Assembly: GCA_043825875.1 (NCBI GenBank)
Contig: JBDRRF010000090.1
Location: 1 to 29,230 of the forward strand
Length of the DNA stretch: 29,230 bases
Direction of reading: 5' to 3'
From: Pseudomonadota bacterium
GTDB taxonomy: Bacteria; Desulfobacterota; Desulfobacteria; Desulfobacterales; RPRI01
The notes below the pieces were generated by a model. That model worked only from the letters and a program-made list of their open reading frames with translations. It had not been told where the DNA came from and ran no database searches. Positions within the stretch are counted from its first letter, which is position 1. Every line of letters begins with the position of its first letter. Shown piece after piece: positions 1 to 29,230 of the stretch. The translations under genes and the position numbers were made by a program.

Positions 1-141
1 AGCCACTTTCAAAACGTTTCAGTTTGGTCAAGCTCAAGGCGGGCGAAAATTTCAACCACAGGAATACATTTAGTATTTCGAGGATTGAAATTTGAGCCCA
101 ACGCAGAGATCGGCCAAAATGGGGCGTTTTGAAACTGGCTC
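1..141. mobile_element. MITE-like palindromic element, copy 1 (first base cut off by the window edge)
   Basis: Near-identical to 16769..16910. Terminal inverted repeats (G)AGCCACTTTCAAAACG / CGTTTTGAAACTGGCTC. Non-coding and internally self-complementary. Confidence 0.85.
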
Positions 142-153
142 TAATAAAATATA

Positions 154-190
154 AAAACCCGTTATTGGTATTATTACAATAACGGGTTTT
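154..190. terminator. Probable bidirectional intrinsic terminator
   Basis: Perfect 14-bp stem AAAACCCGTTATTG / CAATAACGGGTTTT with a 9-nt loop and A/T tails on both sides. Confidence 0.6.
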
Positions 191-323
191 GTATTTGTTG
201 CACAAAATATTTCTTGACGATCACATCTTTAATGCACATCATTGTATCATAAATAAGTTTTCATAATATATGTATTATATTTGCGAAAGATTGTACGCAT
301 ACTAATAAATAAGGATAAATAAA

Positions 324-1280
324 ATGCACGTACATTCTCTTGAGACCTGGCAGCATAGTCATGATTTTGCAGTTATTCATGAAAAAGGCGAACGGTGGAC
401 CTTGCAGGTTTTAATCATGACGGCTGTTACAATGGTTGTTGAAATAATTGCCGGTGTTGTATTCGGTTCCATGGCTTTGCTGGCCGACGGTTGGCACATG
501 GGAACTCATGTTGCTGCTTTCCTGATAGCATTATTTGCATATAGATACGCAAAAAAACACGAGAATGATCCATTGTTTACTTTCGGTACCGGCAAGGTGA
601 GCGTTTTAGGCGGATTTACAAGCGCTGTGACTTTGGCTGTAGTTGCTTTGGTGATGTCTATTGAATCAATACAGCGAATTATAAATCCGCAGCAAATACA
701 TTTCAACGAAGCGATTGGGGTTGCAATACTTGGCTTGTTTGTTAATATTATATGCGCATATATATTGCAGGGCCGTCATGATCATTCACATGGAAAAAAT
801 AAGCAAAAACATGATCACCAGCATGACCATAATTTAAAAGCAGCATATTTTCATGTATTGGCAGATGCTTTGACTTCATTGCTTGCAATTGTAGCGCTTT
901 TTTCCGGAAAAATGTTCGGTTGGAATCGACTTGATCCGGTAATGGGTATTGTCGGAGCTTTGGTCATAACCCGCTGGTCATATAGTCTGCTGAAAGAAAC
1001 CGGTCCGATTCTGTTGGATAAAAATATTGAAGAAAAACAAAGGGCTGAAATAAAAACTAAAGTGGAATCGGACTCGGACAATCAAATTTCCGATCTTCAT
1101 TTATGGAAAGTAGGACCTAATGATTATGCAGTTGTAATTTCTTTGGTTACGCACTTTCCAAAATCTGTGGAACATTACAAGGGGCTGCTGAAAAACATAC
1201 ATAATTTATCTCATATTACAATTGAAGTAAACCAATGTATGGGAGAACAGTGTGTTGTTCCGAAACCAACAACAATGTAG
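324..1280 (+). CDS. dmeF: CDF-family Co(II)/Ni(II) efflux transporter, DmeF-like
   Basis: SMALLADGWHM and HVLADALTS CDF motifs, His-rich loop (HDHSH...HDHQHDH), about 6 TM segments, C-terminal DLHLW dimerisation domain. Confidence 0.88.
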   Translation: MHVHSLETWQHSHDFAVIHEKGERWTLQVLIMTAVTMVVEIIAGVVFGSMALLADGWHMGTHVAAFLIALFAYRYAKKHENDPLFTFGTGKVSVLGGFTSAVTLAVVALVMSIESIQRIINPQQIHFNEAIGVAILGLFVNIICAYILQGRHDHSHGKNKQKHDHQHDHNLKAAYFHVLADALTSLLAIVALFSGKMFGWNRLDPVMGIVGALVITRWSYSLLKETGPILLDKNIEEKQRAEIKTKVESDSDNQISDLHLWKVGPNDYAVVISLVTHFPKSVEHYKGLLKNIHNLSHITIEVNQCMGEQCVVPKPTTM

Positions 1281-1340
1281 AGTATTGTTTGCCGTATTTG
1301 ATAGGTAAGAAATGCAAAAAATAAAAAAAGGGGATAAATA

Positions 1341-1712
1341 ATGAGTTTAGATTCGCAAGGTGTAAACATTGACGTAAAAATGGATAAAGATAACCTTTAC
1401 GTGGAGGAATCTTTTTCCGATTTAACATCCGGTTATATCAGAAGGCTTATGCCTGTAACACAAGACGGTTTGCCGGATACAACAAGAAAGACAATTTTTA
1501 TCGCACAGACTCAGGTTATGACGCAAGGCGGGCCTTTACCTATTCAGGGTCCGATAGAAGCAGATAATCTAAAAGATGCTTTGGAAAAATTTCCAGATGC
1601 AGTGAATGCTGCTATTGAACAACTTATAGAAAGATCAAATGAAATGCGGCGTGAGGAAGCTTCCAAGATAGTTGTACCGGGTTCTGAAGTAAGCAGTATT
1701 TTTACAAAATAA
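1341..1712 (+). CDS. Conserved hypothetical cytoplasmic protein
   Basis: 123-aa ORF with an RBS-like GGGA upstream and soluble composition; alternative start at 1380. Confidence 0.7.
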   Translation: MSLDSQGVNIDVKMDKDNLYVEESFSDLTSGYIRRLMPVTQDGLPDTTRKTIFIAQTQVMTQGGPLPIQGPIEADNLKDALEKFPDAVNAAIEQLIERSNEMRREEASKIVVPGSEVSSIFTK

Positions 1713-1765
1713 ATTTCTTCATAACAACATACTTTTGCCATATTTTTATATAATAAGGAAAGTAT

Positions 1766-2458
1766 ATGCCGAAGGAAAAAATTATGGTGGTTGATGATGA
1801 GGAAGATATACTCGAACTCATCAGACATAACCTTGCCAGAGAAGGATACAGGATTGTTTGTGCCTCTGATGGTGAGAGCGCAGTAAATATGGCTAAAACC
1901 GAAAAGCCGGATGTGATTGTGCTTGATTTGATGCTGCCCGGTATAGACGGTCTTGAAGTAGCAAAAAAACTGAAATATAACCAACAAACACGCAATATTC
2001 CGATTGTCATGCTAACCGCAAAAGGAGAAGATGCGGATATTGTAACCGGTTTGGAGATAGGTGCGGATGACTATATTACAAAGCCTTTTAGTCCGCGTGT
2101 ATTGATAGCGAGGATCAGGGCAGTCATCCGCCGTCAAAATCAGAAAGAAGATACCGAAAGCGATTTACTACTTATTCATGATCTTACAATAGATAATGAT
2201 AAAAGAAGTGTTTTGGCGGGCGACAAAGAGGTTGAGCTGACGTTTACTGAGTTTCAGGTGCTTTGCTGCCTGGCAAAACGGCCCGGATGGGTTTTTACCC
2301 GCTCTCATATTGTAGATATGGTTCGCGGCAGTGACTATCCTGTTACCGATCGCAGTGTGGATGTGCAAATTGTGGGTTTGCGTAAAAAACTGGGTGTGTG
2401 TGGCGATTATATTGAAACCGTCAGAGGAGTTGGATATCGTTTCAGGGAGAAGCCTTGA
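1766..2458 (+). CDS. phoB: OmpR/PhoB-family response regulator of the phosphate regulon
   Basis: Receiver motifs VVDDE, LDLMLP, GADDYITKPF; winged helix RSVDVQI...ETVRGVGY; next to phoR and pst genes. Confidence 0.92.
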   Translation: MPKEKIMVVDDEEDILELIRHNLAREGYRIVCASDGESAVNMAKTEKPDVIVLDLMLPGIDGLEVAKKLKYNQQTRNIPIVMLTAKGEDADIVTGLEIGADDYITKPFSPRVLIARIRAVIRRQNQKEDTESDLLLIHDLTIDNDKRSVLAGDKEVELTFTEFQVLCCLAKRPGWVFTRSHIVDMVRGSDYPVTDRSVDVQIVGLRKKLGVCGDYIETVRGVGYRFREKP

Positions 2459-4239
2459 ACAAAAGAGGTAAAACAAAAAAACTTTTCTGGAAGCTTTATC
2501 CGACATATTTGCTGATATCTGTTATTTCGGTAGTTGCGGTAAGCTGGTATGCATCCAGCTCCATGCGCGAATATTTTTTGAAACAAACCCAGACATACCT
2601 TAAAACAAGAGGGTATCTACTTGAAAAACAGATTAAGCCGCATCTGTTTCCTCTTAATACTTCATTTATCGATTCGATATGTAAAAGAGACGGGCGGCTT
2701 ACCGATACCCGCTTTACTGTAATACTTACAAACGGTGAAGTAGTTGGTGATACGCAGGAAAATCCTGACAATATGGATAATCACCGTAATCGCCCGGAAG
2801 TGCAGCAGGCAATAAAAGAAGGCCTGGGAAGTTCTTTTCGATACAGCAGAACCCTTCATCAGAAAATGATGTATGTGGTAATTCCGGTAAAAAAAGGCAA
2901 TGAAATTATCGCATTTATCAGAGCATCGCTTTCAATATCTTCCATTGATGAAACCTTATGCCATATTTATAGAAGTATTGCATGGGGAGGACTGTTTATA
3001 GCGCTTTTTGCTGCTGCATTAAGTTATCTTGCCTCTCGATATGTAAGTCGTCCTATTGAAGAAATAAGAAATGGAGCAAAACGTTTTACTGAAGGTGATT
3101 TGAAATATCGTCTGCCCTCAATTGAGACGGAAGAACTCGAAAGCCTTTCGACATCATTAAATCATATGGCCGGGCAGCTGGAAGAAAAAATTGAAAATTC
3201 GAACCGGCAGCAAAATCAGCTTCAAGCAGTATTAACCAGCATGGTGGAAGGTGTTGTAGCTGTTGACAAAGAAGAACGTATTATAAGCGTTAATCAGGCT
3301 GCAGCAAAAATATTTGAGAGCAGTACTGAAGAATTGCAGGGGCGACTGATTCAGGAAGTAATCAGAAATCGGGATTTACAGGGGTTTGTTAAAAAGGCGC
3401 TTTTAAATGAAGCTCGTGTTGAGCAGGATATCTTCTTTTATAAAAACGGTGAGCGTATTATTAATGCTTACTGTAATCCCTTGCAGGATATAGATGGAAA
3501 GCAAATCGGAACGCTTGTTGTAGTATATGATGTTACTCATCTAAGGCGGCTTGAAAATATCCGAAAAGATTTTGTTGCAAATGTCTCCCATGAAATCAAG
3601 ACGCCGCTTACTGCTATAAAGGGATTTGTTGAAACTCTTCAACAGGGAGCTTTTGATAATCCGGAAGAATCCAGGCGTTTTTTGCAAATCATTTCCAAAC
3701 ATGTTAAACGCCTGAATTCAATTGTTGATGATCTGTTAAGTCTTTCAAGGTTGGAACAGAAAGATAAACAACTGCAGCTTAAATTAGAAACCATTCAAAT
3801 CAGGCACATCCTGATATCGGCAATTCAATTGTGCCAGCCAAAAGCAGATGATAAACATATTATCATTGATCTTGATTGCAAAGAAGAACTGACAGCTAAA
3901 CTTGATCCCAACTTATTTGAGGAAGTTTTTGTAAATCTGATTGATAATGCTATCAAATACAGTCCTGAAGGAAAAATTGTTAAAATTACAACTGAAGAAA
4001 AAGATTCAAATATAGCGATTCATTTTATGGATCAGGGTGTTGGTATTGACAAACAGTATTTGGATCGTCTTTTTGAAAGGTTTTACCGTGTTGATGCGGC
4101 GCGCAGCCGCAATCTGGGAGGGACCGGCTTGGGGCTTGCGATTGTAAAGCATATTCTCCAGCTCCACGGGGGGCACATTATAGTAGAAAGCACACCCGGT
4201 GCGGGAAGCACCTTCAGTATTTTTCTGCCGAAAACATAA
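2455..4239 (+). CDS. phoR: Phosphate sensor histidine kinase (TM-HAMP-PAS-HisKA-HATPase), TTG start
   Basis: DFVANVSHEIKTPLT H-box, NLIDNAIKY N-box, FERFYRVD, GGTGLGL; overlaps phoB by 4 bp. Confidence 0.92.
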   Translation: MNKRGKTKKLFWKLYPTYLLISVISVVAVSWYASSSMREYFLKQTQTYLKTRGYLLEKQIKPHLFPLNTSFIDSICKRDGRLTDTRFTVILTNGEVVGDTQENPDNMDNHRNRPEVQQAIKEGLGSSFRYSRTLHQKMMYVVIPVKKGNEIIAFIRASLSISSIDETLCHIYRSIAWGGLFIALFAAALSYLASRYVSRPIEEIRNGAKRFTEGDLKYRLPSIETEELESLSTSLNHMAGQLEEKIENSNRQQNQLQAVLTSMVEGVVAVDKEERIISVNQAAAKIFESSTEELQGRLIQEVIRNRDLQGFVKKALLNEARVEQDIFFYKNGERIINAYCNPLQDIDGKQIGTLVVVYDVTHLRRLENIRKDFVANVSHEIKTPLTAIKGFVETLQQGAFDNPEESRRFLQIISKHVKRLNSIVDDLLSLSRLEQKDKQLQLKLETIQIRHILISAIQLCQPKADDKHIIIDLDCKEELTAKLDPNLFEEVFVNLIDNAIKYSPEGKIVKITTEEKDSNIAIHFMDQGVGIDKQYLDRLFERFYRVDAARSRNLGGTGLGLAIVKHILQLHGGHIIVESTPGAGSTFSIFLPKT

Positions 4240-4265
4240 AGAGCAATAATTTTATACTTATAAAT

Positions 4266-4310
4266 TTCTAACTATAGCTTAACTCTTTTCTAACAATTAC
4301 ACTCTATATT
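4266..4310 (+). promoter_or_regulatory. Pho-box array 1 plus candidate -10 element
   Basis: TAAC at 4269, 4280 and 4291 (exact 11-bp period); TATATT at 4305. Confidence 0.65.
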
Positions 4311-4391
4311 CATAAACATTAAATCGATTCCGGTTTAAATAACGGAAAGGTATTGAAACAATGATATTATGAAAGAAGGGGGTGGTAATGG

Positions 4392-4446
4392 TTTTAACTC
4401 ATATCTAATACTATTCTAACAAAATTCTAACAAACAACTGTAATAT
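4392..4446 (+). promoter_or_regulatory. Pho-box array 2 plus candidate -10 element of pstS
   Basis: TAAC/TAAT at 4395, 4406, 4417 and 4428 (11-bp period, TTCTAAC twice); TAATAT at 4441. Confidence 0.75.
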
Positions 4447-4477
4447 TGCCATCTAAATAATTGGAGGAGAAATTATT

Positions 4478-5293
4478 ATGAAAAAATCAGTTTTTATAAG
4501 TGTTATTTTAGCAGTGTTGTTTTGTACAGCCGGTATTGTTTTTGCCGGTAAAGTGGTTATCAAAGGCTCAACAACGGTTTTGCCTATTGCCCAGAAAGCA
4601 GCCGAAGCTTTCATGAAAGAAAACCCTGAGGTTTCCATTTCAATTTCAGGCGGTGGTTCAGGTAACGGCATGAAAGCCCTTATTGACAAAACAACAGATA
4701 TTGCCGACAGCTCGCGGTTTATTAAAGATAAAGAAGTAAAGCTGGCTGTGGAAAAAGGCGTGTATCCGGTTCCTTTTGCCGTTGCTTATGATTGTATTGT
4801 GCCTGTTGTAAATCCCTCAAATCCGGTTAAAGATATCAGCATAGACAAACTGAAAGCTGTTTATAAAGGTGAAATTAAGAACTGGAAGGAATTAGGCGGA
4901 GACGACAGGAAGGTAGTGGTGATTTCCCGCGATACTTCTTCAGGTACTTATGAAGTATGGGAAGACAAAGTAATGAAAAAGGAAAGAGTGTATCCCGGCG
5001 CTTTATTGCAGGCCTCCAATGGGGCTGTTGCCCAGGCTGTTGCAAAAAATAAAAATGCTATCGGATACATCGGTGTAGGGTATATAAACAAGGATGTAAA
5101 GCCTTTGACGGTAAACGGTATACAAGGCAATCCCAAAACCGCTCTTGAAGGTTCATTTCCAATAAGCAGGGCTCTTTATATGTTCACGCCTGGCTGGCCG
5201 GAAGGTGATGTGGCTAATTTTATCAACTATGTTTTAAATCCGGAAAAAGGTCAAAAACTGGTTGAAGAAGTTGGATTTGTACCTTTATATTAG
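4478..5293 (+). CDS. pstS: Phosphate ABC transporter substrate-binding protein
   Basis: Signal peptide; GSTTV, GGGSGNG and SRDTSSGT motifs; GGAG RBS. Confidence 0.95.
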   Translation: MKKSVFISVILAVLFCTAGIVFAGKVVIKGSTTVLPIAQKAAEAFMKENPEVSISISGGGSGNGMKALIDKTTDIADSSRFIKDKEVKLAVEKGVYPVPFAVAYDCIVPVVNPSNPVKDISIDKLKAVYKGEIKNWKELGGDDRKVVVISRDTSSGTYEVWEDKVMKKERVYPGALLQASNGAVAQAVAKNKNAIGYIGVGYINKDVKPLTVNGIQGNPKTALEGSFPISRALYMFTPGWPEGDVANFINYVLNPEKGQKLVEEVGFVPLY

Positions 5294-5299
5294 AGAATT

Positions 5300-6199
5300 A
5301 TGAAAATGATAAATATCCGGCAATTTAAAGATAAATGGCTGCATCGCTTGTTTTTTTGTATTGCGACAGCGTCTATTGCAATTCTTGTTATGATTTCACT
5401 GTTTCTTTTTATGGAAGGGCTGCCGATTTTCCAAAAGGTAAGTGTCACCGATTTTATATTCGGTAAATACTGGTATCCCACTTCAGATCCGCCGGATTTT
5501 GGAATTTTCCCATTAATTATAGGTTCAATTGCAGTGACTGTTATTTCGGCCATGATGTCAATCCCTTTAGGGGTGATGACTGCAATATATCTGGCCGAAA
5601 TAGCTTCAAGTAAAGTCAGAGAAATCGTAAAACCTGTTGTGGAGCTTCTTGCCGCTTTACCTTCTGTAGTAATTGGATTTTTTGGAATGGTTGTTGTTGC
5701 TCCTTTTTTACAAAACATTTTAGATGTTCCAACCGGCTTGAATTTATTTAATGCTGCTTTAATGCTTGCCTTTATGTCGATACCTACAATTTGCAGCATA
5801 TCCGAAGATGCCATTTTCAGTGTTCCTGTAGCATTAAAAGAAGCCTCATTATCTTTAGGCGCCACACACTGGGAAACGATTATCAGGGTTATTCTGCCGG
5901 CCTCAATTTCAGGGATCAGTACGGCAGTTATACTTGGTATGTCACGGGCAATCGGAGAAACTATGGTTGTATTAATGGTTGCAGGCGGTGCCGCAATGAT
6001 TCCGACCGGCATTTTTGATCCGGTTCGACCGATGCCTGCAAGCATAGCAGCTGAAATGGCGGAAGCGCCATTTCGCGGCGATCATTACTATGCCCTTTTT
6101 GCAACCGGAATCGTGCTTTTTCTTTTTACTCTTATGTTTAACCTGATTGCCGATCATATTGCAAATAAGTATAGGCAAACGGGTGAGGCATCCCTATAA
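5300..6199 (+). CDS. pstC: Phosphate ABC transporter permease PstC
   Basis: ELLAALPSVVIG, EAA loop (EASLSLGAT), SRAIGETM. Confidence 0.95.
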   Translation: MKMINIRQFKDKWLHRLFFCIATASIAILVMISLFLFMEGLPIFQKVSVTDFIFGKYWYPTSDPPDFGIFPLIIGSIAVTVISAMMSIPLGVMTAIYLAEIASSKVREIVKPVVELLAALPSVVIGFFGMVVVAPFLQNILDVPTGLNLFNAALMLAFMSIPTICSISEDAIFSVPVALKEASLSLGATHWETIIRVILPASISGISTAVILGMSRAIGETMVVLMVAGGAAMIPTGIFDPVRPMPASIAAEMAEAPFRGDHYYALFATGIVLFLFTLMFNLIADHIANKYRQTGEASL

Positions 6200-6219
6200 A
6201 CCGATAATAGGAAACAGGC

Positions 6220-7119
6220 ATGGATGCCAAAGCAGACCGGAACATAGTCAAAAAAGCAGCACCCTATTTAAGGCGAAAACGTGTGCTGACTCAAACAATC
6301 ACGTTTTTTTTCTTTCGCTCTGCTGCATTGATTAATGGATTGGCGTTAATTATTATACTCTATTTTGTTATATCCAATGGCTGGCGAGCTATTAACTGGA
6401 CGTTTTTATCACAGCCGCCTATGGATTCCATGACAAAAGGAGGTATATTCCCCTGTATTGTAGGTACATTGGCTTTAAGTATCGGGGCTTTGATTTTCTC
6501 TTTTCCGATCGGGGTGTCATCTGCTATTTATCTTAATGAATATGCACGACCGGGGCGCGTCTTAAGAATAATCCGCCTTGGGATTAATAATCTTGCAGGT
6601 GTGCCATCAGTGGTTTTCGGACTTTTCGGGTTAGCGTTTTTTGTAATTTATCTTAAACTTGGAGTCAGTCTGCTGGCTGGTGCTCTTACATTGGGCGTGA
6701 TGAATCTTCCCATAGTTATCGGAGCATCAGAAGAAGCATTAAAGGGTGTTCCAAAATCATACAGGGAGGCATCGCTGGGTTTGGGGGCCACCAAACTGCA
6801 AACAATATTTAGAGTAGTATTGCCTGCGGCGCTACCAGGCATCTTAACAGGCGCGATACTTGGAATAGGAAGGGCGGCAGGTGAAACTGCCCCGATTATG
6901 TTTACAGCCGCCGTCTTTTTTTCACCGCGCCTGCCCAAATCGGTTTTTGATGAAATCATGGCATTACCATATCATATTTATGTTCTTGCTACTGCCGGAA
7001 CGGAAATTGAAAAAACCCGGCCTTTGCAATATGGTACTTCTTTAGTGCTGATAGCGCTTGTGCTTGGGATAAATCTTGCAGCAATTATTTACCGTTCACG
7101 TCTCAGGCGAAAAAGATAG
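6220..7119 (+). CDS. pstA: Phosphate ABC transporter permease PstA
   Basis: [34 protein letters not shown]. Confidence 0.95.
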
Positions 7120-7144
7120 TAATCATAAAATAAGGAAAGGAATT

Positions 7145-7930
7145 TTGAGTATAACTGATAAAACAGATACGAATAAGACTTTAAAAATAGCATCAAAAAA
7201 CCTTAATTTTTTTTATGGTAAATTTAAAGCTCTTAATAACATATCACTGGAATTTTATGAAAATCAGGCTTTTGCCCTTATAGGGCCGTCCGGCTGCGGG
7301 AAAAGTACATTTCTTCGGTGTTTAAACCGCATGAATGATTTGATTCCGCATTCGCGTGTGGAAGGCGAGTTGCTTTTGGACGGAGAAAATATTTATACAC
7401 CTTCTGTTGATGTGGTTTCCCTGAGAAGCCGCATTGGTATGGTTTTTCAGAAGCCAAATCCTTTTCCAAAAACCATTTTTGAAAATGTAGCTTATGGGCT
7501 CAGAGTCCAGGGTATTCGCGATAAGGCTTTTCTCGAAGAAAGTGTTATCAAATCTCTCAAACGCTCGGCATTGTGGGATGAAGTAAAAGACAGATTGCAT
7601 GCATCAGCATTAGGGCTATCGGGTGGTCAGCAACAGCGTTTATGTATTGCAAGAGCTTTAGCGGTTGAGCCTGAAGTACTGCTTATGGATGAGCCCTGTT
7701 CGGCCTTAGATCCGATTGCTACACAAAAGATTGAAGAACTGATTAATGAATTAAAAGAATTTTTTACCATTATAATTGTTACCCATAACATGCAGCAGGC
7801 TGCAAGAGTTTCCGATATTACCGCATTTTTTTATATGGGAGAACTCATCGAGGTCGGAGATACGGATACCCTTTTTACCCGGCCGAAATTAAAAAAAACG
7901 CAAGATTATATTACAGGTCGATTCGGTTGA
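7145..7930 (+). CDS. pstB: Phosphate ABC transporter ATPase. Likely start is TTG 7145; the ORF is open from 7076.
   Basis: [29 protein letters not shown]-terminal [20 protein letters not shown] before 7145. Confidence 0.95.
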
Positions 7931-7945
7931 AAATGAGGTGATTAA

Positions 7946-8602
7946 ATGACTAAACGTTTTCAAAAAGAGCTTGAAAAGATTAAAAAACTGATTCTTTCTC
8001 TTGGTGCCCTGGCTGAAGAAGAGTTTCGGATGGCTGTTAAAGCCATCGAATTAAAGGATGCTGAAATTGCCCAAAAAATTATTAAAGATGATTATAAAAT
8101 AGATGATATGGAAGTTGAGATTGAAGAAGAATGCCTGAAAGTGTTGGCACTGCATCAGCCAGTGGCAGTAGATCTAAGATTTATTGTAGCAGTGATTAAA
8201 ATAAATAATGATCTTGAAAGAATAGGCGATGAAGCAGTCAATATAGCAGAGCGGGTAGAAAGTCTGGCAAAACGTAAAAGCACAACCTATTACTATGATT
8301 ATACTACAATGTCCAAAAAAGTTGAGACAATGTTAAAAATGAGCCTGGATGCACTGGTAAACCTTGATATAGATTTAGCTTTTAAAGTGCTGACAAAAGA
8401 TGATGAAGTCGATGCTATTCAAAGTGAGGTCTACCGGATTACAAAGCAGGCCCTGCAGAAGAATAACGATGATGTAGCTTATTTAATTAATCAGTTTTTA
8501 ATTTCACGTCATCTTGAAAGAATTGCAGATCATGCCACAAATATTGCAGAAGAAGTAATCTATCTTGTTGAGGGTGAAATAGTAAGACACGGGAGATATT
8601 AG
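7946..8602 (+). CDS. phoU: Phosphate signalling protein PhoU
   Basis: QPVAVDLR, DLERIGD, HLERIADHATNIAE motifs. Confidence 0.95.
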   Translation: MTKRFQKELEKIKKLILSLGALAEEEFRMAVKAIELKDAEIAQKIIKDDYKIDDMEVEIEEECLKVLALHQPVAVDLRFIVAVIKINNDLERIGDEAVNIAERVESLAKRKSTTYYYDYTTMSKKVETMLKMSLDALVNLDIDLAFKVLTKDDEVDAIQSEVYRITKQALQKNNDDVAYLINQFLISRHLERIADHATNIAEEVIYLVEGEIVRHGRY

Positions 8603-8604
8603 TG

Positions 8605-11313
8605 TCATATTTTATATTCCTTGAAACCTTCCAGCAATTGTCGGAATGAAGATGGCTTGAATGTCTCAAAGCTTTCCTCATCTACATATACAAAGTCGTA
8701 TTTAGCATCCATCTGCACCCGATTGATATCTTCGCACCATTGCCGCAGTCGTTCCATCTTGAGAGGCACATCAATATCTTCCTGCCCCTTGGTTTCTACA
8801 ATAACAATCCACCTGTCCTTTAGTTTGACTATAAAATCCGGGTAATAGTCGGAGATATTGCCGTCTGCTTTTACGTAATCGAGCTTGAAATGGACGGCCA
8901 TGTAGTTCATTGCAAAAGAGACCACATCGTCGCAATTTTCCAGAAAATCGGCGAATCTAAGCTCAAGCCGGCTGTCACCAATAATGCGGTTGAAGACGCT
9001 TTTTTTAGGGACAAGATAGCCTTGATCCTTCGCTACAAAAGGCCGGGTCTGGCGCAACTTTATGGTATCCCGTATTTCGGCATCGCCTTTGTCCCGGATT
9101 GTCAGTGAGTTGATGGCCTTTTTGAATGTTTCAAGCAGTGTTTTGGTGGCGGCCAGTTCTGACAGGTTGCGTAATGTGTTGGGGTCTTCCAGATCCACCG
9201 GGTGGTCAAACAGCTCCTCTCGCACGAACGCCTTGATCTTGCCATACAGCACATCGTAACCACGCGGAGCAGATCCCTTACGATATTCCAAGCGCAATTC
9301 TTTCAGAATTATTTGCGCGAAATAGCCGATCACACTGCGGTAGTCGGCAATGCCAGCAGTATCTAAAATCGTGGTATGCGTAATCTCTCCGTTGGTGATG
9401 TCCTTAAATACAATCTCCCGTTGTTCTTCCTCGCTAAACTGCTTATAAAGCACTCGTTGATGTCCCATTGTGGCGATGTCCAGATCACCCAGGTTTTTGT
9501 ATTCCCTGTAAATGCGGGGTGACAGTATGGGGATTTCTATATCCAGGGCCGCTATATCTTTCTTCTCGTTTTCCTTGTCAACTTCGATTACAAGCGGTGT
9601 CTTTGGTGCTGTTCCTTCCCCCATAGCCTTACGTTCCAGTACCACGCCTTCAGCCTGGATAGATTCCACAAATTCCATAAAGGCATTGGTGCCGACCACA
9701 CTGACATACTCTTCAACATCACCGGGATACATCTTACGTAAACCGCGCCCAAGCGTCTGCTCGGGGAGAATATTGCTCTTTGCGCTGTAGGCACGTAACC
9801 CGACGATGGTCGTAACATTGCGGACATCCCATCCTTCTTTAAGCATCATAACCGAGATGATAGCCTTGTGTGGGCTCTCCATCTCATCTATCTCATTAGC
9901 CTGTTTGCGCAGTTTCTCCAGTTCCTCCTTACCCTTGCCCGTGGCTGCTTCCGAAATCTCACCGTTGTTCTTTGTATGAATAACCAGCACAGCTTCTTTA
10001 TCGGCAAATTCCGGATAAGTAGTCTGCAGATATTCGGCTACATCGTCACAGTTGCGTGTATCGTCAGTCATTATAAACAGGATGGCCTTCTTACCCATCT
10101 TCTCGTGTTCATCGTACGCCTTGCGCCATTCGATTACACCCAGATGGATATAGTCGGCGTACTTCTCGGTGAATTTCGCGCTTTGACGTTCGCTCAGTTT
10201 AGCACGGCTGGGTGCGTCGGGCAGGACTGGATGCTTGACAACGTTCTGCCAAATTGCCTCCACGAGTGGGTAATCAGCAATGGTCTGTACGAAAATTGCC
10301 CCGTTGTTGTGTTTGGGAGTAGCTGTTGTGTCCACCTGCATGGAAAGAGCCGCCCCTTTCTGTTTAAGGCGGTTGTGGATATCTTCAATAGATTTGAACC
10401 AGGCCATGCGCGGATCGTGAATATGGTGGGCCTCGTCATTCAACACCATCAGTTCGTCTATATCACGAACAATCATGCCAAGATCTACTTTAGAATCATT
10501 GGTTGCACCTGTTGGACGCTTGCCTAAAAAATAGTCCCGCATATCTTCATCATCCGGTGACGGCGGAATATCCTCACCGGAATATACACGGTGGATATTG
10601 GTCAGAAATATATTGCCGGTAGACCTGGTAATGCGAACCTCATCCTGCAAATGCAAAGTCAGCTGGAAATCATCGCGCCAGTTATGCCCGTCATAGCCGT
10701 TATCCGGCACTACCGGATCATCGAAGAAGATTCGCAGTCCCTGAAAATCCCGGTAAATACGATCCAACACAATAATGTTTGGGGTGATAACCAGAAAGTT
10801 GCGTGCAAGTTCGGATTCAGGCTCATAAAGCTTATGATAAAAACTCCACGCCAGCGCCAAACTTAATACCTTGGTTTTACCGCTGCCCGTTGCCATCTTC
10901 ACTACAAACCGCCGCCAGGTTTCATCAAACATGCCCCCGGAAACAAGTCCGCTTGCATCAAAGCGCATCAGATCATGTTTGTCCTTAACCCCAGCCACAT
11001 CGTAAAGATAGACTATAGTCTCCAAAGCCTCACGCTGGGCAAAGTAGTATCCAAACTCCACCATGGTTCCATCGGACTTCGGCAACAGGTGCGGCGTGTT
11101 GAACCACCAATTGAGCAGGCTCCGGCTGGTGTCTGCCGCTCCAGAGTATCCTCCATCACGGAACGCCTTTACCTTACGGCGCAGTTCTGCCACAAGAGGC
11201 GGCATCAACTTTTCCATACTACTATCCCGCAACACCTCATCAGCGGGAAACCATCGGATACCAGGTTCGAGAATTGCGTGTGGGGAAGCAGGAAAATCAG
11301 GATGAAGTGCCAT
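8605..11313 (-). CDS. res: Type III restriction-modification Res-like subunit (SF2 helicase plus PD-(D/E)xK nuclease)
   Basis: MATGSGKT Walker A, NDEAHH, TAT, MLKEGWD, EQTLGRGLR; C-terminal YYPDF...VETKG; downstream of mod. Confidence 0.88.
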   Translation of the reverse strand: MALHPDFPASPHAILEPGIRWFPADEVLRDSSMEKLMPPLVAELRRKVKAFRDGGYSGAADTSRSLLNWWFNTPHLLPKSDGTMVEFGYYFAQREALETIVYLYDVAGVKDKHDLMRFDASGLVSGGMFDETWRRFVVKMATGSGKTKVLSLALAWSFYHKLYEPESELARNFLVITPNIIVLDRIYRDFQGLRIFFDDPVVPDNGYDGHNWRDDFQLTLHLQDEVRITRSTGNIFLTNIHRVYSGEDIPPSPDDEDMRDYFLGKRPTGATNDSKVDLGMIVRDIDELMVLNDEAHHIHDPRMAWFKSIEDIHNRLKQKGAALSMQVDTTATPKHNNGAIFVQTIADYPLVEAIWQNVVKHPVLPDAPSRAKLSERQSAKFTEKYADYIHLGVIEWRKAYDEHEKMGKKAILFIMTDDTRNCDDVAEYLQTTYPEFADKEAVLVIHTKNNGEISEAATGKGKEELEKLRKQANEIDEMESPHKAIISVMMLKEGWDVRNVTTIVGLRAYSAKSNILPEQTLGRGLRKMYPGDVEEYVSVVGTNAFMEFVESIQAEGVVLERKAMGEGTAPKTPLVIEVDKENEKKDIAALDIEIPILSPRIYREYKNLGDLDIATMGHQRVLYKQFSEEEQREIVFKDITNGEITHTTILDTAGIADYRSVIGYFAQIILKELRLEYRKGSAPRGYDVLYGKIKAFVREELFDHPVDLEDPNTLRNLSELAATKTLLETFKKAINSLTIRDKGDAEIRDTIKLRQTRPFVAKDQGYLVPKKSVFNRIIGDSRLELRFADFLENCDDVVSFAMNYMAVHFKLDYVKADGNISDYYPDFIVKLKDRWIVIVETKGQEDIDVPLKMERLRQWCEDINRVQMDAKYDFVYVDEESFETFKPSSFRQLLEGFKEYKI

Positions 11314-11318
11314 ATCAG

Positions 11319-12182
11319 TTATTCGCCTTTCTTCTTCTTTGCGGTTGCTTTAGCCTTACCGAGCTGTTTGCGCTGTTTGGTTTCTATTTTTTTGATGCTT
11401 TCCGCCACCGGCAATTCTTCGGGCATTGTGCCGCCTAATTCCCGGATGGTTTGCCGAACCTTTGCACCGACTTTTCGATGAGTAATATTTGCTGCCTCTT
11501 TTCCCTTTACCTTGTCCCGGCGCAACTTCTCCTCCGCCTGTGTCGCGCGAAACAGATTTGCCGCTAGTTCCGTGCTGCCCATGTGATCCAAAATCTTCTG
11601 GCTCTTTTTCAGGCCTTTCCGCCGATGAATGTCTTCCTGTTTTAGTCCACCATAAAGACCCATATATCCGTGATTTTGAAAAATAGCATAATCCATCGGT
11701 TCGATGACGCCAGCATTTTTGGCCGCATCAGCCAACTGAACATTATGGTGTCGGATCTCTTTACGCAAAAGAATCCGCCGTTCCTCCTCAATCTGTTCAT
11801 CAGCCAATTCCTGCCGCCGTGTTTGGATAGCAAAGTAGGTTTGACCATGCGCTACGATCTCTTTTTTGGGATCTGCGTTTTGAATAACGAGATAACAGGC
11901 ATAACGCGATAGAAGAACTGTTTTAACGGGTCTCTTCCCACCCTTTCCTATCTCGATCAATTCGGTGACGTCAACGAAATGATCCTCAATGCGGTGTCCA
12001 CTATTGAAACAGGCCATTTTGGCCTTTTCAATAACCCCCTCAAAATTGCGGTAATCGCCGTAGCCCAATATTTCAGAAAAGTCACGGCTTGACCAAAATT
12101 CCATGCCTGCATCGTTCTTGCGTTTGATCCGCTCGAAAGGCGACATATGTGAACCGGCTGTATTCGCAATTTCCTTTGCCAT
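11319..12182 (-). CDS. dinD: DNA damage-inducible protein D family (Bro-N-like N terminus)
   Basis: EFWSSR, LSRYACYLVIQNADP, YFAIQTRRQE, FQNHGYMGLYGG, LDHMGSTELAANLFRATQ, GGTMPE motifs. Confidence 0.88.
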   Translation of the reverse strand: MAKEIANTAGSHMSPFERIKRKNDAGMEFWSSRDFSEILGYGDYRNFEGVIEKAKMACFNSGHRIEDHFVDVTELIEIGKGGKRPVKTVLLSRYACYLVIQNADPKKEIVAHGQTYFAIQTRRQELADEQIEEERRILLRKEIRHHNVQLADAAKNAGVIEPMDYAIFQNHGYMGLYGGLKQEDIHRRKGLKKSQKILDHMGSTELAANLFRATQAEEKLRRDKVKGKEAANITHRKVGAKVRQTIRELGGTMPEELPVAESIKKIETKQRKQLGKAKATAKKKKGE

Positions 12183-14875
12183 TATTTCTTCCCTCCGCTA
12201 TTTCCAACGCTAATATCTACAATCGTCATAGTATCATTACCAAAGATATCTACTACCTTGACCGCTATCTTGCGCCGTCCCGGCGGGCATTCGTGAAAAA
12301 CGCTTTTTAGTTCCAGCGAGCGGTCTTTTTTGGTGCGGAAAGACTGCCACTCATTTTCAAAGATATAATCCCCGGTCCACCGTTCTTCCCATTCTTCGGT
12401 TTCCTCACTCTTCACCCGGATAATTTCGCGTTTGCTCTCGAAGTTAAAATCCACCGCCCAGTAATCAATCCAGTCAGTCCAGTCTTTGGTCAGCACATCC
12501 CGCTTAAATTCACCTTTTGCATCCTTGCTGATTTTAACGATTTGGCCCTTTTCCACTACTATCTTACTGCCAGCTTTCTTGTTTGCCGACAGTGCTGCTT
12601 CAGCATTTGCAATAGAATCCTGGGAGTAAAATACCGAAAAATCGGTAAGCTCCACCGCAATTTTTGCAAGTCCCCCTGACAAGGGGGATTCAGGGGGTTT
12701 CTTTCGCCGGCTTTTGATTTGTTTCTGCAAATCCGAATAAACACCATCCAGGTTACTCATCACGTCCTTATTGGTATACCGTATTACTTCTATGCCAAGC
12801 TGATTAAGCCTCAAAGTGCGGTTTTGATCATATTCAACCTGTTCGGCGTGGCTATCACCATCAATTTCAATTGCCAGCATAAGTTCGGAGCAATAAAAAT
12901 CGACGATATATTCATCCAATGGTTTCTGGCGTGTAAATTTCAAGTCTGAAAATTGCTTGTTTTGCAATATATCAAACCATAACTTGTTTTCAGCCTCGGT
13001 CGGATTTTTTCTGTTTTGACGTGCTTTTTCGGTAAGTGCTTGGTTGTAGTGAATGTAACCCCCCTTGCCCCCCTTTTCAGGGGGGTATTGGATATGCGGT
13101 TTTACCTCAATGGCAGCCACATCGTGGAAAACCACCTGGTTCTTTTCTACTGCCCGTTTGTCGAAAACATCGGCCGGAATATACTTGGGAGCAATATCGA
13201 TTCCCTTGTTCCGTGCTTCATCCAGTATATTCGGGAAAAGCCCCATCTCGAATTCAAAACCCAGAATATCCACTCTGGTGATGTGTTTCTTCCGGCATTC
13301 AAGAATTATCTCTTCGACGAACAGGCGTGTTACCGGCAGATTAACCGGCCCGATAGCCACCAGCCGTCCGGCTTTCTTCCCATGAAATGCGGTAAAGCCA
13401 GTTGTCTTTTCCGCCCGGTAAGCTCTCAAGATCAGATCGAGGAATTCCGCTTCTTTTTCTTCCAGTTGTTTTTGCTGTTCCGCCTCCCGCAGATTGGGAT
13501 TGATGCCGATATAATGCTGACGCTCATATTTACCGAGGTTGAGTATTTCAAAGGCACGGTAGTTTTTCCCTTCGGCTTTGAGTTGCCGTTGCACGCCGAT
13601 CATGCGCTTGCGGGTGGTATGGATGGCAAACTTGCCCAGGTCGGTTGCGATCCACTTTCGCCCCAATTTTTCTGCGATAGCAGCGGTAGTGCCGGAACCG
13701 CAGAAGAAGTCGGCGACGAGATCACCTTCGTTGGACGAAGCTTTGATGATGCGTTCAATCAGGGCTTCGGGTTTTTGTGTGGGGTAGTTGATAGCTTCAA
13801 TAGCTTGTGAATTAATTGGATAAATATCAATCCATAAATCATCAACAATATCGCCTTCCATATCCTCTAAATATTGGATTTTTTCTGGTCTGCCATTTGA
13901 GGTAAACCTAATTATTCCATTTTCAAGGGAATCATTGATCCTTTCTTGAGACCAAATCCAATGCATTCCAGGCGGGGGTTCTAAAACCCTACCTCCAAAA
14001 TCTCTTGCTGGACCTTGTCCTTTTTGGAGCATAGAAACTGTCCGATACAATCGGCCTTTTTCATCCTTTTTATAGTGGCTTGTTATGTATTTCTCATCAA
14101 AAGGGCGATATTGGTTTGTAAAATTAGCCTTTGTAGATTTTGTAAATAAAAAAATTGAATCGTGAACAATCCCATATCCGTTCGTTTGTGCCTTTGTAGT
14201 TCGGATTTTTTGCCAAATAATTTCATTCTTATAGTTGGATTGCGAAAATATCTCCTGTAAAATAATACGCAAATAGCTATTCACCCGCCAATCGCAATGC
14301 ACATAAATACTACCATCCTCCGCCAGCAAATCCCGCATCAGCACCAGCCGTTCATAGATCATGGCAATGAAGGAATCCGCCCCTTTGCCCCATGTATCAC
14401 GGTAGGCAATTTCTTCGAGGATATTGGGTTTCTTGGTGAAGGTGTCGCCGCCAATTGCGATGTCCATGGAAAAATCTGCGCCCACATCGAACGGTGGGTC
14501 AATGTAGATCAGCTTAAGGCCGCCCTGTTTCTCAATCTCTTCGCGCAACGGCCCGTTTTTTAGTGATGATAAAATAAGCTTGTTATCACCCCAAATCAGC
14601 TTATTTGTCCAACCTTTCATCTGACGGCCACGGGTATCAAATAATTCATATTGCAGGCTGGTATCTTCCGGCTTGTCTGCCCGCGGCTCATCCACCTGCT
14701 CAATAACCTGAAACGGAAGTACAATATTGCATACTTCACTTGTCTTACCGTTCCAAACAAGTTCCACTTCCCGCTTGTCCTCAAACAGCAAAAAGCGGTA
14801 CTTTTCCGGCAACGGTTTGTCCGCCTCGATAAAGCGGATAATCTCCTGTTGTTCCTGTTCTGTCAGTCGTGGCAT
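12182..14875 (-). CDS. mod: Type III-like Mod site-specific amino-DNA methyltransferase (beta class) carrying an in-frame DUF559 insert
   Basis: IYIDPPF (motif IV) precedes YPTQKPE and DFFCGSGTT (motif I); long C-terminal extension ending VKVVDIFG. Confidence 0.9.
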   Translation of the reverse strand: MPRLTEQEQQEIIRFIEADKPLPEKYRFLLFEDKREVELVWNGKTSEVCNIVLPFQVIEQVDEPRADKPEDTSLQYELFDTRGRQMKGWTNKLIWGDNKLILSSLKNGPLREEIEKQGGLKLIYIDPPFDVGADFSMDIAIGGDTFTKKPNILEEIAYRDTWGKGADSFIAMIYERLVLMRDLLAEDGSIYVHCDWRVNSYLRIILQEIFSQSNYKNEIIWQKIRTTKAQTNGYGIVHDSIFLFTKSTKANFTNQYRPFDEKYITSHYKKDEKGRLYRTVSMLQKGQGPARDFGGRVLEPPPGMHWIWSQERINDSLENGIIRFTSNGRPEKIQYLEDMEGDIVDDLWIDIYPINSQAIEAINYPTQKPEALIERIIKASSNEGDLVADFFCGSGTTAAIAEKLGRKWIATDLGKFAIHTTRKRMIGVQRQLKAEGKNYRAFEILNLGKYERQHYIGINPNLREAEQQKQLEEKEAEFLDLILRAYRAEKTTGFTAFHGKKAGRLVAIGPVNLPVTRLFVEEIILECRKKHITRVDILGFEFEMGLFPNILDEARNKGIDIAPKYIPADVFDKRAVEKNQVVFHDVAAIEVKPHIQYPPEKGGKGGYIHYNQALTEKARQNRKNPTEAENKLWFDILQNKQFSDLKFTRQKPLDEYIVDFYCSELMLAIEIDGDSHAEQVEYDQNRTLRLNQLGIEVIRYTNKDVMSNLDGVYSDLQKQIKSRRKKPPESPLSGGLAKIAVELTDFSVFYSQDSIANAEAALSANKKAGSKIVVEKGQIVKISKDAKGEFKRDVLTKDWTDWIDYWAVDFNFESKREIIRVKSEETEEWEERWTGDYIFENEWQSFRTKKDRSLELKSVFHECPPGRRKIAVKVVDIFGNDTMTIVDISVGNSGGKK
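12671..12700. repeat. REP-like palindrome at the downstream end of the DUF559 cassette
   Basis: TCCCCCT-GACA-AGGGGGA hairpin followed by TTCAGGGGGTT; encodes KPPESPLSGG. Confidence 0.8.
13057..13086. repeat. REP-like palindrome at the upstream end of the DUF559 cassette (inverted relative to the other copy)
   Basis: Coding strand CCCCCCT-GAAA-AGGGGGG-CAAGGGGGGTT; encodes PPEKGGKGG; 22/28 identical to the other copy. Confidence 0.8.
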
Positions 14876-15121
14876 AAAGATCCTTTATTTATTGATACTC
14901 TACCCAGAGCCAAATCGGGAAGCGAATGGTGCGCACAAAAACCATAACAATTAATATGGTGGTATTTAATATCAGTTTCTGAAAACAACTGTTCGAATTG
15001 CCTGTTCTTTACACCAAGATTTATATGAAATCAAATAAGTTCTATAAAAATAGGAAGGAAATCTCATAAGTTGATAAATTCGTAAGGGGAAAAAGAAGGG
15101 CGATTATGATAATCGCTATAA

Positions 15122-15159
15122 TTAAAAATCCCGTGCAAACAAATACACGGGATTTTTAA
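15122..15159. terminator. Bidirectional intrinsic terminator downstream of the porin gene
   Basis: TTAAAAATCCCGTG / CACGGGATTTTTAA 14-bp stem with a 10-nt loop. Confidence 0.75.
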
Positions 15160-15194
15160 AGTACGTCAAGGGTACATCTTTACTATTCTTATAT

Positions 15195-16466
15195 TTAAAA
15201 TTTTACAACAAGATCCGCCTGAAGTATCTGCTGGTCTTTATCATCTGCTGCGGATTTTCTGATTTCTTTTGTGTTGTAGTAATCAAGACCCAAGCTGACA
15301 TTTTTGCTTATACCGAATACAAGTTCAGCTTCATGTCCCTTTGCATTTGTTGCACCGCCATAAAAATCGCTGTCAGGAAAAAAATCAGGCCAGGCATCTC
15401 TTTCAAGACGCCTGTAATTGTATTTTAACTGCCAATCTCCAAGTTCTTTTACCTTTTTATGGCCGAACTTAAGACCGGCCAGCCAGCCAGTGTCATCTTT
15501 TTTCCCATAAATATTTTTATCATCCACATTTGTGGCTTGAACATATTGTCCGAATACTGCCGCATAAGGAATGGGGCCGGGTATCTTGGTTATGCCGAAT
15601 TCAAGATCTGCTGCCAATGCGTCATGGTCATATTCCCAGCTTCCGGCTGCATCTGTTGAGTTTATTCCGATTCCATAAGCACCACCTGCGCTCCAGTCAT
15701 TGCCATGTACATCCTGAAATTCATAATAGCTTGCTGCTGCTTTAATATACATGCTGCCAGGTAGCTTCACTTTTATACCAGGCTGGACAACAATCATATA
15801 TGGGTCATGAGCTTTACTACTGAATTCTTCCAATACGAAACCACCTAATGTACCAAAAAGCCCCAGATTTTTTGATGCTTCATAATTAAATGTAATTGCG
15901 GCTCCTTCAGGAGTTATATCGCCATCCCACAATAAATCTTTTGTACCCCATATAGGGTTTTTAAATTTTCCAAGCCACAGGCTTGAATATTTGCAAGGGC
16001 TGTATTTGGCATATGCGTAATCAAGCCTGATATCCTTAGTGCTGAAATCATCCTGGAGAGTCTGGTTAGTTGAGCGTGGATCATTTGATCCTGTTGCCAG
16101 GCCAAATCCAGCCATCCATTGATCATTTACTTTTGATTCAACTCCAAATCTTAATCTTACACGACCTCTGTTCCGGTCAACTTTACTATCATTTGTTTTA
16201 TCTTCATGCTGATATCTGGCTCTTACATCCCCTTTGAAATTTGTGTTTTCTACCCATTTGGGCAGTTCAAAACCTGAGGCTGGAACCACCTTTTTTTCTT
16301 CCTCTGCCTGCATTTGCGTTATAAGTTCCTCGGCTTCGGATCTTGTAAGAATGTTTTTTTCAACCAGTTTGTTTATCAGCTTGTCATTACTACCCGCCCA
16401 TGATGGGCTGATGGCGAATACCGATAATGCAATTAAAGATAATACCGTTAAACAAAATTTTTTCAT
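15195..16466 (-). CDS. Putative outer-membrane beta-barrel porin (Porin_5-like), probably phosphate-regulated
   Basis: Signal peptide, short N-terminal helical segment, amphipathic beta strands (FKGDVRARY, RGRVRLRFG, STNQTL), C-terminal QADLVVKF. Confidence 0.8.
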   Translation of the reverse strand: MKKFCLTVLSLIALSVFAISPSWAGSNDKLINKLVEKNILTRSEAEELITQMQAEEEKKVVPASGFELPKWVENTNFKGDVRARYQHEDKTNDSKVDRNRGRVRLRFGVESKVNDQWMAGFGLATGSNDPRSTNQTLQDDFSTKDIRLDYAYAKYSPCKYSSLWLGKFKNPIWGTKDLLWDGDITPEGAAITFNYEASKNLGLFGTLGGFVLEEFSSKAHDPYMIVVQPGIKVKLPGSMYIKAAASYYEFQDVHGNDWSAGGAYGIGINSTDAAGSWEYDHDALAADLEFGITKIPGPIPYAAVFGQYVQATNVDDKNIYGKKDDTGWLAGLKFGHKKVKELGDWQLKYNYRRLERDAWPDFFPDSDFYGGATNAKGHEAELVFGISKNVSLGLDYYNTKEIRKSAADDKDQQILQADLVVKF

Positions 16467-16581
16467 CTTCCTTTACTCCTCCTTATGTTATGTGTTTTTT
16501 GACAAAAGCCGTCTTCTTTAGTATTGTGGTACTTCAATTCGCTATAAATCCTTCTTCTATGTTTCTTTATAATTGGATTAA

Positions 16582-16637
16582 TTTATATTGGACTTTTATT
16601 ATGATTTTATTACGGGCAAGTTAGAATTTAGTTAAAT
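16582..16637 (-). promoter_or_regulatory. Pho-box array plus candidate -10 element of the porin gene
   Basis: Minus strand ATTTAAC, TTCTAAC, CCGTAAT, TCATAAT at an 11-bp period, then TATAAA; same geometry as the pstS arrays. Confidence 0.65.
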
Positions 16638-16717
16638 TGATTGGCTCACAAGATCATTTAAGAAGGTATCAATTATCAGGACGTAAATTACTCTTAATAA
16701 ATAGAGGTGTTAACTTG

Positions 16718-16746
16718 TTGACAAAATATCGTATAATAAATATTAT
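16718..16746 (+). promoter_or_regulatory. Sigma70-type promoter, probably for ppiD
   Basis: TTGACA - 17 bp - TATTAT. Confidence 0.55.
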
Positions 16747-16768
16747 TTGAAAAAAATTTAATTAGCAT

Positions 16769-16910
16769 GAGCCACTTTCAAAACGTTTCAGTTTGGTCAA
16801 GCTCAAGGCGGGAGAAAATTTCAACCACAGGAATACATTTAGTATTTCGAGGATTGAAATTTGAGCCCAACGCAGAGATCGGCCCAAATGGGGTGTTTTG
16901 AAACTGGCTC
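16769..16910. mobile_element. MITE-like palindromic element, copy 2 (142 bp, 5-bp TSD AGCAT)
   Basis: TIR GAGCCACTTTCAAAAC / GTTTTGAAACTGGCTC; AGCAT at 16764-16768 and 16911-16915; about 3 substitutions versus copy 1. Confidence 0.9.
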
Positions 16911-17034
16911 AGCATGATTTTATTTATAATTAATAGGGCAGGAAGTTATAAATACCAAATATTATATTTTAATATGCATGATTAAATTTTAATAGCCATC
17001 GAAATTTTAAAAGATAAAAAGTGAGGGGATTAAT

Positions 17035-18933
17035 ATGCTCGACTTTATGCGGAAAAATGCCGGCTCCTGGATGATAAAAGCCATTTTGGGAATTATTGTT
17101 ATAGTGTTTGTATTCTGGGGAGTTGGAAGCTTTAGCTCAAAACGCGCAAACAGAGTGGCGATGGTAAATGGAGAGGTTATTGATATCCGGGAATATCAGG
17201 AAGCATATAATAAACTTGTCGAGCAGGTACGGGCTAAATTGGGAAGTAATTTTAATGAAGATATAATGAAGACCCTTAATATAAAAAAAAGAGCTTTAGA
17301 CAATATAATTTTTAAAAGACTTCTTGTCCAGGAAGCAAAAAAGCTAAAATTCAGTGTTACGGATAGTGAGCTAAGGCAGGTTATAGTCAGTATCAAAGAT
17401 TTTCAAAAAGGGGGTACTTTTAATAAAAAGGTATATGAAAAAGTATTAAGCCTCAATCATAAGGTTCCCGATGAATTTGAAGCTTTTGTTAGAGAATCTA
17501 TTCTTATAGAAAGGTTAATGTCTTTTATAACCGGTAGTGTTAAAGTTACAGAAAATGAAGCTCTAAAGTGGTTTAACTGGAAAGGCGCTTTAGTAAATGT
17601 TGATTATGTTTTTTTTGATCCGGACAAATATAAGGGTATTAATCCTTCAACAGAAGAGTTAAAAGATTTCTTTGATAAAAATAAGGAATCTTATAAAACC
17701 GAAAAAAAAGTAAAAGCTGCTTATACTTTGTTTGGGCCTGATGCTTATTTTGACCAGGTAAAAGTTGGAGATGGTGAGATAAAAGAGTATTATGAAATTA
17801 ATATTGACAAATTCATGAAACCTAAAACAGTTGATGCAAGCCACATCCTTTGCAGAGTTGATGAGGGAGCAAGCCCGGAGCAGATTGAACTTGCAAAACA
17901 AAAAGCAGATAAGGTTTCGAAAATGATAGAAGAAGGGCAACCTTTTTCAAAACTTGCAAAAAAATATTCGGATTGTCCAAGCAAGGCAAACGGAGGCCAT
18001 CTGGGAGCTTTTGAAAAAAAAGCTATGGTTGAGCCTTTTGCTAGCAAGGCTTTTTCTATGAAGCAAGGTGAAATAAGTGAGCCGGTCTTAACACGATTCG
18101 GATGGCATATCATAAAAGTTGAAAAAATAAATAAAGAAAAAACACTTTCTCTAAAAGAAGTGGAGAATGAAATCAGAACAAAACTGATCAATGACAAAGC
18201 AAAAAAGCTTGCTTATGCTGAAGCTGAACAATTATGCAATATGGCAATAGACATAAAAAGCTTATCAAAGGCAGCTGAAAAATTAGGTATTAAAATTAAA
18301 ACAACCGATTTCTTTTCTAAAGAGGATGCTTCCGATGAAAAAGATGCCGATAAGCAGGCTTTAGTGGAATCAGGCGTCTTTGTTATGCAGGACAAGGAAA
18401 TAAGTGATGTTAAAGAAATCGAAAACAGATATTGTGTTGCTCAAATTATGGAAACAATGCTGCCTAAAATACCTGATCTCGATGATGTAAAAGATGCAGT
18501 AAAAGTTGATCTCATAAAAGAGATAAAGATGGAAAAGGCGAAAAAAGATGCCGAAGATCTGCTTTCTGCTCTTAAAAAGGGTGATGATTTAATAAAGGAA
18601 AGCAAAAAATACAGGCTTACACCTTCTCAAACAGGGTTTTTCGGGCGCAACGGAACTATAGGAAGTATCGGATATGAGCCGCAGCTATCAGAGGCTGCTT
18701 TTAAACTTTCAAGTAACAATCAATATACGGAAACGCCTGTAAAGGGTAATAACGGCTTTTATGTAATACGTTTTAAAGAAAGAAAGTATCCTTTGGAGCA
18801 AGACTTTGCTAAAGAAAAGGAAAAGATAGAAAAGGCTTTGCTTGATCAGAAAAAAGAGACTACTTTTAGTTCATGGCTTTCCGAGGTTAAAAGTAACAGT
18901 GAAATAATCATAGAAAAAGAATTTCAGGAATAA
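17035..18933 (+). CDS. ppiD: PpiD/SurA-N family periplasmic chaperone and parvulin-type peptidyl-prolyl isomerase
   Basis: N-terminal MLDFMRK plus TM anchor (FVFWGVG), SurA_N-like region, rotamase motifs ASHIL, SDCPSKANGGHLG, FGWHIIK. Confidence 0.88.
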   Translation: MLDFMRKNAGSWMIKAILGIIVIVFVFWGVGSFSSKRANRVAMVNGEVIDIREYQEAYNKLVEQVRAKLGSNFNEDIMKTLNIKKRALDNIIFKRLLVQEAKKLKFSVTDSELRQVIVSIKDFQKGGTFNKKVYEKVLSLNHKVPDEFEAFVRESILIERLMSFITGSVKVTENEALKWFNWKGALVNVDYVFFDPDKYKGINPSTEELKDFFDKNKESYKTEKKVKAAYTLFGPDAYFDQVKVGDGEIKEYYEINIDKFMKPKTVDASHILCRVDEGASPEQIELAKQKADKVSKMIEEGQPFSKLAKKYSDCPSKANGGHLGAFEKKAMVEPFASKAFSMKQGEISEPVLTRFGWHIIKVEKINKEKTLSLKEVENEIRTKLINDKAKKLAYAEAEQLCNMAIDIKSLSKAAEKLGIKIKTTDFFSKEDASDEKDADKQALVESGVFVMQDKEISDVKEIENRYCVAQIMETMLPKIPDLDDVKDAVKVDLIKEIKMEKAKKDAEDLLSALKKGDDLIKESKKYRLTPSQTGFFGRNGTIGSIGYEPQLSEAAFKLSSNNQYTETPVKGNNGFYVIRFKERKYPLEQDFAKEKEKIEKALLDQKKETTFSSWLSEVKSNSEIIIEKEFQE

Positions 18934-18962
18934 CAGATTTATATAATTTATGGTGAGCAACA

Positions 18963-19193
18963 ATGAGCGCTGACAAAGAAGAAACTTATGGATATCTATC
19001 AAAAAAGTGTCCGGAATGCCTGACTTATATTCCACTTGATGTGGAAATATGTCCTGCATGTAAAGAACGGGTTGGGAAAGTTACCATCAGCGGAATGGCC
19101 GGTAGACCTACTAACTGGTATTCGTATGTTATGCTCATTATCGCAGTTGCCGCCTTTGCTTTGTATATCTGGTGGGCTTTTATCAGAGATTAA
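18963..19193 (+). CDS. Small zinc-ribbon protein with C-terminal TM helix
   Basis: CPEC-x9-CPAC; hydrophobic C terminus; 29 bp after the ppiD stop. Confidence 0.7.
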   Translation: MSADKEETYGYLSKKCPECLTYIPLDVEICPACKERVGKVTISGMAGRPTNWYSYVMLIIAVAAFALYIWWAFIRD

Positions 19194-19304
19194 ACAGAGG
19201 ATACCAATAGCAATTGTCATAACCAAACAACTACAACTTGAATCTAAATATTATTTTAACTATAGCTATATGCCTTTATGAAGAACAGCTTTGGTGATGG
19301 TTTT

Positions 19305-21257
19305 TTAAAAATCATAATCGTAGGTATTTAGCGAATATTTGCCAAGAACATCGCTGTTTATTAAATCCAGAAACCGGGAAGGGCGATTAAGAACCATTCC
19401 AGAACTTCTGTCGTAAACTCTTCTGGGATAAGTAAAGTAAAGACTTTTTTTCGCACGGGTGGCCGCAACATACATAAGCCTCAGTTCTTCTTCAAGCTCT
19501 TCCGGGTTATTGATTGAATGCATCGAAGGAAACCTTCCGTCAAGCGCCCATATTATAAATACAGTGTGCCATTCAAGGCCTTTGGCAGAATGAATGGTTG
19601 AAAGGACAAGACGGTTATCCTCAGTTGAATTTTCGGACAAGGAATTATCAACAGCAGTGTTTGGTGGCTCAAGCGCCATATCCGTGAGAAATTCCACCAA
19701 GCTGTTATATCTTTCCATTATCAGGACAAGTTGTTCAACGTCCTTTTCTCTTTTCGGGTAGTCATCAAACCGCTGTTTTAAAACAGGCAGGTAATATTCG
19801 GCTATTTCTTTTCCCATTTCATAAACAGACATATTGTCCGGATCAATTTTACCGAAAAGCTCTTTTAAACGTTTAAAATTTTCTGAAACACTTTTTTGTA
19901 GTTTGGCAGTCAAAAGACCCATATGCCCTGAATTTTCCGCCTGTATTGCATCAAATATGTTTTTAGCTGTTTTGGGGCCTATTTTATCTATAAGAAGAAG
20001 CAGCCTCTGCCAGCTTACCCTGTCTTTAGGGTTTGCAATAACCTTCAAGTGAGCCAGAATGTCTTTTATATGAGCGGATTCTACAAATTTAAATCCCCCC
20101 ACCTTTTTAAATGAGATGCCATTTCTTGCAAGCTCGATTTCAAGATCAAAGGAATAATAACCGGCTCTGAAAAGAACGGCGATTTCGTCTAAGGGGACAT
20201 TGTTTTTTATAAGCTCTTTTATCTTTTCAACAACATATATTGACTGGCCGTTTTCGGTTGAACTTCTGATAAGAAGTGGCTTTGCGCCACCTTTTCTTTT
20301 TGTGAAAAGATTTTTGGAATATTTTTCAGATGCTCTGTCAATAATGATATTAGTTAAATCAAGGATAGGTTGATCGCTTCGGTAGTTTTCTTCAAGAGCA
20401 ATAACACGGGTGCCCGGAAATAATTTAGGGAATTCCATAATGTTTTTAAAATTAGCGCCTCTGAAAGCATATATGCTCTGGGAATCATCCCCGACAACCA
20501 TTATGTTTTTATTGCTACCGGTAAGAAGGCATACTATGTCTGCCTGTATCTTGTTTGTATCCTGGTATTCATCAACCATTATATGTTCATAAGAGGAAGA
20601 AATCTTGTCTTTCAAATCGGGATTTTCCTCCATAAGTCTTTTGAAATATATCAGCAGGTCATCATAATCCAGATATGAATGCAGACGTTTTCGACTGATA
20701 TATTCGTTGTAGATCTTTGTGATCATCTGTGTATCATCTGTAAAATGGATATAATCATTTAGTACAATATCTTCAATAGTCAAAACCTTGTTTACAGCTT
20801 TGCCGAAAATATTTGCAAGGGTCTGCTTTCTGGGGAAGGAAGCATGTTTGGAAGTATTCAGTAATTCCTTCCTGATTAGGCCGATAAGTGTTTCAGAGTC
20901 ATCGCGATCTAAAATATTAAACCCTGAATCGAATCCTATGTAACGAGAATATCTGCGGAGATTATAATTGGCAAATGAATGGAAAGTACCACCTGAGACA
21001 TTTTCGCAGCGGTTATCAAGAAGATTTGTCGCTCTTTTCAACATTTCCTGTGCAGCTCTGCGGGTAAAAGTAAGAAGTAAAATAGTATCTGGAGCTGTTC
21101 CTTCTTCAACTAGACGTGCGACACGGTATGTAAGTGTCCTGGTTTTCCCGCTTCCGGCTCCGGCAATTACAAGAAGAGGTCCTTTCGTATGGATTACTGC
21201 ATCATACTGTGAAGAATTAAGCTCATTTTTATAATTAATACAATAGTTTTGCTGCAT
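19305..21257 (-). CDS. uvrD: UvrD/PcrA/Rep family ATP-dependent DNA helicase
   Basis: AGAGSGKT, VDEYQDTN, VGDDSQSIYAFRGA, LEENYRS, STIHSAKGLEW, EEELRLMYVAATRA. Confidence 0.9.
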   Translation of the reverse strand: MQQNYCINYKNELNSSQYDAVIHTKGPLLVIAGAGSGKTRTLTYRVARLVEEGTAPDTILLLTFTRRAAQEMLKRATNLLDNRCENVSGGTFHSFANYNLRRYSRYIGFDSGFNILDRDDSETLIGLIRKELLNTSKHASFPRKQTLANIFGKAVNKVLTIEDIVLNDYIHFTDDTQMITKIYNEYISRKRLHSYLDYDDLLIYFKRLMEENPDLKDKISSSYEHIMVDEYQDTNKIQADIVCLLTGSNKNIMVVGDDSQSIYAFRGANFKNIMEFPKLFPGTRVIALEENYRSDQPILDLTNIIIDRASEKYSKNLFTKRKGGAKPLLIRSSTENGQSIYVVEKIKELIKNNVPLDEIAVLFRAGYYSFDLEIELARNGISFKKVGGFKFVESAHIKDILAHLKVIANPKDRVSWQRLLLLIDKIGPKTAKNIFDAIQAENSGHMGLLTAKLQKSVSENFKRLKELFGKIDPDNMSVYEMGKEIAEYYLPVLKQRFDDYPKREKDVEQLVLIMERYNSLVEFLTDMALEPPNTAVDNSLSENSTEDNRLVLSTIHSAKGLEWHTVFIIWALDGRFPSMHSINNPEELEEELRLMYVAATRAKKSLYFTYPRRVYDRSSGMVLNRPSRFLDLINSDVLGKYSLNTYDYDF

Positions 21258-21549
21258 AATATTATTATCTATCCTTATTTTGTTTATCTTTTAAAATATG
21301 TCTTAAAGCCAGATGATATAGTAGTACAAAAGAACTATAATCCGGAAATAACCAATCTCCTGAATGTAAATTTCTTTCACAAGAAATCTTCTTTGTCAAT
21401 GTTTGTCCTTATCCTACAGAATTTGTTGACTTTATTTGTTGACTTTTATAAAAAAATATTGTAGTAAAGATAAGAAAGGATTTAAAAGGACGCTTAAAAT
21501 GCCGTGGCTGTAAGCAATGCCTTCAAAACAAACAAAGGAGAAATAAATT

Positions 21550-21939
21550 ATGAAAACAGTAAAAAAAGCAAAACCGGTTAAAAAACCAGCTGTTAAAAAA
21601 GCAGCAGCAAAAAAACCAGCCGTTAAAAAAGCAGCAGCAAAAAAACCAGCCGTAAAAAAAGCAGTAGCTAAAAAACCAGCCGTAAAGAAAACAGCAGCTA
21701 AAGCAGTTAAAACAGTAAAAGCAAAAGCAACAGCTGTAAAAAAACCTTCCAAACCTGAGGTAACCATTCTTGGTTCCGTACTTACAACTGTCAAGAGGAG
21801 CAAAAACGGAATAGCTATTGCAAAAATTAAGGAAAAAACAGGTCTGGAGCAAAGACAACTTAGCAATGCGCTTTATAAGCTTTTAAAGAATGGCAAAGTA
21901 GCACTGAAAGAACGCGGCGTATATATTGCAGCAAGTTAA
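21550..21939 (+). CDS. Lys/Ala-rich histone H1-like protein with probable C-terminal winged-helix domain
   Basis: AAGGAG RBS; four KKPAVKKxxA repeats; C terminus GIAIAKIKEKTGLEQRQLSNALYKLLKNGKV...RGVY fits a wHTH pattern. Confidence 0.8.
   Translation: MKTVKKAKPVKKPAVKKAAAKKPAVKKAAAKKPAVKKAVAKKPAVKKTAAKAVKTVKAKATAVKKPSKPEVTILGSVLTTVKRSKNGIAIAKIKEKTGLEQRQLSNALYKLLKNGKVALKERGVYIAAS
21580..21699 (+). repeat. 30-bp coding tandem repeat, 4 copies
   Basis: AAAAAACCAGCYGTWAARAAARCAGYAGCW repeated four times. Confidence 0.9.
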
Positions 21940-22165
21940 ATCGTATGGTATTTTCTCTTCCGCTTTTTTGTCGGGGAGCTATTCTTACGTTTTTTAAAAG
22001 ATAAAAGAGCGAAATGATATAGCCTTTATTAATTTTTTGTTCTAACGAATTTTCTTTATATTTTTTTACGTAGGAACGGAAGAGAGTTTTGCGCTTTATA
22101 TATAGAGCATTCAATATTTGTTTTTTTGCCTTAAATAAGTTTTGAAGGACTTATAAGAATCGTAA

Positions 22166-22250
22166 TTTACAGGCTTCGTAAATAGAATCATTTGCATAGC
22201 GTGGGAATGAAGTACAAATTTGGCAGATGGACTTTTTGCGAAGCCGTAAA
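22166..22250. repeat. Degenerate inverted-repeat element (second MITE-like family)
   Basis: TTTACAGGCTTCGTAAATAG versus CTTTTTGCGAAGCCGTAAA, imperfect inverted ends. Confidence 0.5.
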
Positions 22251-22319
22251 GTTTTTATCAATTCGCTAAAAGTAAAAGCGTGACTTTTAAGTAGGGAAAT
22301 ACTTTGCCCGCATTTCCCG

Positions 22320-22473
22320 CAAAAAAGCGGCAGTGGTTATGCTTGCTTTTGAACTTCAAGCGGGTTCTTCCTTTGGCCTGTTGCCGTATTTTTTTCAGGC
22401 ATATCTTTTTTACCGACCCTTTATTTGCCAAACCCATATTTCACTTCATATTGATTCCTTTTGAAACTGGCTC
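22320..22473 (+). mobile_element. Orphan IS/MITE end; possible transposase 3' remnant
   Basis: TTTTGAAACTGGCTC (22459-22473) is identical to the MITE right TIR; upstream frameshifted VVMLAF/NFKRVL. Confidence 0.4.
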
Positions 22474-22692
22474 TTTTGTTTAAAATTGCCGGCAAATCTG
22501 CTGGAAAATAATTGCATGTTTATCTTGTTATAGTGGCAACATTATGATAGGTATAATAAAATATTACTATTATATTGTTGTGTTATGGAGAATGAGGAGT
22601 TAATCCAAAAATATATAAACCATATTACACCAAGATTAAATAATCAAAAATCGGGATTAGTGCTTTTGAAATACATTCCAAAATTAGATGCC

Positions 22693-22854
22693 ATGAGTTA
22701 TAAGTTTGACTTTGAAATCGGTCACCTTGTTAAAAGCCCATGCAGAGAATGCCAGGAGATAGTAAATTTTCCTGAATGCGCCGAAACATGCATTGTTTTA
22801 GGCAGACTTCAGTCTATTTTATCCGAAGGTATATCCTGTACTAGAAGAATCTGA
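22693..22854 (+). CDS. Small Cys-rich hypothetical protein (ORF open from 22585; start uncertain)
   Basis: KSPCRECQ-x7-CAETC motif; lies just upstream of the mla-like operon. Confidence 0.55.
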   Translation: MSYKFDFEIGHLVKSPCRECQEIVNFPECAETCIVLGRLQSILSEGISCTRRI

Positions 22855-22900
22855 CGCCAGCTTTTTTTTATCCATGATTGTTAAATAATCAGGTTTTACA

Positions 22901-24046
22901 ATGAAAAAACCGGAGCAGAACAAATCCAGAAGCTACGATATATCAGAAGATAAGAAAGGCTTATTTACCGTTCATTTTCATGGAAGAATGGATGCGCAAA
23001 CCTCTCCCGCTATAATCAGGCAAATCCTTGTCGAAATAGATTCATTTCCTTTTATAAACGTTACAGCCGATCTTGATCAAGTATCATATTTTGATGATTT
23101 TGGCTTGTTGGTTCTTATAGAGTTGAAAAAAACCGTAAAAAAGAAAAAAGGCACTTTTGCTATCATTGATAACAGCGGGAAAGCAAAAAATATGCTCTCT
23201 CTGCTGGAATCGAATTTTAGCAAGCCAGCAGTACCTGTTAAGAAAAAGGGGCCGCACAGGGTTATTGAGCATTTAGGGGAGTCAGTATTAAACAATGCTT
23301 CCAGCTTTGGTGGGGTTATTTCTTTTATAGGTTCTGTTGCTTTATCATTTTATCATATTTGCCGTCATCCGAAGTCTCTCAGGATTAATGACACGATATT
23401 ATTTATGGAAAAAACAGGGGTAAATGCCCTGCCTATAATAGCACTTATCAGTTTTCTCTTAGGTCTTGTTATTGCTTTTATGTCTTCTCTTCAGCTTGAG
23501 CAGTTCGGTGCCAATTTGTATGTTGCTTCTCTTGTATCTATCGGTATGGTTTCGGAACTTGGTCCTATAATGACTGCCATTGTAGTTGCCGGAAGATCAG
23601 GATCTGCTTTTGCCGCCGAAATAGGTACCATGAAAATATCGGAAGAAGTTGATGCACTGTTTGTTATGGGGTTTAACCCCACTCTTTTTCTTGCGATTCC
23701 CAGAATGCTTGCGTCAATAATTGTGGTGCCGTTTCTCACTCTTTTTTCAGACATTTTTGCGATTGCAGGCGGCCTTGTGGTTGGAGTTTTTATATTAGAT
23801 CTTACTACAAGTTCATACCTGACCCAGACAATGAAAGTGCTGGATCTTTTTGAAATATGCTGGGGGATTTCCAAAAGTATTGTATTTGCCGTTATAATAT
23901 CATGGGTTGGATGCTTAAGAGGTTTTCAGACAAAAGGAGGGGCAGACGCAGTAGGAAATGCTGCCACTTCCGCTGTTGTGAGCAGTATTTTCCTTATTAT
24001 CCTGTTTGATTCGATATTTGCTATAGGACGAAGCTACTGGGGGTAA
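22901..24046 (+). CDS. mlaE: MlaE-family lipid ABC transporter permease with N-terminal STAS domain
   Basis: ELGPIMTAIVVAGRSGSAFAAEIGTMKISEEVDAL; GGADAVGNAATSAVV; STAS-like DLDQVSYFDDFG. Confidence 0.9.
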   Translation: MKKPEQNKSRSYDISEDKKGLFTVHFHGRMDAQTSPAIIRQILVEIDSFPFINVTADLDQVSYFDDFGLLVLIELKKTVKKKKGTFAIIDNSGKAKNMLSLLESNFSKPAVPVKKKGPHRVIEHLGESVLNNASSFGGVISFIGSVALSFYHICRHPKSLRINDTILFMEKTGVNALPIIALISFLLGLVIAFMSSLQLEQFGANLYVASLVSIGMVSELGPIMTAIVVAGRSGSAFAAEIGTMKISEEVDALFVMGFNPTLFLAIPRMLASIIVVPFLTLFSDIFAIAGGLVVGVFILDLTTSSYLTQTMKVLDLFEICWGISKSIVFAVIISWVGCLRGFQTKGGADAVGNAATSAVVSSIFLIILFDSIFAIGRSYWG

Positions 24047-24057
24047 AACTATCGGTT

Positions 24058-24810
24058 ATGGGTGATATAATTCTCAGAGTAAGAAATCTTGTTGCCCGGT
24101 ATGGCGAAGAAATTATTCTAAACAAGATTAGTCTTGATGTTATTGAAGGTGAGATTCTTGTGATTATAGGAGGAAGCGGTTGCGGGAAAAGCACACTTTT
24201 AAGGCATCTGGTAGGCCTGTCCAGACCTTCTTCCGGGAGCGTAGACATTGATGGAACCGATATTGCGACATGCGATACAATAACTCTTCACAATATCTTA
24301 AAGACAATCGGTATTTTATTTCAAAACAGTGCTCTTTTAGGTTCACTTACTATCGGAGAAAACATTGCTTTGCCGATTGCCGAATATTATGATCTTCCTA
24401 AAAGCTCCATAGATATTCTTGTAAGTTTAAAGCTTAATTCGGTTGAGCTTGAAGGTTATGAAGACTATCTGCCTTCCCAGTTAAGTGGCGGGATGAAAAA
24501 AAGAGCCGGGCTTGCGCGTGCGCTTGCATTAAATCCGAAAATATTATTCCTTGATGAACCAACAGCAGGACTGGACCCGGTTATTTCATCCGAAATTGAT
24601 GAACTTGTGCTGCAAATCAATAAAAAATATAATACAACGATAGTAATTGTTACTCATGATCTTGATACAATATTTACAGTAGCAAAACGGGTTATAATGC
24701 TTGATAAAAAAACAAAGAGTATAATTGCCGAAGGTGATCCGAAAGATTTAAAGGATAACAGTCCGGATCATTCTGTAAGACAATTTTTTAACCGTAATGC
24801 AAAAGTATAG
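24058..24810 (+). CDS. mlaF: MlaF-family ABC ATPase
   Basis: GGSGCGKST, LSGGMKKRAGLARAL, FLDEPTAGLDP. Confidence 0.9.
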   Translation: MGDIILRVRNLVARYGEEIILNKISLDVIEGEILVIIGGSGCGKSTLLRHLVGLSRPSSGSVDIDGTDIATCDTITLHNILKTIGILFQNSALLGSLTIGENIALPIAEYYDLPKSSIDILVSLKLNSVELEGYEDYLPSQLSGGMKKRAGLARALALNPKILFLDEPTAGLDPVISSEIDELVLQINKKYNTTIVIVTHDLDTIFTVAKRVIMLDKKTKSIIAEGDPKDLKDNSPDHSVRQFFNRNAKV

Positions 24811-24828
24811 ACTTGCAATGGAAACAAC

Positions 24829-25806
24829 ATGGCTACAATAAAAACAAAATTCAGTGTAGGGCTTTTTGTTCTAATGGGGTTGGTTGTCGCCTTTGTTGCG
24901 ATAATCTGGGTCGGCATGTCGCACTATTTTGAGCAGGGGAGTTTATATTCAGCCTATTTCAATGATTCGGTACAGGGGCTGTCAAAAGATTCGCCTGTGA
25001 AATTCAGAGGAGTCACGATTGGAAGGGTTTCCAATATTGGTGTTGCCCCGGATGGCAAGCTTATAGAAGTTGTATTAAAAATTGAAACTGATACGAAACC
25101 GGATAAAGATATAGTTGCTCAATTAAGATCTGTCGGAATTACAGGCATTATGTTTGTGGAGCTGGATTTAAAGAAACAAGATGAGCCTGATCTTTCTCCA
25201 TCGCTAAGCTTTGTACCCGATCATACGGTTATAGATACAAAACCATCTGAGATAACCCGCTTTTTAGACAAATTAACAGATGTTTTAGATCAAATTAACA
25301 AGCTTGGTTTGGAAGAGATATCAGTTAAAACAAAACTTACTTTGGATGAAATCAATAGTGCAGTTAGCGAAGCAAAACTTGCCAATTTATCTTCCGACAT
25401 AAGAACATCTTTAGATAAATGGAACAGAGCAGTCAGTGCTGTGGATGATGCGGCTGTTACATTTAAAGCATTTACATTAAATACCGACAATGCTGTATCC
25501 AATCTTAATAATACTGTTACAAAAATAGATGATATAATATCCGGAAACAAGGACAGCGTTGCTGAAGCAATTAAAAATTTAAATCATGCTGTTGACAATG
25601 CAGGATCGCTGGTGATTGAGGGAAAAGAATTTATAAAAAACACAGATCAGAATTTTTCGTCTCTGCAACAGCAGATCTTTTCCACCATGCAAAGTATAGA
25701 AAAAACCAGTGAAACTTTAAACCGCTCGCTTGATCAAATTTCTGATCAGCCATCTGTTCTTCTTTTCGGTACCCAGCAACCTGAAAAAGAAATTGAAAAG
25801 GAGTAA
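24829..25806 (+). CDS. mlaD: MlaD/MCE-domain protein with helical extension
   Basis: N-terminal TM helix; SVQGLSKDSPVKFRGVTIGRV MCE motif; C-terminal QPSVLLFG. Confidence 0.88.
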   Translation: MATIKTKFSVGLFVLMGLVVAFVAIIWVGMSHYFEQGSLYSAYFNDSVQGLSKDSPVKFRGVTIGRVSNIGVAPDGKLIEVVLKIETDTKPDKDIVAQLRSVGITGIMFVELDLKKQDEPDLSPSLSFVPDHTVIDTKPSEITRFLDKLTDVLDQINKLGLEEISVKTKLTLDEINSAVSEAKLANLSSDIRTSLDKWNRAVSAVDDAAVTFKAFTLNTDNAVSNLNNTVTKIDDIISGNKDSVAEAIKNLNHAVDNAGSLVIEGKEFIKNTDQNFSSLQQQIFSTMQSIEKTSETLNRSLDQISDQPSVLLFGTQQPEKEIEKE

Positions 25807-25834
25807 GAGCGGCAATGATTTTACGGGAGTTATT

Positions 25835-26482
25835 ATGAAGATTTCATTGAAAGCTTTTTCAAAGATTTATTTTATATTTTTAATCTTAAGTATATTTTTT
25901 GTTTTCAGCGGATGTATTGGTTTTGGCGGATCTGAAAAAAAAATTGATTATTATACACTTGAATATTCTGCGCCACAGCCTGCCGGGTCAAATCAACTTC
26001 CTTTTGTTATAAATATCGGACGTTTTAAATCGCCATTATATAACTCCGATAAAATCGTTTACAGAAAAAATAATTTTCAAACAGATGAATACGTTTATCA
26101 CAGATGGGAGACAAACCCTGCAAGGTTAGTTTCTTATTTTCTTTTCAGGGATATTAAAAACTCGGGTCTTTTTAAAGGAGTTTTTACTTACGATGCCGGT
26201 TTTGCTGCTACCCACAGCATTTCAGGCACTGTTGAGGAATTTTTCGAAGATGATAGGGGCAAAACATGGGATGCCGTGCTTTCATTAGATATTGTTCTTA
26301 TGGCAGAAAATGAGCCTGACCTTAGCAAAAAAATCCTTTTCCAGAAAAAATATAAAACAAGAAAAGTTTGCGATAAAAAAAATCCAAAAGCTCTTGCAGA
26401 AGCAATGAGCAAGGCGATGAATGAATTGTCAGTTCAGGTTATAGCTGATGTATATAAAAAACTTTCGGAGAAAGTGCAATAG
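25835..26482 (+). CDS. ABC-type transport auxiliary lipoprotein (PqiC-like). Likely start 25835; the ORF is open from 25730.
   Basis: GGGAG RBS, lipobox VFSGC, YYTL and YHRW..P motifs, operon position. Confidence 0.82.
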   Translation: MKISLKAFSKIYFIFLILSIFFVFSGCIGFGGSEKKIDYYTLEYSAPQPAGSNQLPFVINIGRFKSPLYNSDKIVYRKNNFQTDEYVYHRWETNPARLVSYFLFRDIKNSGLFKGVFTYDAGFAATHSISGTVEEFFEDDRGKTWDAVLSLDIVLMAENEPDLSKKILFQKKYKTRKVCDKKNPKALAEAMSKAMNELSVQVIADVYKKLSEKVQ

Positions 26483-26505
26483 ATGTAGTTTTATGGCTTG
26501 TATTT

Positions 26506-26608
26506 AGGATTCAAGGGGCCAGGGGTTCCAGGATTCAAGTGAAAAGTTTATTAAAATCCGGGGAATAATAAGCACTTGAACCCTCGAATCCTCGAATCCT
26601 TGAACCCT
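26506..26608. repeat. Inverted arrays of 8-bp tandem repeats
   Basis: AGGATTCA-AGGGGCCA-GGGGTTCC-AGGATTCA-AGTG ... CACT-TGAACCCT-CGAATCCT-CGAATCCT-TGAACCCT. Confidence 0.8.
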
Positions 26609-26695
26609 GTCAAACTATATCGAGAAGAAGCAATTGCAATTCACTAATCGTTCTCGGTTAAGATTTCCAAATTTATAATACAGGAGTAATTCACT

Positions 26696-28312
26696 ATGGC
26701 ATTTCAAAGCATAGCAGATCTAATTGAATGGAAAAGTCTGAAAAAACATGCCGCTGCAATAAACAATAAAAAAAATCATCTGAAATATCTTATAAATGAA
26801 AAAGGCCGGATAGATAATTATTGTTTAAACGGTGCCGGTATTTTTTATGATTTCTCAAGGCAAAGAGTTGATAAAGAAGCAATGAAGCTTCTTTTTAATC
26901 TGGCCCGTGCAAGGAAAATAAAAAAACAATTTGCAGATATGACCATCGGGAAAAAGATTAACACTACTGAAAAGAGAGCAGCACTTCACACTGCAACAAG
27001 ATCTTTTTCAGGCTTGCCGTTAATGTTGGACGGAAAAGATATAATGCCGGAAATGCTTGCGGTAAATAAAAAGATAAAAGATTTCTCACAAAAGATTCAT
27101 TCCGGCAAAATCAAAGGCCAAACAGGTAAAGCATTCGAGCATCTGGTAGTAATAGGAATAGGGGGCTCGTATCTTGGGACCGAATTTGTATCCACAGCTT
27201 TAAAGCATCTTGCAAAAGATAAGATCAAAATTTATTTTCTTGCAAATGTTGATATCCATAATTTCGGAGAAATAGTTGCATCTATAGATCCTGAAAAAAC
27301 TCTCTGGATTGTGGTTTCAAAAACCTACACAACTGCCGAGACAACTGCAAACACAAATCAGGCCTATGAATTCATGAAACAAAAGGGCCTTGATCCTTCA
27401 AAGCATTTTGTTACGGTAACAAGCAAGGGAAGTCCAGGAGATGATCCTGAATCAAATCCGGTGCTGGCATCATTTCACATGTTTGATTTTATAGGCGGAA
27501 GATACAGCGTTACTTCGGCTGTAGGCGGTGTTCCTTTAAGTCTTTATCTGGGATATGATGTTTTTGAGCGGTTTTTAAAAGGTGCCGAAGAGATGGACCT
27601 GCATGCAAAAGAAGCTCCGCCAGGTAAAAATCTGCCTCTAACAGCAGCGCTGATATCAGTATGGAATAACAATTTTCTTAACTATCCGGCGCAGGCAATA
27701 ATCCCCTATGCTTCTCCTTTGGCAAAGCTTGCTCCTCATATTCAGCAGCTCAATATGGAAAGCAATGGAAAATCTGTTACAAAAGAAGGGAAAAATCTTT
27801 CTGTGCCAACAGGAACCATTATATTCGGTGAACCCGGCACCAATGCCCAGCATTCGTTTTTCCAGCTTGCACACCAGGGACGCCCCTTTCCCATAGATTT
27901 CATAGGCGTAATAAATCCCTGTTATGAGAAGTACAAAAATAAATCAAAAGGAGTTACAAACCACCAGGAACTTTGGGCCAATTTAATAGCTCAACCCGCA
28001 GCACTTGCCACAGGCAAAGACGATAAAGATCCGGCAAAATGCTTTTCCGGAAACAGGCCATCATCTACTATACTTTTAGATGATCTAACCCCTGAAAATG
28101 TCGGCCGTCTTCTTTCCTTCTATGAAGCAAAAACAGTATATGAAGCATTTATATGGGGCATAAACCCGTTTGATCAGTTCGGGGTTGAGCTTGGAAAAAA
28201 TTTGGCATCAGGAATCAGAAATCAAATGGCGGAAAAAAACACAAACCCGAAATATGCTTTCGATGATGCCGATCCGATTACAAAATTTTATTTGGAGAAG
28301 CTGATTTCATAA
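26696..28312 (+). CDS. pgi: Glucose-6-phosphate isomerase
   Basis: IGIGGSYLG, IGGRYSVTS, QQLNMESNGK, GEPGTNAQHSFFQ, FDQFGVELGK. Confidence 0.95.
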   Translation: MAFQSIADLIEWKSLKKHAAAINNKKNHLKYLINEKGRIDNYCLNGAGIFYDFSRQRVDKEAMKLLFNLARARKIKKQFADMTIGKKINTTEKRAALHTATRSFSGLPLMLDGKDIMPEMLAVNKKIKDFSQKIHSGKIKGQTGKAFEHLVVIGIGGSYLGTEFVSTALKHLAKDKIKIYFLANVDIHNFGEIVASIDPEKTLWIVVSKTYTTAETTANTNQAYEFMKQKGLDPSKHFVTVTSKGSPGDDPESNPVLASFHMFDFIGGRYSVTSAVGGVPLSLYLGYDVFERFLKGAEEMDLHAKEAPPGKNLPLTAALISVWNNNFLNYPAQAIIPYASPLAKLAPHIQQLNMESNGKSVTKEGKNLSVPTGTIIFGEPGTNAQHSFFQLAHQGRPFPIDFIGVINPCYEKYKNKSKGVTNHQELWANLIAQPAALATGKDDKDPAKCFSGNRPSSTILLDDLTPENVGRLLSFYEAKTVYEAFIWGINPFDQFGVELGKNLASGIRNQMAEKNTNPKYAFDDADPITKFYLEKLIS

Positions 28313-28569
28313 GTTTACGGGTATAAAAATTGTTTTCATTTATAGGCTTTTGAATTATCCGACATTCTGATACCAGAATACGTTTTACTGGAACTGACAC
28401 CAATGATGTAAATGGCACCCATGGCACTGTTGCTAAAACAATACTATACTTCATTTCACCTACTACTGTTCGGTGATGGGTAGTTGCCAGAATTGAGGAT
28501 TATCGTTTGAAATCAACATCCTTCAAGCTGAAATCTTTAACAGGTATATGCGATTTGTATCGCATCTTT

Positions 28570-29229
28570 TCAGGTCTTATTATATAGCCGGTATCGATTC
28601 CGTCCCTCTTGCTTTGCCTGATACATGGCACTGTCGGCGGTTTTCAGAATGGTGTCGATATCAGCGCCATGGTCGGGGTAGATAGAAATCCCTATACTGG
28701 TGGTAATGGTTATTGTTTGTCCTTCAAGGGTAATGGAGTCCCGTAAACCATCCATAATTTTCTGGGCAACCTGCAGGGCAGACAGAGCATCTTTTTGTTC
28801 AGGAAGTAAGAGAACAAATTCATCTCCACCTAAGCGTGCAACGGTGTCTACTTGCCGGAGGATACTCGTCAATTTTTCCGCAACAGATTTCAGAAGCAGA
28901 TCTCCAATATGGTGACCGAATGTATCATTGATCTCTTTGAATTTATCAAGGTCGAGCATCATAAAGGCAACCTTGTTCCGGTTTCTATCGGCCTGGTGTA
29001 TAGCCACGGCCGAACGGTCTAAGAGTAGCATTCTGTTCGGCAGACCTGTCAGAGGTTCATGGTAGGCGATATGCTTGATTTTCCGTTCCATTTCCTTACG
29101 CTCAGTTATATCCTCGATGGCGAGAAGGATGACCCGTTCCTTGCCCAGCACTCTTTGAATCTGCCGGGCATTCAAAAGCATTGTGCGCCTGCCGATTGTG
29201 GCAAAGTCGTGTTCGACCTCGTAGTTGTC
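28570..29229 (-). CDS. PAS-GGDEF diguanylate cyclase, 3' part (5' end lies outside the window)
   Basis: Frame open to the window edge; PAC-like LLAIEDITERK; LTGLPNR, FKEINDTFGH, RQVD I-site, RLGGDEF. Confidence 0.9.
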   Translation of the reverse strand, partial: DNYEVEHDFATIGRRTMLLNARQIQRVLGKERVILLAIEDITERKEMERKIKHIAYHEPLTGLPNRMLLLDRSAVAIHQADRNRNKVAFMMLDLDKFKEINDTFGHHIGDLLLKSVAEKLTSILRQVDTVARLGGDEFVLLLPEQKDALSALQVAQKIMDGLRDSITLEGQTITITTSIGISIYPDHGADIDTILKTADSAMYQAKQEGRNRYRLYNKT

Positions 29230-29230
29230 G

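Follow-up and report, generated by a model that had tools for sequence, protein, structure and literature searches.

A DUF559 nuclease gene between inverted triplex-forming repeats, carried in frame within a type III Mod methyltransferase: a candidate splice-free selfish element

The repeats of the BoxC/PIT/triplex type have been on record since the 1990s, and hundreds of genomes contain them; as far as the account of Holder et al. (2015; PMC4666352) goes, they have neither a known function nor a known route of spread. They are built of a C stem, a loop, a G stem, a 3-nt loop and a mirror strand, are dispersed, often as inverted pairs, and are unstable between relatives, and the TM-ECO repeats of Escherichia coli K-12 are described there as always intergenic and with no mobility gene near (PMC4666352). 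In the REP/REPIN-RAYT systems, as outlined in 10.1101/2021.07.10.451892, an enzyme gene lies between inverted structured repeats, the repeats are dispersed as singles and doublets and their type tracks the enzyme clade; the enzyme is an HUH tyrosine transposase, and RAYT genes are portrayed as extragenic, single-copy and vertically inherited. The EDxHD homing endonucleases, represented by I-Bth0305I, spread between alleles at one site (PMC3239194, in the portion relied on here). Rickettsia palindromic elements, of about 150 bp and presented as non-autonomous, are palindromic DNA translated within unrelated host proteins, as are in-frame MITEs (PMC10969869). One further example is E. coli ycjD, an ORF of a DUF-type endonuclease fold whose presence varies at a single chromosomal location, where it occupies the place of the missing eefRABCD; the main text of that paper contains no word beginning with "repeat," "palindrom" or "nuclease" and proposes no mobile cassette (PMC12817139).

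The cassette described here, found in a window of 29,230 nucleotides (the whole stretch of DNA analyzed), shares features with each of these systems. Its flanks have the layout and the dispersed, often inverted, unstable relatives of BoxC/PIT/TM-ECO, but they are of a CCCCCT/AGGGGG subtype, and they lie in frame and flank a nuclease gene. Like a RAYT, its enzyme gene is flanked by an inverted repeat of a dispersed kind, with its type following the enzyme clade, although the dispersed repeats of this genome better fit a second cassette discussed below; the gene between the repeats is, however, DUF559, a PD-(D/E)XK/Vsr-group nuclease and not an HUH (Y1) transposase, and in place of vertical descent at one constant position outside genes we find lateral movement, decay and a position inside genes. 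The earlier note on this DNA had likened the ends to REP-type palindromes; we place them with the BoxC/PIT/triplex class and not with classical REPs. With the homing endonucleases the cassette shares the nuclease group and the lateral spread among alleles at a single site, but it has no intron, intein or NUMOD, its target loop is variable, co-conversion is very short and the host sites are many and unrelated; homing endonucleases are carried by self-splicing introns or inteins or as free-standing genes, and here we see an in-frame fusion. Unlike the Rickettsia elements, it carries its own conserved nuclease and has no target duplication.

The host is a type III-type Mod adenine methyltransferase (12182..14875, minus strand), an unbroken ORF of 897 residues including the insert, which is read through in frame, as had been proposed. 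Residues 121-420 match the N6_N4_Mtase profile of Pfam, the PADLOC MTase_III profile matches with an E of 1e-110, and EcoP15I Mod (4zcf) is the top fold match to the full Mod model, methyltransferases being the only folds among the matches listed, which makes this search uninformative on the insert. A dinD-like gene with Bro-N (11319..12182, minus strand; NCBIfam PRK11525, E 5e-119) sits between mod and the gene of the type III Res subunit (8605..11313, minus strand), and this is the type III arrangement of a beta-class methyltransferase adjoining Res. The GC content of the mod-dinD-res block is 46.6%, versus 39% for the genome, and the Mod-borne cassette copy most likely entered the genome together with this restriction island.

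The block of 141 residues between IEVKPHI and AKIAVELTDF is located at 13090-12668, but the plain insertion originally suggested for 12668..13090 is in fact a replacement: in alignment with the closest empty allele, L025, the cassette (12659..13090, minus strand) is a 432-nt stretch standing in for the 15 nt (KKNNV, five codons) of the L025 loop. No target-site duplication is found at the junctions in this alignment, in agreement with the earlier note, and with 15 nt replaced, the locus shows neither the duplication nor the clean insertion typical of insertion sequences and MITEs. The site is the loop of a beta-hairpin, with host strands 587-596 and 737-748 in the structure model, in which the proposed Pro/Gly linkers appear as low-confidence linkers between these two strands. 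The cassette DNA is tolerated in frame at this surface loop because the G/C runs of its flanks contain no stop codon and translate to Pro/Gly linkers.

Between the flanks lies the DUF559 (Vsr-group) core (12716..13036, minus strand; Mod residues 614-720), which matches PF04480 at 110.9 bits against a curated cut-off of 20.6, with an E of 7e-31 in full Mod and of 3.6e-32 with the block alone, confirming the proposed identity. Seven residues that we take to be catalytic by analogy to the Vsr/EDxHD motifs (Q650, D659, E670, D672, H676, D683 and R686, Mod numbering) are all present, and 72-73 of the 73 Mod-borne rows retain all seven of these putative catalytic positions. Many of the 28 near-invariant columns are structural, and column conservation may thus partly reflect folding. 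The median dN/dS is 0.13 in the insert (15 pairs), versus 0.08-0.11 in the host. A Pfam search finds no NUMOD, HTH or other DNA-binding module, leaving a core of about 110 residues alone between the flanks. The closest solved relative is 3hrl (E 1.8e-18), which has been placed in one nuclease group with VSR, DUF559 and 3r3p (PMC3424549).

The two 28-nt flank repeats are inverted, with 22 of 28 nt identical and a 7-bp hairpin in each, all as first noted, but a three-part triplex motif describes them better than a simple palindrome. The 5' flank (13058..13085, minus strand, translated as PPEKGGKGG) is a purine-motif intrastrand triplex unit, and the 3' flank (12671..12698, plus strand, its coding strand giving PPESPLSGG) is an inverted second unit of the same geometry: a 7-nt C stem, a 4-nt loop, a 7-nt G stem, a 3-nt loop and a 7-nt mirror strand. 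By the ITxF definition, which asks for three stems (6-15 nt), for loops that span 1-6 nt and for G.G, A.A or T.A third-strand pairing (PMC4666352, as given there), both flanks qualify, at 7/4/3 and with zero mismatches. Strict TM-ECO membership is rejected, as the pattern CCCTCNCCC-N3-6-GGGNGAGGG-N3-GGGNGAGGG, with up to one mismatch allowed, matches neither flank. At either end, 15 of the 17 copies for which Mod-borne DNA was compared retain the triplex geometry, and proline is encoded by CCC or CCT in 84 of 91 cases in Mod-borne flanks versus 63 of 127 elsewhere.

The cassette varies strongly between mod alleles. The 78 GTDB mod loci comprise 51 empty alleles, 12 filled ones, three remnants (L031, L063, L067) and 12 that were unscored, so that empty alleles, predicted by the earlier note, are the majority; the nearest one is 95% identical in the flanking protein. 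All filled alleles share a single site and their junction residues, while in empty alleles the site is a loop that varies, with a length of 8-19 residues. Single origin and vertical descent of the cassette are rejected: filled and remnant alleles do not form one clade on the host tree (AU p 7e-59; host-tree test with 56 versus 41 rows, 14 changes), nor does the six-row insert clade that includes the window copy (support 96; p 1.4e-4), and host and insert trees disagree instead of showing the congruent presence in all orthologs that would have spoken against mobility. Synonymous codon identity between the window and L080 is 70/95 in the insert versus 147/295 in the host, with L081 it is 67/96 versus 80/171, with L082 71/95 versus 144/291, and with L007 98/104 versus 235/315 (p 3e-4 to 5e-6). 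The opposite pattern is seen in the pairs L083/L084 and L083/L028 (hosts 46-84%, inserts 37-50%), and the mosaic signal is absent from the pair of the window and L002 (p 0.38). Filled alleles match their own host lineage up to 4-5 nt from the 5' junction; on the 3' side the match extends to about 25-35 nt from the junction. The cassette has been exchanged between distant mod lineages almost without host DNA, nuclease cores have been swapped between retained flanks, with close hosts able to bear different nucleases, and cassettes have decayed to nuclease-less repeat pairs and to single repeats. Of nine fully read filled GTDB alleles five are frameshifted or interrupted, some possibly through sequencing error, and the 1-nt loss of the L007 type is found again in two other studies. 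The host gene is itself patchy, with one bin 96-100% identical amid neighbors otherwise at 56-75%, and with empty loop variants such as NKRECSV reappearing in separate host clades. Clean deletion alone is rejected as the origin of the empty alleles because the codons of the empty loop are missing from the filled allele.

Similar cassettes are found elsewhere. At 95 DUF559 loci with full flanks, triplex units are present upstream in 75, downstream in 59 and on both sides in 49, versus 7 of 282 control strands, and the same unit lies in frame in nine other host families, including RNase HII, LeuRS, MiaA, MiaB, RecG, Mfd, iPGM and HsdM/HsdS; the earlier note had proposed looking for both the shared flanks and the unrelated hosts. 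Mod-borne copies make up 84 of the best 120 long homologues, with search peptides and a query that favored them, and in the nuclease tree they are intermixed with other copies (nine changes, three forced by starred branches). Flank subtype follows nuclease clade (six changes versus 21.7 when shuffled), as linkage alone would also produce. TM-ECO with up to one mismatch is found at 10 of 80 metagenome DUF559 loci. A DUF559 gene of E. coli (L189, which we take to be ycjD), 38% identical to the core, has an exact TM-ECO about 190 nt downstream. Phage and plasmid records matched in 3 of 50,697 and 44 of 72,556 cases, respectively, all below 60% identity. Among the papers that literature searches listed, no title or abstract opening connects DUF559, YcjD or COG2852 with these repeats, while the flanking-gene supplement of PMC4666352 may name ycjD.

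Stand-alone repeats, for which the earlier note had suggested a scan, are abundant in this genome: a loose pattern yields 37 matches versus 1-4 in three shuffles, with perfect stems of at least 6 in 31 of the 37, and the free repeats number about 30. TTA follows the C run in 29 of 37, TGA being confined to the two flanks of the Mod-borne copy, and the latter is rejected as the source of the free repeats. The dispersed repeats resemble more a stand-alone cassette of the same genome, G000:C18:25562-25986, a pseudogene whose nuclease has two stops, and would derive from this now broken cassette; three free repeats in G000 retain the start of the nuclease gene. The C18 cassette is missing from the orthologous site in the congeners G159, G130 and G163 and has an internal deletion in G158, a genome with 70 repeats and, at other positions, three intact copies. 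These three copies, at overlapping contig ends, are probably one tandem array and not the outcome of three independent transpositions. The copies are thus dispersed, partly in inverted pairs and variable between relatives, as in BoxC/TM-ECO. G156 has two repeats and no DUF559, G130 has six repeats and a DUF559 flanked by a different subtype, and 22 of the 26 genomes of the order with strong DUF559 have fewer than three copies of this subtype; this scarcity and the persistence of free repeats without a cognate nuclease, in G156, G130 and G000, are observations contrary to our main reading. So is the presence of 13 Y1_Tnp matches in this genome, as these proteins could act in trans, though all of them are more than 8 kb away from any repeat.

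As to the nature of the cassette, we hold it somewhat more probable than not that it is a widespread selfish element of about 0.43 kb, a Vsr-group nicking nuclease that moves via folded repeats and short-patch repair. Two triplex-forming repeats that face inward enclose the nuclease gene; the nuclease would stay active while tethered to Mod, recognize a folded repeat (a hairpin or triplex formed while the DNA is transiently single-stranded) instead of a long host sequence, and nick beside it, and very short-patch recombinational repair would then copy the cassette into an empty allele, swap cores or seed free repeats. The cost to the host would be small, and therefore neither an intein nor an intron would be needed. 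The earlier proposal that a nuclease with inverted palindromes forms a minimal mobile unit, with ends doubling as linkers, is supported, and we infer that the nuclease itself is the agent of mobility. Neutral gene conversion could also shift the cassette, because mod alleles already recombine in short patches, and the report that no stable triplex has been found in vivo (in the account of PMC4666352) counts against guidance by a triplex.

The nuclease may instead be passive cargo, riding on triplex repeats moved by HUH/Y1 enzymes in trans or by slippage and repair, with short-patch recombination shuffling the result. The Y1_Tnp matches, the general mosaicism of mod, the repeats lacking a cognate nuclease and the reported instability of triplex motifs themselves (PMC4666352, in its relevant part) are consistent with this, but a passenger is not expected to hold its putative catalytic residues in nearly all in-frame copies or to show a dN/dS of about 0.13, the Y1_Tnp genes of this genome are not beside repeats, and flank subtype follows nuclease clade, even if linkage suffices to explain this; we consider passive carriage unlikely, though worth keeping in mind. 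We find it more doubtful still that the cassette is a splice-free homing endonuclease that recognizes the empty mod site by sequence and cuts it for allelic repair, the repeats being relics of arrival. The single site with common junction residues, the allelic spread and the activity of Vsr-like domains as homing endonucleases elsewhere (PMC3239194, as far as it was drawn upon) fit such a scheme; the lack of a DNA-binding module, the variable loop in place of a conserved target, co-conversion over only a few bases, the intermixing of Mod-borne and stand-alone copies, close relatives in unrelated hosts and the preservation of flanks at the DNA level do not.

Domestication, by which the nuclease would now work for the restriction system and might supply Mod with a tethered mismatch or nicking function, would agree with purifying selection, with an intact putative active site, with the predominance of Mod among the best homologues and with the usual company of Vsr enzymes, which is that of methyltransferases, if cytosine and not adenine ones (PMC3424549). 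It is weakened, to the point of being improbable, by the many alleles without insert, one of them so close in flanking protein, by decay to remnants, by the broken reading frames (allowing for sequencing errors) and by the same domain interrupting RNase HII, LeuRS and the other hosts. Least credible of all is excision or bypass, by which the inverted ends would pair in RNA or DNA and Mod would be made without the cassette. When the block is folded as RNA, its two ends are able to pair end to end; however, the frame is open, the fusion is predicted to fold plausibly, precise excision cannot rebuild the empty loop from an allele that lacks its five codons, and no joint skipping the cassette is found in a possible source run and three others (contigs only, in which rare variants are dropped), leaving this proposal of the earlier note unsupported. 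An intein or intron is rejected, with no intein/Hint match in Pfam up to an E of 10, consistent with the lack of splice motifs noted before, and with no Rfam match to an intron family, a single weak one (E 0.2) being far below the gathering score. An assembly artefact is rejected, as the possible source run spans the cassette with zero differences and filled alleles occur in three runs from other studies.

Returning to the reading of a nuclease that moves by way of its folded repeats, the mod locus connects DUF559, still labeled a domain of unknown function in Pfam, with repeats of the BoxC/PIT/triplex type, and it may explain a repeat class long left unexplained. We raise as a tentative extension, one that we would not yet bet on, that DUF559/YcjD proteins are the missing mobilizers of these repeats and represent a new triplex-steered, splice-free class acting by nick-initiated, very short-patch conversion, able to invade coding genes because the ends it recognizes are translated into harmless linkers. 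Since its alleles include filled, empty and remnant forms, mod offers a ready test pair. For annotation, the warning is that "DUF559 fusion proteins" are often parasitized genes. If the nuclease drives the transfer, this would be a selfish element living inside proteins without splicing, it would give intrastrand triplexes a biological role, and it would possibly provide a very small structure-guided nickase.

The cassette, a DUF559 nuclease core between two inverted triplex-forming repeats, lies in frame in an unbroken ORF of 897 aa (12182-14875, minus strand) that encodes a type III Mod methyltransferase and is located upstream of dinD and then res. The DUF559/Vsr-like nuclease block that the earlier note had read within Mod is real, as the insert matches the DUF559 profile (E 3.6e-32), and its Vsr-like character is supported by a match to the solved protein 3hrl (E 1.8e-18), which the available text of PMC3424549 places in one group with Vsr and I-Bth0305I. 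The proposed inverted ends hold at 22 of 28 positions, and the claimed lack of intein splice motifs is borne out by the insert search, in which neither intein nor intron was matched. The block shows zero differences from a sequencing run that may be its source. Relative to the closest empty allele (L025, flanking protein 95% identical to the window's Mod), 432 nt stand in place of five codons, with no target duplication at the cassette ends in the alignment of the two. By the ITxF criteria both flanks qualify as purine-motif intrastrand triplex motifs with zero mismatches (stems of 7 nt, loops of 4 and 3), and neither mod flank matches the strict TM-ECO sequence. An AlphaFold model of Mod (mean pLDDT 75.7) places the insert after strand 587-596 and before strand 737-748, with a folded nuclease core (pLDDT 67-91 across 10-residue blocks) and linkers 599-606 and 729-734 below 50. 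The long C-terminal half of the Mod family (12185-12658, 13091-13585) is highly conserved, yet a Pfam search up to E 10 matched no family there. The target-recognition region (13800-14270, residues ~205-355) shows 67-82% identity to relatives versus about 85-95% for its flanks, as would be expected of specificity swapping. The dinD-like gene between mod and res (11319-12182), also a match to PADLOC PDC-S13 (E 6e-117), is mostly skipped in the alignment of at least one relative.

Among 78 GTDB mod loci, drawn from the 80 best-ranking of 484 matches, 12 have the nuclease, always at the same site, 51 are empty, 3 retain flank remnants without the nuclease and 12 are unscored, the filled share being biased upward because one of the six search peptides derived from the insert. 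Empty alleles have loops of 8-19 residues (two are frameshifted), and five of the nine filled alleles fully read are broken. A genus sample, kept separate without summing since it may overlap these loci, has this mod in 6 of 17 genomes, three filled and three empty. Locus L007 has lost 1 nt from the 5' G run, as have two runs from other studies; at this homopolymer (window 13068) one base is lost, frameshifting mod, in L007, L079 and sequencing runs X2 and X3, and slippage in the 5' flank could switch the type III system ON and OFF. One allele scored empty (L029:4471-4500) has in the same loop an in-frame GTAG-headed hairpin with an 8-bp stem, read VGAHGNAP, which we take to resemble a GTAG-type REP, and the loop seems to gather more than one kind of repeat. 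Another allele (L041:5672-6550) has an ~860-nt element, IS-like by eye, inside the hairpin of the 5' flank, with a 7-nt word repeated at its two ends.

On a host-segment tree of 97 rows (5 long-branch and 5 duplicate rows removed), filled and remnant alleles require 14 changes and a single clade is rejected (AU p 7e-59), and the host data also reject the clade of inserts that contains the window's copy (6 of 50 rows, support 96; p 1.4e-4 on the host tree); the trees are unrooted, and transfer direction is not readable from them. Synonymous identity of the insert far exceeds that of the host between the window and L080, L081, L082 and L007, but not between the window and L002. The opposite pattern, of close hosts with very different nuclease cores, is presented by L083 versus L084 or L028 and, at the protein level, by P0069 and P0041. 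Mod alleles recombine at other places as well. At informative sites, filled alleles match their own host lineage almost up to the junctions, to within 4-5 nt of the upstream one and about 25-35 nt of the downstream one, and therefore the moving unit is the cassette itself, which is real and mobile.

A second, stand-alone cassette, its nuclease gene with two stops, is found elsewhere in the genome (C18:25562-25986). It is absent from the orthologous site in three congeners (G159, G130, G163) and internally deleted there in a fourth, G158, whose genome has three intact copies, probably a single tandem array, and 70 repeats. Of 37 repeat-pattern matches in the window's genome, 4 flank the two cassettes and almost all others are intergenic. 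These free repeats resemble the C18 flanks rather than the mod flanks, and in three of them the nuclease gene survives as its opening codons, so that deletion seems to have produced them. At C22:45579-45649 a 71-bp inverted repeat pair fusing the start and end of the nuclease gene is a miniature cassette derivative. Two free-repeat sites vary in presence/absence across five congeners. The mod-dinD-res block has 46.6% GC, exceeding the 37-39% on either side, so that the mod-borne cassette probably arrived with it. In an order-wide sample strong DUF559 occurs in 4 of 4 genomes with at least 3 repeats and in 26 of 151 overall, kin not being independent; as counter-examples, G156 has repeats but no DUF559, and in G130 DUF559 is flanked by a different repeat subtype. 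Elsewhere in the window, a MITE-like element of 141 bp, bounded by terminal inverted repeats of ~35 bp, occurs twice (1-141 and 16770-16910, 98% identical), a similar one seeming to adjoin the deleted cassette in locus L219, and a histone-like protein (21550-21939) contains 15-nt repeats (KKPAV/KKAAA).

Tolerance by hosts extends beyond Mod, which accounts for 84 of the 120 long homologues listed (156 found). Among those listed, internal in-frame copies occur in RNase HII, LeuRS-type synthetases, MiaA, MiaB, RecG, Mfd, iPGM, HsdM-S and HsdS, and terminal fusions in MutT-like, PrmA-like, SelD, UreG-like and UvrA proteins, with Pro/Gly flank peptides in most non-Mod hosts. Some hosts carry two separate DUF559 cassettes per protein (an iPGM and three tRNA synthetases: P0043, P0106, P0111, P0115). 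At 95 DUF559 loci with full flanks, the inward-facing triplex motif is present upstream in 75, downstream in 59 and on both sides in 49, versus 7 of 282 control strands, and looser repeat patterns agree. An exact TM-ECO motif lies about 190 nt downstream of an E. coli DUF559 gene, and TM-ECO with no more than one mismatch is present at 10 of 80 metagenome DUF559 loci.

The cassette's anatomy, its mobility and its tolerance by hosts are shown. As to mechanism, we infer the part played by the nuclease, and lean towards a structure-guided nickase that would promote short-patch copying, as well as swapping, of the cassette encoding it. Flank subtype follows nuclease clade (6 changes versus 21.7 when shuffled; 65 typed of 101 rows), a tracking that linkage by itself can suffice to give, and carriage of the cassette as passive cargo is an unlikely though serious alternative. 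The Mod-borne nuclease domain is under purifying selection and retains its putative catalytic residues, and its flanks retain the triplex in DNA although coding only for a linker. Domestication of the domain seems very improbable, and excision or bypass of the cassette hardly credible. The cassette resembles a homing endonuclease in its allelic spread but was negative in tests that help to define one, and sequence-specific homing without splicing appears improbable.

Likewise, the layout is that of REP-RAYT, but tests that help to define REP-RAYT were negative; the cassette ends fall in the triplex-repeat class that includes BoxC, with which the available text of PMC4666352 associates no mobility gene. 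No description of the pairing of a DUF559 nuclease with triplex repeats was found in the literature searched, which was of limited coverage; the cassette is apparently undescribed so far, and only tentatively would we call it a new class of element. With this locus we have an allele series at one site, in which lateral transfer, the swapping of cores and co-conversion over very short tracts are measured.
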